Part shown: positions 1 to 64,000 of the stretch, piece after piece
Position numbering within the stretch: the stretch's first letter is position 1
Layout: the number at the start of each line of letters is the position of its first letter
Assembly: GCA_011364925.1 (NCBI GenBank)
Contig: RDOA01000002.1
Coordinates: forward strand, 1 to 64,000
Length of the DNA: 64,000 nt
Direction of reading: 5' to 3'
Source of the DNA: Promethearchaeota archaeon
GTDB lineage: Archaea > Asgardarchaeota > Lokiarchaeia > Sigyniarchaeales > SOKP01
Notes under the pieces: model-generated
The model's input: only the letters and a program-made list of their open reading frames with translations
Told to the model about the DNA's origin: nothing
The model's database searches: none
Position numbers and translations under genes: made by a program

Positions 1-263
1 AAGCCAAACTCTTTCTTTATTATCATTTCTGCTTTTCTTAAGCTTTTTAGTTCTAATACATTTGCTTCAATTCCAATTGCTATGCCCCCTTCTTTTTTGA
101 TTTCAATTGCTAACTCTTCAGCCGCTTTTTTTCGCAGATCAAGTATTGCAACTTTAGCGTCACAACTTGCGAGAGCTTTAGCAAAATTTCCACATAATTC
201 TCCAGCGCCACCGGTTATTACGACCGTTTTTTCTTTTAATTCAATTCTAAATGGGACTTTCAT
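1..263 (-). CDS. SDR family oxidoreductase, D-mannonate/5-keto-gluconate reductase-like (5' part; runs off the window start)
   Basis: Manual translation from ATG at 263 gives MKVPFRIELKEKTVVITGGAGELCGNFAKALASCDAKVAILD..., with a TGxxxG Rossmann motif. A GGAG Shine-Dalgarno lies upstream. Not listed in the ORF track. Confidence 0.85.
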   Translation of the reverse strand, partial: MKVPFRIELKEKTVVITGGAGELCGNFAKALASCDAKVAILDLRKKAAEELAIEIKKEGGIAIGIEANVLELKSLRKAEMIIKKEFG

Positions 264-308
264 ATGGATCTCCTAGATTGTTTTACTTTTATACTATTAC
301 AATTGACT

Positions 309-1517
309 TTACTTAATAACAGTCGAGATTTTGCAATTTACTTTGTCCGTCTGTAATAACTTTATATTCTCTGGAACCTCGTTAAGAGTTATCTCTTTCG
401 TAATCATGGGAGTAACATCCATACCCGCTGCCATACAACTGATTACGTTAGGAAATGTGCCATGTCCTGAATGTCCTTGAGCGCCAACGATTCTTGCTCT
501 TCTAACTTGGAAATATTCTCCACACACTGGCATTCTCTGTTCCGCTCTGGCAACAACCACTACAGTACTATTAATTGCTTTGCATTCCCATATAGCATTT
601 TGTATATCTTCAGTACATATTTCAGGTAAACCTGCCGATTCAAGATAAAGAGCTGCTCCTTCATTGTCTGTAAATTCCTTAACCTTTTCTACAAAACTCT
701 CTTTTAGAGGATTTATGACGAAATCAGCACCCATTTTCTTAGCCAATAAAGCTCGAGGTTCTGATGGTTCTGAAATAACACATATTGCAGCTCCTGCCAT
801 TTTCAAAATCTTTATTGCCGCTAATCCAATTGGTCCCCCACCAAGAATTACTACATTTTCTCCCGGGCGAATTCCACCACCTCTCTCTATAACTGCATTA
901 TAGGCTACTGATGTTGGCTCAACTAAACTACCTATTTTGTAAATGTCTTTATATTTATCTTCTAATTTTTTTAAACTCCAACATAGTTTTGCCGGAACCG
1001 CAATATATTCTGCGAATGCTCCATCTATTGAGAAGCCAATCTCTTGTAGTCGTTCGCAGTGATTTGGATATCCATCACAACACGGTTTACATTCACCGCA
1101 CCATACCATTTCTTCAACTGTTACCGGTTCTCCTGTTTCGAAAGGTTTACCTGTTCTTTTACTTAATGCACGATTTCCTACTTCTACAATCTCTCCAGAA
1201 AATTCGTGACCAATCGTAACAGGAAAAGCAGTCAATCCTGGGTAATAGATATATCCATCTTCGTAGGCTTGGTTCATATGGACATCTGAACCACAGATTT
1301 TGTTCATTAAAAGATTTTTTTAATGAATTCCACAACGCTTAACTTTAATGAGTACTTCATTATCTTTAATTTTCGGTTTATCCTTATCAGTTAAACGAAC
1401 TTGTGGGTCTTTCCATACCTGTGAACCAAGATAAGTAAGTTTTCCCTTAATATCCTTAGACCCGATCTTAAAACTTGGCTTTGGATCCCATTTTGCACTT
1501 AATTCTACTGCTTTCAT
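309..1517 (-). CDS. iolM: scyllo-inosose 3-dehydrogenase (Zn-dependent MDR family), split by a 30-nt insert; proposed join(1328..1517,309..1297), 392 aa
   Basis: ORFs 1320..1517 and 309..1307 are in the same frame. Removing 30 nt gives KRCGICGSDVHM...GHEFSG, plus the structural Zn motif CGECKPC...C and GGGPIG. It closely resembles Thermotoga IolM as I recall it (GYIxYPGLTxFPVTxGHE). Confidence 0.85.
1298..1327 (-). other. candidate BHB/BHL-type micro-intron (30 nt) in iolM
   Basis: mRNA sense: GGAA|UUCAUUAAAAAAAUCUUUUAAUGAACAAAA|UCUGU. There is a perfect inverted repeat at 1303-1312/1318-1327 and an in-frame TAA at 1320-1322. Excision restores C-G-I-C. The exact boundary can slide by a few nt because of a flanking AAT repeat. 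Confidence 0.7.
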
Positions 1518-1677
1518 TTAATTCACTTTACTAAGATTTTGATAGCTTAATACTTATAAAAATTTAAATTAGTAGGAAAAATTTGTTAAGTTGAATTCTC
1601 CATTTCATTAAGATAATCAAATAAAAAATTAAGTAAAAATCATCTTAATAAACTCATTCTAGAAAAGCGAGAGTATT

Positions 1678-1690
1678 AAAAAAAAAAAAA
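1678..1690 (-). terminator. oligo-U archaeal terminator after the GPH transporter
   Basis: A13 on the + strand (U13 in the mRNA) lies 5 nt after the stop codon at 1696. Confidence 0.5.
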
Positions 1691-1695
1691 TTTAT

Positions 1696-3102
1696 TTACA
1701 GAATACTTGCTTTCTTTTTTTCATGCATTTCTGTAAGCTTTGCTCTATTTTTTTTAAGGCGTTCTCCTTTTATCGGAAATAGGAACATCCCAATTAAAGA
1801 CAGTGCAAGAACTATACCTGGATAAATTCCCATTAAAAATCTAAGACCCGCAATAACATCGACTCCCGGATTAGGGGTATAATCCATCCAATTTGTTGAA
1901 GTAAAAACTAGATTGATCATAACGAAATTAAAAATCATCGATAGTCTTATTAGAAAGTTGAGAACAGCATAGTATATACCAGAACGTCTTACTCCGGATG
2001 TAATTTCGTCTTCGTCAATGATCTCCGCGATGCACTGATCGTAGAAGTAAAGTCCACCACCTAAACCAAAACCAAAGAACATCATGAATATTAAAGCCAT
2101 CCAAAAATCAACCGAGTATGCGAAAAGCACAACTGATACTAACCATACAGAAATTCCTATTAATCCACAAAATCGAGCACCCTTTCTGACTCTTATTTGT
2201 TCCCATAATGGGGTTGAAACAGCAGCTACAAGAAAAGTAACTAAAAGGAGTATCCCAATCAATTCAGTGTCAGTAATACCAACAGCATATACAAAAAAAA
2301 GAGGAGCTAAGGTTGGCAAAATGTTAATCACTAACCAAGTACCGAGAGCTGGAAATAAGAACCATAAAAACGATTTGTGTTTGAAGGTAAATTTAATCGT
2401 TTTTATAAATGGCATCGCATTTTCTGCATCTTTAGAAAGATGTTTGGGATCTTTCACTCCCCATTTTAAAATTAGGAAGTAAAAAACAAATATGATGATC
2501 CCTGCTGCAATTCCGGTAATAAGATATTGAGACATAGTTATATCGACGTTAGCAGGATTGCTGTTTGTTATATCATCAATTATAAACGTAGGGAATGTTA
2601 ATGCAAACATAGTCGCTAGCAGAGTAAATATTATACGAAATCTTCCTGTTGAACTACGGGTCCTCATGTCAACAAACATTTCAGAGAATAGCGCATTATA
2701 ATTTAAGTTAAAAGCGGTATAGGCAAAATCAAATAATATCAGAATGATAAGGAAGTAGACGAAAACCAATTGATTTGTATCATAAGTTCCCGGAGGAGTA
2801 AACAAGAGAATCATTAAAATGCCGAGTGGTATGGTAGCACCAATCATCCATGGGATCCTTCTCCCCCATCTGCTTTTAGTTTTGTCAGAGAGGTATCCAA
2901 TTAATGGATCATTAACTGCATTCCACAAAGCCCAGAGTATAAAACCGATAGTCATTATAGGACTAGGAATGTCAATAACAGCGAAATAAAAAGTAAAAAC
3001 TAAAAATGAAAAAGTGTTAAGCGCCACATTATCTCCGACTTCTCCACAAGCAAAAGCTAATCTCGTGCCTAAAGACATTTTTTGAGGTCTTTCTTCATTC
3101 AT
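1696..3102 (-). CDS. GPH-family (MelB/UidB-like) MFS sugar/glycoside:cation symporter
   Basis: Contains the WNAVNDPLIGYLSDKTKSRWGRRIPW signature and about 12 TM segments. The ATG at 3102 is preferred over the TTG at 3120. Confidence 0.9.
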   Translation of the reverse strand: MNEERPQKMSLGTRLAFACGEVGDNVALNTFSFLVFTFYFAVIDIPSPIMTIGFILWALWNAVNDPLIGYLSDKTKSRWGRRIPWMIGATIPLGILMILLFTPPGTYDTNQLVFVYFLIILILFDFAYTAFNLNYNALFSEMFVDMRTRSSTGRFRIIFTLLATMFALTFPTFIIDDITNSNPANVDITMSQYLITGIAAGIIIFVFYFLILKWGVKDPKHLSKDAENAMPFIKTIKFTFKHKSFLWFLFPALGTWLVINILPTLAPLFFVYAVGITDTELIGILLLVTFLVAAVSTPLWEQIRVRKGARFCGLIGISVWLVSVVLFAYSVDFWMALIFMMFFGFGLGGGLYFYDQCIAEIIDEDEITSGVRRSGIYYAVLNFLIRLSMIFNFVMINLVFTSTNWMDYTPNPGVDVIAGLRFLMGIYPGIVLALSLIGMFLFPIKGERLKKNRAKLTEMHEKKKASIL

Positions 3103-3227
3103 ATAATCACTTCTTTTCAAAATATTTATAAATAAAAATAAATGGCTTTTTGATCTTTAAAAAGCTTTCTACTATTAACAAAACTTTGAGATTTAATTAG
3201 CTATCATTCTTATATTAAGTTAATATT

Positions 3228-4040
3228 ATGTTACTCAGCATAGTTTCAGGGCTCGAGGAATCTAAAAGTAGTCCAAATGATGTGAACAAGAAATTTACTT
3301 ATTTATGTCGATATCTTAAATCCTTGAGTTATGATGGGATTGAGTTAAGTCTTTTAGAACCTGAAAAAATAGATGTTAAGGGGATTATAGAGCTACAAAA
3401 CTCGTACGATATGAGAATTTCTGCTTTAGGAACTGGAAGTACTTTTATTCGTTTTGGATACTCTCTAGGCGATCACAGAGAACCAATTCGCAAAAAAGCG
3501 ATCGAAAGAGTCGAGAAATATATTGAATTCGCTCGAGAGACTCAATCTAAAGTCATTATAGGATTAATACGGGGACGTTATAAACACGAAAGTAATCCTC
3601 AGAAAGAACGCTTAAATATTATCTCTTCTCTTAAAGAATGTTGTTCGATAGCAGAAAACAGCGATGTTCAACTATTATTTGAACCAATTAATCGTTTCGA
3701 AATTGATTCTTATCACACAATTTCAGAATCTTTAAAATTGATTAAGGAAATAGGCTCAAGTAACTTGAAATTACTAATAGATTCTTATCACACCCACTTG
3801 GAAGAAGATCCCGTTTATATTTGGGAATACCTTAAAGAAGTCGTACATTACGTAGGTCACATTCATCTTGCTGATACAACACGTAGAGCACCTGGTTCAG
3901 GACATTTTGATTTTAAAACATTTCTAAATATTTTAAAAACTCATGGGTACTCTGAATTCGTTTCGATTGAAACTATAATGAAACCCTCTTTTGAATTAGT
4001 TGCTAAAAATTCAAGTGAATATTTAAGACAAATTTTATAA
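3228..4040 (+). CDS. iolO: 5-keto-L-gluconate epimerase-like sugar isomerase/epimerase (xylose-isomerase-like TIM barrel)
   Basis: Motifs ALGTG, RKKAIERV, VIIGLIRG, EPINRFE, DSYH, HIHLAD and APGSGHFDF resemble Thermotoga IolO. The gene lies near iolM. Confidence 0.75.
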   Translation: MLLSIVSGLEESKSSPNDVNKKFTYLCRYLKSLSYDGIELSLLEPEKIDVKGIIELQNSYDMRISALGTGSTFIRFGYSLGDHREPIRKKAIERVEKYIEFARETQSKVIIGLIRGRYKHESNPQKERLNIISSLKECCSIAENSDVQLLFEPINRFEIDSYHTISESLKLIKEIGSSNLKLLIDSYHTHLEEDPVYIWEYLKEVVHYVGHIHLADTTRRAPGSGHFDFKTFLNILKTHGYSEFVSIETIMKPSFELVAKNSSEYLRQIL

Positions 4041-4877
4041 TTAGAGATGATTATCTAACCAACTACTAAGATCGTTAAGAACTTTCTTTCGTTCTTCTTT
4101 AGATTCGTTGTATACTTCATGGTACAATCCATCGTAAATCAATATTGATTTATCTTTCATTTTGAAAGCGTTTTTTAGTGCTTCTTCAGATCCCTTAATA
4201 AGAGAATCCTCGGCACCACATTGAACTAATAAAGGTAATTTCAGGTTCTGGGTGATTGGATCAAATTTTGAAAAACAATTCATTAGTTCCCATCCTAATC
4301 GAAGTGCTATTTTATCAGCATTAACCAGCGGATCATTTTCATATGCTTGGACGACTTCTGGGTCGTGGCTTAACTTTTCAGCTTTAAGTCCAGGATTTAT
4401 GTATTTCTTTGGAATAATTTTTGCTAAGAGCTTTACTACTACTTTTGTAGCTTTACTTGTACTTTCTCCCGCTCCTGTACCCGTACCTGATAATATCAAG
4501 CCTTTTAATAGAGATTCATATTTATTTGCAAAGAACAATGCTATCATTGATCCCATCGAGTGTCCTAACATAAAAATTGGCAAATTTTGATATTTATCCT
4601 TTATTAAATCATAGAATAATTTTTCGTCCTCAATAAACTGATTAAAAGAATCAACATAATTTCTTCTTCCTTCGGATTTTCCGTGTCCACGGTGATCGTT
4701 AGCATATACCGCATAATCTAAAGGTAATAATTGATTCACTATATTAAGATATCTTCCTGAATGCTCAGCAAATCCATGAACCACTTGAACTATTGCCTTA
4801 GGATTGTCTGGTATCCATGCTTGATAATAAATTGTTAAACTCTCTATTCCTTCAAACTCTCCTTCGATGTGCTTCAT
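4041..4877 (-). CDS. alpha/beta hydrolase, lysophospholipase/monoacylglycerol lipase
   Basis: Motifs HGFAEHSGRY, DHRGHGKS, the GHSMG nucleophile elbow and YHEVYNE. Confidence 0.9.
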   Translation of the reverse strand: MKHIEGEFEGIESLTIYYQAWIPDNPKAIVQVVHGFAEHSGRYLNIVNQLLPLDYAVYANDHRGHGKSEGRRNYVDSFNQFIEDEKLFYDLIKDKYQNLPIFMLGHSMGSMIALFFANKYESLLKGLILSGTGTGAGESTSKATKVVVKLLAKIIPKKYINPGLKAEKLSHDPEVVQAYENDPLVNADKIALRLGWELMNCFSKFDPITQNLKLPLLVQCGAEDSLIKGSEEALKNAFKMKDKSILIYDGLYHEVYNESKEERKKVLNDLSSWLDNHL

Positions 4878-4930
4878 ATAAATCTCACAATTTAATTAAG
4901 ATTATACATAGAACAAAAATAAATTTATTT

Positions 4931-6058
4931 TCATTTACTATGCAATTTTGCACATTGCAATCCTGGAGTGACGACAGTGGATAAGCAACTACTACAGAAT
5001 ATACAATCCACTTCATCGTTTCCAATCCCATTCATCCATCGATTAGGAAGATTTGGCTCTCTGATTAAGGGTCTAGCAAAAGACACGAAATCAGCACTTT
5101 CGTTATTTAATATATTTTTTACAAGACTAAGTGAGTTAATACCACCAACCAAAATAACGGGTATATCCAAAACTTTCTTGAATTCTTTGGCATATGGTAA
5201 ATTATAAGCAGGTTCATTCACAGTTCCTATAAGTATTCGACTTTCTGGTAAAAAAGTTGGCTTCCAACCAAGATCTTTCTTTTTAAGCGTAGCTACTTCC
5301 CAAATTCCTCCACTTACTTCGATAGCAGAATATCCTATTTTTTCTAATCTTTTAGCAACTTTAGTAGATTCCTCTATGCTCGTTCCACCTTCTACAAAAT
5401 CAACCGCGTTTAATTTTATAAAGATCGGAAATTCCTTTTCAACTAAATCCACGCTTGTATTATAAATTTCTTCAAGAATTCTAATTCTATTATCAATACT
5501 TCCCCCATAATCGTCCGTTCTTTTGTTAATATAAGGAGAGAGAAATTCGGAAATGAGATATCCGTGAGCACCATGTATCTGAACAGCATCAAAACCCGCT
5601 TCTTTTGCTCTTCTAATTGCTTGCGAGAAAGCATCAATAATATCTATTATTTCTTTTTTAGTCATTTCGCGTGGAATTTTTCTAGTTAATTTTTCCTCCA
5701 GGGCCGACGGAGCTATCGTATTCTCGAGGCATCTAGATTGACGACCACTATGAGAGATTTGTAAAGCAACCTTACAATTTTTGCTATTTTTGTGCACCAC
5801 ATCAGCGATTTTTCTCAATCCATTGATATATTTATCATCGCTAACCCCTGTTTGTTTATCAAACGCTTTACCATTCTCATGAACGTACGCATGACCTGTG
5901 TTTATTAACCCAACTCCTCCTTCAGCTAATTCTTTGTAGAGTGTTATGTGTTTATCGGTTATATAGCCGTCCTCAGTTGCCATCCCCTCGAATGTTGCGG
6001 ATCGTACAAAACGATTTTTTATTTCCATTGAACCTATTTTCTTAGGTGACGAATACAT
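4931..6058 (-). CDS. NADH:flavin oxidoreductase (old yellow enzyme family)
   Basis: Motifs KNRFVRSAT, HGAHGYLISEFLSP, NKRTDDYGGS and a C-terminal CIFCSSC. The ORF could start at 6085; an SD-like AAGGT precedes the ATG at 6058. Confidence 0.9.
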   Translation of the reverse strand: MYSSPKKIGSMEIKNRFVRSATFEGMATEDGYITDKHITLYKELAEGGVGLINTGHAYVHENGKAFDKQTGVSDDKYINGLRKIADVVHKNSKNCKVALQISHSGRQSRCLENTIAPSALEEKLTRKIPREMTKKEIIDIIDAFSQAIRRAKEAGFDAVQIHGAHGYLISEFLSPYINKRTDDYGGSIDNRIRILEEIYNTSVDLVEKEFPIFIKLNAVDFVEGGTSIEESTKVAKRLEKIGYSAIEVSGGIWEVATLKKKDLGWKPTFLPESRILIGTVNEPAYNLPYAKEFKKVLDIPVILVGGINSLSLVKNILNNESADFVSFARPLIREPNLPNRWMNGIGNDEVDCIFCSSCLSTVVTPGLQCAKLHSK

Positions 6059-6204
6059 ATTTCTACCTTTTTGTATATATTGCATTTTTTGATAATAATT
6101 GATTTTGGCTTCTTATAAATCTTTTTTATGAGGGGTATTATTATTATGGTTTTTAATTAGCCAAATATTACATCTAATTATATTAAGCTTAGAGGTAATG
6201 TATC

Positions 6205-6768
6205 ATTAGAAAAAGATTAGAACAAGGACTTGTTCAAGTTTATTTTGGTCGGGGCAAAAATACTATATAGATAATAGTATTGTCTACAGGCAAGACCACT
6301 GCGGCAATAGGACAAGGCTTGAGAGCGACGGGGCATGGATTTAAGGTGTATATGATTCAGTTTATGAAGGGATACCCTCAATACGGTGAGGTTAAAGCGA
6401 TAGAAAATATCGCAAACTTCGAATTGAAACAATTCGGCACTCCAGACTTAATCGCAACTCCTGGAGAGATTGACTATGAAGAGGGAAGGAAAGGTATGGA
6501 ATTTGCAGAGCAAATTATTATGAGTGACGAATACGATATAGTTATTCTAGACGAGATTGGCGTAGCAGTCGAGTATGGGATTGTAGATATAAACGATTTT
6601 TTAAAATTAATTGACAACAAACCCGAAAAGGTCGAACTAATTATCACTGGAGGCCCTAAGATGCATCCTAAAATCAAGGAACGAGCAGATTTACTCACGG
6701 AAATGAGAATGATTAAACACTACTATTCCTCAAAAGGTATTAAGGCTCGTTTTGGTATAGAATATTAA
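6205..6768 (+). CDS. cobO: cob(I)alamin/cob(I)yrinic acid a,c-diamide adenosyltransferase (CobO/BtuR/CobA type), split by a 30-nt insert; proposed join(6205..6257,6288..6768)
   Basis: The frame upstream of the listed ORF encodes RLEQGLVQVYFGRGK. After removing 30 nt it continues GKTTAAIGQGLRATG...IQFMKG...ILDEI...ELIITG. There is no in-frame ATG/GTG/TTG between the TAA at 6196-6198 and the intron, so an ATT/ATC start after SD GAGGT (6192-6196) is inferred. Confidence 0.88.
6258..6287 (+). other. candidate canonical BHB micro-intron (30 nt) in cobO
   Basis: Structure: GGGC-AA|A-[AAUACUAU auagaua AUAGUAUU]-GUCU-AC|A-GGC. It has a 4-bp central helix GGGC/GUCU, two 3-nt bulges, an 8-bp hairpin and an in-frame TAG at 6268-6270. 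The spliced product reads GGC AAA GGC AAG (GKGK). Confidence 0.85.
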
Positions 6769-6789
6769 TGAAGTAAGGGGAATTTAAGC

Positions 6790-7923
6790 GTGGGAACTAA
6801 AAACATTATTATTAAAAATGTATTCTTTGATCATGATAAATTTCTTGGAAGACGGGAAAATTCACTTAAGATATATAATTCACCGCCCGGAAAAATGGTT
6901 CTCTCACCATTTAATTTAACATTCGATTCTATCCTTAAATTATTTGTCCTTAATTTTGATAATGATCCAATTTATTTCCGTATAGAGTTACAAATTACAC
7001 GCTTAAGAGATAAAGATTGCCCACTTGTAATCTTATATCGAAAAGATAATATGGTGGATATTTACTACACCAACGAAGATGTTATAAATACCCGAATGAA
7101 TTTGCTCAGAGCCCTATTTGAAAAGGTTTCTTTCAACCAGCTGGAAACTATCGAATATTATTTCCAATTCGATGATAGGGGTTTAGATGCGTATCTTTTT
7201 CTAGAAGATAAGTTAGAAAAGGAAATTGAAATTAAAGTTAATGAGAATTACCCTAATAGAGAATTATATACAATTTTGGCTCCGATGGGCGTTATAAGTA
7301 AGAAACCAAAATATTTCCCTATCGTATTCCTTAACAAATTTGGAATGGTCTTGGAAAAAAATACAGAAATCTTTGTTAGAATTCATGGGGAATATAGAAA
7401 CCTTATAGAAATGCCTTTTCAAATCAATGGGATGCAGGTTTATCCAGGACATTTCTCTTTAAATCCAATTGTCTGCAATTGGAATAAAAATGCTAGCAAC
7501 GACATTAGTCCAATAGTTCTAAATCCACCTTCACTTACCATCTCGGAGAACAATATTAACCTCGCCCTCAAAAATAACTCTAATTATTACGAGATAAAAG
7601 AAATCTCTTGGAAAGATCAAAATAATCAGATTGTTTCTTTTGAATTTTCCCCCGCAATTCCAAATTTAATATCTTTAAAGAACAATTCGAAAGTAAAAGG
7701 CAGGTTTTCTTGTGAAATAAATGAAATGAAAGGAGTGTTTGGAGGAGCCTATAATATTAGTCGTTCTGGGAATTCCATCGAGATTAGAATTGCACCCACC
7801 AAAGGATGGCAACTTTCATCAGGAAAGTTATGGTTGGAATCTTATACTTGGAAGGCAATAATACAAATCGAAGATGATGGTAATTTTAAAATTAATTCTT
7901 ATTGGCGTAGAGTCCCAGGTTGA
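6790..7923 (+). CDS. hypothetical protein
   Basis: 377-aa ORF directly downstream of cobO; no motif recognised. Confidence 0.7.
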   Translation: MGTKNIIIKNVFFDHDKFLGRRENSLKIYNSPPGKMVLSPFNLTFDSILKLFVLNFDNDPIYFRIELQITRLRDKDCPLVILYRKDNMVDIYYTNEDVINTRMNLLRALFEKVSFNQLETIEYYFQFDDRGLDAYLFLEDKLEKEIEIKVNENYPNRELYTILAPMGVISKKPKYFPIVFLNKFGMVLEKNTEIFVRIHGEYRNLIEMPFQINGMQVYPGHFSLNPIVCNWNKNASNDISPIVLNPPSLTISENNINLALKNNSNYYEIKEISWKDQNNQIVSFEFSPAIPNLISLKNNSKVKGRFSCEINEMKGVFGGAYNISRSGNSIEIRIAPTKGWQLSSGKLWLESYTWKAIIQIEDDGNFKINSYWRRVPG

Positions 7924-7935
7924 TGCGATATTTAG

Positions 7936-9153
7936 TTAGTAAAACTTTCTTTCAGGAAAAGGATCCATAATATCTCGAATTTTATTTTTCACATTGTTAT
8001 AGTCTTTTAACGAACCAGTAAACTTAGTAGAAACTACATCTTTTAGATACAAATAAAGAAATGATTCCAGAGATTCCAAAATTTCAAGATTTCCTTCAGT
8101 AATGCAATATAAAAAGAATTTATTTTCGAGTTTTTTAAACGATAAATAACGATATTTCTGGAAACCTAATTTTATTGAAATCCACCTCGGATAACCCCTC
8201 ATGTTAGCAAGAATAGTTGCTAAAATCACTTCTATTTTTGCAGTTGCGACTGATTCGCTAAAATCAATAACTTGCTTAACGACTTCAGATATATTTTCTT
8301 CAGAATCAGGTTTAAAGAATTTTTGTTCCCCAAATTTTAGGATGTTCTCTCGATCTAAAAGAAGTGAAATAACACCTACAAATTCAGATGATAATCCAAT
8401 ATAATGTAATCTAAGCCAATTATCGATATAATCGAAATTAGGCTTTTCAAATTTAACTTTTAATTCAACTTCTTCTTTTATATTATTTAAAAATAGATTC
8501 ATTTTGAAAGAAATCTCTCGTTTGTCAATATCGTCTAACTTCCTAATGTCAATTTTATTTTTCTGCAACATATCATTGAAAAACATTGATACTTGATTGA
8601 ATATCCAATTACTATCTTTGTCTGAAAAATTACCTATGAGAATGTGTATGATCTTCTTTTTCTCATAAAATCGCGCAAGCAAATTTTCCTCTTCATCCTC
8701 AGTGACGTCCCCAAGTATTATAAGCATTTTATCAAGCGTTCCAGACAAGGTGCTAGTAGAGATAATGTCTAAATCGTTAGTTAACTCTAAAAAATACTTC
8801 CATTTTTTGTCACTATAATATAACGGAATTCTGTCTTTCGAAACAATTCCGTAAAAATATAATGCTTTTTTGCCTTTTTCCTTATTTTTTTTCTCCGTTC
8901 CTTTTGCTTTTTTACTCGGAATTGGTTGTAATTCCGTGGACTTCACACTATTATTAACATTCTCATTCCCATATCTAAAACGGAAAAGTTCCAGCGAAAA
9001 AAGTTTGCAATTACTACATGTACAATCCTCATTATAAGGCAGAACATGTAACTTTCCACAGTGTTCACACTTTACGCGATTAGAACTTCTCTCTTTGTTT
9101 TCCATTTCTTTATAACTTACTACATTCGATATTAATAAAGTCATATTCTTCAA
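7936..9153 (-). CDS. hypothetical protein with N-terminal Zn ribbon and probable longin/roadblock-like domains
   Basis: CEHC...CSNC zinc ribbon, followed by a YFYGIVSKDRIPLYY...LSGTL pattern typical of longin-type folds. The start is uncertain. Confidence 0.55.
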   Translation of the reverse strand: MKNMTLLISNVVSYKEMENKERSSNRVKCEHCGKLHVLPYNEDCTCSNCKLFSLELFRFRYGNENVNNSVKSTELQPIPSKKAKGTEKKNKEKGKKALYFYGIVSKDRIPLYYSDKKWKYFLELTNDLDIISTSTLSGTLDKMLIILGDVTEDEEENLLARFYEKKKIIHILIGNFSDKDSNWIFNQVSMFFNDMLQKNKIDIRKLDDIDKREISFKMNLFLNNIKEEVELKVKFEKPNFDYIDNWLRLHYIGLSSEFVGVISLLLDRENILKFGEQKFFKPDSEENISEVVKQVIDFSESVATAKIEVILATILANMRGYPRWISIKLGFQKYRYLSFKKLENKFFLYCITEGNLEILESLESFLYLYLKDVVSTKFTGSLKDYNNVKNKIRDIMDPFPERKFY

Positions 9154-9258
9154 GTATTTAAACTTGATTTGTTCAAATACCTATTAATCCTCAAATGATA
9201 AATGTATAAAAAGAAATTGATTTTATCGCGCTAAATTGATAAAAAATAAAAAAAAGTG

Positions 9259-9693
9259 CTACATAAAAACTATTGTGCCTTCTCCTGAAGTTACAACTTC
9301 ATCATTTTGGTTTTTTACAATTGTTTCTGCTATGATAAATTTCAGTTTTCCATCTTTTTTTGTAAATTTCTCTTTTACCGTGGCAATAGCAGTTAGCGTA
9401 TCACCAAAAAACACGGGTTTTATGAATTTAACAGTTTGACCACCATATAATATACCCGGACCAAATAGTTTAGTACCTAATACTGCAGAAATTAATCCTG
9501 AGCTTAAAGCCCCGTGAGCAACTTGTCTTCCAAACATTTGGGTCTTTGCATACTCGGGATTTACATGAATTGGATTGTAATCTCCAGTAACTTCAGCGAA
9601 CTTCATTACATCTTCTTCGGTTATTGTTTTAGTGAATTCAGCAGAATCACCAACCTTATAATCTTCATATTTAACTGGCTTTAATTCTGACAT
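9259..9693 (-). CDS. MaoC-family (R)-specific enoyl-CoA hydratase
   Basis: Hydratase motif FAEVTGDYNPIH...VAHG, plus LFGPG and FIKPVFFGDT. Confidence 0.92.
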   Translation of the reverse strand: MSELKPVKYEDYKVGDSAEFTKTITEEDVMKFAEVTGDYNPIHVNPEYAKTQMFGRQVAHGALSSGLISAVLGTKLFGPGILYGGQTVKFIKPVFFGDTLTAIATVKEKFTKKDGKLKFIIAETIVKNQNDEVVTSGEGTIVFM

Positions 9694-9856
9694 AAGTAAT
9701 TATATGATGATATGGATAAAAATTTTCACCACGAAAAATCAAGAATCTCTCGAATAAAAAGAAAAAATAAGAAATAAAACAATTCAAAAATTTATTAAAT
9801 TAATTTTAGAATTTATAAAAATTTAAAGTTAAAATTAAAAGAAGGTTGTAAAGAGA

Positions 9857-11116
9857 ATGGGAAAGTTATCGAAACGAGTTGCTATCGTAGGGGCTGGAAT
9901 GTCACAATTTGGTCAATTGTTTCCATTAAAGCGAAATCCTGACCTCTGGGTAGATGCTTGGGTTAATGCTGTTAAATCGGTTGATAATGGGATTGCACCA
10001 AAAGATGTAGACGCTTGTTATGTTGGAAATTATTCCTCTGATTTATTCAATCATCAAGGACATTTAGGTCCACAAATGGCAAATTTAGTTGGATTAACTC
10101 CTAAACCCGCATCACGATTTGAAGGTGCTTGTGCAAGTTCTGGTATTGCTTTAAGACAAGCAATTATTGCAGTCGCTTCTGGTATTCACGATGTGATTGC
10201 TGTTGCAGGAGTCGAATGTATGAATCAGCTTCCGACAAGTCTGGTTACAGACGCACTAGCTACGGCAAGTGATGCTCTTTTTGAGTATCCTGCAGGTGCA
10301 ACATTCCCTGGATTATATGCAACAGTTGCATCAGCACATTTTCATAAATATGGAACCACCTCAGAAGATCTTATGAGAATTGGAATAAAAAATCATGAAA
10401 ATGGTGCTGAGAATCCATTTGCTCAAATGCAAAGGACTATAAAACAACTTATGCAAAGTAAACTGAAAAAATTAGAAGAACAAGGAAAAGATCTCCCAAA
10501 TTGGAATGATGAGTTTGATTATTTAAGAAGTTCATCAAATCCTATGATAGCATATCCTCTTAGACTTTTCGATTGTAGTCTTGTCACAGATGGAGCTGCA
10601 TGTGTATTCGTGGCCTCAGAAGAAACTGCACGCAATTTCACAGATACACCAATCTGGATTGCAGGAACAGGCCAAGGTAGTGCCGCATTATCGATTCATG
10701 ATAGAGATGATTTAACGGGTTTTATTGCTACAAGAGAAGCTGCTCGACAAGCATATGAAATGTCTGGCTATGGACCAAAAGATATGCAAATTGCTGAGCT
10801 TCACGACTGTTTTACCATCGCAGAGTTAGTAGCTTTAGAAGATTTAGATTTTTACGAAAAAGGAAAAGCTGCTCAAGCAATTAAAGAAGGAGAGACAAAG
10901 AGAGACGGTGTAAGGCCTATAAACACATCTGGTGGATTGAAATCGAAGGGACATCCTGTTGGTGCTACTGGTGCAGCTCAAGCTGTTGAAATATTCAAAC
11001 AAATGAGAGGTAGAGCCGAAAGAAATAGACAAGTTAAATTTGATGTTGAAAGAGCTTTAACACACAATTTAGGAGGTAGTGGTGCTACTTGTGTAGTTAC
11101 CATTTACGAGAAATAG
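9857..11116 (+). CDS. acetyl-CoA C-acyltransferase (archaeal/SCP2-type thiolase)
   Basis: Catalytic Cys in EGACASSG, plus DCSLVTDGAA, ELHDCFT, GHPVGATG and HNLGG. Confidence 0.93.
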   Translation: MGKLSKRVAIVGAGMSQFGQLFPLKRNPDLWVDAWVNAVKSVDNGIAPKDVDACYVGNYSSDLFNHQGHLGPQMANLVGLTPKPASRFEGACASSGIALRQAIIAVASGIHDVIAVAGVECMNQLPTSLVTDALATASDALFEYPAGATFPGLYATVASAHFHKYGTTSEDLMRIGIKNHENGAENPFAQMQRTIKQLMQSKLKKLEEQGKDLPNWNDEFDYLRSSSNPMIAYPLRLFDCSLVTDGAACVFVASEETARNFTDTPIWIAGTGQGSAALSIHDRDDLTGFIATREAARQAYEMSGYGPKDMQIAELHDCFTIAELVALEDLDFYEKGKAAQAIKEGETKRDGVRPINTSGGLKSKGHPVGATGAAQAVEIFKQMRGRAERNRQVKFDVERALTHNLGGSGATCVVTIYEK

Positions 11117-11128
11117 GTGATAAAAAAA

Positions 11129-11548
11129 ATGGCAGAAGAAAAAGATTTTACGATCCAAAATTATCTTGAGTTTATTCAAAATAAAAAACTCATGGGTTCA
11201 AAATGCAAGGATTGTGGAAAATTATATGCTCCTGTTAGAAAGTTGTGCACTAAATGTAATTCTCTAAATATGGAATGGGTAGAATTATCAGGAAAAGGTG
11301 AACTTGCTGCTTTCACATCAATTACCGTTGGCACACCCTACTTTATTGATTTAGGTTATGATAGAAACAAACCATACTGTTTTTCGGTTATTAAACTAGA
11401 AGAAGGTCCAATGGTTTCAGCTCAATTAGTAGGTGTAGATGAGAGCAAACCTGATTTAATTAAAATTGGTACACCTGTTAAAGTTAAATTTTTAGAAAAT
11501 GAATTAAAAGGTGAAACCAATATAGATTTAGGTTTTGAACCTGCATAA
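11129..11548 (+). CDS. DUF35-family Zn-ribbon/OB-fold thiolase partner
   Basis: CKDC...CTKC plus the OB-fold segment IKLEEGP. It is adjacent to the thiolase, with SD AGGTGA before the ATG at 11129. Confidence 0.9.
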   Translation: MAEEKDFTIQNYLEFIQNKKLMGSKCKDCGKLYAPVRKLCTKCNSLNMEWVELSGKGELAAFTSITVGTPYFIDLGYDRNKPYCFSVIKLEEGPMVSAQLVGVDESKPDLIKIGTPVKVKFLENELKGETNIDLGFEPA

Positions 11549-11674
11549 ATAAATTTTTAATTTTTATTTTCTCTTTTATTATATAATTGGGCATAATTTG
11601 AAATCTTTTTGATTCTCTGTTTACTTCAATTTATATTCAAAATAAAGAAAAAAAGGTAAGGCAATTTCAAGCCT

Positions 11675-14146
11675 TTAATTAAACCCGAGTTTATCAAGTA
11701 ACTTATATAATAGTACTTTTAAGAAATCGGTTAAGAAAAAGAACCCCAAAGCGTAAGCCCAGATAAACAAAGCTAATCCCCATCCCATTGCGGGTAGTAT
11801 GATTCCATATACGACCATCAATGTAGCGATTAATTGCGTAGTTACTATTGCAATAAAGAGTATTCTTTTTGGCTTGATCGACCAAAAGTGACCTTTTGTA
11901 CGGGCTACAAATATCGTTAAATGTCCTGCTACTGATAATTTTAAATAAATGAAAGATTGGAGCAAAATTGGACTTAAATGAAACACTTGTAAACCGATAT
12001 AAAGGATAAAGAAAGATGACCCTACTCCAATCACTCCTAGATATGTAGCCATGATTAATAAGCTCTTCATATTCCATGTTTGTGGTTTGTTCTGGAATCT
12101 TACATTATCATACGAGATAGTCATAATAGGAATATCGTTTAGAATTGCAAGCAACACAATCATGAGAGCAGTTACTGGATAAAATTTGAAAACGATAATT
12201 GAAAGAGCTATAAAAAATAGAATTCTAATGGTCTCAGCAATCCTATATATTGAATAATTAGTCATTCTCTGGAAAATTTTTCGGCTTTCTTTTACAGCAT
12301 CAATTGTTACTGAAATTCCTGGTTTTGTAAGCACAATATCTGCAGCAGATTTAGCAGCATCTGTAGCACCCGCTACTGCAATACCTGCGTCAGCCTTTTT
12401 CAAGGCTGGAGCGTCATTGACTCCATCACCTGTCATTCCGACAACATGACCATTTTTTTGAAGAAGTTCTACAAGATGGTATTTATGTTCTGGGAAAAAT
12501 TGTGCAAAACCATCTGCATCTTCTACGGTATGCTTTAAATCACTATTAACTTTTGACAAATATTCCTTTGCAGGAATTATATTTGTGCCCAAATTAACTT
12601 GTTTAGCCGTTTCTTTTGCAATAGCAATATGATCTCCCGTAATCATCTTAACTTTTATACCCATAGATTGAGCTGTCTTAATAGTTTCAGCAGAATCTTC
12701 TCGAGGTGGATCGAATAAAGCTATTAAACCTACAAAAATCCATTCGTCATGCCCATTAGTTTTTGCCACCCCAAGAGCTCGATAACCTTTTGACGCAAAA
12801 CCATCAACATAATGATTTACCATTTCCGTATCATTTGTATCAGGAAGTAAAGACAAAATGACCTGAGGAGCGCCTTTTGACACTTTATAACATTGACTGG
12901 TTGGATCTTCATTATTTTGGTTTGTATTACATATGTTTTTTATTTCAGCTTCTGTTCGCTTAATGATTGGATCGAATGGTTTAAATGTAAGAACATCACA
13001 CTTTTTGAGATCGTCTTCAGCTGAAGAAAAGGTTCTTAATTCGTCGATTATGGCACAATCAATCGGGTCTTGATTTTCCTCTTTGGATGCTAAAGTCGCA
13101 TATTGCAATACATCCTTTTCGCTAAAATCATGAAATGGAATGACCTTGCCAATCGTAAGCTCGTTCTTTGTGATAGTTCCAGTTTTATCAGAACAAAGGA
13201 TATCCATGCTTGCCATCTCCTCGATAGCCACTAATTTACTTACAATTGCTTCTTTTTTTGCTAAAGCCATAGCACCAATTGCCATTGTTACTGAAAGGAC
13301 AGCGGGTAACGCTGCAGGAATCCCAGATACAGTAAGAATAAGAGCAAATTGTAATGTTTGCAAAATGTTTTCTTGTCTAATGGTTGCTATAATGAAAATT
13401 ATTAACACGATTATGATAGCTAAAGCTATTAAATAATTCCCAATTTTCATGATTGCCTTCTGAAAGTGACTTTTGGTTTTTGAAGATTCCATTAACTTTG
13501 TTGTTTTACCAAAGAATGTGTTTAAACCCGTTCCACTAACTACTCCAACCATTTCCCCTTGCTTCACAATTGCTCCCGCGTATTCTTCGTCTAGCATATG
13601 TTTTTCAACTGGTAAAGATTCACCAGTCAACATAGATTCATCCACCAATACGTAATCTCCCTCAATGAGTTTAATGTCTGCAGGAACAATATCTCCAAGC
13701 CGTATTCTAATTATATCACCTGGAACTAATTCTCTTGCTGATATTAGTCCCCATTTACCATCTCTTAATACTCGAGCATTTACCGCTAATCTTTGCTTTA
13801 ATAATTCTATTGCGTTATCCGCTTTGTGTTCCTCCCAAAATCGGATCACAGCATTTAACATTAACAAGGAAAAAATGATCCAGAAATCGTCCCACTGTTG
13901 ATCAATAACAGACATAATAACTGCTGCTTCAATCATCCATGGGATAGGACCCCAAAAATTTTTTAAAAAAGCGATAAAGGGGTTTTTCTTTTTCTCAGGA
14001 ATTTCATTTGGGCCACAACTTTTAAGCCTTTCAGCAGCATCGGAAGTTGTAAGCCCTTGTTTGTTCGTTGATAAACTAATTAAAATCTTATATGCATCTT
14101 CATCAGATATTTCTGATGATACTGTTTCCAAGCACGTATGAATCAC
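11675..14146 (-). CDS. plasma-membrane proton-efflux P-type ATPase (P3A)
   Basis: Motifs FWGPIPWMIE, TGES, CSDKTGT, KGAPQ, DPPR, TGDGVND, ILND and YLKLSVAGH. Confidence 0.93.
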   Translation of the reverse strand: MIHTCLETVSSEISDEDAYKILISLSTNKQGLTTSDAAERLKSCGPNEIPEKKKNPFIAFLKNFWGPIPWMIEAAVIMSVIDQQWDDFWIIFSLLMLNAVIRFWEEHKADNAIELLKQRLAVNARVLRDGKWGLISARELVPGDIIRIRLGDIVPADIKLIEGDYVLVDESMLTGESLPVEKHMLDEEYAGAIVKQGEMVGVVSGTGLNTFFGKTTKLMESSKTKSHFQKAIMKIGNYLIALAIIIVLIIFIIATIRQENILQTLQFALILTVSGIPAALPAVLSVTMAIGAMALAKKEAIVSKLVAIEEMASMDILCSDKTGTITKNELTIGKVIPFHDFSEKDVLQYATLASKEENQDPIDCAIIDELRTFSSAEDDLKKCDVLTFKPFDPIIKRTEAEIKNICNTNQNNEDPTSQCYKVSKGAPQVILSLLPDTNDTEMVNHYVDGFASKGYRALGVAKTNGHDEWIFVGLIALFDPPREDSAETIKTAQSMGIKVKMITGDHIAIAKETAKQVNLGTNIIPAKEYLSKVNSDLKHTVEDADGFAQFFPEHKYHLVELLQKNGHVVGMTGDGVNDAPALKKADAGIAVAGATDAAKSAADIVLTKPGISVTIDAVKESRKIFQRMTNYSIYRIAETIRILFFIALSIIVFKFYPVTALMIVLLAILNDIPIMTISYDNVRFQNKPQTWNMKSLLIMATYLGVIGVGSSFFILYIGLQVFHLSPILLQSFIYLKLSVAGHLTIFVARTKGHFWSIKPKRILFIAIVTTQLIATLMVVYGIILPAMGWGLALFIWAYALGFFFLTDFLKVLLYKLLDKLGFN

Positions 14147-14538
14147 TATTCATAAATTATATTAATCTTTGTAATTCCAATTAAAAAAAAATTCTTTTGT
14201 AGGAGAATATTCCATTATATTTTAACTTTTTGATGTCGAATATATAATTCCGACATAAAACTTTGCATATTTAAATGTTTCGATGGGATACATTTCCTAT
14301 TTGAAAATTTCCTCAAAGTAATTTTAACTATTTCATTGTTAGTATTACAAAAATCAATTGAAATAGAGTTTAGATTTTAACTTTATTTAATTTTTACAAT
14401 TTCAACTCAATGATTTTAATTTCCCAAAATATCTTATCGTACATTCTTTAATAAAATTAAAATAGATTAAGGTTTTGAACCTAAAAAATAAATTTTTAAT
14501 TTTTTATTTCTATTTTATTAAAATAGACTTTAGTCATT

Positions 14539-15717
14539 TTGCAAAGTATTCTGGTGATTTTAATAAAAAAATCATATAAAATAGTTATAATCACTTTTTT
14601 TGCTCTAATTTTTACAGTAGCTTTCACATTTCCAATTTTTTTCTTACCTAGAAACATTAAGTTTACTAATATTGATATTGAATTACGATTTAATAGTGAT
14701 GAGGCTTATACCTATGTGGCTGATCAAATAAACATTAATTTAACCAGTTATAGGATACCAGGGACTCAAGGGAGAGAAGAATGCGCCGAATATTTCATCT
14801 CTAAATTTCAGCAAATAGATTCAGGATTTAATTTTATGCTTCATAATTTTACCGTTTTATCTGTAGGATGTCAAAATGTTTTATTTAAAATGAACGAAAA
14901 TATTTCAAATATCCTGATCTTAGGGACACATTACGATTCAAGGGCTAAAGCAACAAAAGATTCCGCTAATCCTACACTACCAGTTCCTGGAGCAAATGAT
15001 GGAGCGAGTGGAAGTGCGGTCTTGATAGAACTTGCAAAAGCATTATATCAAAGGAAGCAGGACTTATCTGTTCAGATTTGGTTTTTGTTTTTTGATGCTG
15101 AAGACCAAGGAACTGACAATGCTCCCGGAATTTCAGGATGGGATTGGTGTGAAGGTTCCAATAAATTTGTTCAAGATATAGATCATTTCTATAATTCTTC
15201 TGAAGAAATTTTCGACGCTATGATTTTATTGGATATGGTGGGAGGAACTAATCTAAGATTTATAAGTGAGCAATACTCGACATCGTCTCTTTTAAACGAA
15301 TTATTTGAAACAGGACAACAGTTGGGTTTTACAAGTGCATTCCCTTCGAATCCAACAGTTGGTACAATTACCGACGACCATGTGCCTTTCATAAATTATG
15401 GAATTCCATCTGCTGATTTAATTATCAAATTTTGGAACGCTCCTAGTGAATGGCCTTATCATCATACGACTGAGGATGATTTAACACATATTTCAAACCA
15501 TAGTCTTGAGATAACAGGAAAAACTGTGGAACAATTCATCTATAATAACTATTACGATATTGATAACAACCCATTTCAGGGAAACTATCCTTGGAGCAAC
15601 GACCTTAATCTTCTTGACACTGATATACTCATAATTATCATACTATTAATTTCATCGGTAGGAATCATTGTTACTATATCTTACTTGTATTTACGACTAA
15701 AGAAAAAAAACTCTTAA
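14539..15717 (+). CDS. M28 family peptidase / glutaminyl cyclase-like, membrane anchored at both ends
   Basis: Motifs GTHYDSR, GANDGASG, FDAED, LDMVG, DDHVPF and HHTTED, with N- and C-terminal TM helices. Confidence 0.85.
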   Translation: MQSILVILIKKSYKIVIITFFALIFTVAFTFPIFFLPRNIKFTNIDIELRFNSDEAYTYVADQININLTSYRIPGTQGREECAEYFISKFQQIDSGFNFMLHNFTVLSVGCQNVLFKMNENISNILILGTHYDSRAKATKDSANPTLPVPGANDGASGSAVLIELAKALYQRKQDLSVQIWFLFFDAEDQGTDNAPGISGWDWCEGSNKFVQDIDHFYNSSEEIFDAMILLDMVGGTNLRFISEQYSTSSLLNELFETGQQLGFTSAFPSNPTVGTITDDHVPFINYGIPSADLIIKFWNAPSEWPYHHTTEDDLTHISNHSLEITGKTVEQFIYNNYYDIDNNPFQGNYPWSNDLNLLDTDILIIIILLISSVGIIVTISYLYLRLKKKNS

Positions 15718-15727
15718 TATTAGAAAA

Positions 15728-16363
15728 TTAATTGCTAATTTTTTGACCTAGAATGGCACGATGGTTCGTTGTATCTATGTAAATTTCCGATAAGTCAAAA
15801 GCGTTAAAAACTTTTTTAATTTCAGCTACTGTAAAAAAATGATGAGGTAAACCTTTTTCTGGTCCTTTTAAGGGGATAAAAGTCCTTTTTTCAACTTCTT
15901 CCATATTTTGTCTTGCCAAATAAAATCCCTTAAAGATCGGGAATGTTATAAAAATAAACCCTTCTGGTTTTAAAGTTCTTTTTATCTCTCTAACTGTGAA
16001 TAGAATATCCTTCATTAAATTATGGTGTAATACTTGGATTGAGATCACAGCGTCAAAAAAAGAATCTTTATAGGGAAATTCATGCTCAATTTGTTGACAG
16101 ATTAATTCTGATGATAAGTTCTCTTCAATCAACCATTTTTTGGTGATTTCTAAACCATTTGGAGATCCATCTAAGCCATAAACTTCGAATCCTTTTTTTA
16201 ATAAAAAGATGAGATGCCGTCCTGTTCCACAGCCCAAGTCTAAAATTCGATGCACGTCCTTTTCAATAAACAAATCAGCCAACCTTTCCATATCTGGATG
16301 GGGTTTGGTGAAATATTTTCCTTTTTGAGCAAAAATGTCGTCCCAATCAGGCATTGTACTCAT
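15728..16363 (-). CDS. class I SAM-dependent methyltransferase
   Basis: Motifs ILDLGCGTGRH, FDAVIS and LKPEG. Confidence 0.9.
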   Translation of the reverse strand: MSTMPDWDDIFAQKGKYFTKPHPDMERLADLFIEKDVHRILDLGCGTGRHLIFLLKKGFEVYGLDGSPNGLEITKKWLIEENLSSELICQQIEHEFPYKDSFFDAVISIQVLHHNLMKDILFTVREIKRTLKPEGFIFITFPIFKGFYLARQNMEEVEKRTFIPLKGPEKGLPHHFFTVAEIKKVFNAFDLSEIYIDTTNHRAILGQKISN

Positions 16364-16398
16364 TAAGAATAGTAATTAAGAAGTAAGAAATAACTTCC

Positions 16399-17358
16399 TT
16401 AATGTTCACATTCATAGAAATATCTTCCATATTTCTCTTTAAAGGCTTTTGCGACTTCGTTTGTTTTTGGACATATAAATTCATATCCGTCTTTGATCGT
16501 TTCATAAGTAACTGGTAACTTTCCTAATACCTCACCGTCAACTTGGCATAAATAAGGCTCATCTTCAGAATTGACCATTTCTATACGCACTTTTTTGCTC
16601 TGGTACTCATGAACATTGGGATGGGGTAATAAAGAAGCACTGTACATTCTTTTGAATTGAAGTAGGAGTTTAAATTTGCCAATATCAACAATACTAATAT
16701 CAAATAAACCGTCTTCTATACTAGCTTTCTGACAAATGTACATACCTCCTCCGTATGCACCTCCATTTCCTACTGCAGTCAAATTTGCGAATCCTTCAAA
16801 AGTTTCACTATCCATGATCACTTTAATTTCCCGACTCTTCCAACCAAACAATGCTTTAAGAACAAGAGCGTTGTAGTTTTTTTCTTGGTTCTCATTGGCT
16901 CTTCTGGCGACCTCTGCATCGAATCCCTGTGAACCTACACCTAAAAAATACCTTTCAATACCTTCATCAGTTTTGGCTAATCCTATATCCGATTTGCTAC
17001 TATAACCTTCAGCAATTATTTCACAAGCCCTCTTTATATCAGGAGTGATTCCAATTACTGCGGGAATATCATTTCCTGATCCCATAGGAATAAATCCACA
17101 CAAAGCGTTAGACTTTGAACTAATAACTCCGTGAAGAACTTCGTTGCAGGTTCCATCGCCCCCAGCTCCTATTACACGATAACCTTTCTTCGCTAAGTTT
17201 GAAGCGAGTTCTATTGCATGTCCTGCATACTGCGTCTCGAAAAATTTGTAAGAGAGTTTTAATTCATCTAAACACTTTTTAGCGAAAGCCATATCCTCTG
17301 TAGCTTTTTTTGAGCCTCCAGCAATGGGATTATGAATAATTGCATAATCTGCTTCCAT
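16399..17358 (-). CDS. diacylglycerol/lipid kinase family protein (YegS/DgkB-like)
   Basis: Motifs HNPIAG, GGDGT, PMGSGND, GFDA and QVDGE. Confidence 0.9.
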   Translation of the reverse strand: MEADYAIIHNPIAGGSKKATEDMAFAKKCLDELKLSYKFFETQYAGHAIELASNLAKKGYRVIGAGGDGTCNEVLHGVISSKSNALCGFIPMGSGNDIPAVIGITPDIKRACEIIAEGYSSKSDIGLAKTDEGIERYFLGVGSQGFDAEVARRANENQEKNYNALVLKALFGWKSREIKVIMDSETFEGFANLTAVGNGGAYGGGMYICQKASIEDGLFDISIVDIGKFKLLLQFKRMYSASLLPHPNVHEYQSKKVRIEMVNSEDEPYLCQVDGEVLGKLPVTYETIKDGYEFICPKTNEVAKAFKEKYGRYFYECEH

Positions 17359-17499
17359 AATTTACGCACGCAATTCTTATTATTTAAAATTCTTAATTTT
17401 AGTATATTATAATTTTAAATCTGTGACTATATAAAAATTATAGTTGAAATTTAGACACTTAAAAAACAAGGATTAGAGAGTGAATTCATGGTATTAGAC

Positions 17500-18015
17500 T
17501 TACTTCTCTTTCCAAACGCATCCACAGCCACTACAAGTATAAATCTTGCCATACACTCGAGGAAAATGACTTATAATATCGTTTTTATCGATTGATTCGT
17601 GGATTTTATACCAATTATCATCTTCACAAATAGGACATAATCGACGCCCCTCACGTTTTGGAATTGTCAATATTTCTCCTGTGTGAGTGAAAAGCCCAAC
17701 AGTCTTTATAGATTTTATCAGGTTCTTTTTTTGAACGAAACTCTTGACAACGGGATCGATCAGATCAGAATTTGTTTTAAAAACTGTGGAATCGTGTTGA
17801 ATTTCTGTGACTGTAGCTTGTGTTTCAAGCATTTTTAAATAGCTTGAGACAATAGGTTTAATTTCGCTTTTTTTTGGCAAGCGTTCATACTCATTAATAA
17901 AATTTTCAATAAAATCTTCTACATAGACTTTTTCTATTATTAAACCTCTTTGTTCGACTTCCCTCACAATATCGTCGATAATATAGTCCTTTAAAACGGG
18001 ATCTTCCATAACCAT
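17500..18015 (-). CDS. hypothetical protein with C-terminal Zn ribbon
   Basis: C-terminal EGRRLCPIC...PRVYGKIYTCSGCGCVW; this domain is paralogous to 62883..63071. Confidence 0.75.
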   Translation of the reverse strand: MVMEDPVLKDYIIDDIVREVEQRGLIIEKVYVEDFIENFINEYERLPKKSEIKPIVSSYLKMLETQATVTEIQHDSTVFKTNSDLIDPVVKSFVQKKNLIKSIKTVGLFTHTGEILTIPKREGRRLCPICEDDNWYKIHESIDKNDIISHFPRVYGKIYTCSGCGCVWKEK

Positions 18016-18249
18016 CTAAAAGCACCTCACCCAAAAAACAATCGTTCTGCGATGAATAAATTAATACTAGTAGATTAAGATGTTATTATATAAAATACTA
18101 TCTCATAAATAGCTAGATGTTCATTTGAACAAAATGCAATTTTCTATTGTGAAATTTTCAGACAATAATTTATTATATAACTAAAACTTATATTCCTATT
18201 TTTATTTATTTAGACAAGAGAAACAGTATTATTTATTAGGACTATACCT

Positions 18250-18885
18250 ATGAAGGACACCTCTGAAAAAGTCAAAAAACCGATTCCTCATAAAAAAATA
18301 ATTATTGCAATCGCTCTAATAGCTGTTGCGTTTTTCGGATCTTTTTTTGTCTATTTCATACTACAAGTATCTCTTAATACAGAAACCCCTATTGTCGTGG
18401 TTATTAGCGGTTCGATGGAGCCTACCATCCACAAAGGTGATCTATTATTCGTTGCTGGAAAAGACGCGAAGGATATACGTAATGGAACCGCAGAAGATAA
18501 GAATGGAGATATTATTGTGTTTGATGCGCGTGGATTATGGGCTGGTGCACCTCAAGAACCAATTGTGCATCGCGTAATCGATAAATATAATATAAGCGAT
18601 GTATGGTTCTTTAGAACCAAAGGAGATGCAAATTATTACCCAGATGCAGCTCCTGTTCCAGAATCTAATGTTATAGGCGTAGTGGTAGGAGGTATTCCCT
18701 ATATTGGGTGGGTAAAAATCTTTTTGGAAGAATCAGGCATGTTAATTCCACTACTTGTTTTAGTTTCGGCATTGCTTGTTATCAGCATAATTATGGATAT
18801 TATTAAAAAAGAAGACAAGAAAGAAGATAAAAATACGACGAAAGCAAAGACTAAGAATAATAATCAACCTCTAAAAGAAGAGTAA
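18250..18885 (+). CDS. sec11: signal peptidase I, archaeal/Sec11 type
   Basis: Motifs VISGSMEP, GDLL, IVHRV and TKGDAN. Confidence 0.92.
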   Translation: MKDTSEKVKKPIPHKKIIIAIALIAVAFFGSFFVYFILQVSLNTETPIVVVISGSMEPTIHKGDLLFVAGKDAKDIRNGTAEDKNGDIIVFDARGLWAGAPQEPIVHRVIDKYNISDVWFFRTKGDANYYPDAAPVPESNVIGVVVGGIPYIGWVKIFLEESGMLIPLLVLVSALLVISIIMDIIKKEDKKEDKNTTKAKTKNNNQPLKEE

Positions 18886-19102
18886 TTTATAACTCTCCAT
18901 CATGATAATGGGAATCTGAAGTCTAGAATAACAAACCACATTATTAAGTAGACAATAATATTTTTATGAAACAAAATATTCTAAGAAAATGTTATAAAAA
19001 ATCGTAATCGTAAAATTACGAGAGAACACCAATACAGTATACAAAAAATACAAATTAAACCTATTTAAAAACAATACCAAATAAAACATAGAGGTAAATA
19101 AT

Positions 19103-19381
19103 ATGTCAAAAGAAGCAAATAGTGTTTTTGTCGGTCGACGGCCTACTATGAACTATGTAATGGCTACAATGATGATCCTTAATAAGGGAGAAGATTGTAC
19201 CGTTAAGGCCAGAGGTAGAGCTATTTCTCACGCAGTTGATGTGTGTGAAATTTTAAGAAATAGATTCTTAAAGGGAACTCAGTACAAAGAAATCAGGCTC
19301 TCTACAGAGCAGCTTGAAGGAGAAAACGGGCAAAACAACAACGTTTCAAGCATTGAAATAGTGCTTAGTCCTCCAAAATAA
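19103..19381 (+). CDS. albA: DNA/RNA-binding protein Alba
   Basis: Motifs VFVGRRPTMNYV, KARGRAISHAVDVCE and VSSIEIVL, with SD GAGGT upstream. Confidence 0.95.
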   Translation: MSKEANSVFVGRRPTMNYVMATMMILNKGEDCTVKARGRAISHAVDVCEILRNRFLKGTQYKEIRLSTEQLEGENGQNNNVSSIEIVLSPPK

Positions 19382-19716
19382 ATAGAGAAACTAATTTTTA
19401 AATTCTCTTCGCTAAAACAAAAAATCTCTCTTTTTTTTCCTTATTAATCCTTATTTTTTTATCTGGATTACTCTATTTGGAAATAGGCTTCTCGTTTAAC
19501 ATTCTCCTGGGGGTAGTAGATATATAGAATAAGATTGAATTTCTGAGCTTTCAAATAGGTTCATGGAAGGAAATAATAGAAAAATAAATGAAAGTTTGTA
19601 AGAAGATTTAATAACTCAAATTGTATAAATTTATATTAATAAAAAATCAATTTATATACTGGTTTTTTACCATTTTAACATAACTTAATAAAAGTATAAG
19701 AAGAGGATGAAAAAGA

Positions 19717-19914
19717 ATGGCAAAAAAAGGAAGGTCAGAACCCTTATTTGTGAAATCCAAAGTTAGAGAATATATTAAAAAGCATGATCTTAACACAGGT
19801 TCTGGTATTCTCGATGGAGAAGCGTTAAATGAATTAATTATTCAAATTCTTGACAAAGCTTGCGAACGTGCTCAAGCCAATGGGCGAAAGACCGTAAAGG
19901 CACGAGATTTATAA
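19717..19914 (+). CDS. short histone-fold protein with truncated alpha3 (face-to-face/Bd0055-like class)
   Basis: LFVKSKVREYIK...KACERAQANGRKTVKARDL; the histone RKTV..D motif sits at the very C-terminus. Confidence 0.85.
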   Translation: MAKKGRSEPLFVKSKVREYIKKHDLNTGSGILDGEALNELIIQILDKACERAQANGRKTVKARDL

Positions 19915-19940
19915 TCAAGCACAATAAATTTTAATCTTTA

Positions 19941-19950
19941 TTTTTTTTTT
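19941..19950 (+). terminator. oligo-T terminator after the histone gene
   Basis: T10 tract about 27 nt downstream of the stop codon. Confidence 0.45.
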
Positions 19951-19969
19951 AATCGATTATAATCAAACT

Positions 19970-22075
19970 CTAGGGATTTAGAGTAGAACTAATCAATTTA
20001 GTTTCTCTCTTAAAGTTTGCTGTGCTGATCCCCGTTGAATGATCCTTAGTGACATATATTTTATGTGTGTTTATATCTGAGGGTATATCTGTGTGTGTAA
20101 TTAAAAATATCTGCGAAAATGTTTTGGATTTTATCAGATGTTTGAGAATTCTCTCTCTTCGAGTTGCATCAAGCGCAGCTAAAGGCTCGTCCAACAATAA
20201 TATATCAATTTTAGGATTTTTTTTTGGTGATTCTTTTATTGGGCGAATTGTACTCATCAATTCTGAGATAGCTAATCGAAGAGCTATTCCTAAAGCAGTC
20301 TTGTCGCCTCCTGATAGAACCTCTATAGATTCATGAACTCCGTTGAAATTGTCTTTTATTTTCAGTGATAAACCTGTTTTTCTTGTTCCTGATAAATCTA
20401 AGAGTAGATCGCTATATTGACCAGATGTAAAATCTTTAATGTATTTATTTGTCGTTAAAGCAATATTTTTTACCAATCGTTTTACCACCATATATTCGGT
20501 TACAAATCTTCTAACAAACTCTTTTGCTTTATTTATGTGGTCAATCTCAATTTCAAGTTCTCCGATAGATTTCTCTAGTTCCTTCATTTGTTTAATTTCA
20601 TCTGATAATTCAATCTTCCTGCTCTCATTTTTTTCAAATCTTTTTTGTTTTTCTTCCAACTCCTTCTCTATTGCTATTAACTCAGTACTAAGTTGTTTTT
20701 TTTCTAATGCAAGCTGTTTTATTTTTTCTGGGTTTGGATCTTTAAACTTCTCTTTATTTTTCGCAAGGAAAGTATTTAATCCATTTGTCGTTCTTTTAAG
20801 TTCAGATTCATATCTCTGATAATTTTCGTAATCATCTTTAAGCCCGTGTATTACTAATAGTTTATTTGCAAAGTTTTCTAGTTCTGTTTGATATGATTTA
20901 ATCTCTGAGTTGTATTTATCAAGATTATTGGTAATATCTCTTATTTTCTGTTGGTCTACGCTAATCTGTTTGTTGAACTTTGACACCATATCATCATAGT
21001 GGTCTTTGGTGAGCTCCTGGTGACAAGTGGGACAAATTAATTTATTCGTATCGTCTTTTTTCACCTCGAAATCTAAACTCTTTGTCATTTTTTGTATTTT
21101 AGATTTATTTTCGTCAATACGACCTTTAGTGATTCCTAATCCTCGTAATGTTGACGCTCGTTCTCGATCTGCATGTTCTTTCAGATCTACCACTTTAGAT
21201 TTTTCTTCTTCTAATGACTTTATTCTTTCATTAATGTTTTCTATTGGTTCAAAATCCTTGATACTCAAAGATGTGTTTTTTATTTTATTTTGGAAATCAC
21301 TCTTATAAGAACTGTGCTTTTCCATATTAATATTATTTTGATTATAAAGCGTCTCTAATTCTTTAATTAAATTATCTGTTGGAAACGATAAAATTTTACG
21401 TGCATATTCTTCTTTTTTTTTATATGCTTTAGATGTCTCTTCCTTGATAGTAGTATTTTCTTGAGAAATCTGATTTATATCTTCTTCAATTCGCTCGATA
21501 GGCACCCTTGTTTTTTCTAGCTTTTCCTTATTATACTTTTGATTTTTCAATTCTTGATCTAGGTGTGAAAGCGCGTCGTCAATAATGTTTAGTCTAAATA
21601 AATCGATTATCATTTCTCTTAAGTCAGCACCTTTTTTACTTGCTAACTCTTCTACTTCTCCTTGTCTGACAAAAACAGTATTTAACGCTTGTTCAGTAGA
21701 AATTTCAAAAAAGCTTTCAATATCAAAATTTTTTATTTCACGATAAGCATTTTTAACCCATTCGAATAATTTAGTAGAGGTCCCTCCTGTTCTTCCCCAT
21801 TTACGATAAATGTTATACTTCTTATTATCCATAGTAAAAAAGATTGTCACTTCAGCTTTAGATTCGCCATATGTAATAAACGAGGCCGCATTTCTTGCAC
21901 TGAAAATTTTTGATCCGAAAAAGGCAAACAGAACGCCCTCAAGAATTGTTGATTTGCCGTAAGAATTTTGACCATTTATTAGGATTAACCCTTCTGGTAA
22001 TTCTTCATTAGCTTTAGGTAATTCTAATTGCTTGTAACCCATGAAATTTTTAAAGATAAGTCTAGTAATTTGCAT
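19970..22075 (-). CDS. rad50: Rad50/SbcC-like SMC ATPase
   Basis: Walker A GQNSYGKST, Q-loop VRQGE, zinc hook CPTC within the coiled coil, signature LSGG, Walker B LLLDEP and H-loop ITH. Confidence 0.9.
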   Translation of the reverse strand: MQITRLIFKNFMGYKQLELPKANEELPEGLILINGQNSYGKSTILEGVLFAFFGSKIFSARNAASFITYGESKAEVTIFFTMDNKKYNIYRKWGRTGGTSTKLFEWVKNAYREIKNFDIESFFEISTEQALNTVFVRQGEVEELASKKGADLREMIIDLFRLNIIDDALSHLDQELKNQKYNKEKLEKTRVPIERIEEDINQISQENTTIKEETSKAYKKKEEYARKILSFPTDNLIKELETLYNQNNINMEKHSSYKSDFQNKIKNTSLSIKDFEPIENINERIKSLEEEKSKVVDLKEHADRERASTLRGLGITKGRIDENKSKIQKMTKSLDFEVKKDDTNKLICPTCHQELTKDHYDDMVSKFNKQISVDQQKIRDITNNLDKYNSEIKSYQTELENFANKLLVIHGLKDDYENYQRYESELKRTTNGLNTFLAKNKEKFKDPNPEKIKQLALEKKQLSTELIAIEKELEEKQKRFEKNESRKIELSDEIKQMKELEKSIGELEIEIDHINKAKEFVRRFVTEYMVVKRLVKNIALTTNKYIKDFTSGQYSDLLLDLSGTRKTGLSLKIKDNFNGVHESIEVLSGGDKTALGIALRLAISELMSTIRPIKESPKKNPKIDILLLDEPLAALDATRRERILKHLIKSKTFSQIFLITHTDIPSDINTHKIYVTKDHSTGISTANFKRETKLISSTLNP

Positions 22076-22081
22076 CGAAAA

Positions 22082-23401
22082 TTAAACCTCTTTTTCTCTC
22101 TCCATCGCTCTTAATGCTTTCTTGAGCGCTTTCATTCCGATCTGCGTTAATTTATCAACATCGTAATTACTTTGTTCTTCGTTTAATTTTTCGCCAACAA
22201 ACGTTTTAAACTCGTCATCCGGCTTTTCTAGAATATAATCTTGGATTTTACCAGCGCTAATGTCGTCTTCGAGAATTTCAGAGATGTCGATAACTTTCCA
22301 AATTAACTGAAGGATGTTATATTTTTCGAGTTCAGAAAAGCAATCCCTCCTTATACTAGACATCAACTCGTTTATTTGCCAATTTTTTTCAAATGTTATT
22401 TCTCCAGTAAAATTTATTTTTAATCGAGCAGCTGTTTTTGGTTCAAAACCTTTGTCCGTCACATAAGGATCTAATTCTTCTTTTATTTTTTTTTGTAGAT
22501 CTATTGAAGTTTGTGTTGGATATACTTCTATTGTTATTATTTTAAAGTCTCTTTTTAACAAGGGATCGGTGAATACTTTTTCTACCTTCAAATATTTTGT
22601 TTTATCGTCAATATCTACGACTAAATAGCCTTGCTTCTCGAAAATTTCTTTAAAATTCATTGGTAATAAGCTTCCCGAATAATAATGATTCTTAGACAAT
22701 TGTTTTAAGCCATGCTCGTGTCCTAATGCCACATAATCATAGCCTAGATCATCACTATTTAATTTACTATGTAATGTGTCATCTCCAATAGAACCATGAG
22801 CGAGAGCAATATTAATGAATCCATCATTCTTCGGCGGTCTTTGATTTTCAATCCAATTATCATATTGCTGTTGATAGAATTCAAAACTTTTAAATTCAAA
22901 ATAGGGAAAAACATAAAAACGTATTTTCTTCGCAGGGAATTCTAATTTAAGTGTCTTCTTCTCTTTTATGGCATTAATCAAATCTCTTTCTTTAAAATAA
23001 TATATATTAAGGTTTTCTTCTTCTTTGATATGAGACTCAAATGGTGTAAATTCGTATCCTCTGAATATTCCATGATTTCCTTCAATATAGATGAAAGGGA
23101 CTTGATTGTTAGTATTTCTGAAAAAAATCTTCAACCCTTCTTCAAAAGTTCTTCTTGCGGGTTCGGGTGGTGGATATGAATTGTATAAAAAAGGATGATG
23201 AAACATGTCACCGCAGTGAATTAAAAAATCTAAGTTCTTTACTTTAGAGATTTCTTCCATAATCTTCAAAAAGGTGTCATAGATTTCTTGTTCGTACGGT
23301 CTCGAATAATTCTGAATTGCCCATTGATTTATAGTGCCTCTTCGTGCTCTATAACCTAAATGAGTATCAGCCATGTGTATTAATCTAACCATATTTTGCA
23401 C
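22082..23401 (-). CDS. mre11: Mre11/SbcD metallophosphoesterase nuclease
   Basis: Motifs ADTHLG, GDMFH, GNH, AHG, ALGHEH and YSGS. Confidence 0.88.
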   Translation of the reverse strand: MQNMVRLIHMADTHLGYRARRGTINQWAIQNYSRPYEQEIYDTFLKIMEEISKVKNLDFLIHCGDMFHHPFLYNSYPPPEPARRTFEEGLKIFFRNTNNQVPFIYIEGNHGIFRGYEFTPFESHIKEEENLNIYYFKERDLINAIKEKKTLKLEFPAKKIRFYVFPYFEFKSFEFYQQQYDNWIENQRPPKNDGFINIALAHGSIGDDTLHSKLNSDDLGYDYVALGHEHGLKQLSKNHYYSGSLLPMNFKEIFEKQGYLVVDIDDKTKYLKVEKVFTDPLLKRDFKIITIEVYPTQTSIDLQKKIKEELDPYVTDKGFEPKTAARLKINFTGEITFEKNWQINELMSSIRRDCFSELEKYNILQLIWKVIDISEILEDDISAGKIQDYILEKPDDEFKTFVGEKLNEEQSNYDVDKLTQIGMKALKKALRAMEREKEV

Positions 23402-23415
23402 TCTTAACTATAATT

Positions 23416-24591
23416 TTATTTAGGGGGGATTACCTTATGTCTGCGCACTTGCATAAATCTTCTTGTTTCGGGATCGTGCTGGAGTGTTAAAAATTCAGCT
23501 TCAAATTTATGTTTTTCTATAGGAAGCATAGTACTTGCTTCGTGAGCACCCGATAAGCTTAAAGGGTAACCAAAAGGGGAAAATGGGATTAATCTTTTAA
23601 GGATCATTTTAGCATCAGTTGTATCATAGTAATCAGGGATATCAAAACGTAGTGAAGCACTGTCTTCAATTAACCTTACAACATAGGTCCAACTAACTGT
23701 ATATTCTGATAATTCAGGTAATTCCACTATAAAAGGCTCAGATTTTATTTTATCGTCCCAATATAATAAGATAAAATTACCTTGAATGTCTCTAAGGCGG
23801 CTTGTTTTTGAAAAACTAAAATACTTAATATCGTAGGTTTGAATGAAATTATAAAAGAATTTAGTAAAGCTTTTGGGTGGAAATATGTGTTGCCGAAACA
23901 TATGTATTCCATCGCCTAAAAAAACAACTTTTTTATTCTTTCCCCAATCGGATTCGTCCCTTATTCGGATTAATGTTTTTAATATTTCATCTGCTGTGCG
24001 AATTCTGTCTACTACATGACCAATTGATGGATAATAGTATTTATGTTCGTTAATATGTTTGTTAATTTTCTTTTTATACACGTTTTCAAACCAATCTTCA
24101 ACCTCATCTATGTTATATTTTAAGCTGCCGTGATAAAACTCTTTTTTCAACTTTTTTACGAAATTTTCGATGACATCTCTATAGATGATAAGCTTGTGCA
24201 CATTATCTTCAATATATGCAAAAACAGGTCTATACATAACCATATTCTTCTTGTATTTACCGTTATTATAGTTAATTTGACACTCTCCAAATTTAAAAGA
24301 AGCAATTTTTCCATAGGTTCCCGAGTTGGTATACGAGCTTTCATCAAAGCCGATAATTTTGAAATCTTTTTCAATATATTCGCTTGAATCGCCTTCGATA
24401 ATTTGGTGAGGCATGTCTATACAGAGTTTTGAAGAATTTTCTAAAGGATCATCAGTGTCAAATTTATCCGTTTCGAGCTCTACTTTTTCATCTTTGGTCC
24501 AATTGGTAATTTTGCCCTTCATACTTTCTTTAAATTTTTTTATAATCTGATCTGGAGAATCAACAGCCCTTTTTTTTAAAGACTCGTCCAA
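23416..24591 (-). CDS. nurA: NurA-like nuclease (divergent)
   Basis: Motifs IGFDES, FLGDG, FSKTS and GYPLSLSGAHEAS; it lies between herA and mre11. Confidence 0.7.
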   Translation of the reverse strand: MDESLKKRAVDSPDQIIKKFKESMKGKITNWTKDEKVELETDKFDTDDPLENSSKLCIDMPHQIIEGDSSEYIEKDFKIIGFDESSYTNSGTYGKIASFKFGECQINYNNGKYKKNMVMYRPVFAYIEDNVHKLIIYRDVIENFVKKLKKEFYHGSLKYNIDEVEDWFENVYKKKINKHINEHKYYYPSIGHVVDRIRTADEILKTLIRIRDESDWGKNKKVVFLGDGIHMFRQHIFPPKSFTKFFYNFIQTYDIKYFSFSKTSRLRDIQGNFILLYWDDKIKSEPFIVELPELSEYTVSWTYVVRLIEDSASLRFDIPDYYDTTDAKMILKRLIPFSPFGYPLSLSGAHEASTMLPIEKHKFEAEFLTLQHDPETRRFMQVRRHKVIPPK

Positions 24592-24642
24592 TGAGATTAA
24601 TTCAAAATCGAAAGAAATTTGGGTACACCTCTGATTTAATCT

Positions 24643-26391
24643 TTAAGGTAAACTTGTTGGTGGAGGGCTCGGATTTTTTGTTTTCATAACTCCAACAAAA
24701 TTTTCATAAAATTTTTCTGATACCTCTTTAAAATAGTCATCATACAAGGGTATTCTTAACTTCTGGAAATTTGTTAACCAAATCGCCGAAATTAACCCTA
24801 TTCCTCTCGTTCCCGTTAATGATTCGAGATCTGACTGTTGAATGCCCCCACCAAGAGTTTTCGCAGCAATAGATTTTTCTTTCTCCGATCGAAGAGGTAG
24901 ATTTATGACCGTATTCATATTTGACAAAATAGTGTCATCTATTGGTGAATACTGTTGAGAAATGACTTCCAGAGCTAGGTTAAATTTCCTTCCTTGACGA
25001 GATATATCTTTAAATACGTTACTATATCGCATCATATCGGGCCTTAGCAAGCTTGGTGCCTCTTCAATCGTAAAAATCACGATGGGTAAATCTAAAGGAT
25101 CTTTTAGTTTGTTGCCTGCTTTAACATATAATTTTGGTAAATTTTGCTTAAAAACATCAAAGAAAGGTTTTGGTAATGTGCGCTCTAATTTTTTTTCAAA
25201 AGTGGTAAAGTCTGTTGAAGATTTTAAAGCTTTTCGAATATCGAATAAAGTTCTGGCTAAAACACTATTAAAAAGAAACTGTTCAAGATCAGATATCATT
25301 GAAACATTAAAAACAATTAATTGACCTTTCTCTAATTTCTTAATAATCTTGGGTAATTTGCTGCTAGCTTTCGATTGGAACATATTTGAATAAGTTAACC
25401 AATGCAATCTCCTTCGAACAGCTGCAATAGTACGTTCATTATGGTTTCCCGGAGGGGAATACAACTCATCTAGTAAGTTTTCGATAAAGTCTTCTTTTTT
25501 GTCTCTATAAGCTGAATGGACCGCCCCTACCTGTAAATCATTAAATGTGCCCGTAGCAAACAAATCTTCTGGTTTTATTTCTTGAAGGTTGATTATACAA
25601 GGTTCTGACATGCTCTTTAGTTCTGAAGGGGGTTCACCTTTGTTAGGGTATAAATAAAACCATTTCCCAAATAACTTTTTATCATTGTTGGATGCATTAT
25701 AAATATCGTAGATTCCATATTCTACACATCCTAAAGCGTATTCATCATGCACATCTATAGCTAACATCGAAGCTCTTTTACCTTTCCCGCTCATAATTAC
25801 ATTGGCGTTATGTTGAAGGAGACCATCAATAAAAACTTGATTTAGATTTGATTTTCCAGAGCCTGTTGCCCCCGCTATAAAAAAATGATAATTCAGAAAT
25901 TTGAATGGGAAGTAAACATTTACACTCATCTCAGAGGCTAATGTACCCATAAAGATGCCATCGGGAGAGAAGATGTTTTTTAAATAATTAGCTTTATCTT
26001 TCTGTATTGCCGATACTTCCATTGTATGGGGCTTTAATATACCTTTTTCCATTAAATCTTCAATTAAAAAGAAAACATTGACAGTATACGCTTTTTCTTT
26101 TTTAGTTTTCACATCTTTTTCGACGCAAACAATTGGACGCCCTTGGATAATGTATTGAAGTTCCGTTTCCAGTAAATCTCTAATATAATCACTTATTTCA
26201 ACATTTCTTAATTGTTGCCGGGTCATAATGTAGTCTGAAATTGTTTGTACGTTAAGAACCTGGACGATAATCGTGTATTCTATATTGTTCTCTTCATCTT
26301 TAGCGCTTAATTTAAGGAAACCGTGGAGGTGAAGATAATACTCGTAGAAGACTTCAATAGTGCTTTCTATAGAATTAATCCTTATAATCAT
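24643..26391 (-). CDS. herA: HerA-family DNA helicase/translocase
   Basis: Motifs HFFIAGATGSGKS, IDVHDEY, IEEA, RQGRKF and ISQ. Confidence 0.85.
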   Translation of the reverse strand: MIIRINSIESTIEVFYEYYLHLHGFLKLSAKDEENNIEYTIIVQVLNVQTISDYIMTRQQLRNVEISDYIRDLLETELQYIIQGRPIVCVEKDVKTKKEKAYTVNVFFLIEDLMEKGILKPHTMEVSAIQKDKANYLKNIFSPDGIFMGTLASEMSVNVYFPFKFLNYHFFIAGATGSGKSNLNQVFIDGLLQHNANVIMSGKGKRASMLAIDVHDEYALGCVEYGIYDIYNASNNDKKLFGKWFYLYPNKGEPPSELKSMSEPCIINLQEIKPEDLFATGTFNDLQVGAVHSAYRDKKEDFIENLLDELYSPPGNHNERTIAAVRRRLHWLTYSNMFQSKASSKLPKIIKKLEKGQLIVFNVSMISDLEQFLFNSVLARTLFDIRKALKSSTDFTTFEKKLERTLPKPFFDVFKQNLPKLYVKAGNKLKDPLDLPIVIFTIEEAPSLLRPDMMRYSNVFKDISRQGRKFNLALEVISQQYSPIDDTILSNMNTVINLPLRSEKEKSIAAKTLGGGIQQSDLESLTGTRGIGLISAIWLTNFQKLRIPLYDDYFKEVSEKFYENFVGVMKTKNPSPPPTSLP

Positions 26392-26574
26392 GATGATCTA
26401 CTTTTGAGTTTTGTTTTTGATTATTATAATTACTATTTGATCTATATAAATAAAGAATGCTATTAATCCGTGGTTAGGAGATTATCTGAACTTTTACAGT
26501 AATTAGGATTTACCTCTTTTAAATTTGTAGGACTATAAAAATTTTATAGTTTTTAAAAATGATATAGAACAGTG

Positions 26575-27768
26575 TTATTTCAGAAAATCTTCGATTAAGT
26601 TATAAACGATTTCAAGCGTATCAATTTCTGGTAAGAATGTCAGTCTCATATGCCCATTTCCATAACTTCCAAAACCAGAGCCATAAACTGCACATACGCC
26701 AGTGGTTTTGAGTAAATCTACAACAAGATCCTTATCAGTTTTCCACTTTCTCAATCCTGCTAAATCTAATTTCGGAAAAAGATAAAACGCTCCATTGGGT
26801 TTAACGCAACTAAACCCCTCGATTTTTCTAAGCCTTTCATAAGAGTAATCTCTCCGATCTTTAAGTTTCCTTACCATATTTATTGTATGATCGCTTTCAG
26901 TTTTAAGTATCTCTACAGCAGCGTATTGAGCAACAGAACTAGAAGACAAACGAGCTCTAGCAAGTTTTGCAACTCCATTTTTTAGTTCTTCAAGTTTATT
27001 ATGAGGGTCATGATAATACAGATATCCAAGCCTCCACCCAGTTACTAAATGCGTTTTTGAGAAGCCGTTTAGTCCAATTACGGGAACATCTTTACTCAAA
27101 GAAGCTGGACATACATATGGTTTGTCGTAAGTGATCTGATCGTAGATTTCATCAGATAAAATAGGCAAATTGTATTCTCCTGCTAAATCGATGATTGCTT
27201 TAATTTTTTGTTCTCCATACAAGACACCCGTTGGATTGTTAGGTGAACAGATTAAAATCGCTTGTGTTTTATCAGTAATTTTTTTCCTTAGATCTTCAAT
27301 GTTGGGCTCCCAATCTTGGTTCTCATCAAGTTCATATTCTATAGGCTTTCCATCATAGAAATTGGTATAATTTATATATAGTGGATAAGAGGGACCAGGT
27401 ATAAGCAATTCTCTCCCATTTTCTATTAAACTTGATATAATAAAGTTAATTCCTTCAGTAACACCAGAAGTTACGAGAATATCGTCCACTTTAATATCGA
27501 GATTTTGTTTTTCCTTAAGGGTTTTGCTTAGTTCTTCTCTTAATTCAACAACTCCAAGGGAATTAACATAATAATTTTTACCGTTTCGACTCGCGTTGAA
27601 TAGAGCATCGGATATAAAGTCAGGGGTAGGAAAATCGTAAAAAACTGGATCTCCAATGTTTAAATGATACACCTGTTTACCACTTTTAGCTACTTCATGG
27701 GCAATAGCAGCTATTTCTCTTATCGCGTATTCAACGCCTTTCACTCTTTTAGTAAGCGTACTTATCAT
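26575..27768 (-). CDS. class I/II PLP aminotransferase (alanine aminotransferase-like)
   Basis: Motifs EYAIR, LNIGDP, PNNPTG, SDEIY, NGFSK..TGWRLG and GAFYLFP. Confidence 0.9.
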   Translation of the reverse strand: MISTLTKRVKGVEYAIREIAAIAHEVAKSGKQVYHLNIGDPVFYDFPTPDFISDALFNASRNGKNYYVNSLGVVELREELSKTLKEKQNLDIKVDDILVTSGVTEGINFIISSLIENGRELLIPGPSYPLYINYTNFYDGKPIEYELDENQDWEPNIEDLRKKITDKTQAILICSPNNPTGVLYGEQKIKAIIDLAGEYNLPILSDEIYDQITYDKPYVCPASLSKDVPVIGLNGFSKTHLVTGWRLGYLYYHDPHNKLEELKNGVAKLARARLSSSSVAQYAAVEILKTESDHTINMVRKLKDRRDYSYERLRKIEGFSCVKPNGAFYLFPKLDLAGLRKWKTDKDLVVDLLKTTGVCAVYGSGFGSYGNGHMRLTFLPEIDTLEIVYNLIEDFLK

Positions 27769-27872
27769 CTTTAAACTTTAAGAAATTATCTAATATAATA
27801 CACTTAAGTATACAGAATGAGAGTTAAATAAATTTTCGTTCTTATAAAAATACGTTAAAGGATTAAGTGCTC

Positions 27873-28241
27873 TTAAAATTGAAATTCTCTATTTCTAAGT
27901 TTACTGACGAGGTGTCCTCTTGAGAGCAATTGAATTCCAAATTGAGAACTATAATCGCGAGAGAAATCCGTAGCGATATTGCATACCATAATTCCCCCTT
28001 CAATATCCGGGATATCAACGCAAGCTTTATGGAGTTGGCGCAGTTGGGTAATGGAGATTTCTCTTTTCCAATCTCGGACGAAAACTCCATATTTCCCATA
28101 CTTCTCATCACAAACAACTGCGCTAAATGTCCATGTTTTTCCCGATTTCCCTTTTAATTTATGAGGTCCATCAATAAACTCATACTTCTCAGAAAAAACT
28201 TTTTCAGTTAACTCCGATAAGGATTTCTCTCCTAATTCCAT
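27873..28241 (-). CDS. Mrr-like restriction-endonuclease-fold protein, probably catalytically degenerate
   Basis: The pattern KGKSG..W.F, DWKREISI, GGIMV and FGIQLL matches Mrr_cat-like domains, but the D and ExK residues are absent. Confidence 0.55.
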   Translation of the reverse strand: MELGEKSLSELTEKVFSEKYEFIDGPHKLKGKSGKTWTFSAVVCDEKYGKYGVFVRDWKREISITQLRQLHKACVDIPDIEGGIMVCNIATDFSRDYSSQFGIQLLSRGHLVSKLRNREFQF

Positions 28242-28410
28242 AAAATCACATTTAATTTTATATAAATATATCTTATAAGTAATATTTAAGTGTTATTTAG
28301 ATAGATATGCAAACTAATCATAAAAATAAGTAATACATAGATAATATCACTGTAATACTAGTATTGCATTTAAGGGAATGGTGATTTAGGTTACCGACAA
28401 AAATCGCTTT

Positions 28411-29274
28411 TTATCTTTCTCCTTTAAACGATGTTAATTTTTTGAATGCAAATAATTTATATAAAGGATATTCACCGTTGATATCTGCACCATTTTCTTT
28501 AACATAGGGCATTAAATTTAGCTTTAAGAATTCGATCAATTGGTATGCAATCGTTTCGCAGATATTGGGACAAGCTATAAAATTATCTTTGAGATATTCG
28601 CAATTCCTTCTATAGAGAAAACAGAATTTTTTCATTTGTAAAGTCAATCCTTCGGCTGGGAGCAATCCAATATGTTCCCAAAAATCTTTAAATCCCCCTA
28701 AACGACTTGGAGCTATTTTTTTCAGATCTTCTTTAAGTGAATGTAAGGAATTTAAGGATTTATCGTTGTCAGAATCATATAATCTTCTTTTAAGAAGATT
28801 TAATTCCTTTTTAGCTTCTAGTTTACTTAAGAAAACAAAGATTTGTAAGAGATTTTTAGCCTGTTCTACCTTTTGACAATCGATTATATTCCACCCATCG
28901 GCTTTCTTACACTTTACTTGCTTATTTTCTGGATTCGAAAAACCAGTTGGGTAAATCCAACATTGAGGTGGTTTTATTCCAGAATTATGGATTGCGCAGC
29001 CGTTAATCTCCTTATCAAATAAAAAACATTTTCCTGTTTTTTCATCAAATCGTAATTGAAAAGAAAATATATTACTTCTGATAAAGTCATTTATGGTAGC
29101 ATATCGTCTTTTAACATATTCTTCAGCAAGAACTTTTGGAACATCTATTTTAATGGAACAGCAATCTCCATGACAAATTTGAGGATCGATACAATTCGGA
29201 CCTTCAATCGCTGATTTCATTAACTTGTTAAACTGTGTAACGACTTGCCAGAAGTATTTGTTATTTTGATCCAT
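28411..29274 (-). CDS. YkgJ/CxxCxxCC-family Fe-S or Zn cluster protein
   Basis: Cysteine pattern C....CHGDCC, CFLFD, CAIH and KPPQCWIYP. Confidence 0.75.
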   Translation of the reverse strand: MDQNNKYFWQVVTQFNKLMKSAIEGPNCIDPQICHGDCCSIKIDVPKVLAEEYVKRRYATINDFIRSNIFSFQLRFDEKTGKCFLFDKEINGCAIHNSGIKPPQCWIYPTGFSNPENKQVKCKKADGWNIIDCQKVEQAKNLLQIFVFLSKLEAKKELNLLKRRLYDSDNDKSLNSLHSLKEDLKKIAPSRLGGFKDFWEHIGLLPAEGLTLQMKKFCFLYRRNCEYLKDNFIACPNICETIAYQLIEFLKLNLMPYVKENGADINGEYPLYKLFAFKKLTSFKGER

Positions 29275-29366
29275 AAAGATAGAATTATAATCCTAATATT
29301 TATTTAAAAATTCTCTACTTTAGATAATTAATAGTTTTATTCTTTTCTATAATTTTTTATTCTGAA

Positions 29367-30452
29367 TTGAATATGAAGTGCGTAGAGCGTTATTTAGCGG
29401 TTTACGATGATGACGGGCGTAAAAAGCTCGATAGAGTTCCCACTCATGTTCAATACATTAAAGAAGGATTTATTGAAAAATATAAAAATGTAATTCTGAG
29501 CAACTATAATGGAGCTTTGTTCAAAGACCTCTATTTTGACATCCCAAGAATTTTAGGTTTTGATTCTATTTTTGCTCCTTTTCCTCTGAGTTTTAAATTT
29601 AAATCTATCAAAATTGTTAACGAGAAAGGAAAAAGTGTTAGGATTCGAGAAGACGGGCAAGCAATTAAAACCAAAACAACCTTTTATGAAGGAGGATATA
29701 TTAAAAATTTGGACATCCTAAACGAAATTAAAGCTAATGTGAAAATCATAGATAATAACGAGTTAATCAACAAAACGATATCTCGATGTGAGGATTTATC
29801 ATCCGAAATATTTCCTATTCTAACGGTAGATGGCATTTTCGATCGAGTCTGGAAGAGCATGGGAATGAATGATTTTAGTTACCACTTTAGAAAAAATACA
29901 AACCTCTACAAAGAATTGATTGAATATTTCGCTTCCTTGACGAAAATTAACATCCAAGGCTTGATAGATACAACGGGAGGTAGAGGAAAAGTCGTTACTT
30001 TATTAGATGATGTAGCGTATAAGGGACGACTTATGATTTCTCCCGAAAGATGGGAACAGGATTTTATGCCCTATTACAAAGAAATCAATGCTATCTTATC
30101 AGATGCTAATATAATTTCCCAAATACATACTGATGGAGACGCTACAGAATTAATTCCTTCCCTTATGAAAACAGGATTTCAAGGTTTACAAGGTTTCGAG
30201 GGAGGTTGCAATCCAAGTCAAATAAATGAAAAATTTCCTGAGTTCGTTGTTATTGGCTTTGGAGATGTGTCCTACACGTTACCGTATGGTACACCAGACG
30301 AAATCAAAAGTCATGTAAAAACTCTACTGGATATATTGAAAGATAATAGGCATTTCATTATCGGACCAAGTACAGTTGTTTTTAAAGAGATTCCATTGCA
30401 AAATATAATTAAGTTTATAGAGGTTGTAAAACAATTCGGAAAATACGATTAA
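29367..30452 (+). CDS. uroporphyrinogen decarboxylase / MtaA-like family protein
   Basis: Motifs DDVAYKGRLMISP, HTDG, LPYGTPDEIK and FIIGPS. Confidence 0.85.
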   Translation: MNMKCVERYLAVYDDDGRKKLDRVPTHVQYIKEGFIEKYKNVILSNYNGALFKDLYFDIPRILGFDSIFAPFPLSFKFKSIKIVNEKGKSVRIREDGQAIKTKTTFYEGGYIKNLDILNEIKANVKIIDNNELINKTISRCEDLSSEIFPILTVDGIFDRVWKSMGMNDFSYHFRKNTNLYKELIEYFASLTKINIQGLIDTTGGRGKVVTLLDDVAYKGRLMISPERWEQDFMPYYKEINAILSDANIISQIHTDGDATELIPSLMKTGFQGLQGFEGGCNPSQINEKFPEFVVIGFGDVSYTLPYGTPDEIKSHVKTLLDILKDNRHFIIGPSTVVFKEIPLQNIIKFIEVVKQFGKYD

Positions 30453-32026
30453 GACATCTCGATTTTAACATCGATTAGCTTCTCAAGTTTTTTTGAAGTT
30501 TCTGAAAATTTTAGATCCCAACTCTCTTTTTCTGGGTTATTATCCTGCAATTGGTTTACATTTTCGATACCATTCTCAATTATTTGTCCCCAAGTTTCAT
30601 ATTCAACTCTATCTTTTACAAACTGGAGAGGGGGTTTAGCTAGAATTCCAATTAATTTCATTAGTAAAAGTCTAATTCTTACGCGACCTCCGTTTTTAAA
30701 CCGTTGCAGCCGTGTGCTATTTTTTAACCGGTCATACACGTGTGCGAGAAGCATTCGCAACCCTATGGCTATACTTAATGGTATCGGATTATTCCAGAGT
30801 CGGAACTCGGCTAAGCGATATTCGGGGGTTAATGTTAATAAAATTTTAATTGTTAACAAGAAATTAAAAAACTGTTGAGGGAATCTTTCCCAAATAGTAG
30901 TAATATGTTCTAATAAAAGAGTTTGTTCGTCTTCTTTTAATTTATTATGGATGTTAGAAACTTCGGGTAGATATCTTTTAATTAAGTTATTTCTTTCCCT
31001 TAAATATCTGGGATCTTTAATGCCCTTTTGCTCCTTCATTTGATTAAAAAAATCCATGATCTTCTCTAAGGACATCATCACATTTCTTAAGAAATTAATT
31101 TTTCTTTTTCTATGTTCTTTGTCAATTGATTGGTTCATAAATTCGACGATAGCATTATGAATGCTCAAGTCATAAATTTCATACGAAATATCTTTTGAAT
31201 AAGGTTTCAATCTAACTTCATCTAACACATTAGAGTTATAATTAACAGTAATGTTTCCCTTTAGATTTGATATTTTTGGGTTTCTTTTGGTATGTATTTC
31301 AGTAATCGCTTCAAGCTCTATATCAGTAACAAGTTTCAACTCGTCAAGTTCAAGTTGAGTTATTAAGGGGGTAAATCGAACTTGTAAATACTTTCTCCCA
31401 AAAAATTCGTCTCCAAATCGTATGATCCGAGTATACGTTTGAAGATAGTTTTCTCCAATAGGAGCAAATAACACTCCTTCGGAATCTAATTGTTCTAACA
31501 AGGGATATATTCTTTCCTGCGTTATTGCACCAGTTACGAGGATCTTTTTCCAAGGGCATAACTCGGGAAATCCTTCAAGTGGATTTTTTACAATAACTTC
31601 AATATCTCCATCGATATTTTGATTGTTCAAGTTATTTGCTGTAATCTTAGCTATTTTTGAATTAGCTTCCAATATTACAATCTTACCATTTGGAGCTAAC
31701 TTATGTGCTAAGGTTGCAATGTATCCGCTTTTAGCTCCTAAAATAAGGAGATTGTCATTTTCGTTCAAAATTAAGTTTTGTAGCATGATTGAAATCATAT
31801 GAGGAGCTGAGATCGTCCTAATAGATGTTGGGTTCTCTCTTTCTAGGTAAAACAAAGCTGGGGCATCATCGTAAAGTCTTACTTGGTTTAGTACTTCATT
31901 AGGTATAAAGTCCTTTAAAGGAACATCTAAAAACGCTTTAAATAATCTTATATCTTTTAGATACCCATTGAAATGGAGCGAGAACAATAATTGTATCTTT
32001 AGCCTAATTAATCTCCGATCTTCCAT
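30449..32026 (-). CDS. protein-L-isoaspartate O-methyltransferase-like domain with long C-terminal helical extension
   Basis: Motifs TISAPHM, LILGAKSGY, PWKKILVTGA, LLEQL...APIG and VRFTPL. Confidence 0.75.
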   Translation of the reverse strand: MEDRRLIRLKIQLLFSLHFNGYLKDIRLFKAFLDVPLKDFIPNEVLNQVRLYDDAPALFYLERENPTSIRTISAPHMISIMLQNLILNENDNLLILGAKSGYIATLAHKLAPNGKIVILEANSKIAKITANNLNNQNIDGDIEVIVKNPLEGFPELCPWKKILVTGAITQERIYPLLEQLDSEGVLFAPIGENYLQTYTRIIRFGDEFFGRKYLQVRFTPLITQLELDELKLVTDIELEAITEIHTKRNPKISNLKGNITVNYNSNVLDEVRLKPYSKDISYEIYDLSIHNAIVEFMNQSIDKEHRKRKINFLRNVMMSLEKIMDFFNQMKEQKGIKDPRYLRERNNLIKRYLPEVSNIHNKLKEDEQTLLLEHITTIWERFPQQFFNFLLTIKILLTLTPEYRLAEFRLWNNPIPLSIAIGLRMLLAHVYDRLKNSTRLQRFKNGGRVRIRLLLMKLIGILAKPPLQFVKDRVEYETWGQIIENGIENVNQLQDNNPEKESWDLKFSETSKKLEKLIDVKIEMS

Positions 32027-32122
32027 ATTATCAACAAAATAATGATAAATTTTAGTACTTAAATACCTTTTTATATTAAATTATTATAAAGTACTAATTC
32101 TGTTACATTCGGTTCGTGAATT

Positions 32123-32701
32123 ATGTTTATTCTAGATGCATCTAATATTAAAGAGGCAAGGATAACAATATTTCTAATTTCTATCAATGTATTCTTATAT
32201 GTTTTTTTTTTATTTACATCTGAGGATGTGGTTTTCCTTTTTGTTCAAATTAACAGTAGAATAATATACGATTTAGAGATATGGCGCCTTTTTACGGCGA
32301 TGTTCTTACATGGAGACGCTCTCCACCTCTTTTCTAACATGATAGCGCTTTTAATTTTTGGGGCATATATTGAGTCAAATTATTCTAAATATCAATTTGT
32401 CACAATTTATTTCTTGTCTGGGTTGATGGGGAATATTTTCTCAGTGATATTATTACCTCCATATACAATAAGCCTTGGAGCATCGGGTGCGATATTTGGT
32501 TTAATTGGTGCGGCGTTTTTAATAATAATTCTTCGGCGAGATACTCCTCTAATCTTCATCGGATTACTCTACGTTTTCTATTTTATATTTTCATCCTTCT
32601 CTCCTCAAATTAACTATTTTGCTCACATTTTTGGTTTAATTGGAGGATTCATACTCGGATATCTTTTTAAGAGGAGTAAAAATTATTTTAAGAGATACTA
32701 A
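32123..32701 (+). CDS. rhomboid family intramembrane serine protease
   Basis: Motifs WRLFTAMFLH, HLFSNM, GASGA and AHIFG. Confidence 0.93.
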   Translation: MFILDASNIKEARITIFLISINVFLYVFFLFTSEDVVFLFVQINSRIIYDLEIWRLFTAMFLHGDALHLFSNMIALLIFGAYIESNYSKYQFVTIYFLSGLMGNIFSVILLPPYTISLGASGAIFGLIGAAFLIIILRRDTPLIFIGLLYVFYFIFSSFSPQINYFAHIFGLIGGFILGYLFKRSKNYFKRY

Positions 32702-32703
32702 GA

Positions 32704-33369
32704 TTATTTTTTATTCTTATTCTTTTTTCGAGCTAATTCCATAGAGAAGTCTTTCTTACATAATGTCTCGATCGGACACAGATCGCATTTGGGACGACTT
32801 GGAAGACAAACCTCTTGACCAAATCGGACAAATAACCTGTTTACACGAATCCATTGATTTTTGGGGATAAGTTCTTTCAGCGCTTTTTCCGTTTCTTCGG
32901 GTATTTTTGTTTTTACCCATCCTAATCTATTTGGAATTCTATGCACGTGAGTGTCTACAGGAATTGCTGGAATTTTGAAAGCATACACTAAAACACAATT
33001 TGCAGTTTTTGCTCCAACACCAGGTAGCGATAATAACTCTTCAAAATCGTCCGGAACGATACCATCATATTTATTATTGATTATTTGGGAAACTTCTTTA
33101 ATTCGAGCGGCTTTTACCTTGTAAAATCCTGCTTTAAAGATCAATTTTTCTAATTCTTCTACCTCAGCATTTGCTATAAGTTCTGGAGTATCATATTTTG
33201 CGAATAAGGTCCTTGTCGCTTCCTCTGTGTTTAAATCTCTCGTTCTAGCCGATAAAATCGTGGAAATTAGAATTTTAAATGGGTCTTGCTTTTTTCGTGC
33301 TAGTTGATCCAAATGAGCTTCGCCCGTTAATGACGAATTGATTATATCTAAGATCTCTTTATAACTCAT
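32704..33369 (-). CDS. nth: endonuclease III
   Basis: Motifs LISTILSART, LPGVGAKTA, VDTHV and the 4Fe-4S pattern C......C..C.....C. Confidence 0.93.
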   Translation of the reverse strand: MSYKEILDIINSSLTGEAHLDQLARKKQDPFKILISTILSARTRDLNTEEATRTLFAKYDTPELIANAEVEELEKLIFKAGFYKVKAARIKEVSQIINNKYDGIVPDDFEELLSLPGVGAKTANCVLVYAFKIPAIPVDTHVHRIPNRLGWVKTKIPEETEKALKELIPKNQWIRVNRLFVRFGQEVCLPSRPKCDLCPIETLCKKDFSMELARKKNKNKK

Positions 33370-33381
33370 CAGTTTAACAAA

Positions 33382-34785
33382 TTAATTTTCTTTTTCAAAA
33401 ACATATATTTTTCTTTTAACAATCTGTCCTTTTTTGGCATCTATCATAGTATTTACATTTTTTCGCTGAAATTGAAGCTTTTGATTAGATTTATTTGCTA
33501 TTCGATTCAAATCCAGTAATAATATATGGTTGAAATTATATTTCTTTGCAAGTTCTTCGACGTTAAGCGTAAGATCACCACCATCAACAGTACTGATAAT
33601 TGGTGCAACAATACTGATTCTTGCTTTTGGTTTTAATACTTTATAAGCTTCTCGAAAAGTAGCTTCAAATATTGGTACTAGTTTTGAATCGATTAATTCT
33701 TTTGTTTCAGTATAATAAGGTTTTTGATTGTAAAATGGCCCCAATTCAGGCTCGCTTGCTATTCCATCGAATTTTTCCGAACCAAAAATAGAAGACAACT
33801 TGGTAATATCCGTTTGTCTAATTTGTTCATTTAACAAGAATGGGATTGGTTCGTCAAGTTCGTTTAATAACCAGTTAAGATTACGTATGGTGTTTTTTAC
33901 TTTAATATCGTCAATATCAGAACCATATATCTGAAATTCTTCAATTAATGCAAACAATAAAATGGTACCATTACCTACGAATGGATCTAAAATCTTTTTT
34001 TTCTCTCTTTCCTCGAATAAATTCAAGAAATTTAACATAATTAAAGCTAATTTTGGTGAAATGGCGCTTTTAAACTCCTTAAAAGGCCTTTCTTCATCGA
34101 TTTTCTTCTTAAAGTTTGGATCATCGCAAGTTAATGTTCTCGCAATATAAAAACCTTCTTCAGTGAGTCCAAAAATTATTTCTGCTCTATCTTTATTGAA
34201 TAATCCGTATTTAATGATATGGTGTGGGAAGATTGGATTAAGGTTACCCGATTTGATATTTTCCTCTGGATATTGATAATAGAGCGATTTTTTAGCCCCT
34301 AATTCAATTACTAATGCCATAATTTCCTTATTTAAAAAGGGAAGAAAATGTTTTACTAATACTTCCGAATAATACGCGTCATCGTATAGATTAGGATAAA
34401 TCGAAACCGCAAAGAAAATACTTTCATTTTTAATATTTGTAAAAATTTTTGGAAGAGAATCACGCATAACTCCGTTAATTTTATTTCTTTCAGTTTCTAT
34501 TAGTTTAAATTTCTCAACTTTAAGAGGGAATGCTTTAAACATCGTCTGAATGTCAACAAAATCGTAAATCTCTGCAATTTTTTGACATCCACCCAATAAG
34601 TATTGAACTTCCATTAAATCGTTTATGTAATACTTGTTTTTATGTAAAGTTTCAAACTCTACAATTGCAATGTTAGCAGAATAGTCTGTAATTCGTCCTT
34701 TTATTTGCGAGTTCTTCAAAAAATTATCGAGTTCAGCTAAAGACAATTGCCAATTTGATCCTAAAACAAATAAGAATCGATTCAT
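33382..34785 (-). CDS. Trm11/TrmG10-like tRNA methyltransferase
   Basis: Motifs ERPF..AISPKLA.IMLN, LDPFVGNGTIL, GSDID and ASEP.LG. Confidence 0.7.
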   Translation of the reverse strand: MNRFLFVLGSNWQLSLAELDNFLKNSQIKGRITDYSANIAIVEFETLHKNKYYINDLMEVQYLLGGCQKIAEIYDFVDIQTMFKAFPLKVEKFKLIETERNKINGVMRDSLPKIFTNIKNESIFFAVSIYPNLYDDAYYSEVLVKHFLPFLNKEIMALVIELGAKKSLYYQYPEENIKSGNLNPIFPHHIIKYGLFNKDRAEIIFGLTEEGFYIARTLTCDDPNFKKKIDEERPFKEFKSAISPKLALIMLNFLNLFEEREKKKILDPFVGNGTILLFALIEEFQIYGSDIDDIKVKNTIRNLNWLLNELDEPIPFLLNEQIRQTDITKLSSIFGSEKFDGIASEPELGPFYNQKPYYTETKELIDSKLVPIFEATFREAYKVLKPKARISIVAPIISTVDGGDLTLNVEELAKKYNFNHILLLDLNRIANKSNQKLQFQRKNVNTMIDAKKGQIVKRKIYVFEKEN

Positions 34786-34860
34786 AATGCTTCAAAAATA
34801 GAGTTCTTGGTTTTGAAAAACGAAGCATTTTATTTTTAGTTTTAGATTACGATTAATAAG

Positions 34861-36117
34861 TTATTTAAGATCTAAAACATATCTTACTATTTTTATAATG
34901 TCTGCTTTATGAACATTATTAGGTAGATTTATTTCGTGCTTTTTACAAAAATCTTTTAGTTCTTTTACGGTTAAAGTATTCAGATCTTCAGGCAACTCCT
35001 CAACTAACTCAAGCAACTCTTCATCTTTCATTTCTTCCTCGGTAATATTACGTTCATATTTTTCTCCTGAGATATCCTCTATTGCACTTATGATATCCTC
35101 TAAGTCTTCTTTTGTCCTCTTAGGAATTAAAGTGATTACTTTTTCTTCTTCCACTACTTCAGGAATTTTTTTTGGTTGACTACTTATTTGGTATCTATCA
35201 AATCGTTTGTCCTTTAGTTCTTTCATAATGGTTTTATAATTATCTTTAAAATACTTCAAACTAACATTCAATACATCTGAGAAATTGTCCCATTTCTTTC
35301 TTTTAACAAGTGAATCTGCCCAGTGAAATAAATCTCTTTGAATATCGACTGTTATTACCTTTCCTTCTGCTGTAACATCTAAAGTGAGCCAACGTAATAT
35401 ATTGGCTATAATTAAATCGTTATCAAACGCAGAAAATCCGTATTCTCTTCCAAGTGACGAGAATATAGAAAGCGTTCCAAACGCAACTACTTGACCGTTA
35501 TAATACTCGGATGTTAACATTAATGGGATTTTAGGGCAATCCTCTTCGAGCCATTCATTACCATCGAAATATTTTCTCCAACAATTTAGACCTCCTCTTA
35601 CCAAGACTTCAATTTTTATATCTTTTTCTTTTTCTCCAAGCTTTAGTGTACCTAATGAACATGTGTTTGATAAAACGATTTTTTGAACATTTTCCGTGAT
35701 GTAATGAGGTTTAAAATCAGATAATAATGGTCTCTTCTGCAAATTAACGTAATTAACTGAATCGTTAATTTCATCTGCCATGAACTCAAATCCAAAATTT
35801 CGTGTTAACTCGTTGATATTTGTTCTATTGATGTATTCTCCTCCTCGAGAACCTACGATAAGTAAACTTCCCCCAGTTCTTACATATTCCTCTAATACTT
35901 CTATTTCTTTTGGAGTTAAGTTGATATTTTTAGGTATTGACATTACAATAGCACTATAATTTTTCACTTTTTCCAATGAATGGAATCCCGCTTCAATTTT
36001 CCCTAATTTATAAGCAGACGTAAATAGGAACTGTGTGAAATCCGCATAACTCGAAGCTTCAAGTGATAGCATGTTGTTATGGCTATAGTCTAAACCTACA
36101 AAAATATCGCTATTCAA
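34861..36117 (-). CDS. GIFT/DUF4350-like (class I glutamine-amidotransferase-like) domain protein with C-terminal SAP/HeH motif
   Basis: N-terminal EIEVLEEYVRTGGSLLIVG.RGG....TNINEL...FG, and C-terminal LNTLTVKELKDFCKKHEI....KADII. Confidence 0.6.
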   Translation of the reverse strand: MNSDIFVGLDYSHNNMLSLEASSYADFTQFLFTSAYKLGKIEAGFHSLEKVKNYSAIVMSIPKNINLTPKEIEVLEEYVRTGGSLLIVGSRGGEYINRTNINELTRNFGFEFMADEINDSVNYVNLQKRPLLSDFKPHYITENVQKIVLSNTCSLGTLKLGEKEKDIKIEVLVRGGLNCWRKYFDGNEWLEEDCPKIPLMLTSEYYNGQVVAFGTLSIFSSLGREYGFSAFDNDLIIANILRWLTLDVTAEGKVITVDIQRDLFHWADSLVKRKKWDNFSDVLNVSLKYFKDNYKTIMKELKDKRFDRYQISSQPKKIPEVVEEEKVITLIPKRTKEDLEDIISAIEDISGEKYERNITEEEMKDEELLELVEELPEDLNTLTVKELKDFCKKHEINLPNNVHKADIIKIVRYVLDLK

Positions 36118-36281
36118 AATAAATCATCCTAATTTTAAGTGCCTTCAAAAATATAATAATTTCTACTTTTATATATTTACAGTATGTTTCTCACTTTTCG
36201 ACTCAATTCGTATTCTATTTAAATATACATTAATGCAATTTTAGAGAAAAAACTAGTCATAATAAATAAAAAAAAAAGGAT

Positions 36282-37370
36282 TTAAATTTTAATCTTTATG
36301 TCCCATTTAGCTAAAAGCATAGCGATTCCTGCTTCAATTGCGATTGGTAGAACTCCCACAAGGATCATGACTATAAAGGGATTCGCAACACGTAGCTCTG
36401 CTCCAAAAAGACCTATCGCAAGATCGAACACGAATGTGAATATAAACAAGAGTAACATATTTCTACCCATTTCTGAAAGCACTGGTACTTTAAACTCCAA
36501 TTTTTCAAAACCGTAGAAAACTGCGATTAAGAAGCCAGACGTTGCAATTGCTAAACAAGCAAGGGAAGTTGTCGCGTCGTGATGTTCCGCTGGCTGGATC
36601 CAATCAAAACAATAGAAAATAATTATGAAAATTGTAGATACTGGTAATATTCTCTTTTTAAAACCAACTTTAGGGTCATTGGAGTCCATTTTATACCATT
36701 GAGAGAAACAAGTCGCCGCAATAGCAATAGCGGCATGGTTCAAAGAATTAAACGGAAAAGGAATAGTTCCGCCACCAAATCCCTTGTGTTCGAATACTGG
36801 AAGTGTATACAAAACTGCGTGAATAATCAAGATTCCAAGACTTACACATAATCTCTTGTCAGCACTCTTAGGCATCAAATAAGTGAGTAAATATGCAGCA
36901 AAACTCCCTATTGCTATATTTGCTAAAGTACCATACCATAATACTTCATCCCACGGAATTCCATCACCAGAAAGTAAACCTCCAAATAATCCATTAACTA
37001 AAAATGCTAGACAATATAATATTGCCACGCGTATAATTCCGTGTTTCCAAGCAGCTCTAACGCCCTTTTTTTCTCTTCTACTTGTAAAAGCTAAATAAGC
37101 AACAAAACCTAAAACAAACATAAAAATTTGCTGACCGATGTCAATAATAGTAATTAAAGCAGGATTTCCGTTGTAATATTTAAAACCATGGTTTAAAAGA
37201 GGAGGTCCTACTGGAGGAATGGAACCTGGAAAATTACCTGATAATGGCCAAGTAATCACCGATATAATGAGGAAAATTATAATCAATCCTCGAAATTGAT
37301 CTAACCACTCGTACCGCACATGCAATTTCTTCTTATTTAATTTTTCTTCTTTAGTTGCTTCTTCTGTCAT
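36282..37370 (-). CDS. membrane acyltransferase, HGSNAT/DUF5009-like
   Basis: RYEWLDQFRGLII and ITIIDI...FMFVLG motifs, with multiple TM helices. Confidence 0.7.
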   Translation of the reverse strand: MTEEATKEEKLNKKKLHVRYEWLDQFRGLIIIFLIISVITWPLSGNFPGSIPPVGPPLLNHGFKYYNGNPALITIIDIGQQIFMFVLGFVAYLAFTSRREKKGVRAAWKHGIIRVAILYCLAFLVNGLFGGLLSGDGIPWDEVLWYGTLANIAIGSFAAYLLTYLMPKSADKRLCVSLGILIIHAVLYTLPVFEHKGFGGGTIPFPFNSLNHAAIAIAATCFSQWYKMDSNDPKVGFKKRILPVSTIFIIIFYCFDWIQPAEHHDATTSLACLAIATSGFLIAVFYGFEKLEFKVPVLSEMGRNMLLLFIFTFVFDLAIGLFGAELRVANPFIVMILVGVLPIAIEAGIAMLLAKWDIKIKI

Positions 37371-37527
37371 TTTATATCAAATTTCCATTTGATTTCAGTT
37401 TATAAAAGTAAATTTTGTATTTACTAGTTTCGATGCTTTTACATTTAAAAGTATCTCCTCAAAAAAGAGTAAACTTATTATAAGATTAGAACGAAATAAA
37501 ATTATTTTAATAGATTATTAAAAAAGC

Positions 37528-38994
37528 GTGGTAAATATGAAGAAAAGAGAGTTGGTTTCTATATTTTTCTTATTATCATTAATTCTTATCATTATAATGG
37601 ACAGTGCTCTATTTCTACCCAACGAAATATTAATTATTGCTGATTTGGGAATACAAATTAATGCCATTGGTATTATTATAAGCATTTATACAATTGTAAA
37701 CGGTATCTCTATTTTAGTGTTTGGTTATTTAACCGATACGATTGATAGAAGGAAAATTTTAATCTTAGCAGGAGCAATGTGGTCAATTACGGCAATATTG
37801 CACCTCTTTGTCGAACAATTTTGGCAGTTGCTCCTTGTCAGAATTGTAGCAGCTATCGCAGTAAGTGTAACTACTCCGCTTGTAGTTTCGTATTTATCTG
37901 ATATAATCTCGTCAGATTCTCGCTCAAAATCTTTCGCATTTTGGGGTTTGGTATCAAATATTGGGACATTAGCAGCAGCAGTATTAGCGTTAGCATTTAA
38001 TGTAATTAATTTCGAAGCTATACCTGAGATATATACGACGCTTCCCCAACAAGTCGGTTATATTGTACTTACATATCCAAATGAGCTTTATACTTGGCGT
38101 TTACCCTATTTTTATCTTGGGATTATTGCTCTTATCTTAACAGCTTTTAATTTCTTCGTTACCATAGAGCCTAAAAGGGGAGCAAAAGAAAAACAATTTA
38201 AAAAAGTTTTTTTAGATGATAGCTTCCGTTATTCCTACAAAATTAAATTTTCAGATTTAAAATTCATCTTCAAAAGGAAGTCAAACTTCTTCCTTATATT
38301 TAACTTCTTTGATGTGATTGCTTCAGGATTAATATTAGCTTATCTTTTCCCATATATTAATGTTGATCTTCGCGCTAATGTAAGTAATATCAAAATTATT
38401 ATTCTATTTCTTTTTATAATAATCATGGGGTTAATTGTTGGACAATTTTGGCTTGCTCATTGGGGAGATAAAAGGGTTAAGCGAGGAGATCTTTCCGGAA
38501 GGGTAAAAGTCGCAGTTATTTGTTCGATTTTGAATTTACCATTCTTTTTAATTGGATTTGCTATGACTCCCAACATTGCAAATTCAACTTTTTTCTTTGG
38601 AATTTTAGCGGTCAATGAAATTGAATTTTGGGTTTTATGGCTAGTCTATTGTACACTCCTTGGTTTAGGTCTTGCTTTTACTATGGGAATTGGTCCCAAT
38701 TGGTATAGTTCTCTTATCGATGTTAATTTTCCGGAGAACCGAGGTACTATGGTTGCCGTTGGATCTTTTGTTGATTCTATAGGGCGAGCTTTAGGGGCAG
38801 CAATAGGAGGTTTCATGTATACTTTCACAGGAAGTTTTTCTGCTACTATCTTTTGGTCGCTTCTAATATTTGGGATATTCTCAACTTGTCTTTGGATTCC
38901 GCTTTTCTTTACCGCTAAGAAAGATTATTTAGCAATTAACAAAGAAATGGAGTTAAGAGCGTTATCACTAAGCAAAAGACAAACTGAAGCCTAA
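37528..38994 (+). CDS. MFS transporter (spinster-like)
   Basis: Motif A FGYLTDTIDRRK, DVNFPENRG and about 12 TM segments. Confidence 0.88.
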   Translation: MVNMKKRELVSIFFLLSLILIIIMDSALFLPNEILIIADLGIQINAIGIIISIYTIVNGISILVFGYLTDTIDRRKILILAGAMWSITAILHLFVEQFWQLLLVRIVAAIAVSVTTPLVVSYLSDIISSDSRSKSFAFWGLVSNIGTLAAAVLALAFNVINFEAIPEIYTTLPQQVGYIVLTYPNELYTWRLPYFYLGIIALILTAFNFFVTIEPKRGAKEKQFKKVFLDDSFRYSYKIKFSDLKFIFKRKSNFFLIFNFFDVIASGLILAYLFPYINVDLRANVSNIKIIILFLFIIIMGLIVGQFWLAHWGDKRVKRGDLSGRVKVAVICSILNLPFFLIGFAMTPNIANSTFFFGILAVNEIEFWVLWLVYCTLLGLGLAFTMGIGPNWYSSLIDVNFPENRGTMVAVGSFVDSIGRALGAAIGGFMYTFTGSFSATIFWSLLIFGIFSTCLWIPLFFTAKKDYLAINKEMELRALSLSKRQTEA

Positions 38995-39773
38995 TGAGTC
39001 CTTAGTGCTTCTTCCTTAATTGAAAGCAATTTTTTGCTCCATTTTGGAAGGATGAATCCAATGTAAAAAAAGAAATTTGCTAAAACTAATAGTATTCTAA
39101 TTATTAGTAATAAAACAGGAGTCATCTCAATGATTGCATCGAAAATAGCAGAAATCCCAAAAAGTAAAAAACCTACGAAAAGAAACCTACCCTTCCATCT
39201 AATCTCGATATTTTCCTCCTTTTTCATAGAATTCAATGCAAAATGAACACCAGTTACACATGCGGTTAATATACTTACACCTAAAAATACCAATACAAAT
39301 CCCTTATAATCCATATCCATTAAATTTGTTGGATCGGGAAAAACACCTAGTAATGAGTTTATGGGTGCTCCTGGAGCGAAGATGAGAAAATAAAAGAGAT
39401 ACACTTCGAAAAAAATTGAAGCCACTCCATATATGAGTAGTAATAACTTCTTTTTATCTGGTTTTAAAGTAGTTGTGTAAACATTCAACCAAGCTAAAAT
39501 AGCAATAGGCACACCTACCATACCTACGAGAACATATACTGGGTAATTCAAGAATGCTCCTCGAGTGAGAACCCAATAAAGATATCCCACTCCACTAGAA
39601 TACCAAGGAGATGATGTAAAAACGATACATAAAAAGAAATTAAAGATTAAAAATTGTCTAGTTTTAATATATTTTATTAAAACGATTAAACTTAAAATAG
39701 TAGTTATTACGACTGAAATAAAGGCAGTTAAACCTGAAATTTGTGCTAATTCACTTAATACTTGAAAAATCAT
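38991..39773 (-). CDS. 7-TM membrane protein of unknown function
   Basis: About seven hydrophobic segments; same layout as 61132..61857. Confidence 0.7.
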   Translation of the reverse strand: MIFQVLSELAQISGLTAFISVVITTILSLIVLIKYIKTRQFLIFNFFLCIVFTSSPWYSSGVGYLYWVLTRGAFLNYPVYVLVGMVGVPIAILAWLNVYTTTLKPDKKKLLLLIYGVASIFFEVYLFYFLIFAPGAPINSLLGVFPDPTNLMDMDYKGFVLVFLGVSILTACVTGVHFALNSMKKEENIEIRWKGRFLFVGFLLFGISAIFDAIIEMTPVLLLIIRILLVLANFFFYIGFILPKWSKKLLSIKEEALRTH

Positions 39774-39885
39774 TTTTTCTTCCTCGACTTTATTGATCCT
39801 CTAATCAAAAGTTAAAACTACCATAATAACAAAATTAAGTTAATTTAAATTTATTTTTCAGCAAAAAGAAATTAAATTAACAAAC

Positions 39886-40797
39886 TCAGTTTTTAAATAC
39901 ATTTATATCGAAAACTACATGGTATAAACCAGGACCATAACTTTTTACAAATCTTTTTGCTAATAAAACGCTTTCAAATCCGCTTGTTTTGGCAATATCT
40001 TTAAACTCATTAAATAAATCTAAATAACTCTCCTTATCAACGACTCCCTCATAATGATAAATTGTATCTTTCAACTTGGCTAGAGTTAATGCTTCGCTTA
40101 TAAAATCTTTTGGCGCTGGGAATATACCCATAATAACACGATCTGCTCTAACGCCTGCATTGCTTAACTTTATCGCTTCTTCCTTACTATCACCATTAAT
40201 TGCAGTTATAATCCCCTCGAAATGGTTAAGGCTAATATTTTTAACCAAAAATTTATAAGCTTCGGGATTCAACTCTATACTATAAATTTTTTTAGGTTTT
40301 GAGTGTTTAGCGATAGGTAAAGAAAAATAACCAATACCAGCAAACATATCAACGATTATTTCACCATCTTTTACTAAAGTTGCTAAATATTTGCGTTCAT
40401 TAATGTTTCCTTGACTGAACATTATTTTAGTGATATCAAATTGATATCTTATCCCATGTTCTTTATGCTCTACAATTGGATTTTCCTCTCCTAGTAGATA
40501 TTTTATATTTTCAGGTTCTCTAAATTGACCTTTAATCGCACCTAAATTTAGATATACTGATTTAACATAATTTGGCAATATTTCTAAGTATTTCTCAGCT
40601 ATTAGAGTCTTTTTTTCCATTAATTTAGGGTTAAGTTTTAAAATTACAATATGACCTATAGTCTGAAACCCTCTAGGTAATAGCGCTAGTTCTTCCTCTG
40701 TTAGTTCGTCTTTCAATTTTTCTTTTAAATTTGCCTTTGATCCCATTTCCTTTCGTTCTACTGTAATGTCATTAGAATTAAATTTAATGTATATCAA
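39886..40797 (-). CDS. Trm5/Taw2 (Met-10+) family tRNA methyltransferase/aminocarboxypropyltransferase
   Basis: Motifs HKEHG, KIMFSQGNINER, VDMFAGIGYF, IELNP, DRVIMG and VKSYGPG. The true start may be the downstream MGSKAN. Confidence 0.88.
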   Translation of the reverse strand: MIYIKFNSNDITVERKEMGSKANLKEKLKDELTEEELALLPRGFQTIGHIVILKLNPKLMEKKTLIAEKYLEILPNYVKSVYLNLGAIKGQFREPENIKYLLGEENPIVEHKEHGIRYQFDITKIMFSQGNINERKYLATLVKDGEIIVDMFAGIGYFSLPIAKHSKPKKIYSIELNPEAYKFLVKNISLNHFEGIITAINGDSKEEAIKLSNAGVRADRVIMGIFPAPKDFISEALTLAKLKDTIYHYEGVVDKESYLDLFNEFKDIAKTSGFESVLLAKRFVKSYGPGLYHVVFDINVFKN

Positions 40798-40873
40798 ACA
40801 TATTAAAATAAAGAAATATTTTACTTTTTAACTAAATTTACATCATGAATTTACTTAAAAATGATGAATAAAT

Positions 40874-42733
40874 ATGCCAAGTTTAGAAGATAAAGAATTT
40901 TTAGTAGATGAAAATAAAGTATGGTTTACTGAAGGATATTGGCCAGAGGGGGTTCCGCACCAGCTAAAGGATGTAGAAGAAGTCAAAATTCTACCATTGT
41001 GGGATTATTTCATAGATGCTGCTAATATGTATGAAACGTGGGATCAAGATTTATGTATTTTTGCCTATGGGCCATATATTGAACGCGTAAAACTTAAGAC
41101 TCTATTTGACTACGCGAAGAAATTTGGAACATTTCTCTATGATACCTTAGGAATTAGAAGGGGAGATGTGGTGGCAATTGATCTCCCAAACTCTATAAAT
41201 TTCGTTGTAGCCTATATGGGATGTCAATACATAGGTGCTGTAGCACAAGGGATAAATCCTACATATCGCCCTATGGAACTTTTACATTCTTTGACTATGA
41301 CAAAAGCGAAAGTATTAGTGCTAATGGATATGTTATACATAGCTGGCCCGAGTACAATTTTGCCGAAAACGAGTGTGAAATATTTAATTCCATCTAACTT
41401 TGTTGATTTTCTTACTGCTGATGAAGCGATTATTGAAAAATTAGGTATCCCGAATGCAAAAGATAAGATTCCCGATGAGACTGAGCACTACAAAATTTAC
41501 TGGATGGAAAAGATTATCAAAGAAACAGAACCAAAAGAAATAAAAGTTGAGATTGAACCTTGGACAGATCCTGCAGTCTATTTAATGACTGGGGGTACCA
41601 CGGGACTACCGAAAGTTGCGATGCTTTCACATGCTAATCTAAGTGCTAATCTAAATATGATTAAAGATTGGACAGGTATTGGAGCCGGTGTTGTGACCCT
41701 CGGTATTATCCCCTTCTTTCATAGTTTTGGTATGACATGTGTTATGAATGCTGCTCTTGGAATAGGAATGGTTATGCTACTCTTCCCAAAGCCACCCTCA
41801 GATGAAATTTTATGCGAAGCAGTAAATAGAATCGAAGCTCCAGAAGGAATGATATATACAGGTGTCGAAATGTGGTTTAAAAGGTTTACAGATTTTATAC
41901 AAGAGATGGGTGTCGATGAATTTAAGAAGAAGTATGATTTTTGGAAGAAACTAAAATACGCTACACAAGGTGCAGGTCCCTTACATTCTTATGTACAAGA
42001 GCCTTTTGAGTCAATATTTTGCCCTATTCGTGCTGGATATGGTTTAACGGAGAGTTCACCTGTTCACAGTGTTGCGCCTTTCTGGGGTCCAACTAAGGAT
42101 GGAAAACTAGGATTACCAGTACCAGGCGCAGATTGGGCAATATTTCCATCCGATAACTTTGAAGCAGGACCTATATGTGACGGAACTAAAGAACTTGGAG
42201 GTTTTGGAGTTGAAAATACAGGAGAAATATGTTTAGCAGGTCCACACATTATGTTAGGTTATTTAGGAGAACAAAAAGAACAAGAAGATAACTTAAAATA
42301 CTGGGGTGGAAAACGTTGGCTTCTTACCGGTGATATTGGCTTCATGGACGAAGATGGTTGGGTGGAAATCCGAGATCGTAAAAAATCTCTAATTAAAGTC
42401 TCTGGACATTCTGTATTTCCAAAGGAAGTTGAAGAACTTATGGGAAATCATCCTGCAATTGATGAGGTTGCAGTCGCTGGTTTACCAGATGATCAAACTG
42501 GAGAAAAAGTTAAAGCGTGGATAACTCTTAAGCAAGGTTATAAAGTAGGGAAAAATATTGAAGTTGAGGATATTAAAGCATGGTGTCTAGAAAACATGGC
42601 TAAATGGAAGACTCCTAGATTAATTGAAGTCGTTCGAAGCCTACCTGTTTCTCAGACTGGTAAAGTTCAGAGAAGAGAATTACAAGAAAAAGACTTAGAG
42701 AGATTAGAAAAAGGCAGAGATATCAAAGGTTAG
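40874..42733 (+). CDS. long-chain-fatty-acid--CoA ligase (AMP-binding)
   Basis: Motifs MTGGTTGLPK, PFFHSFG, GYGLTE, TGDIG, DRKK and TGKV. Confidence 0.92.
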   Translation: MPSLEDKEFLVDENKVWFTEGYWPEGVPHQLKDVEEVKILPLWDYFIDAANMYETWDQDLCIFAYGPYIERVKLKTLFDYAKKFGTFLYDTLGIRRGDVVAIDLPNSINFVVAYMGCQYIGAVAQGINPTYRPMELLHSLTMTKAKVLVLMDMLYIAGPSTILPKTSVKYLIPSNFVDFLTADEAIIEKLGIPNAKDKIPDETEHYKIYWMEKIIKETEPKEIKVEIEPWTDPAVYLMTGGTTGLPKVAMLSHANLSANLNMIKDWTGIGAGVVTLGIIPFFHSFGMTCVMNAALGIGMVMLLFPKPPSDEILCEAVNRIEAPEGMIYTGVEMWFKRFTDFIQEMGVDEFKKKYDFWKKLKYATQGAGPLHSYVQEPFESIFCPIRAGYGLTESSPVHSVAPFWGPTKDGKLGLPVPGADWAIFPSDNFEAGPICDGTKELGGFGVENTGEICLAGPHIMLGYLGEQKEQEDNLKYWGGKRWLLTGDIGFMDEDGWVEIRDRKKSLIKVSGHSVFPKEVEELMGNHPAIDEVAVAGLPDDQTGEKVKAWITLKQGYKVGKNIEVEDIKAWCLENMAKWKTPRLIEVVRSLPVSQTGKVQRRELQEKDLERLEKGRDIKG

Positions 42734-42739
42734 TTAGTA

Positions 42740-42751
42740 TTTTTTTTTTTT
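42740..42751 (+). terminator. oligo-T terminator
   Basis: T12 tract 6 nt after the acyl-CoA ligase stop codon. Confidence 0.5.
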
Positions 42752-42816
42752 ATTTTTCATTATATTTTATTTTTAACTCATATTATACTTGAACTAATAC
42801 ATAAGAAGATGTAAGC

Positions 42817-44034
42817 ATGAGTTTATCAGAATTATCTGTCAGCGAGAAATTGAAAATTGTTGGGGAAAAACACTCTCAAATTTATGAAATTATGAGTTCA
42901 AATCAAATTGATTGTTGGATTATCTTCACTCGAGAAACCGAAACAACTCCAGATTCCATTATGGAATTTGTTGTAGGAAACGATATAGTTTTGCAATCAG
43001 CATTCATCTTTGCAATTTATCAGAATGAGTTAAAAAAATATGCCATAGTTGGCAGTTTCGACGCTAACACAGAAAAAGAGAAGGGTTTATGGGACGAAGT
43101 GATTGGATATGGGCACGGTATTAAAGAACACTTGCAAGACAAACTTAAGATGTTAAATCCAGAGAAAATCGCCTTGGATTATTCTTTAAATGATGTTTCC
43201 GCAGACGGGCTAACACATGGGATGTACTTAATCCTAGAAGATTTACTAAAAGAATATTCTGATAGGTTTTTTAGTGCTGAGCCAATAATCCGAGCAGTTA
43301 GAGGCAGAAAAACACAGACAGAACTAAAATTGATAACTGAGGCGTGTAGGATTACCGAGGAAATTAATAGTCAAATTACCGCATATTTAAGGGTTGGTAT
43401 GAGTGAATTAGAAATCCAAAGTAAGTTTTATGAACTCGTTGAAAAGTATAATGTAGGTTATGCTTGGAAAAAACACCAAAATCCTATGTGCGATGCAGGA
43501 CCCGATAAAGAATTTGGACATGTATCACCTCAGCCTAATTCCTATACTAAATCAGGTTATACACTTCATAATGATTTTGGTGTGAAATATAAAGGGTATT
43601 GCTCTGATCTTCAACGAATGTGGTTTTTTGGAAGTAAAGAAGAGGTTCCTCAAGAGCTACGAGATGGGATTGACACAATTGTTCAGGCTATACAACTTTC
43701 TGCTGAAAAGATTAAACCGGGTGTTGAAGGATGGGAGATTGACAAGATTGCTCGTGATTTTATCGTAAGTAAGGGATACAAAGAGTATATGCACGGTCTA
43801 GGTCACCCAGTGGGGATTAAAGCCCATGATGGGGGCGGATTAATGGGACCCCTCTGGGAGCGCTATGGTGAATTACCTAAGACTCAATTAGAAGAAGGGC
43901 AAGTATTTACATTAGAACCAAGCCTCTGGACTAAAAATTATGGAATGATTGCATTAGAAGAAATGGTAATGATAACAAAGACAGGATGCAAATTCATTGT
44001 TGAACCTGCTCATGATTTTTTATACATCGATTAA
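42817..44034 (+). CDS. M24 family Xaa-Pro peptidase
   Basis: Motifs DFG...GYCSD, HGLGH, AHD, FTLEP and LEE. Confidence 0.9.
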   Translation: MSLSELSVSEKLKIVGEKHSQIYEIMSSNQIDCWIIFTRETETTPDSIMEFVVGNDIVLQSAFIFAIYQNELKKYAIVGSFDANTEKEKGLWDEVIGYGHGIKEHLQDKLKMLNPEKIALDYSLNDVSADGLTHGMYLILEDLLKEYSDRFFSAEPIIRAVRGRKTQTELKLITEACRITEEINSQITAYLRVGMSELEIQSKFYELVEKYNVGYAWKKHQNPMCDAGPDKEFGHVSPQPNSYTKSGYTLHNDFGVKYKGYCSDLQRMWFFGSKEEVPQELRDGIDTIVQAIQLSAEKIKPGVEGWEIDKIARDFIVSKGYKEYMHGLGHPVGIKAHDGGGLMGPLWERYGELPKTQLEEGQVFTLEPSLWTKNYGMIALEEMVMITKTGCKFIVEPAHDFLYID

Positions 44035-44103
44035 GGAAAAGAATAAAGGTTCGTTGCTTTTTAACGCTTAAATTTGAATAAAAAGCTTAAATTTGTAATT
44101 GCC

Positions 44104-45729
44104 TCATTCGTTTAAGCGTTTATACGTTTTTTTCATAATTTTATAAATGTTTGTAAATTCATTAAAGAGTTTGTTGTATACCGCTCTGTTTTCTGGATTT
44201 GGTGTAAATATATTTGAATATTGAATTAAGTCAGGAATTTGATCCCAAGTTAGATATCCAAGCCCAACCGCTGCAATAAAAGCAGCTCCACGCGCATTTG
44301 CTTGTATCGGATCTTTTACTTGCTTTATTGTTCTATTGAGAACATCAGCAAAAATTTGACACCAGATGTTACTCGTAGCTCCACCACCGATCATACTTAC
44401 TTCTGGTATAACTATGTCATTTTTAGTCATTCCGGGATTTTCTTTAATTTTCTTCTTTTGGATAAATTTCTCAAGATAAATAAACAACCAATTAATATTA
44501 TACGCAACCCCTTCAAATATAGCTCTAATTAAATGTTCTCTTGACATTTCTAAAGAGAGGTTGTAAATACCCCCCCTTATTGTACTATCGTCCACTGGTG
44601 ATCGTTCTCCAATAAGCCAAGGAGTAAAAATTAGATTATTTGAACCAGCAGGTACATTCTCGACCATTCTATCAAAAATCTTATACACATCTGGTACTGC
44701 TTCTTCTCTTAGTAATTCATCTTTATGATATAAAATGTTGTCCCTTAGAAATGATAATGCTCCTCCAGCAATTTCCTGTTCATTAACAGCCATATATCTG
44801 CCGGGAATTCCTGAAGCAATCGCACCAATATCATGAAATATATCAGTATTTTTAAAAGGTATATGGCACACAACCCAATCACTCGTACCAATGTAAATAT
44901 GGGTATCATAGTTTCTCACAGCACCCGATCCTATCGCTGCGGATGGAACATCAGGAGCTCCTGCTATAACTTTTGTATTTTTATCCAATCCCAGTTCATT
45001 AGCAACTTCTGCTGTGATTGAACCCAGAACATCGGTGGAATTTATTAAATCGGAGGGTAATTTACTCTGATCTAATTTGCACATTTTAAGTAATTTTTTA
45101 GAATATTCTATCTTGTTAATATTTCTAATATCAGTTAACCAATGTACTCCTATAGTCGTATAAGAAGAAGCAAACTTTCCAGTTAATCTTAAATTAATAT
45201 AATCCTGTGGTTCCAAAAACATATATGTTTTATTATAAATGTCTGAATATTCATTTTTTATCAATAACATGTGTGCTATAGGATCCTTACCACTTAAACC
45301 CGGAGCACCGCCAGTTCTTTTTACCCATTTTAATGCTTTAATGATATTCATTCCAGAAAATTTTATTAAACCTTTATAAACCTCTTTTATGTAGGGAGCT
45401 CCTCTTGTATCCATCCATATTACCGCGTTCATTAAATGGTTCCCATTCTCATCTAATGGAACTGTACCAGACCATTGACTTGTATTGGAAATGCCTACGA
45501 TATCTTTGACTGAGACATGTCCATTCGCTATGACCTTTTTTGATGTATTAACAATTGCGTTCCACCAATCTTCAGGATCCTGTTCGACGCCCCCTCCTTT
45601 TTCTACATGTAATGGGACTTCTTGAAAAGCCCAATCGATAACATCACCATGAGTTGAGACTATAGCAGTCTTTGGTCCGCCTGTACCATGATCTATAGCA
45701 AGTATGTATTTCTTTTCTGAATCTGACAT
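44104..45729 (-). CDS. FGGY carbohydrate kinase (xylulokinase-like)
   Basis: Motifs AIDHGTGG, EQDP, WMDTR, IGTS, GERSP, RAIFEGVA and IGGGA. Confidence 0.9.
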   Translation of the reverse strand: MSDSEKKYILAIDHGTGGPKTAIVSTHGDVIDWAFQEVPLHVEKGGGVEQDPEDWWNAIVNTSKKVIANGHVSVKDIVGISNTSQWSGTVPLDENGNHLMNAVIWMDTRGAPYIKEVYKGLIKFSGMNIIKALKWVKRTGGAPGLSGKDPIAHMLLIKNEYSDIYNKTYMFLEPQDYINLRLTGKFASSYTTIGVHWLTDIRNINKIEYSKKLLKMCKLDQSKLPSDLINSTDVLGSITAEVANELGLDKNTKVIAGAPDVPSAAIGSGAVRNYDTHIYIGTSDWVVCHIPFKNTDIFHDIGAIASGIPGRYMAVNEQEIAGGALSFLRDNILYHKDELLREEAVPDVYKIFDRMVENVPAGSNNLIFTPWLIGERSPVDDSTIRGGIYNLSLEMSREHLIRAIFEGVAYNINWLFIYLEKFIQKKKIKENPGMTKNDIVIPEVSMIGGGATSNIWCQIFADVLNRTIKQVKDPIQANARGAAFIAAVGLGYLTWDQIPDLIQYSNIFTPNPENRAVYNKLFNEFTNIYKIMKKTYKRLNE

Positions 45730-45881
45730 AATTAATATTAATGTTGTTAAGGTAAATAAAGATTATTTGAACCTTAGATTTAGATTATTAATGGAACAGC
45801 AAAAAATACTTAAATATAAATAATTTTAGTTTTATCATTTTATTTGCTCAGATAAGGGTTAAGGTTTTACTTTTTCATATT

Positions 45882-48056
45882 TTGCTCAAAGGTGAATATT
45901 CAATCTCAAATTCAAAAGGAATCAAACAACTAGGAATAGTACTTATAGGCACAATTTTAATGAGCTTTATTTTAGCTATTACTTTACCAATTACTATAAC
46001 TCAAAAATCCCAAGAAAATAAGAATTTAGGGTTGCACACCCAAGCTGAAAGGCATATTTCAAGTCAATGGCTAAAGAATCCTACTTTTGATAATCCAAAT
46101 GATTCTTGGTTCTATAATATTGAAGGAGATAATTCGGATGTTAATGCTAGTTGTAAAGATGGTAAAGCAGATTTTAAAGTCTTAGGTAATCGACATTCTT
46201 ACTCCTTAATCGCAGATCCGCCCTTAGCTTCAAATTGGACAGTAAAAAACAATGCAAATTTTCCAAATCGTCCACAAGTATACGAAATCTCGAATGAAGG
46301 TTTTAGAGCATCTCACCTATACAATGATCAGACAGCTATATCAAATCCAAGCGTCCAATGGGAGAGAAATGTCAGCTTACCTGTCTATATGTCGGATTAC
46401 ACAATAGATATGGCATCTATTGATGTAAAAGTTTATGCAAATGCTTCTTTAAATATTGATCGAGAAGGTGATACTGAAGGAAGGGATGATCATGTAGCTT
46501 CTGTCGAAACATACGATGTAGGAGATTATGTTCGATTTTACGCGTTGATTTCTGATTTAGAAAAAAGAAAAGTCTATGAAATTGCATATTTTCAAACAGA
46601 AAGTTTAGGAGCAGGTAATCCTCCTGGAGAGGATATTTTAGAAGACACTATGATGGAGAGTGTTCCTGAGGATGATTTAACTTTTTATATTTCTTCAGTT
46701 TTAGAATCCGATCACAAGAATTTTACTTTATCAATAGGAATGATTCTTCATTTTGAAGATAATATTGTTTCAAATTGGGATTATGACAAATTTAATGAAG
46801 TAATTATAAAATCTGTTAACTTAACTTTTGGTTATTCAAAAAAAATAGATCAATCTACAGCAGTCTCTTGGAATCAAATAGGAAATTCTATTATGGGTGA
46901 GCGGATTGAAATTGAATCGGTCAGTCTTTCTTTCAAATATAAAATTGATAGTTTTTGGTCAAGTGATTTATCTCTTAATTCTAAAATGCAAATTTTGATT
47001 AATAATTATGACTGTGGCTATTTTATCAAATTGAGTTCATTTAATACTACTTATAAAGACTTCAGAATAGAAGGTACAGAAATTAACCCTTACATTTTAA
47101 AAAATATTAATATCTCATTATCAATTCAAGTTTTTATCGGTGATGAATTTCTATTAACTTACCCTTTTACAATCTCAATTGATGACATTTATTTTCAAAT
47201 ATCGTACACTTTATGGGTCGAAGATGAAATAGTTAATAATGATTTTATTTGGATAGTATTAATAATTTCATTTATAGTAATAGGATTACTTGCAGCTTTA
47301 AGTTTAAGATCGTATGTTTTATTACCCAGGCAGCAAAGAAAGAAATCTTATTTGATACTAAGAACTCAGAAATTTAAAGATGTAAGAAATTTACAAGCGA
47401 TTATAGCAATGCACAAACCAAGTGGACTTCCTATATACTCCCAAAGTTATTCTTCGATTATGAAGGGTAAGAAAACGCTTTTTTCGGGATTCATTCAGGC
47501 TGTATCGATTATTGGTGAAGAAATGACTAGATCTGATAAACAGGATGGAAAAAAAAAAAAATCCAAGGACAAAATTGATTTTCATAAAGTTATAGAACTC
47601 GATCTAAAACAATTTTATTGTCTTGTCTTGGATGTGGAAGAGTTAAGAACGGTCCTTATTTTAAAATCCAAATCTTCAAAACGCTTAAAGGAGATATTAG
47701 TGCATTTTAGTTTTGGTCTATATGTAAAAATATCAGATAGATTAAAGAACTGGGATAACGACCTTAATAATTTAGATGAGATCATTCGAACTTTGGTTTA
47801 CGAGTATTTTGATATTTACTACAAAGATCCGTTTAGTGTGAATATTGAAGAATCGGAGCTTATGAAGTATAAAAAGAAATTGAACCTATCTAAATTTGAG
47901 TTCCAAATTATGAATATAATATTCATGATCTTAAAGGAGAAGAGTCATTTTAAACTAATGGATATTCTTGAAAGAGAGACTGATAAAGACGAGGATCAAA
48001 TTATCAGCGCGTTAGAATCATTAATTGAATTCAAACTGATTAGACCTATTAAATAG
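45882..48056 (+). CDS. single-pass membrane protein: extracellular beta-rich domain, TM, cytoplasmic longin-like domain, winged-helix-like tail
   Basis: N-terminal signal/TM segment, a second TM near residues 455-480, then LQAIIAMHKPSGLPIYS...LFSGFIQAV. Confidence 0.65.
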   Translation: MLKGEYSISNSKGIKQLGIVLIGTILMSFILAITLPITITQKSQENKNLGLHTQAERHISSQWLKNPTFDNPNDSWFYNIEGDNSDVNASCKDGKADFKVLGNRHSYSLIADPPLASNWTVKNNANFPNRPQVYEISNEGFRASHLYNDQTAISNPSVQWERNVSLPVYMSDYTIDMASIDVKVYANASLNIDREGDTEGRDDHVASVETYDVGDYVRFYALISDLEKRKVYEIAYFQTESLGAGNPPGEDILEDTMMESVPEDDLTFYISSVLESDHKNFTLSIGMILHFEDNIVSNWDYDKFNEVIIKSVNLTFGYSKKIDQSTAVSWNQIGNSIMGERIEIESVSLSFKYKIDSFWSSDLSLNSKMQILINNYDCGYFIKLSSFNTTYKDFRIEGTEINPYILKNINISLSIQVFIGDEFLLTYPFTISIDDIYFQISYTLWVEDEIVNNDFIWIVLIISFIVIGLLAALSLRSYVLLPRQQRKKSYLILRTQKFKDVRNLQAIIAMHKPSGLPIYSQSYSSIMKGKKTLFSGFIQAVSIIGEEMTRSDKQDGKKKKSKDKIDFHKVIELDLKQFYCLVLDVEELRTVLILKSKSSKRLKEILVHFSFGLYVKISDRLKNWDNDLNNLDEIIRTLVYEYFDIYYKDPFSVNIEESELMKYKKKLNLSKFEFQIMNIIFMILKEKSHFKLMDILERETDKDEDQIISALESLIEFKLIRPIK

Positions 48057-48193
48057 GTTTCAACCTATATTTTAAAGCTGAAATCTCTAAAATGAAAAAT
48101 TCTTTTTCAACCGAAATGTTTTCTAATTAAATTAATTAGTTTTGCTACTTATACTTTAATAAAGGAAATTAAGGTCTTAGTTGATGATTTGTA

Positions 48194-49591
48194 ATGGAAT
48201 ACGAAGAAAAAGTTGAAAAAATTAAAAATATCGTTGATTCGCCTATAAGCAAGTTTAAACCCGAAGAATTAAAGGCGATTGTTGAACGATACGAGAAAAA
48301 CCATGTTAAATCTAAAAAAGCCTTTGAAAGGGCTAGGAAAATTATCCCTGGTGGAGTAGAACATAATCTTGCTTTTAATTTTCCTTTTCCTTTAGCTAGC
48401 AAGCGTGTTTTCGATTGCTATATGGAAACGGTTGACGACATTGTATTGACGGATTATTTAATGGACGGAGGACCTATAATTCTTGGACACAATCATCCGG
48501 TGTTAACAGAGAAAATAATAGAAGTTATTCGGGATATTGGACCGTGTCATGGAATAACTAACGAATATGAATATCTTGCAGCAGAAGAGCTTCAAAAGTA
48601 TTATCCTTCCTGTGAAATTATAAGATGGCTGCAAACCGGTACAGAAGCTGATATGCTTGCGATTAGAATCGCTAGAGTTGCAACTAATCGTAAATGGGTA
48701 ATTAAAATAGGAGGAAGTTACCATGGCTGGTCAGATCAGTTAGTTTACGATATGCACGTGCCTGGAACAAAACTATTGGAATCGCACGGTATTCCTAAAG
48801 ATGTGTTTAAATATACTGATTCTTGTCCTCCAAATGAAATCGAGACGCTACGAGAAATGTTTAAGGAAAAACGAAAAGTTGCCGCGGTCATAATTGAACC
48901 GATGGGAGGTGAGTCCGGAGCGATACCTGTTAGACCAGAATTTAATAAAGAAGTAGAAGAGCTCTGTCACGAAAACAAAACGCTCTTGATATCAGATGAA
49001 GTAGTGTGTGCTTTTAGATTACATATGGGTGGCGGTCAAGCGTATTATGGCTATGAACCTGATTTATCTGTGTTTGGGAAAATCGTTGGACACGGATACC
49101 CCTCAGCTGCAGCAATTGGGGGGAAAGAGGAGTACATGAACTATTGCGCGGCAGGTGTAAGTGGTGGAAAAAGAGCTTATAGCGGGGGAACTCTAGCAGC
49201 AAATCCTTTAACTTGTGCCGCTGCGTATCACGCAATTAAGTTAGTTGAGGAAACTGGTGCCACAGAAATAGCAGCAAGAGCTGGGGCTCGCCTGGCAAAT
49301 GGTTTGAATAATGTGTTCGAACAATACGATTTACCATGGTTTTCGTACAATTTGGGTGGAACAGTTCACTTTCATACTTCATGTTTATTTGGATTGAGTT
49401 TTGATAATCCTGATCAAGTTGGACAACTTCCATTAAGGAAAACATTTATGGAACACATGGGAGCAGCTTTAGTGGATCAGGAACTAATATCTGTTGCAGG
49501 AAGTAGGTTTTACACATGTATTCTTCATTCCGACAAGATAATTGATGAGACTGTCGAAAAAATTGAAGAAATATGTAAAAAAATCGAGTGA
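48194..49591 (+). CDS. class III aminotransferase, glutamate-1-semialdehyde aminomutase-like
   Basis: Motifs IPGGV, GPIILGH, GTEA, GSYHG, SDEV, FGKIVG and GGTLAANP. Confidence 0.88.
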   Translation: MEYEEKVEKIKNIVDSPISKFKPEELKAIVERYEKNHVKSKKAFERARKIIPGGVEHNLAFNFPFPLASKRVFDCYMETVDDIVLTDYLMDGGPIILGHNHPVLTEKIIEVIRDIGPCHGITNEYEYLAAEELQKYYPSCEIIRWLQTGTEADMLAIRIARVATNRKWVIKIGGSYHGWSDQLVYDMHVPGTKLLESHGIPKDVFKYTDSCPPNEIETLREMFKEKRKVAAVIIEPMGGESGAIPVRPEFNKEVEELCHENKTLLISDEVVCAFRLHMGGGQAYYGYEPDLSVFGKIVGHGYPSAAAIGGKEEYMNYCAAGVSGGKRAYSGGTLAANPLTCAAAYHAIKLVEETGATEIAARAGARLANGLNNVFEQYDLPWFSYNLGGTVHFHTSCLFGLSFDNPDQVGQLPLRKTFMEHMGAALVDQELISVAGSRFYTCILHSDKIIDETVEKIEEICKKIE

Positions 49592-49723
49592 AATTAATTC
49601 AAGTATATTATTTTCTTTTTACTCTTACATCTTTTTTGACCGTCTTGTAAAAATAATGTATAGTTTTTAATGGTTACATAAATTAAGTCTTATAATTTAC
49701 AAACTTTAGATTATCTGTAGTTT

Positions 49724-52700
49724 ATGAAATCTAACAAATTAAGCGCTTATTCAATAATCAAGTACATTTCATATGAAGCTTTATTAGAGGAACAGCTTCA
49801 ATCAACAACAGAAAACGAAAGGCTGTTTGAGCGGTTAGCTAAAAAGAGGAATGTATTAAAGATTAAATTTCTTTCCTATAAAATTATTAACAGCATTATC
49901 TTTGCAGTTCAGCCCATTTTTCTCTTAATGGCATATTCAACCCTAAATTCGAATCTATACGATTTTTTAGATTTCCATACCATGTTTTTTATCAAGGCGG
50001 TAAATTTCCATTTCTTTTTTATTGTTCAGCTTTTCAACTTCTTTTTATTAGGGCTTTTTAGCATGACAACAATCATGTCTGGTGATATGTATGAATGGAT
50101 CAAAACTTTTCCATTGTCACGGAGAGATTTGAAAAAATTGGCATTTTACAGCATATACCATAACTTAAATGTGCCAATCATAATAAACACATTAGCGTTT
50201 CCTGTAATAATGCTGATAGCAACACAAAATTTTATAGTTTTTCTAATTTCTTTAGGGATCTCGATATTAAATATGATATTTTCTCTTTCAGTACTGATTA
50301 TTTCGAGTGAGAGAATTGCTAAATTTATGAAACGGTTTAGTAAAAAATCAAGAAAGCCACTCATCGTTCAATTGCTTAACACTTTTAGTTATGTATTAGT
50401 CATTTTTGGGGGAATATTCGTCATCGAAATTGCTTTAAATCTCTTAATTCCATTTCTGTTGAATTTAACAGATATATATTTTGTTCGATTATACAATCTT
50501 ATTCTCTTCTTGATACCATTTCCATTTAACGCAAGTTATTTAGTTTTATTATTTACTAGTGCTCCTCAGATGCATATTATCTTTTGGCTTAATCTTCTAT
50601 ACGGTTTTGGTTTGTACTTAATTTCCATTTATTTTCTTCTGCGTAAATCGTTTAAATCGCTTAATTCGGTTATATTATTAAAGTATAAAGAAAAGAGCGG
50701 AGAAGGCGATCTTGTTGATAATAAATATCCATTGAAAATTCATGCTATATCGCATTTCAAAGCATTTATTCGAAAAGATTTATTAACTGCTTCAAGAGAT
50801 TTGCAAACTTCCATGTATTTCATAATGCCAATCGTTTACTCCTTTACGTCTATGTTCTTTTTTAATTTCAGTCTACTTAGTGGGATGGGACCACTGGATA
50901 TTAATTTATTTTTAACGAATTGGATAGTAATTTTAGGATTGAGCCCAGTGCTTTCAGCTGTTATAGTATATAGCGTATTAAATATCGATAAACAAGGAAT
51001 AATACTATTAAATACCCTCCCAATTATAAGACGCCATCAAGCAACATCAAAATTGGTTATTGTAATTATAATCCAACTCTTAGCTGTATTATCTCCATCT
51101 TTAATTTATATTCTTAATCCTAATTTTATGGATATATTTTTAGCTAGTGTATTAGCCTTGCCCTTAGTATTATCGTTTACTCTTACAACATTTATAATGA
51201 GAGTACGCTATTTTGGAAAGAAAAAATATTATTATACTCTAGACGAAGTATTGTCTAATAATAAGATTGGAAAATGGACTTTAATTCTTTTAAGTAATTA
51301 TTTAATCTATGTATTTGCTATCCTAATCTCTACTTATGTTTTTTATGTCTTTAATTTTCTAATATTCATTTTTAATGAAGTCTTCCTTTCACTGATATTT
51401 TTGACCATTGTCATGAGTAAATTCAAAAAGTATTTCCCGAAAGAAGGTAGGAGAAATAGGAGTTTGACTATAGCAATTTCATTAATATATTGCTATGTAA
51501 TTGCTCATTTATTACTCTTAAGCTCAGTTTTATCAATTTCACTGCAATACGCAATTGTAATAGCCTGTATATGTTTGACAGGAATTATCCTTACCTTTAA
51601 ATATACTAAATTTCCTTTACGGATTTTAAAAAGAATGTTTGAAAAGCTAAAACCAAATTCTGAAGTGAAAGACCCTAGACAAGAACGTAATTGGATGCGC
51701 GTCATCATTTTGATTTCAGGGTTGTTCTTTGCTTATTCTCTTATACCTATAATCGTACACTTTACAACGACAGAGTATCTTCTAATTGGTATATTCTTAG
51801 TTATATTTAGTATATCTTTAATTCTCCTGACATTCAAAAGTCATAACAAAGATTCCAAAAAAGAGTTAGTCGAATCTAAAGAATTCTTCCAAATTGATTT
51901 TTTAAAAGCATTTATGATCTTTATGGTAATTTTCGATCACACTATACCATGGACGATTAAAAATGGAATGGGAGTTGCGTTATGGGAGAGGATTGCTATT
52001 CCCGTGTTTTTAGTTATTATGGGCTTTAATTTTGGACATTCATATAAGACTCGTGGTAAAGATAATTTTGGGACTAATTATTTGTTTAGAAAATTATCTC
52101 GATATTTGCTTCCATTTGTGATCATTTATGTGATTTCAGTTGGTCTTGGTTTATATTTTTACCATACTACTGATGTTCGAGTCTGGTTATTACGACAGGA
52201 TTCACCATATTCTTTCATTCATCTTTTTATCGGAATTCTTCCTTTTTGGGGTCCTGGAAACTGGTTTATGCCATTGTTATTTGGTAGTATCATTATACTT
52301 CCCATAATATTTAAAGGGTTTTCCGGGAGAACCATCTGGGCAATTATTACTTTGGTGTTATGTTTTCTTATTGAAATTGGTATGCAGTATATAGTATATT
52401 CTCAATTTCGACCGTTTGATTATGGTAATATATCTATTGTTTACATGTTCCTCTTAAATATACTATACTACACTTCAGCACTAGGATTGGGCATGTGGAT
52501 TTCAAGAAAACATGAGCTCTACAGTTGGCATAATCTTATTATTTGGATACTCTTCTCCTTAAGTCTTATTTATATTATTTGGTACCAATTTTTTGGTTTT
52601 AGATTAAGGGACAGTTCTGGCGTACCACTTTTAACTGGCGATTATAATTTCTTAGTCACTCCTTATGCTGCGTTTTTAGTTTTGTTCGTGATAAAAATTC

Positions 52701-52984
52701 TACCTAAAACAAAGAAAGGTATCATTACCAGATCTATTTCGGTGATAGGAAAATCCACATACCATATTCTTTTGGTACAAATTATGTATTTTGCGATTTT
52801 GATAGCAATTTATGGTGATCACTATGGTACAAGTATTTTGGGTACTGCTACTACCGATCTAAATTATTTTTTTAATCTCTTTCTCAATTGGGCACTATGC
52901 GTGCCAATTGGAATAATTTGGTGGTCAATAGAAAATTCAATTCGGAATTCTTGGAGAAAGAAATATAAAAAACCAACAAATTGA
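49724..52984 (+). CDS. fusion of ABC-2-type permease-like region and acyltransferase-3 domain
   Basis: N-terminal region with KTFPLS and FIRKDLLTASRD; C-terminal region with QIDFLKAF..MVIFDH, AIPVF, GNWF and IGKSTYHILLVQ. Confidence 0.7.
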   Translation: MKSNKLSAYSIIKYISYEALLEEQLQSTTENERLFERLAKKRNVLKIKFLSYKIINSIIFAVQPIFLLMAYSTLNSNLYDFLDFHTMFFIKAVNFHFFFIVQLFNFFLLGLFSMTTIMSGDMYEWIKTFPLSRRDLKKLAFYSIYHNLNVPIIINTLAFPVIMLIATQNFIVFLISLGISILNMIFSLSVLIISSERIAKFMKRFSKKSRKPLIVQLLNTFSYVLVIFGGIFVIEIALNLLIPFLLNLTDIYFVRLYNLILFLIPFPFNASYLVLLFTSAPQMHIIFWLNLLYGFGLYLISIYFLLRKSFKSLNSVILLKYKEKSGEGDLVDNKYPLKIHAISHFKAFIRKDLLTASRDLQTSMYFIMPIVYSFTSMFFFNFSLLSGMGPLDINLFLTNWIVILGLSPVLSAVIVYSVLNIDKQGIILLNTLPIIRRHQATSKLVIVIIIQLLAVLSPSLIYILNPNFMDIFLASVLALPLVLSFTLTTFIMRVRYFGKKKYYYTLDEVLSNNKIGKWTLILLSNYLIYVFAILISTYVFYVFNFLIFIFNEVFLSLIFLTIVMSKFKKYFPKEGRRNRSLTIAISLIYCYVIAHLLLLSSVLSISLQYAIVIACICLTGIILTFKYTKFPLRILKRMFEKLKPNSEVKDPRQERNWMRVIILISGLFFAYSLIPIIVHFTTTEYLLIGIFLVIFSISLILLTFKSHNKDSKKELVESKEFFQIDFLKAFMIFMVIFDHTIPWTIKNGMGVALWERIAIPVFLVIMGFNFGHSYKTRGKDNFGTNYLFRKLSRYLLPFVIIYVISVGLGLYFYHTTDVRVWLLRQDSPYSFIHLFIGILPFWGPGNWFMPLLFGSIIILPIIFKGFSGRTIWAIITLVLCFLIEIGMQYIVYSQFRPFDYGNISIVYMFLLNILYYTSALGLGMWISRKHELYSWHNLIIWILFSLSLIYIIWYQFFGFRLRDSSGVPLLTGDYNFLVTPYAAFLVLFVIKILPKTKKGIITRSISVIGKSTYHILLVQIMYFAILIAIYGDHYGTSILGTATTDLNYFFNLFLNWALCVPIGIIWWSIENSIRNSWRKKYKKPTN

Positions 52985-53035
52985 AAGAATTTTAAAAGAA
53001 AATTTTAATATGATTTTTAATTTTTTTAAGAAAAT

Positions 53036-54070
53036 GTGATTATTATGGGAGATCAGAACGAGATTACTAATCCATCGAATTTGTTCAATAAAGATGGTTC
53101 TTTAGTTCAAAAAGGTTGGGCTCGGAAACCAATTTTAAAATATAATAAAGAATATATCGGGAAAGGTTGGACGCGAATTAAAGAATGGGATCATTTTTCT
53201 GTTCTAAATAAAAATTTTGGTTTCCAATTAACTATAGGGGATATTGGATATTTAACTCAAATGAGTTATGCTTGGCTAGATTTTAAAGAAAAAAAGAGAG
53301 ACGGTAAGGGCTTATTCAAATTCTTTACAAAATCAAAAACTCTTCCAATAAGTTCTTTAGAAGACAGTAAAATCGAATTTCCTACGAAAAAATTTAATGC
53401 TACAATATCAAAAGAAAAAAATAAGAGGATTCTGACGATTGACGATCCCTCTTTTCAAGATATTGGATTAAAAGGAAGTATTACTTTACACGATGATCCA
53501 AAGGCCGATAATACTGTTGTTGTTACTGGTTATAAAGAAAATCCAAGATTGTTTTATTATAACCATAAGATCAATTATATGCCCGCTGAAGGTTCTCTTA
53601 CGATTGGAGATAAATTGTATTCGTTTGAACCAGAAACTTCTTACGCACTTATGGACTGGGGTCGCGGAATTTGGCCTTATAAAACTCATTGGTTATGGGG
53701 TTCAGCTTGCGGACTTGATGACGGAGTTCCTGTTGCCTTTAATATTGGGTATGGTTTCGGAGATTTATCTACTCACACAGAAAATATCGTTTTTTACGAT
53801 GGTAAAGCACACAAAATAGATGAGGTCGAATTTCATCACGAAAATAGAGATCCAACAAAGCCTTGGAAGTTTACCAGTAATGACAACCGGTTTAATATGA
53901 CTCTAGATCCAATCATCCCTCACAAAGAAAAACTCAATTTCGGCTTGATTTATTTAAATTCGTCGCTACTCCATGGTTTGTATTCTGGAGAAGTTGTTCT
54001 TGACAATGGGGAAAAAATTAAGATCGAAAATATGCTAGGGCACGCCGAAGATATTTATTGGCGTTGGTAA
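53036..54070 (+). CDS. DUF2804 family protein
   Basis: Motifs GWARKP, RIKEWD, FYYNHK, DWGRGIW and FNIGYGFG..TEN. Confidence 0.85.
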   Translation: MIIMGDQNEITNPSNLFNKDGSLVQKGWARKPILKYNKEYIGKGWTRIKEWDHFSVLNKNFGFQLTIGDIGYLTQMSYAWLDFKEKKRDGKGLFKFFTKSKTLPISSLEDSKIEFPTKKFNATISKEKNKRILTIDDPSFQDIGLKGSITLHDDPKADNTVVVTGYKENPRLFYYNHKINYMPAEGSLTIGDKLYSFEPETSYALMDWGRGIWPYKTHWLWGSACGLDDGVPVAFNIGYGFGDLSTHTENIVFYDGKAHKIDEVEFHHENRDPTKPWKFTSNDNRFNMTLDPIIPHKEKLNFGLIYLNSSLLHGLYSGEVVLDNGEKIKIENMLGHAEDIYWRW

Positions 54071-54173
54071 AACACTGTTTTTTACGATTTAAAATAACTT
54101 TGCAAGAAGATTCTTCGAACATTTAAGGTATATATTCCAAATTTTTATCAGTTAATACACCAATAACGCTATA

Positions 54174-54809
54174 CTATCCAAGCTCAGACTTTATTAGCGA
54201 AAGTGCTCTATTTGTTCTGATTTCAATCTCTTTAAAGTTTCCAGACGATATTAAGTCCTTCTTTACTATCCAACTTCCGCCACAAGCAATAACGTTATCC
54301 AATTTCAGGTATACAATCAAAGTGTCATCATTAACTCCACCAGTTGGCATGAAACGAGCATTAGGATACGGTCCAGATATTGCTTTGAGCATTTTTGGTC
54401 CTCCAGAAAGATCAGCGGGAAAAAATTTGAAAAAATTTAATCCTCTTTCTAATCCCCACTCAATGAAAGTAGGGCTATTAAGACCTGGAACGATGGGATA
54501 ATCATTTTTAACGCAATAATCGACTACAGTAGGATTAAAACCGGGCGTAACTATGAACTCTGCTCCAGCAAAAATGGCGGCATCAACTTGGTCAATTGTA
54601 AGCACCGTTCCTGCTCCTACTAGCATTTCCGGAAATTTATTTCTTATTAAAGAAATCGATTCTGCTGCTGCTTTAGTCCTAAAAGTAATCTCAATTACAG
54701 GTAAACCAGCATCCATGAGCGTTTTTGCTAAAGGAACAGCATTCTCAGAATCTTCAATTACAGCCACGGGAATCAATTTTAGTTCTTCTATCTTTTTAAT
54801 TACATCCAT
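54174..54809 (-). CDS. eda: KDPG/KHG aldolase
   Basis: Motifs EITFRT, VGAGTVL, FIVTPG, KFFPA and FMPTGGV. Confidence 0.93.
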   Translation of the reverse strand: MDVIKKIEELKLIPVAVIEDSENAVPLAKTLMDAGLPVIEITFRTKAAAESISLIRNKFPEMLVGAGTVLTIDQVDAAIFAGAEFIVTPGFNPTVVDYCVKNDYPIVPGLNSPTFIEWGLERGLNFFKFFPADLSGGPKMLKAISGPYPNARFMPTGGVNDDTLIVYLKLDNVIACGGSWIVKKDLISSGNFKEIEIRTNRALSLIKSELG

Positions 54810-54904
54810 AATTAGACTTCATGTATTATGCTTTTTTAATTTTATAAATTACATTAATTTCTGGGACGAAGATTTGGAGTATAATCTTTTAAGACTCTTC
54901 AATT

Positions 54905-55840
54905 TTAGCCATCTAATCCTAATACCAGTAAAATATTATCTATAGCCACTTCCACGGCTCGATCGATGCTTTCGTTCGTAAAAGCCCCTATATGTGGAGT
55001 GCAGATTGTCTGAGGATGACTTATGAGTTCATTAATTTCGGGAGGTTCATTTCTATAAACATCAGTGGCATAGACTTGAACTTTTCTTGTATTTAACGCT
55101 TTAACTAGTTCTAAATCGTCTACAACTTCTGCTCGAGCAGTATTTATAAGAAAGACTCCATCTTTCATCATAGATAAAGCTTTGTGGTCTATAATCGGAT
55201 TTTCTCCAGGAGGAACATGTAGACTAATAATATCCGACTTATTAAATAATTCGTATAAAGATACATATTGGAAATCTTCCGAAGGATTAAATGATTGGTC
55301 TGGATCAAAATCATAACCTAACACTTTCATTCCTAATCCTAATGCCATATTTATCACTCGTTTTCCAATATTGCCACAGCCTATGATCCCGATTATTTTC
55401 CCGTTTATCTCAATACCTTTAATCCGATTCCACTTTCCATTCTTCAACTCTTGATCATGAATAGGGATCGAACGAACGGCACTCAACATTAAGGATATAG
55501 CAAGTTCTGCCACTCCTTGGGCGTTAGAACCCGGTGTGATCTTAATTTCAATATTGAGCTCTCTTGCGGCCTCAAGATCGATATTGTCAGTCCCTACGCC
55601 ATTTCTACTTATTACCATTAAGTTTTTCGAAGACTTTAAAACTTTTTCTGAGATTTTCTCGGTTCCAGCTAAATATGCAACACATTCGGGTAAAAATTGA
55701 AGCTGTTCCTCCTCGGTAGGGCGTCTCCCTGGAGGACCAAATACGAGTTCCAATCCCGCGTTTTCCAGCCTTTTTAAAGCCGGATGCCCATAAAGCGTTA
55801 AAGTTCTTGAACCAATGTAAACCTTATTCACGATATTCAC
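54905..55840 (-). CDS. D-2-hydroxyacid dehydrogenase (SerA-like)
   Basis: Motifs RNGVGTDNID, VAE, GCGNIG, SLHVP, INTAR and TPHIG. Confidence 0.9.
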   Translation of the reverse strand: MNIVNKVYIGSRTLTLYGHPALKRLENAGLELVFGPPGRRPTEEEQLQFLPECVAYLAGTEKISEKVLKSSKNLMVISRNGVGTDNIDLEAARELNIEIKITPGSNAQGVAELAISLMLSAVRSIPIHDQELKNGKWNRIKGIEINGKIIGIIGCGNIGKRVINMALGLGMKVLGYDFDPDQSFNPSEDFQYVSLYELFNKSDIISLHVPPGENPIIDHKALSMMKDGVFLINTARAEVVDDLELVKALNTRKVQVYATDVYRNEPPEINELISHPQTICTPHIGAFTNESIDRAVEVAIDNILLVLGLDG

Positions 55841-56412
55841 TCACCCCGTTTTGGATTGTTAATTATTTCGGGATTCCCGTTCTTTTCGACGATTATTTTT
55901 CTAAAGCCCTTTGTTTCTATGGTCTTGTAATCGTGTCCTGCGTCTGCCCTAAAGACAAAAAACATGATGAACGGTTCAGATTTAGATATATTTATACTTC
56001 TATGAGCAAACTTAGGAGGGACATACACAGAAATGCCCGGAGTCATCTCTTGTATTTCAGCTTTTCCCTTAAAATGTTCCATAAGTAAATACCCATGTCC
56101 TTTAATGCAATAATATACTTCAGCAGTTTCAAGCTTTTTATGGAAATGCCCTTTAGTCATGAAATACTCGTTACCAACTTTTCCAGGATTAATAATCGTG
56201 GTACCAAATGCTAAATCACTTGATTTTTCTGGAATACCCAATTCATAGAATTCATAAACACATGGGTCTTCTTTCTCAAGAATACTTTCGAAAGCTTTGG
56301 TATCTGCATACATCCCTTTCATGTCTGATAGCATTCTTCTCGTGGGAGTACGATCAGGGGAATACCCATCTTCCAAGCTAAATTTAATCGAAAACGACTT
56401 TTTTTCTTTCAT
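55837..56412 (-). CDS. pgiA: cupin-type glucose-6-phosphate isomerase
   Basis: Motifs PGKVGNEYFMTKGHFH, EVYY, AHRSIN and DAGHDY. Confidence 0.88.
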   Translation of the reverse strand: MKEKKSFSIKFSLEDGYSPDRTPTRRMLSDMKGMYADTKAFESILEKEDPCVYEFYELGIPEKSSDLAFGTTIINPGKVGNEYFMTKGHFHKKLETAEVYYCIKGHGYLLMEHFKGKAEIQEMTPGISVYVPPKFAHRSINISKSEPFIMFFVFRADAGHDYKTIETKGFRKIIVEKNGNPEIINNPKRGE

Positions 56413-56447
56413 ATTCGTACACTTAATATTTTATTTAACTTTTAAAG

Positions 56448-56714
56448 CTAATTTTGAAAGATCCTCAAACTGGGGTCCACTCGTGGGAAAATCCAAGTAA
56501 AAATTTCAAGAATTTTTCCTCTTGGTTTACCTATCCCTAAATCTGGAAATAGCATCTGACCCCAATCCAATTTTTATCCATCTCTTTCAATCGTCGCAGT
56601 AACTCCACCAATATTCTCATGCTGTTCATAAACGGTTACAGAGTAACCTTCTTTTATAAGAAGCGCTGCAGATGTTAAACCAGATACCCCCGATCCTATT
56701 ACGACTACTTTCAT
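56448..56714 (-). pseudogene. truncated N-terminal remnant of an FAD-dependent oxidoreductase (paralog of the adjacent gene)
   Basis: Manual translation gives MKVVVIGSGVSGLTSAALLIKEGYSVTVYEQHENIGGVTATIERDG*KLDWG...RGKILE. A premature TAA lies at 56574-56576 and homology ends near 56507. Confidence 0.8.
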
Positions 56715-56770
56715 ATCGAATTTAAAAATATTTTAATTCCATTAAACTTTTTGAATCTTAGAAAATTGGA

Positions 56771-58306
56771 ATGATAACAATTATGAAAGTCATCGTTATT
56801 GGTTCCGGTTTAGCCGGACTCACCGCTGCTGCTTATATGTGTCGTGAAGGGCATGATGTATCAATTTACGAACAATTTTCTGAAATTGGAGGCGTTACTG
56901 CCACCATTCATAAAAATGGATATTCATGGGATATAGGCCCTCTCTTATTAGAAGGCTTAGCTCCTCACGAAAGACTCGGAAAGATTCTAACTGAATTAGG
57001 AATCTCTGAAAAAATTAACATAATCCACGAGGATCGCGGGCAGGTATTTCCCGATTTTGCAATATGGAGGCCAAAAGAATATGAAGGGAAGTACTGGCGT
57101 AGAGACTACTTTAAACAGTTATTTCCGTCCGAGAGCGAGGGATTGGATAGATATTACCGCTACTACGATCAAATAATGACTCTTATGGCTATTAACAACC
57201 AACTCGAGTGGGCAAAAGGACTAAACGCGATTTGGCTGAAGTTAAAAATTTTGCCAAAATTCATAAAAGCCAAGAAATACATGGATAAGAGCGCTGCAGA
57301 TATAATGGATTCTTTCTTTGACGAACCAAAATTGAAAGCAATTTTCATGGGTATTCTCGCTGATTTCGTTGTTAAACCAAGCGAGTTTCCAGGATTAGGA
57401 GTACCGGTCTCAAATATCGAGACCGCTTTTGATAAGCGTATTCCTATTAAAATTAAAGGTGGAAAGTTACCTGTATATCATTACGTACAGAACGGATGCG
57501 AACAACTAGTAAATGCGTTTGCCGGATATATTAGAGAACACGGAGGAGAAATTCATGTAAATAGCTTGATTGAAGAGATTTTAATAGAAAACTATAAAGC
57601 AATTGGTGTTAAGTTAAAAAATGAAAATGCGATACCAGCAGATATAGTAATTGCGAGTGGCGGTGCTCACAAAACATTCTTTAGTTTAATAGGAAAAGAA
57701 AAACTACCTTTAGATTTCGTAAGAAATGTAGAGAATTTAGTCCATATGGAGTCTGTGTTAATGGTACATATTGGTATCGATTTTGATCCTACTCCCTACC
57801 AACGCGCAGCTTTATGCTACTATTATGGGACTTATGGTATAGAAGAAGCAGTTGAACGGTGTAGGTCGGGCGATTATCACGAAGGAAAAGAGGGATTTTT
57901 GATATATATCCCATCATTTCACTCTCCTGAAATGGCTCCACCCGGACACCACGCCGTAACCGTGTATACAATTGCACCTTATAAACTGAGCAAGGGAGAC
58001 TGGAATTCGCGCAAGGAAGAACTCGCGGATAAACTACTAATTGAAGCAGAAAAAGTAATCCCTGGCCTTCGCGAAGGCGCTAAAACAGAAGTGATTATGA
58101 CTCCTCTAGATTTTAAATCTCGTATTTTTGTTGAAAAGCACAGTTTTGGAGGCTTAGCTCCGATAATGAATCAACAAAGCCCCCCTCATCAAACGCCCAT
58201 TGAAAATTTATGGTACATTGGAGCACAGAGTGAATCCGGTGGTGGCGTTGCAGGAGTAGTGGCAGGAACACGTAAAGGAGTTTTGAGATTATTAAAAGAA
58301 TATTGA
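56771..58306 (+). CDS. phytoene-desaturase/retinol-reductase-like FAD oxidoreductase
   Basis: Motifs VIGSGLAGL, YEQ...GG, WDIGP, TPLDF and LWYIGA.S..GGG. Confidence 0.85.
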   Translation: MITIMKVIVIGSGLAGLTAAAYMCREGHDVSIYEQFSEIGGVTATIHKNGYSWDIGPLLLEGLAPHERLGKILTELGISEKINIIHEDRGQVFPDFAIWRPKEYEGKYWRRDYFKQLFPSESEGLDRYYRYYDQIMTLMAINNQLEWAKGLNAIWLKLKILPKFIKAKKYMDKSAADIMDSFFDEPKLKAIFMGILADFVVKPSEFPGLGVPVSNIETAFDKRIPIKIKGGKLPVYHYVQNGCEQLVNAFAGYIREHGGEIHVNSLIEEILIENYKAIGVKLKNENAIPADIVIASGGAHKTFFSLIGKEKLPLDFVRNVENLVHMESVLMVHIGIDFDPTPYQRAALCYYYGTYGIEEAVERCRSGDYHEGKEGFLIYIPSFHSPEMAPPGHHAVTVYTIAPYKLSKGDWNSRKEELADKLLIEAEKVIPGLREGAKTEVIMTPLDFKSRIFVEKHSFGGLAPIMNQQSPPHQTPIENLWYIGAQSESGGGVAGVVAGTRKGVLRLLKEY

Positions 58307-58352
58307 ATTAAAAATTAAAAAAAGTATAAAAAAAAAAATAAATTAAATTTGA

Positions 58353-59813
58353 CTATAACCCAAGTTCTTTTAGCTTTTTTTTATTCTCTGCTACGACTTT
58401 AGGAGTAAGTGTATAATATTTTCTGAAGATAAGTATTGTAACGAGAACTAGCACTGCTGGTATAATTGCTGCGTGTATTATTATTCCAAAAACTGCTAAT
58501 TGCCATCCTGTTGGATTTGCAGTTATTAAATCTGCTAAAGTAGGAGCTCCTTCTTCAAACCCTGTTAGTGGATGTACAATGCCAAAGACCACTGCAGTAA
58601 AAACTCCACTTAACCGAATGATAAAGGCATTCCACCCATAGTATACTGAGTTCTCCCGTTTGTTATATCGAATCGTTAAATAATCTAATGTATCACCCAT
58701 AGTTGGAGGGTCCATAAACCATTGTCCACCTAACCCAACGCCCCATAAGATCATTGATATAATCCAACCAATAAATCCGAGAAATTGGCCAAAGATTAAT
58801 GGGATAAAGGTTAAAAACATCACCCAGCCAGCTATTAAACTCATCTTTTTATTATCATTAACCTTTTTGGCGAACCTTAACCAGAAATAAATTGAAATCA
58901 ATGCACCAAGTAGCATTCCACCCAAAATTATCGTAAGAACAAAAGGATCTGCATCTAGAACAAATGTTACTACGTAAGGAGCACTAGCTTGGATTAATGC
59001 AGCTGCTGCTTGATAACCGAAGAAAAAAATAACTTTGACTATATATATTCTATTGCTAAGAACCCTTTTCATTGTTTTAAAAAACGGTTCTTTTGAAACT
59101 CCAGTAGCAAGTTCTTTTTGTCTTGCGTAGTAATCCCTCAAAGATTTCTTTTCCCAAACACCTGGGAGCATTGTGAAGAATAATAATATTCCAATCCCAA
59201 CGCAAATCCATGCCATTGTTCTATATGTGTGTACATCACCTTTAGTTACGAGTAAAGGTGGTACGACCATTGCAAGTACTATTCCTATCATTCCTATTAT
59301 TGTTCCAATTCCAGTTGCAGTTCTTCTCTCATTCAGACCTCTAAACTTATCAGGATACAGCGCAGTTGAATTAATATTCCATAATGTAAATAAAGTATCA
59401 TACAGACATAATGAACCTAAATACCAACCAAAAATAGGCCATTGATTTGCCGCTACATCACTAAGCCAAGCAGAAGGAACTAAAAAGATCATAAGATAAG
59501 TAAACAACCACGGAACTGCGAGGAGTAAAATCCACGGTAAACGTTTATAGCCCCATTTTTTTTGCCATGGCATATTCAGCCTTTCTACTAAATAGCCCGA
59601 AAGTGGATCGTTAATAGCATTCCAAATAGAATAAAGAATAAAAGCAGTTGATACTAATAAAGTATCTAATCCGATCTCTACTTCATAAAAATAAAGAACA
59701 AAGATCCCAAAAGCTCCCGTAATCCACTGGCCATAGAGCTGAGAACAACCATAAGACACCATTATTCCCTTCGAATTTTCATACTCTTCTTTCGATTCTG
59801 CCATATCAATCAC
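58353..59813 (-). CDS. GPH-family MFS symporter
   Basis: Motifs WNAINDPLSG and KRLPW, with about 12 TM segments; paralog of 1696..3102. Confidence 0.88.
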   Translation of the reverse strand: MIDMAESKEEYENSKGIMVSYGCSQLYGQWITGAFGIFVLYFYEVEIGLDTLLVSTAFILYSIWNAINDPLSGYLVERLNMPWQKKWGYKRLPWILLLAVPWLFTYLMIFLVPSAWLSDVAANQWPIFGWYLGSLCLYDTLFTLWNINSTALYPDKFRGLNERRTATGIGTIIGMIGIVLAMVVPPLLVTKGDVHTYRTMAWICVGIGILLFFTMLPGVWEKKSLRDYYARQKELATGVSKEPFFKTMKRVLSNRIYIVKVIFFFGYQAAAALIQASAPYVVTFVLDADPFVLTIILGGMLLGALISIYFWLRFAKKVNDNKKMSLIAGWVMFLTFIPLIFGQFLGFIGWIISMILWGVGLGGQWFMDPPTMGDTLDYLTIRYNKRENSVYYGWNAFIIRLSGVFTAVVFGIVHPLTGFEEGAPTLADLITANPTGWQLAVFGIIIHAAIIPAVLVLVTILIFRKYYTLTPKVVAENKKKLKELGL

Positions 59814-59891
59814 TCAATTCAATAGAAAATTTTTTGTATAAATAATAATATCATTAGTCAACCTTCTATTTAATAATTAATAATTAAAGAT

Positions 59892-60575
59892 ATGAAGATA
59901 ATAATTTTTGAACCCCACCCTGATGATTTATTGTTTGGACCAGGACCTATTCTCCTACAATGGATAAAAGAGGGTGAACATAATATTCATGTTGTAACTG
60001 TTACAGATGGAAGGGCTTGTTATAGGGCTTCTAAAGACATGCTTTCAGAAGACGCTCTGAAAATGACTGAAGACGATGTTGCTGACATGAGGATTAACGA
60101 AGCAAAGCATTCAATAAAATTTTTGCGATTACCGCCAGAAAATCATCATTTATTCAAATTCCACGACGCTGATGGACAAAAATATGTAAAAGAAGGCATC
60201 ACGAAAGCTACACCTTTAATTAACGGATTTGATCGAATAGTGTTACCAAGCAGTCATAACCTTCATGTAGATCACCAAGCTACTCATGATATCGCAATAG
60301 GTGCTGCTAAAGAACTTAATTTAGTAAATGTTGAATATTTCGTTTACTTTATTGCTTCCTACGGAAAATTCAAAGAAGATTCGAAAGATAAGCAATTTAA
60401 CTACACTATCGATGAGGAAACTGCCGAAATTTTAAAAGAGTGGTTAGATATTTATAAATCCCAGGAAAAATTGAAATGGACATGGAAAATGTACTCGCGC
60501 TACCTACGAAAAATACGAACTTGGACTTATGCGAAGTATAACTTTGAAGACATAGGAAAATATTATAACTTCTAA
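59892..60575 (+). CDS. PIG-L family deacetylase
   Basis: Motifs PHPDD, VTDG, R..E, HVDH and YKSQ. Confidence 0.85.
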   Translation: MKIIIFEPHPDDLLFGPGPILLQWIKEGEHNIHVVTVTDGRACYRASKDMLSEDALKMTEDDVADMRINEAKHSIKFLRLPPENHHLFKFHDADGQKYVKEGITKATPLINGFDRIVLPSSHNLHVDHQATHDIAIGAAKELNLVNVEYFVYFIASYGKFKEDSKDKQFNYTIDEETAEILKEWLDIYKSQEKLKWTWKMYSRYLRKIRTWTYAKYNFEDIGKYYNF

Positions 60576-60610
60576 TGTTATTGCTAAAACCATAAATTTT
60601 GAGAAAAGGG

Positions 60611-60958
60611 CTATTCAGGAAGGTAAAACTTACACACTGTGCATTGCTTTGCTTTTAACCGTCTTTCAGGTCCAAGAATTATGTATTTGCTTTTCATAGG
60701 GCCTCCACATTTAGGACAGCTTTTAACAAAATTCTCTTTTATAGAATCTAAGACAATTTGAATATTTTTCTCGAGTTTTAATAAATCATTTGCATTTTCA
60801 ATAATCCTTTTCGCAGAAATTATGCCAATTCCTTTAATCCACGCTAGATCTTCTGGTTTAGCAATCGCGATTTCTTCAATTGTTTTGACTCCCGCTTTAT
60901 TCAGATTAGTGGCAGCTATAGGTCCAATTCCTCTAATGCGTTCGAGTTCGTTAGACAT
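60611..60958 (-). CDS. tandem helix-hairpin-helix protein with C-terminal Zn ribbon
   Basis: HhH motifs IRGIGP and IKGIG, then CPKC...CTVC. Confidence 0.8.
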   Translation of the reverse strand: MSNELERIRGIGPIAATNLNKAGVKTIEEIAIAKPEDLAWIKGIGIISAKRIIENANDLLKLEKNIQIVLDSIKENFVKSCPKCGGPMKSKYIILGPERRLKAKQCTVCKFYLPE

Positions 60959-61131
60959 GAGAAAACCCTGAATCTATAAATCCTGCTTGGGACAAGCATC
61001 TATTATTTTAAGAATGGATTAAAATGAATTTTAACCTTCAATTAGTTGAAATTGTAATATTATAATAAATAATGGGAATTCTATAAGATAAAATTTTATA
61101 TCACATAAAAAAAGAAAAAATGATTTAGAAA

Positions 61132-61857
61132 TTATTTTTCTATTTGACGTCCAACTCCATAATACATCATGAACCCTCCAAGAATAGCTAAGATCAATGC
61201 TAATATCCCTGCGATTATCCTAAAGGTTGCATTATTTAAGAAGTTTGATATAAAAATGGCGTACATGAATGTCATTAGAGCTATATATCCAAATATGAAG
61301 AATCTCCATTTTTTCTTTAATTGTTTATCTTCAAACTTCTGATAGATTTTTATCGAGTAGTAAAACGCCGGAATTGCCGCGAAACAAGTTAAAACTAATA
61401 TAATATACAGAAAGAACGGAAAACTCCATACAGGAGTCCAATTAGTCGCAGGGCTGATAGTCAACCCATAACCTGGGAAAAATAGAAAAATCACCATGCA
61501 AAAAACAGCTATAGCGTAGCCAATAAGAATTACCAATTGTTTGCTCGTATTTATTATCTTCTCTGACTTCAGAAGAATTAGATCAAACACTACTATAAAT
61601 ATTGGAGCATAAGTTGACGTAAAATTAGTTATAAAATTGAGCGCTAGGACAACAGTTACATCACTTAACGGGGCGTATATGAAATTTGCTATTACCCCAA
61701 TAACAGGAGAGATATAGAGTGATGCGAAGAATACATTAAGTCGTTTTCTATCTCTTGATAGTATTCTTATTGCTAAATAAAGAAACACAACTGAAATGAC
61801 TCCTTGAGCTACATACACAGTTAGAATTCGAGTAGGCGTTAATTGAGCTAAAACCAT
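61132..61857 (-). CDS. 7-TM membrane protein of unknown function
   Basis: About seven TM segments, with a W.P.W extracellular loop and the cytoplasmic loop FEDKQLKKKWRFF. Confidence 0.7.
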   Translation of the reverse strand: MVLAQLTPTRILTVYVAQGVISVVFLYLAIRILSRDRKRLNVFFASLYISPVIGVIANFIYAPLSDVTVVLALNFITNFTSTYAPIFIVVFDLILLKSEKIINTSKQLVILIGYAIAVFCMVIFLFFPGYGLTISPATNWTPVWSFPFFLYIILVLTCFAAIPAFYYSIKIYQKFEDKQLKKKWRFFIFGYIALMTFMYAIFISNFLNNATFRIIAGILALILAILGGFMMYYGVGRQIEK

Positions 61858-62025
61858 ACTATTTTCACGTTCGGTTTGTTTACTTTTGTAGTTCTATTAA
61901 ATAAATTAGTATTTATTGATTTTTTTATTGTTATTACTAATATTAATTGTAGTTCAATTATTTAATTGTAATTTAAACAAATGATGAAAGAAATAAAATT
62001 ACTTATTTCTTTTATTATAGCAGGA

Positions 62026-62808
62026 TTACAATCTCTCGTAAGAATAATGAGTGTTGCATATTGAAAAGCCTACTTTCTCATATGCATGAATCGCAGGAAT
62101 GTTGGCCACCCTCACCATTATAAAACATTGTTCTTTCTCTTGAAATACACCATCTAAGACCGAAGAGAGTAATGAACTAGCATATCCTTGCCTCCAATAA
62201 TCTGGATGTGTCCCAACAACCGTTACGTATCCTATGTTCTCATATCTCCATACACTAATTATACTTACTAACATGTTATTTTCTGATATTCCGTACCATA
62301 TATTGTTTTCATCAATCAAAATATCATCTGGTTGATTTAAACCCCAGAAAATAGGATCAGCGATTCTCATTAATGAGATTATCTCTATTCTATTAATCTC
62401 ATTCAGTTTTTGAAAATTATATTTCTCAAAATCCTTTTGTTCTCCATTTTTCATGCCCATACGATACAATGCAATTTCTTTTCTATAAGCTGGAAAGAAT
62501 TTTGAAATCAATTCTCGATGGTTATTAAATCCTGTAACAGACTTCGGATTATAACTCTTCCCTGTTAATAAAAATTCAAGCCCTCTAATAGACCCTCTCA
62601 ATTGAATTCTGCGATCTCTCCAAATTAGGATCATTGCTTGAACTTTTTCTTCACCATCTAATGCCATAACTATTTTAGTATTTTCTGGATATTGGGCATA
62701 ATCAACATGGAAAAAGAAATACTTAGCAAAGTTATTTCTAATATAATCATAAAAAATTTCTTCGTTATCCTTAGTTACTTTAACTGATTTCAATTTATAA
62801 TCATCCAT
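62026..62808 (-). CDS. GNAT acetyltransferase (FR47-like)
   Basis: Motifs VGTHPDYWRQGYA and N.PAIHAYEKVGF. Confidence 0.88.
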   Translation of the reverse strand: MDDYKLKSVKVTKDNEEIFYDYIRNNFAKYFFFHVDYAQYPENTKIVMALDGEEKVQAMILIWRDRRIQLRGSIRGLEFLLTGKSYNPKSVTGFNNHRELISKFFPAYRKEIALYRMGMKNGEQKDFEKYNFQKLNEINRIEIISLMRIADPIFWGLNQPDDILIDENNIWYGISENNMLVSIISVWRYENIGYVTVVGTHPDYWRQGYASSLLSSVLDGVFQEKEQCFIMVRVANIPAIHAYEKVGFSICNTHYSYERL

Positions 62809-62882
62809 AAAATCTTAAAAGAAAATCAATTCGAGGAATTGGGATTATTTGACTAAAATATTAACTAAATTAAGTGATTCTA

Positions 62883-63071
62883 TTAGCGTTCTTTCCATTC
62901 CTGTCCACATCGCCCACAACGATACTTTTTTCCGTAAACGCGAGGGTAATCGCTGATAATCCGAGTTTTATCCGTAGATTCGTGAATCATATTTTTATTT
63001 TCCTCATCACAAGATGGACAACGGCGGCGACCTTCAGTTTTTTCTATAGTAAGAATCTTATCTTCATCCAT
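62883..63071 (-). CDS. stand-alone Zn-ribbon protein
   Basis: CPSC...YRCGRCGQEW; matches the C-terminal domain of 17500..18015. Confidence 0.8.
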   Translation of the reverse strand: MDEDKILTIEKTEGRRRCPSCDEENKNMIHESTDKTRIISDYPRVYGKKYRCGRCGQEWKER

Positions 63072-63197
63072 TTATTTCAACTTTAAGTAGAATGAATTGT
63101 TAATATATAAATAATAAAGTCCTTGCTAATAAAATCTTCTTAGAATTGGATATTCTTTCGTATTGTTCTGAAGATTCGGTTTAACAATATAGATGCG

Positions 63198-63794
63198 TTA
63201 GAAAGAATTACGAGTAGTAGGTTCCTCTCCACTTGATTTTACCCGGTTAAACAAATCTGGATTTAGAAACTTTAATTTTAAATTGATGTAGCTTAACATT
63301 TTATTGAAGAGATCAGTGAGATCTCTCTTTCTATCCTGAATCTTAAAACAATAAAGAAATTCAAGCTCTTGAGTTTTTTGGATTAAGTTAAACTCTGTAA
63401 TATCTTTTTTCTTTGGAACCTTCTTATCTTGAATTAAAAATGTATCCACACCAACTAAAGCTGAGAAGCCATTGAAGATATAATAATTTTTAAAATATAC
63501 ATAATCCTTAAGATTGTAGTTAGAAATAGAATTTATATTATAGAGATTCACTGCTACCAAAATTACATCAAAATGACTAAACTGCTTATTCCTATGGATA
63601 AGATCGTCAAAATTATCGGCAATTGCAATCCGTAGTTTTATAGGGATATTTTCAAATTTAAGAAAGAATTCATAGACTAAACTTTCCGATTTATAATTTA
63701 TCGCCAATTCTTTCAAATAATCGGTAAAAACCTCTAGCCTAGAATCTTCAGTTCCAATTAGACCCAAGTTTATTGAAAATACGATATCCTTCAA
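63198..63794 (-). CDS. degenerate Ras-like small GTPase-fold protein
   Basis: Strand/helix order INLGLIG...IKLRI...FDVILVAVNL...S.....ALVGVD; the P-loop GKS/T and NKxD are lost. Confidence 0.5.
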   Translation of the reverse strand: MKDIVFSINLGLIGTEDSRLEVFTDYLKELAINYKSESLVYEFFLKFENIPIKLRIAIADNFDDLIHRNKQFSHFDVILVAVNLYNINSISNYNLKDYVYFKNYYIFNGFSALVGVDTFLIQDKKVPKKKDITEFNLIQKTQELEFLYCFKIQDRKRDLTDLFNKMLSYINLKLKFLNPDLFNRVKSSGEEPTTRNSF

Positions 63795-63890
63795 ACGGTC
63801 TCAATTTCAAAAATAATTATTAAAGCCTTTAATTTAACAATATAATAATATAAAGCAAATATTAAATATTGATTTAACTATCTCACCACC

Positions 63891-64000
63891 ATGCTGATTA
63901 TTTATGCTTTATTAATCCTAATGGTACTTATCTGGAGCTTTTCGTTTGTTCTTGTGGACATTGCCGTGGAGTTTATATCGCCTATGTCTCTCGCGTTGAC
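63891..64000 (+). CDS. EamA/DMT family transporter (5' part; runs off the window end)
   Basis: Manual translation gives MLIIYALLILMVLIWSFSFVLVDIAVEFISPMSLAL, matching the typical IWxxxF...xSP DMT N-terminus. Confidence 0.7.
   Translation, partial: MLIIYALLILMVLIWSFSFVLVDIAVEFISPMSLAL

Follow-up and report, generated by a model that had tools for sequence, protein, structure and literature searches.

Introns of the tRNA type, bounded by the motif called bulge-helix-bulge (BHB), are found in the cbf5 pre-mRNA of Desulfurococcales and Sulfolobales (Watanabe 2002; Yoshinari 2006; Yokobori 2009, PMC2738675). As of 2020, cbf5 and one Haloferax 5' UTR were the only archaeal mRNAs with BHB introns (PMC7714728). 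In Asgard archaea, non-canonical introns have been described in tRNA genes only (Valentin-Alvarado 2024, PMC11291895; Goswami 2026, 10.64898/2026.10.13.758758), and the word mRNA does not occur in the second of these, a preprint. Literature searches outside subscription journals returned no published BHB intron in an Asgard mRNA and, for archaeal coding sequences, no other gene than cbf5.

We analyzed a 64-kb window (64,000 nucleotides, contig C38) of a Lokiarchaeia genome of 3.9 Mb and 33% GC, in which two genes, coding for an IolM-type Zn dehydrogenase and a CobA/BtuR adenosyltransferase, are each interrupted by a short insert. A sequence-only reading had proposed that ordinary Asgard mRNAs are spliced at such BHB inserts by the endonuclease EndA and the ligase RtcB. 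This proposal receives strong comparative support, while two of its extensions, a rule of lengths divisible by three and a high intron density, are not supported.

The inserts resemble cbf5 introns in several respects: a short intron placed in a catalytic codon (16-44 nt in cbf5, 29-34 nt in Lokiarchaeia), a mostly unconventional BHB cut (in Lokiarchaeia, predicted to be cut) after the second bulge base, a hetero-oligomeric EndA (here predicted from sequence), lineage-specific precise loss, and misannotated host genes. The strict outer helix missing from the two inserts is also missing from most cbf5 introns. However, cbf5 represents one site in one RNA-modification gene, whereas the candidate introns described here are scattered over many positions, in metabolic as well as informational genes that are unrelated to one another, and these positions vary between species of a single genus of Asgard archaea. 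Splicing of cbf5 has been proven by cDNA; that of these introns is predicted from DNA. The Haloferax HVO_1309 intron (Schwarz 2020, PMC7714728) is likewise an mRNA intron cut by EndA, and its circle has been observed, but it measures 46 nt, lies in a 5' UTR and leaves the reading frame unbroken. Asgard tRNA introns share motif, size range, enzyme, repeated gains and BHB enrichment at boundaries; the published cases are in tRNA genes, whereas ours are in protein genes.

Two interrupted genes and their inserts

Positions, length (30 nt) and organization (1 nt, 23-nt hairpin, 4 nt, 2 nt) of the two inserts were all reproduced from the sequence (Table 1), together with an in-frame stop in each and a location inside the conserved motifs CGICGSD (iolM) and GRGKGKT (cobA), both of which are restored by excision. 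The excised genes code for proteins of 392 aa (IolM) and 177 aa (CobA), and an unspliced message meets a stop or a frameshift. Although both inserts of the window measure exactly 30 nt, this length is not general: at either site, some orthologous inserts have 29 nt. An IolO-type 5-keto-L-gluconate epimerase gene (window 3228-4040) and an MFS sugar transporter gene lie beside iolM in an inositol catabolism cluster.

Table 1. Features of the interrupted genes in the window, and further putative introns on other contigs of the same genome
Feature	Position	Strand	Remarks
iolM-like Zn dehydrogenase, exon 1	1328..1517	-	63 codons + 1 nt; ORF 1320-1517; aligns with N-terminus of intron-less congeners
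iolM, putative relaxed BHB intron, 30 nt, phase 1	1298..1327	-	splits CGICGSD at the Ile codon; stem of 9-10 bp; in-frame TAA
iolM, exon 2, scyllo-inosose 3-dehydrogenase	309..1297	-	NF041097, E 6e-124, profile positions 66-386
Shine-Dalgarno-like GAGGT	6192..6196	+	8 nt before probable cobA ATT start; seen in sequence, putative function
cobA/btuR, exon 1, probable ATT start	6205..6257	+	17 codons + 2 nt; 5' strand of central helix at 6252-6255
cobA, putative BHB intron, 30 nt, phase 2	6258..6287	+	splits first Lys codon of P-loop GRGKGKT; 8-bp stem; in-frame TAG
cobA, central helix, 3' strand	6282-6285	+	helix 4/4
cobA, exon 2, ATP:corrinoid adenosyltransferase	6288..6768	+	PF02572; TIGR00708 positions 17-177
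GlcD-like oxidase intron	C11:66653-66682		verified
aIF2-gamma intron, 29 nt	C53:19121-19149		verified
uppS intron	C31:9855-9884		verified

All four pairs of the cobA central helix form in the window, and two equivalent junctions restore the frame and the conserved residue with a cut after base 2 of each 3-nt bulge. The strict outer exon helix is absent: a G.G opposition stands beside the 3' bulge, and pairing is found only further out. On the comparative grounds given below, the cobA insert can be taken with high confidence to be a tRNA-type mRNA intron. A point against it is that exon 1 offers no in-frame ATG, GTG or TTG start in this genome; the ATT at 6205 aligns with an ATG in two congeners. 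The intron-less congener L004 has ATT as well, which suggests that non-canonical start codons may be used in the genus.

In iolM, the central helix of the window has two canonical pairs out of four, flanked by two G.A oppositions, and the outer exon helix of a strict canonical BHB is lacking. Five equivalent junctions restore the frame and the conserved residue with a cut after base 2 of each bulge. With the register unchanged, relatives form more of the helix, three of four pairs in three congeners and all four in two orthologues of 29 nt. A competing, shifted fold that would excise 32 nt and so produce a frameshift is 2.7-4 kcal/mol stabler than the frame-restoring one in three relatives with 30 nt. 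We favor the frame-restoring register because of the full helix of the two orthologues, the purifying selection described below, and the bulges, which start with A in this register as they do in 11 of 12 other cases. The iolM insert, too, is likely to be a tRNA-type mRNA intron.

Distribution, covariation and selection in relatives

The cobA open frame is shortened at the insert site in 13 of 35 congeners. The insert itself was read in 9 of 20 congeners and 14 of 20 metagenome contigs, and the others join the exons exactly. For iolM, the insert is present in 5 of 21 congeners and, in a 29-nt form, in two more Loki genomes, and is otherwise exactly absent. As the sequence-only reading anticipated, such genes pass for truncated ones: databases call cobA products of 162-165 aa.

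Both lengths are well represented among the 15 distinct cobA variants (30 nt in eight, 29 nt in seven), and two of the seven iolM variants have 29 nt. Across the cobA variants, the central helix is paired in 60 of 60 cells (4 pairs x 15 variants), the only pair changes being exchanges between G-C and G-U and between C-G and U-G; the intron stem shows two-sided changes, affecting both strands. Presence and absence of the insert imply four changes on the cobA gene tree and two on that of iolM. Because same-site inserts can be aligned, the simplest reading would be a single gain followed by precise losses or allele exchange.

The carriers' cobA has a dN/dS of 0.054 in exon 2 and 0.09 in exon 1 (non-carriers, 0.063 and 0.095), and their iolM has 0.050 and 0.15 in the corresponding exons (non-carriers, 0.050 and 0.083). 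The relaxed selection of a pseudogene is thus not observed: carriers, whose dS exceeds 1, behave like non-carriers. Since cobA and iolM are under purifying selection, there must be a way of removing the insert or of skipping it. Two intron-less Logan proteins (P0032 and P0026) were considered as possible spliced transcripts and rejected: the neighbors on their contigs are divergent, and the proteins differ from the carrier genomes, so that we took them as intron-less alleles. In other Lokiarchaeia (L251, L253, L256, L258 and L278), iolM has BHB-shaped inserts at two further sites, codon 338 (five genomes, 29-30 nt) and codon 69 (one genome), the L256 gene having two putative introns.

Putative introns in other genes and their density

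Five putative introns were verified in this genome, those of cobA, iolM, the GlcD-like oxidase, aIF2-gamma and uppS. Each genome has one match to the aIF2-gamma profile; judging from these matches, 12 of 39 genomes, this one and apparently 11 congeners, have the gene interrupted at a common profile position. Its junction is unique: among 14 tried deletions of 29 nt, one gives the invariant P-loop Lys, and this is the BHB cut. The uppS gene is single-copy; its BHB junction gives Asn, with a 4/4 helix.

For a structure-blind search, this genome was aligned with sequence of the congener G017 (about 2.5 Mb) and of G008 (0.18 Mb), 1.27 Mb being under ortholog matches. Inserts were listed by protein conservation of their flanks alone, and 11 of 11 positive controls were recovered. 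Forty inserts were found, including 24 that keep the frame and 12 that break it and measure 28-34 nt. In ten of these 12, the helix at the alignment-defined junction is complete (4/4) in the register 1 + hairpin + 4 + 2 (9 of 10 when the two inserts of the window are excluded). By chance, such a helix was obtained in 0 or 1 of 12 when both cuts were slid and in 11% for the best of five random placements; the excess has a binomial p below 1e-7. Hairpin and full helix together occur in none of the 24 frame-keeping inserts. The two exceptions without a 4/4 helix are the iolM insert of the window and a start-codon insert that is probably misaligned. Judged by their motifs, intron hosts in the congener include aEF1A, MetRS, PurA and DnaG.

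Further BHB-bounded inserts thus exist beyond those of the window, as revealed by the congener alignment and by other genes of this genome. They are less dense than two cases in 64 kb had seemed to imply: that extrapolation would give about 120 per genome, whereas the aligned 1.27 Mb holds three introns here and eight in the congener, that is about 8 and about 20 per genome with shared sites uncounted, and we estimate about 10-20. Because detection needs conserved flanks, the bias of introns towards catalytic motifs is partly an effect of ascertainment. The supposed restriction to lengths of 3n is contradicted by the 29-nt inserts at both sites and by lengths of 32 and 34 nt among the congener's inserts. 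An in-frame stop is present in all nine 3n introns, as expected if it safeguards translation, but four of these stops fall within the 3' end, which is fixed, and a shuffle test gives p of about 0.05; this part of the proposal is no more than suggestive.

A homology-free scan combining structure and coding score had no power, with 37 candidates against 38 and 37 for frame-shifted decoys, so that introns were counted in the aligned part of the genome, 60% being unaligned; its "shared intron" calls are noise, and an apparent cluster on contig C54 is false. Two other inserts were seen in G017. One is a 30-nt BHB insert (C19:22763-22792, minus strand) whose G000 ortholog (C101, ~83,400) adjoins rtcB; the other is a 21-nt frame-breaking insert in the CSGNTCRS of a phosphatase-like gene (C17, ~37245, plus strand), with no clear BHB in the register used.

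Predicted splicing machinery and tRNA introns

A search for the enzymes, which the sequence-only reading had recommended along with a typing of EndA, located two EndA genes (PF01974, on C29 and C22) and one RtcB gene. The predicted catalytic EndA subunit has an intact Tyr/His/Lys triad, and its best alignments are with PDB 3p1z_B and 3ajv_B, the Aeropyrum enzyme. It has a K-P-R segment at the position of K44 and R46 of the crenarchaeal enzyme, where the loop with these residues confers broad specificity, BHL motifs included (PMC3241643). The second subunit lacks the catalytic His, as expected of a structural subunit. These genes would provide the cell with a hetero-oligomeric EndA of broad specificity and with RtcB. 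At L092 83-2055, the catalytic endA gene and an A/V-type ATPase alpha-like gene are convergent, meeting tail to tail.

The tRNA introns of this genome are 29-31 nt long and have the layout of the mRNA inserts, several being at non-canonical sites; at least nine intron-less tRNA genes are kept. In G000, both tRNA-Lys genes have T-loop (59/60) introns and several tRNAs have multiple introns (tRNA examples: C16:65771, C101:67763, C64:8891 and C16:64348). ARAGORN reported 12 tRNA genes only, in a genome rated 100% complete.

Alternative explanations

Skipping the insert without cutting the RNA would be achieved if ribosomes hopped over the hairpin, as in the bypass of T4 gene 60, or read through the stop. 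The window's iolM insert invites such a reading, with its hairpin, a stop soon after the Ile codon, another Ile codon 30 nt on and a poor central helix. In cobA, however, the take-off and landing codons are mismatched in 13 of 15 variants (AAA versus ACA, ATA, AGA, AAA), and no selection would be expected for a helix joining exon and intron ends. The Lys codon of aIF2-gamma needs bases from both exons, one from each; since this P-loop Lys arises at the BHB cut and nowhere else, neither read-through nor bypass can yield it. The 29-nt variants also rule out read-through. We consider bypass very unlikely as a general explanation, and slightly more open for iolM alone.

Remoter still is the possibility that the inserts are inactivating scars, left by miniature mobile elements or duplications in genes that have become pseudogenes. 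Stops within catalytic motifs, inserts in the form of a hairpin, a direct repeat of 3 nt (AAT) on both sides of the iolM insert and the intact alleles of many congeners would all fit. Yet carriers show dN/dS of 0.05-0.15, the sole aIF2-gamma gene is interrupted in this genome and, as it appears, in 11 congeners as well, and the exon-intron helix covaries. The argument against a mobile element family also held genome-wide, neither insert having a clear second copy: at 23/30 or better, the cobA insert has one copy, and iolM has only AT-rich matches of 23-25/30. Insert flanks have no consistent duplication. This explanation is largely refuted.

Expression in two pieces, with translation of exon 2 beginning anew at a start codon within the insert, is equally improbable. 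An in-frame ATG does occur in the iolM insert of the window, and a TTG, ATG or GTG in every cobA insert seen, three codons before GKTT; the database cobA products have just such shortened lengths. But the iolM ATG is missing in four other carriers, and the cobA triplet is set by pairing, as it comprises the last stem base and the first helix base, its first base covarying with the stem. The product would lack half of the P-loop, and exon 1 is still under purifying selection.

An assembly artefact is refuted, with a negligible probability, by DNA data: contigs from separate sequencing runs share the inserts and cross them gap-free (iolM, runs X1 with 0 differences and X2 with 2, plus a more distant contig of run X4; cobA, one contig of run X4), where the best-matching run may be the source sample, and diverged versions occur at 23 cobA and 11 iolM loci, in a count where some genomes recur.

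Discussion

The iolM and cobA inserts are very likely mRNA introns of the cbf5 type, spliced by EndA and RtcB and belonging to a set of about 10-20 per genome. The route that we infer for them would run as follows. The last exon bases would pair with the intron end, giving a helix of 4 bp with a 3-nt bulge on either side; a two-subunit EndA would cut after base 2 of each bulge; and RtcB would ligate the exons, so that IolM regains its Zn-ligand motif and CobA its P-loop. Translation of an unspliced message would halt at the stop or shift frame. Each Lokiarchaeia genome would have some 10-20 introns of this kind, gained and precisely lost at sites that differ between species.

Splicing of HAC1/XBP1 by IRE1 is another non-spliceosomal process that removes a short frame-changing intron, with RtcB-type ligation in animals. 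IRE1 is a different nuclease from EndA, its motif consists of stem-loops rather than a BHB, and the process is stress-regulated; we see no sign of regulation or of common descent in the Lokiarchaeia introns. These are probably tolerated passengers of a broad-specificity EndA, not regulators. It is unlikely that Lokiarchaeia control gene expression by means of EndA/RtcB splicing, with 10-20 mRNAs, essential ones among them, forming a changing set of substrates. If they did, the archaea closest to eukaryotes would possess a non-spliceosomal mRNA intron system in which unspliced messages are silent and spliced ones active.

Archaeal mRNA splicing has so far been treated as a one-gene curiosity (cbf5; PMC7714728). 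Our comparisons indicate that cbf5-type mRNA introns are very probably spread over many genes of a Lokiarchaeia genus, where splicing seems routine and introns appear to come and go at many sites, those of translation factors included. Asgard annotations accordingly contain truncated enzymes (e.g. TKJ20610.1 and NVM43331.1) and false gene losses. Intron gain and precise loss become testable between close species, and the system bears on how, with no spliceosome at hand, introns come to enter protein genes in the lineage nearest to eukaryotes.

Follow-up and report, generated by a model that had tools for sequence, protein, structure and literature searches.

A Relaxed BHB-Type Hairpin Insert in iolM of a Lokiarchaeon Is a Candidate Host-Spliced mRNA Intron

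A Hairpin Carrying a Stop Codon Interrupts iolM

The window analyzed here, a stretch of 64,000 nt, belongs to a Lokiarchaeon (Promethearchaeota) with a genome of 3.9 Mb. Close to its start, positions 309–1517 of the minus strand hold iolM, which codes for scyllo-inosose 3-dehydrogenase and is interrupted by a single in-frame TAA (1322–1320); unspliced, the mRNA reaches this stop after 65 codons. The half before the insert (codons 1–64) aligned with positions 1–65 of the NCBIfam IolM model NF041097, and the rest with positions 65–386. When 30 nt (1298–1327) are taken out, the frame runs through CGICGSDVH and gives an IolM of 392 aa, and the five equivalent placements of a 30-nt excision all work. 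Besides the insert we found no further lesion across the 392 codons, and both the catalytic and the structural Zn motifs are intact. The preliminary description of this DNA had claimed just such a stop-bearing insert, whose removal restores this peptide and a protein of this length, and the position of the TAA, the two halves of the NF041097 match and the frame-restoring excision bear it out. The 10-bp inverted repeat with a 5-nt loop that it reported is also there (1327–1318 against 1312–1303). When the insert was shuffled, a stem of at least nine pairs appeared at the BHB position in a fraction of 3.5e-5 of 200,000 trials. The features of the locus, together with related introns of the same genome, are collected in Table 1.

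Table 1. Features of the iolM locus and other predicted introns of the host genome (window positions unless a contig is named).
Feature	Position	Strand	Remarks
iolM exon 1, codons 1–63 and first base of Ile64	1328–1517	-	Donor-type; 41/44 assigned informative sites donor-like
BHB-type intron, 30 nt, frame-restoring register	1298–1327	-	1 nt + 9-bp stem with 5-nt loop + ACAA + AA
iolM exon 2	309–1297	-	Resident-type, Zn-binding and NAD-binding motifs intact; 112/117 assigned informative sites sister-like
Central helix, 5′ strand GUGG (exon)	1330–1333	-	Pairs with CCAU 4/4 in L017 and L058; 3/4 in L006-type alleles; 2/4 here
5′ bulge AA^U, predicted cut 1328/1327	1327–1329	-	Predicted from BHB geometry
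Intron hairpin, arms 1326–1318 and 1312–1304; in-frame TAA 1322–1320 and in-frame ATG 1307–1305	1304–1326	-	Compensatory pairs at stem positions 3 and 5
Central helix, 3′ strand ACAA (G.A, U-A, G-C, G.A)	1300–1303	-	Form common to L012, L294 and L298
3′ bulge AA^U, predicted cut 1298/1297	1297–1299	-	AAU invariant among alleles examined
Imported block: intron, exon 1, intergenic region and most of the MFS_2 transporter gene	about 1298–3090	.	80–90% identical to L298 and L012
Second 30-nt BHB intron, GGGC/GUCU 4/4	6258–6287	+	Splits the P-loop of cobO/btuR
aIF2-gamma intron, 29 nt, 4/4 central helix	G000 C53:19121–19149	-	In the P-loop
30-nt intron in a 496-aa-type gene, 4/4 central helix	G000 C11:66653–66682	-	

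The insert is not an assembly error, since the site is bridged, with no gap, by contigs of four DNA runs, each run from a different study; one contig is identical and two come from diverged relatives, and one of the four runs may be the source sample. It is also single-copy, with no second copy at up to three mismatches in the 3.9-Mb genome, which is at odds with a mobile footprint recurring as a 27–30-nt sequence at many loci. A search of Rfam gave no match anywhere in the window, and we saw no terminator-like site at the hairpin. At the protein level, the exact halves of the window's iolM were not found in the collection searched, and the best full-length match with the window's exon 1, spliced or intron-less, reached 81% identity, a search in which cluster representatives may conceal such a form. 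The nearest iolM orthologs are labeled mostly as Promethearchaeota (Lokiarchaeota). Within positions 1–4040, the neighbors of iolM are genes for an SDR, an MFS_2 sugar transporter and a TIM-barrel epimerase-like protein, and sister contigs continue past this region with uxuA, uxaC, and uxaE. The neighborhood suggests an inositol-to-hexuronate pathway.

The Same Junction Is Interrupted in Other Alleles

We collected 64 archaeal orthologs that cover the site; in 58 of them it is uninterrupted, and in six an insert is present at precisely this junction. Further alleles from metagenomes, obtained by pattern searches and a protein search, brought the total at the codon-64 junction to 11, the window included, with 10 distinct introns, all of them hairpins; one pattern match, in G136 (L284), was discarded as it is not iolM. 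Nine alleles carry 30 nt with a stop codon, and two (L017 and L058) carry 29 nt that shift the frame, so that the latter can neither be read through nor be explained as in-frame inserts. These 29-nt alleles form a perfect BHB, with the central helix GUGG/CCAU and bulges of 3 nt, and a cut after the second bulge base restores their frame, which supports the in-frame register. With the same rule, a cut between bases 2 and 3 of each bulge, all 11 alleles regain their frame. The central helix has four of four pairs in L017 and L058, three in five alleles and two in the window, L012, L294, and L298. Its inner U-A and G-C pairs are invariant, as is the AA of both bulges.

The stems also show covariation when the introns are aligned from both ends: pair 3 occurs as A-U, G-U, or U-A and pair 5 as U-A or G-C, while the loops are variable. 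This covariation rests on few events, and a shuffle test on a MAFFT alignment, in which the gap is misplaced, was not significant (41/500). An in-frame ATG lies inside the intron of the window and of L298; it is missing from L012, L294, and the seven other alleles. In L294 (positions 1–330), a window-type exon 1 and intron give way, about 15–30 nt past the intron, to the 3′ part of another Zn dehydrogenase, an arrangement seen in a single contig that may be a chimera.

Geometry and Register of the Predicted Splice Site

For the 5′ side of the motif, the preliminary description had offered two imperfect drawings, GUGG/ACAA with two of four pairs and UUGU/ACAA with four pairs and a 5-nt bulge. 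Both can be drawn as it said, and we reject UUGU/ACAA because it is not conserved, five alleles breaking its first pair and another two its last. The third arrangement that it mentioned, an excision of 32 nt, results from sliding the four-pair window by one base to UGUG/CANA, which has three of four pairs here and all four in the L006-type alleles; it shifts the frame as had been noted, giving a product of 108 aa. The in-frame register is favored over this one because the closing pair of the shifted register is absent in L294, L298, L017, and L058, and because only the in-frame register yields a protein in both length classes (29 and 30 nt). Likewise, AAU/AAU is favored over the GAA bulge of the 32-nt register since the first bulge base is A in 13 of the 16 other bulges and G in none. 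A mixture of 30-nt and 32-nt excision products is possible.

Folding programs did not predict a BHB for the window transcript. The two 3-nt bulges AAU/AAU can be drawn and their AA is invariant; the predicted fold lacks them, and the shifted register competes. The flanking helix on the intron side is present as a 9-bp stem with compensatory changes, and the exon-exon helix is absent. With two of four central pairs and no exon-exon helix, the motif is the weakest of nine mRNA sites defined by homology. Since the canonical central helix of four pairs is not formed in the window, where two of the four are G.A, we class the insert among BHB mRNA introns as a relaxed variant.

iolM Is a Mosaic Gene

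The two exons of the window allele have different closest relatives. Exon 2 is closest to the intron-less contigs L296, L301, and L303, which share the gene order (dS about 0.2), and the exon 1 of these contigs is distant (dS about 2). Exon 1 is close to L298 and L012 (dS 0.3–0.4), whose exon 2 is in turn distant (dS about 1.5). Informative sites divide between donor and sister 41:3 in exon 1 and 5:112 in exon 2, and the switch falls between −2 and +64. The MFS gene of the intron-less sisters, like their exon 1, differs from that of the window, and the flanks of the block are mostly 90–99% identical to them. In a tree of IolM, the intron carriers do not form one clade; four changes are required, and the AU test gave p = 0.0008. 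As judged from this mosaic, the intron reached the window lineage by recombination, on a block that also brought a replacement exon 1 and the transporter, and the block came in recently. Other alleles also show exon co-conversion that ends close to the intron: exon 1 of L017 is likewise foreign and ends near the site, and L009 contains a short L006-like tract (about −30 to +60) within an otherwise L011-like allele.

Other Inserts in the Genome and Its Relatives

We ran a census of disruptive inserts longer than 21 nt that relies on protein homology only and makes no use of a motif. The host yielded three well-supported cases in 0.94 Mb of aligned DNA (iolM, aIF2-gamma, and the C11 gene), and two relatives yielded four in 0.98 Mb, all of them 30-nt hairpins with 4/4 or 3/4 central helices. 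Every insert of the census, in host and relatives, is a hairpin of 29–30 nt at a BHB position. Hairpin inserts of 30 nt at BHB positions in the relatives lie at G026 C6 165873–165902 (−), 1128412–1128441 (−) and G005 C7 23173–23202 (+); among the three G026 and G005 protein genes that bear them, one is thioredoxin-like and one tRNA synthetase-like. A motif-only scan of the genome returned 1,119 candidates whose lengths showed a flat profile, and we set it aside as noise.

The cobO insert of the window adds a fourth host case; its junction holds an insert of 29 or 30 nt in 12 of 29 related loci, and the sister contig L301 has none there. BHB inserts are also found at codons 69 and 338 in other iolM orthologs, and the inserts at other sites show no duplications of the AAT type. 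Inserts in the codon-338 region occur in L037, L039, L042, L045, and L064, and L042 (1516–1545) bears both the codon-69 and the codon-338 insert. In L037, L039, and L064 a long convergent ORF of no clear family lies downstream, and the iolM 3′ end is present twice in L039.

Moreover, many tRNA genes of the host (on C58, C11, C101, C86, and C104) contain introns of 29–31 nt at non-canonical positions, placements that were ranked by BHB score and are therefore partly circular. ARAGORN reported just 23 host tRNAs, several of them mislabeled, and its output at a lowered threshold was noise.

Splicing Enzymes and the Proposed Path to IolM

The genome encodes two EndA paralogs and RtcB. The alpha paralog (on C29, 200 aa) keeps the Tyr/His/Lys triad, and the PDB entries that it matches best are subunits carrying a loop of the crenarchaeal type; in the alignment with the top match, Lys58 falls on Lys44. 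The PDB entries 3P1Z and 3AJV we take to be from A. pernix. The other paralog (on C22, 205 aa), which is beta-like, lacks the catalytic His and looks like a structural subunit. The loop lysine of EndA confers broad or relaxed specificity, and the loop is present in Asgard enzymes (PMC5829648). Recombinant EndA of S. tokodaii cuts a tRNA intron at borders with mismatches in the central helix (PMC4307357). By gene content, the host would thus possess both a broad-specificity EndA and a ligase.

We put at roughly 80% the probability that the iolM insert is an archaeal BHB-type mRNA intron productively spliced by EndA, a reading in which we infer cleavage, ligation and register from the sequence. 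The iolM pre-mRNA would fold the 9-bp intron stem, and the two-subunit EndA would bind GUGG/ACAA, in which a G.A pair at either end flanks the two Watson-Crick pairs, and cleave each AAU bulge behind its second base. RtcB would then ligate the exons, giving the spliced junction TGTGGAATCTGTGGT, the peptide CGICGSDVH and the 392-aa IolM. That a relaxed BHB intron would depend on a permissive EndA had been proposed in the preliminary description, and the perfect BHBs of alleles at the same site, the covariation of the stem, the purifying selection described below and the loop lysine of EndA all argue for it. Because perfect GUGG/CCAU is kept in two alleles and the window form is the most relaxed, splicing of the latter is probably less efficient, and the frameshifting 32-nt cut may compete with it.

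Selection and Alternative Readings

Between L298 and L012, both with the 2/4 helix, exon 2 has diverged to a dS of 0.55 with an omega of 0.066. The alleles with a 3/4 helix gave an omega of 0.06–0.09, and exon 1 of the window against L298 and L012 gave 0.16–0.23, a value in which selection in the window after the block arrived is inseparable from earlier history. Two fallbacks had been held in reserve for the insert, a decaying intron and a hairpin insertion with a 3-bp AAT target duplication. The omega of 0.066 between two lineages with an identical two-pair helix contradicts the former, and the latter fails on L298, L294, and L058, where the first repeat is AAA, as well as on the single-copy state of the sequence. 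As the two-pair form is common to three relatives, two of them under strong purifying selection, we regard the insert as neither decay nor target duplication.

An intron that once functioned could still have become unproductive in the window alone, too weak or cut at 32 nt, so that iolM would be a young pseudogene created by the imported block. The two central pairs out of four, the missing exon helix and the competing register would agree with this, as would the recency of the import and a pathway that is probably dispensable. We nevertheless consider it improbable: the 392 codons hold no other lesion, the same helix persisted over the divergence of L298 and L012 in the donor lineage, and diverged relatives from two other studies retain an insert of equal length. 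Moreover, 10 of the 13 window-derived changes in exon 2 that could be polarized by L297 are synonymous, although some of them may predate the import.

A little less probable again is the absence of any splicing, with two polypeptides made from the one mRNA: the 65-aa product of exon 1 and a 332-aa product reinitiated at the intronic ATG, which would keep the CGSD cysteine and the downstream Zn-binding motifs. The splice motif is weak and the ATG of the window and L298 stands in frame 12 nt past the stop, so the selection on exon 2 could, in these two alleles only, reflect separate translation. Yet L012 and L294, with the same 2/4 helix, have no such ATG, nor do the seven other alleles, and L012 is under the same purifying selection; the conserved ACAN-AA end and the stem covariation would also be left without explanation.

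Phage T4 gene 60 is translated by a bypass mechanism. If a ribosome were to hop over the iolM hairpin in the same manner, from codon ATT to codon ATC, the stop-bearing hairpin of about 30 nt and the matching Ile codons of the window would be accounted for, and gene 60 also adjoins a homing endonuclease gene (PMC2988022). This is very unlikely, as the take-off codon in L298, L294, and L058 is AAT (Asn), a mismatch to the Ile landing codon, and as it is the features of a BHB that are conserved, with perfect BHBs at the other sites. The hairpin footprint of a mobile element, whether tolerated or recently inactivating, we dismiss as the least probable, because the AAT on both sides and the inverted repeat that suggest it are set against a single genomic copy, a first repeat of AAA in three alleles, the lack of such duplications around other inserts and the presence of two length classes at one junction.

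Relation to Known Archaeal Introns

A productively spliced BHB intron in iolM, our preferred reading, would have its nearest counterpart in the BHB intron of the cbf5 pre-mRNA of Desulfurococcales and Sulfolobales, for which splicing was demonstrated (Yokobori 2009, PMC2738675) and for which no obvious transfer from outside the two orders was noted (PMC2738675). Both are short, lack an ORF and lie in coding sequence; the cbf5 BHB is often unconventional, and the hetero-oligomeric EndA cuts it between bulge bases 2 and 3. Whereas the cbf5 intron concerns one gene of crenarchaea, the introns described here occur in an Asgard host, in a metabolic gene and in several genes per genome, with a patchy distribution and lateral movement together with exon 1. 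The splicing of cbf5 has been shown, while that of iolM is a prediction. Archaeal introns were also treated by Tocchini-Valentini in 2011, and in-silico candidates in archaeal mRNAs may have been proposed before. Within the literature set that we searched, outside of which most subscription journals lie, there was no report of BHB introns in Asgard mRNAs, and cbf5 was the sole archaeal coding sequence with a confirmed BHB intron.

The geometry and the presumed enzyme are also those of the non-canonical tRNA introns of Asgard archaea (bioRxiv 10.64898/2026.10.13.758758) and of S. tokodaii (PMC4307357). The tRNA introns of the host (29–31 nt) match the iolM intron in size, and mismatches in the central helix are tolerable in this class. 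Unlike them, the iolM intron lies in an mRNA, and the Asgard preprint (bioRxiv 10.64898/2026.10.13.758758) deals with tRNA only. Should these mRNA introns be spliced, splicing of several mRNAs per genome already exists in the closest prokaryotic relatives of eukaryotes, and many genes that are annotated in Asgard genomes as split or as pseudogenes are intact. The allelic series of 4/4, 3/4, and 2/4 helices at one junction makes the minimal EndA substrate directly testable.

Free-Standing Nuclease Genes and a Candidate Homing Route

An HNH-family gene lies directly upstream of iolM in three of the 11 carriers (L006, L017, and L295) and at none of the 53 intron-less loci; since the loci are related to one another, the two counts cannot be taken as independent tests. 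The family was assigned with PHROGs (E = 3e-13), while Pfam gave no recognition. The two closest copies of the gene among 154 genomes adjoin an intron-bearing iolM. No close homolog of it was found in the window genome, which thus has no such free-standing nuclease. At the cobO locus of the sister contig L305 (3478–5500; also L303, 1–1500), an old 5′ remnant is followed by an antisense LAGLIDADG gene of 421 aa, a new exon 1 and a different 30-nt intron with a perfect BHB.

A free-standing HNH endonuclease that would cut intron-less iolM, with a putative activity and target, was likely the original vehicle. The HNH adjacency and the cobO arrangement fit, by analogy, the collaborative or trans homing of phages (PMC2988022). 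The likeness to these phage systems, among them T4 mobE (PMC2790892), lies in an endonuclease gene outside the intron, a conserved motif and exon co-conversion. Unlike the self-splicing group I introns of phages, the iolM intron would be a host-spliced BHB intron of 30 nt in a cellular archaeal genome, the nuclease is missing from the window genome and its cleavage is putative. Because the window lacks the HNH gene, ordinary recombination in a conserved stretch, perhaps favored by the transporter, may equally well have been the route into its genome, and the crossovers may just mark where conservation is highest.

We would tentatively go further, at somewhat less than even odds, and propose that Lokiarchaea harbor mobile, host-spliced mRNA micro-introns. 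Free-standing nucleases, HNH for iolM and LAGLIDADG for cobO, would cut conserved motifs, the intron, which would render its site immune, would spread together with replacement exon sequence, also to alleles that never acquire the nuclease gene, and EndA would splice in frame with as few as two Watson-Crick pairs. A datable gain, a mapped crossover and a candidate nuclease in one locus bear on how archaeal introns arrive.

Close homologs of the cobO-linked LAGLIDADG gene adjoin cobO in G040, G055, and G043, and the cobO frames there are cut short at 164 aa, like those of intron-bearing copies. The host itself has one LAGLIDADG-family gene of 458 aa (G000 C35:41371–42693, minus strand; L306), which is 34% identical to the cobO-linked one and adjoins a helicase-like gene.

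Follow-up and report, generated by a model that had tools for sequence, protein, structure and literature searches.

The cobO gene of a Promethearchaeia (Loki) genome is interrupted in its P-loop lysine codon by a 30-nt insert (6258–6287, plus strand) which, judged from its sequence, is very probably a pre-mRNA intron of the EndA type. With good confidence, the best overall explanation is an intron spliced by its host and carried as the selfish passenger of a nuclease cassette. The window denotes here the whole 64,000-nucleotide stretch of DNA analysed; its features at the cobO locus are as follows.

6192–6196, plus strand: putative Shine-Dalgarno-like GAGGT, 8 nt ahead of the probable start and kept in close relatives
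6205–6257, plus strand: cobO exon 1, with a probable ATT start, encoding beta-strand 1 and the first half of the P-loop
6208–6248, plus strand: stretch duplicated by the cassette in the relative L209, where the old exon 1 ends at 6248 and the new one resumes at 6208; the window itself is without a cassette
6246–6298, plus strand: outer exon-exon pairing of UGGUC (6246–6250) with GACCA (6294–6298), separated from the bulge; 85.9% paired, with no compensatory change
6252–6255, plus strand: 5′ strand of central helix H, GGGC, on the exon side
6256–6258, plus strand: 5′ bulge AAA, predicted cut at 6257/6258
6258–6287, plus strand: BHB-type (HBh′) intron of 30 nt, with an in-frame TAG at 6268–6270; the site is empty in 63 orthologs and holds a 29–33-nt insert in 19
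6259–6281, plus strand: intron hairpin h′ of 8 bp (6259–6266/6274–6281) with a 7-nt loop; compensatory changes in 5 of 8 pairs, 94.9% of cells paired
6282–6285, plus strand: 3′ strand of central helix H, GUCU, on the intron side; 98.5% paired over 17 sequences, all changes one-sided
6286–6288, plus strand: 3′ bulge ACA, predicted cut at 6287/6288
6288–6768, plus strand: cobO exon 2; the spliced product is a 177-aa ATP:corrinoid adenosyltransferase (PF02572, E 4.8e-48)

Deletion of 6258–6287 regains a frame of 177 codons with YFGRGKGKTTAA as its product, and this spliced form has both the PF02572 domain and the GxGKGKT loop of the CobA/CobO/BtuR family. In the unspliced reading, the PF02572 match begins at 6220 and passes through one TAG. 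An intronless ortholog matches the Salmonella-type CobA structures 1G5R and 4HUT (E 2e-20). No ATG, GTG or TTG start was found in exon 1 of the window gene, where ATT at 6205 aligns with the ATG of two relatives. Since 20 of 82 cobO orthologs, mostly intronless, share the lack of a standard start, it is a habit of the lineage and not a sign of decay. At 20 cobO loci, including the window (6192–6207), ATT, ATC or ATA stands behind a good Shine-Dalgarno sequence, which suggests that AUH initiation is frequent in this lineage. For the loci without a standard start, databases call N-truncated 168-aa proteins. Directly downstream of cobO (6790–7923) lies a 377-aa gene without a Pfam match that is conserved beside cobO in the genus.

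Helix H joins GGGC to GUCU through two G-C and two G-U pairs. When 16 neighbouring 30-nt registers were tried, GKGKT was restored by two only (6258–6287 and 6259–6288), and the right protein coincided with BHB geometry (4/4 and 8/8 pairs) in the first of these alone; shuffles of the insert attained this geometry at a rate of 4 per 1,000,000. The first-pass annotation had proposed this very excision by the EndA rule, with an in-frame CobO Walker motif as its outcome, and its coordinates for the helix, the bulges, the hairpin, the TAG at 6268–6270 and a TTG open reading frame at 6280 are all correct. Its term "canonical" applies less well. The geometry is of the BHB type, but G6251 stands opposite G6289, both set by Arg and Gly codons, so that no exon helix closes the 3′ bulge directly, as exon-side helix h does in a strict canonical hBHBh′ motif. 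The outer flanks can indeed pair, as had been supposed, but solely across an internal loop, which makes the motif a relaxed HBh′; their register is not conserved, and RNAalifold favours a different one. Folding, which had been suggested as a check, gave a divided answer: the single-sequence energy of the window intron is not significant (z −0.98), whereas RNAalifold finds both H and h′ unaided. Helix H is weak, with its two G-U pairs, and is not part of the minimum-energy fold in most alleles. The evidence for the intron is comparative.

Among 82 distinct cobO orthologs, whose related genomes are not independent samples, 19 have an insert of 29, 30, 31 or 33 nt at exactly the window site and 63 are without one; 13 further insert-bearing copies occur on metagenome contigs. 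Left unspliced, each of the 19 inserts gives a stop within 9–11 codons, and cutting after the second nucleotide of each bulge yields an intact GRGKGKTT in all of them. Central helix H is paired in 75 of 76 cells across the 19 alleles, and over 17 aligned alleles 93.1% of all cells are paired, compared with 29–55% when the partners are slid. Compensatory cells number 17, a count reached by none of 500 shuffles in a test that kinship among the alleles inflates. An insert kept without its pairing, named in the first-pass annotation as grounds for rejection, is thus not what the orthologs have. Presence of the intron, which it had proposed to compare among relatives, is patchy. Five hairpin pairs show compensatory changes; the 4-bp helix, for which it had suggested looking for such changes, shows none, its only variation being exchanges of G-C for G-U or the reverse. 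Purifying selection acts on both exons: pairs of intron-bearing alleles have a dN/dS of about 0.10, compared with 0.08 for intronless pairs, and for exon 1 of intron-bearing alleles dN is about 0.09 and dS about 0.9. A pseudogene or assembly artefact, which the in-frame stop and the missing standard start might suggest, is refuted by these comparative data and retains next to no probability, given the selection, the recurrence of the same insert in 19 GTDB genomes and 13 metagenome contigs, and the equal lack of a standard start in orthologs that are mostly intronless.

Translation without splicing is very improbable. It would take the form of a stop and restart, giving a short peptide and a 162-aa protein from an NTG in the insert, or of a ribosome hop. 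All inserts examined do have an in-frame ATG, GTG or TTG nine bases ahead of exon 2, where databases call a protein of 161–165 aa, but the TG and its frame are already dictated by the BHB geometry, and the covariation of the hairpin would go unexplained. The product would be without strand 1 and half of the ATP-binding loop; for the reading frame at TTG 6280, loss of the first half of that loop had been pointed out before and is confirmed. Hopping was rejected, as a hop between the matched Gly codons would remove two P-loop residues. On the intron reading, public databases mis-call these cobO genes as truncated proteins of 161–165 aa. A full-length protein in Logan (P0032) was considered as a spliced product and set aside: its contig also has a divergent gene and intergenic DNA, and is likelier to be an intronless genomic allele.

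The genome, whose completeness is scored at 100%, has a single cobO and an intact, B12-dependent methylmalonyl-CoA mutase, and a search of it for a PduO or EutT alternative found none. For these reasons B12 adenosylation probably depends on splicing here, as the first-pass annotation had held. RtcB is intact, and two EndA paralogs are encoded. The first has its closest matches among crenarchaeal catalytic subunits; it retains the catalytic His, together with a loop that aligns with the Crenarchaea-specific loop (CSL). The second is without the catalytic His. The pair fits the (alpha-beta)2 type, which is described as cleaving relaxed motifs (PMC5829648, PMC12397907). By presence and motifs, then, both an EndA of the relaxed-motif type and a ligase are encoded. 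Run on the whole genome, ARAGORN found only about a dozen tRNAs, most of them intron-bearing, a low count consistent with heavily interrupted tRNA genes.

The further suggestion that splicing is a regulated checkpoint in coenzyme B12 synthesis is not supported, and we regard it as distinctly unlikely. Dependence on one cobO beside a B12-dependent mutase would suit such a role, as would a weak central helix with competing folds. The intron is nevertheless missing from 77% of orthologs (63/82), its loop varies freely in sequence and length, an Rfam search returned neither a cobalamin riboswitch nor any other family, and inserts of a similar kind are found in two other genes of this genome, for a dehydrogenase and a small GTPase, as well as in mannosidase genes of relatives. 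At least 10–11 changes of intron presence are needed on the cobO gene tree. A selfish element fits because presence is patchy, no riboswitch was matched, unrelated genes have inserts, and the intron travels with a homing-endonuclease cassette.

In relatives, which are Promethearchaeia (Lokiarchaeia) MAGs, this cassette measures about 1.45 kb and comprises a reverse-strand LAGLIDADG gene with two motifs, a divergent promoter, a replacement exon 1 and usually the intron, inserted at the conserved YFG-RGK-GKT codons of cobO. Locus L111 and its intronless sister L099 share 92% identity to either side of an insertion of 1.5 kb. This begins just past the host YFG codons and brings the LAGLIDADG gene, the divergent region between the genes, a second copy of exon 1 and, lastly, the intron. 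Ten nuclease loci at 52–100% identity were checked, and all ten flank cobO; the intron is present at eight of them, and an orphan exon 1 can be detected at nine. Among distant homologs (30–43% identity), cobO was found in the 1.5-kb flanks of 0 of 27. The predicted nuclease model resembles I-SceI, I-DmoI and bI3. A free-standing endonuclease thus adjoins the intron-bearing gene and moves with it, and the end of the gene exists in two copies, a native one that resembles the host and a foreign one that is in use. For L111 and L105, the two exons differ in their ancestry (Fisher p 1.5e-4 and 2e-5), but mosaicism is confined to specific triplets: a nearest-neighbour test for general exon co-conversion detected no trend (0.59 vs 0.53), and the allele of the window is itself not mosaic (p 0.40).

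Decay is visible in several forms. Two nuclease copies carry stop codons, three nuclease-free alleles retain a broken exon-1 scar 77 bp upstream, and an orphan exon-1 copy lies upstream of 5 of the 19 intron-bearing genes and of none of the 63 intronless ones. Six of nine orphan copies are altered or stopped, counting some changes at the junction that may belong to the cassette end, whereas every intron-linked exon 1 is intact; this contrast is an argument that the two exons have to be joined, and it weighs against a translational restart. Cassettes L215 and L220 are without an intron, which is therefore not required for mobility; their replacement exon 1 has a recoded QCYFG sequence, so that recoding can apparently take the place of the intron. 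The L220 cassette also contains about 2 kb of extra small ORFs.

The window allele can be set against that of L209, which is 94% identical to it up to 6248, then has 1,449 extra bases, and resumes its match at 6208. In exon 2, the two differ at 6 of the first 21 bases but agree at 57 of the 60 that follow, a pattern that suggests a right-hand crossover some 20 bp beyond the intron. Upstream of the window cobO the DNA is of host type, and beside the gene both the nuclease and an exon-1 scar are absent; the intron is nearest to the cassette-borne intron of L223 (29/33). Such an allele would be expected if the two exon-1 copies had recombined with each other, or if a short conversion had transferred the intron alone. 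It is fairly likely that the window intron arrived via a cassette of this kind.

An ancient intron, inherited vertically and lost precisely many times (as proposed for cbf5), with the nuclease cassette hitch-hiking on intron-bearing alleles, would account for the one site and similar core common to all inserts. Precise loss or back-conversion probably happens, because the intronless alleles L176 and L207 lie inside intron-rich clades with the exact spliced junction. As a general account it is unlikely. Well-supported branches force at least 10 changes; near-identical stems sit on exon 2 sequences only 65% alike (L105 vs L037); the window and L209 have different intron types in hosts 94% alike; where loci were compared, the orphan exon 1 was of the host's own lineage; and the histories of the intron sequences and the nuclease were already indicated to differ from that of exon 2. 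L176, L207 and L208, which are intronless with a cassette-type exon 1 and an exact spliced junction, are candidates for precise intron loss.

Under the passenger-intron reading, the nuclease would cut an intron-less cobO at the YFG-RGK-GKT site, and repair from a cassette-bearing copy, with crossovers in exon 1 and just inside exon 2, would leave the host's old exon 1 orphaned. The intron would split the nuclease target in the DNA, and EndA would restore the message: the (alpha-beta)2 enzyme would cut each bulge behind its second base, and ligation of AA to A by RtcB would recreate the P-loop Lys codon and with it the 177-aa CobO. The nuclease would then decay and be lost, by deletion or by looping out between the two copies of exon 1, with an intron-only gene, as in the window, as the end state. 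Geometry, covariation, frame repair, selection, cassette anatomy, mosaic junctions, nuclease decay and scars are demonstrated at the sequence level. Analogy with F-CphI/psbA (PMC6083498) and with the mobile ORFs of fungi (PMC3630166) makes cutting at the cobO site and immunity conferred by the intron both rather probable. Homing parasites typically insert in the most conserved motif (PMC2814812).

Several known systems share parts of this arrangement. The cbf5 pre-mRNA intron of Desulfurococcales and Sulfolobales (PMC2738675) has been called the only coding-region example (PMC7714728). The cobO intron works like it, with every testable feature of the relaxed BHB present: a short, ORF-less insert of patchy occurrence splits a key codon, and a hetero-oligomeric EndA cuts after bulge nucleotide 2, as predicted here. 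Unlike cbf5, the Asgard cobO is another gene in another phylum, its splicing is inferred from sequence, it is linked to a mobile nuclease cassette, and it is one of several such genes per genome. In the collaborative homing of F-CphI and the psbA group I intron of cyanophage S-PM2 (PMC6083498, PMC10448857), as here, a free-standing endonuclease lies beside an ORF-less intron in a conserved gene, and the intron is predicted to block self-cleavage. The present case differs in its cellular archaeal chromosome, its LAGLIDADG enzyme, whose cleavage is predicted, and its 30-nt protein-spliced intron in place of a ribozyme; the cobO cassette also inserts inside its target, bringing a replacement 5′ exon and promoter. 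In the fungal mitochondrial mobile-ORF hybrids of Allomyces atp6 and Glomus atp6, atp9, cox2 and nad3 (PMC3630166), an endonuclease ORF and a foreign gene end likewise displace the native end, left as a host-like orphan, but in cobO it is the 5′ end that is exchanged, the nuclease gene runs on the other strand, and the junction is usually marked by a BHB intron. A census of Asgard tRNA introns, confined to tRNA genes, found no general arrival route (bioRxiv 10.64898/2026.10.13.758758). Short BHB introns, repeated gains and an (alpha-beta)2 EndA background are shared with those tRNA genes, whereas here the target is an mRNA and the carrier is visible. BHB splicing and a LAGLIDADG nuclease are also combined in archaeal rRNA introns, which differ from cobO in that the nuclease of the latter is outside the intron and its target is a protein gene. 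These rRNA introns encode the nucleases themselves, as with I-DmoI.

In the literature searched, of which coverage was incomplete, no report was found of Asgard mRNA introns, free-standing LAGLIDADG genes or such cassettes, and cbf5 is the only confirmed BHB intron in an archaeal coding sequence; cobO adds a second target class, in the lineage nearest eukaryotes. A candidate delivery system is seen at each stage (empty site, full cassette, decayed nuclease, scar and intron only), and the relatives, which show the intron moving between genomes with the cassette, suggest a route by which such introns enter protein genes. It is somewhat favoured that Loki-type Asgard archaea splice many mRNAs by tRNA endonuclease, and that a free-standing LAGLIDADG family spreads micro-introns among them, each subfamily tied to one conserved catalytic motif (the cobO P-loop, mannosidase HWDREWY and possibly the small GTPase) and carrying a replacement first exon. 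If so, the window intron would be the end state of a full cycle of invasion, decay and excision, and a working route of intron gain would exist in the prokaryotes closest to eukaryotes.

Other inserts were sought in several ways. A de novo genome scan for frame-repairing BHB motifs was powerless, as real geometry scored the same as mirrored and off-frame decoys, and in an initial tblastn screen antisense ORFs drowned out any signal. A DNA-level screen returned two frame-breaking inserts in 217 kb of covered coding DNA, cobO among them. In a dehydrogenase of the window (1298–1327, minus strand), a 30-nt stop-containing insert in the Zn-ligand motif (CGICGSD) has a long perfect hairpin with an irregular 5′ side, is not a 4+3 BHB in the homology register, and is missing from all fetched orthologs that matched. 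A small GTPase gene of this genome (C35; L189 569–1304 and 1480–2871, minus strand), directly downstream of the genome's own LAGLIDADG gene, has at least two BHB-shaped inserts (30 and 31 nt) and two further breaks; the same pairing of genes occurs in L197, where some of the inserts lie at other positions. Another LAGLIDADG subfamily adjoins a mannosidase-like gene (GH38-type, by motif) in L199, L200, L202, L205 and L206, where the gene is interrupted between HWDRE and WY of its metal-binding motif, with a clear 30-nt BHB in L200, L202 and L205. In L181 and L188, a LAGLIDADG homolog and an Asn/Asp-tRNA synthetase-like gene are arranged tail-to-tail, the latter gene being possibly a further target.
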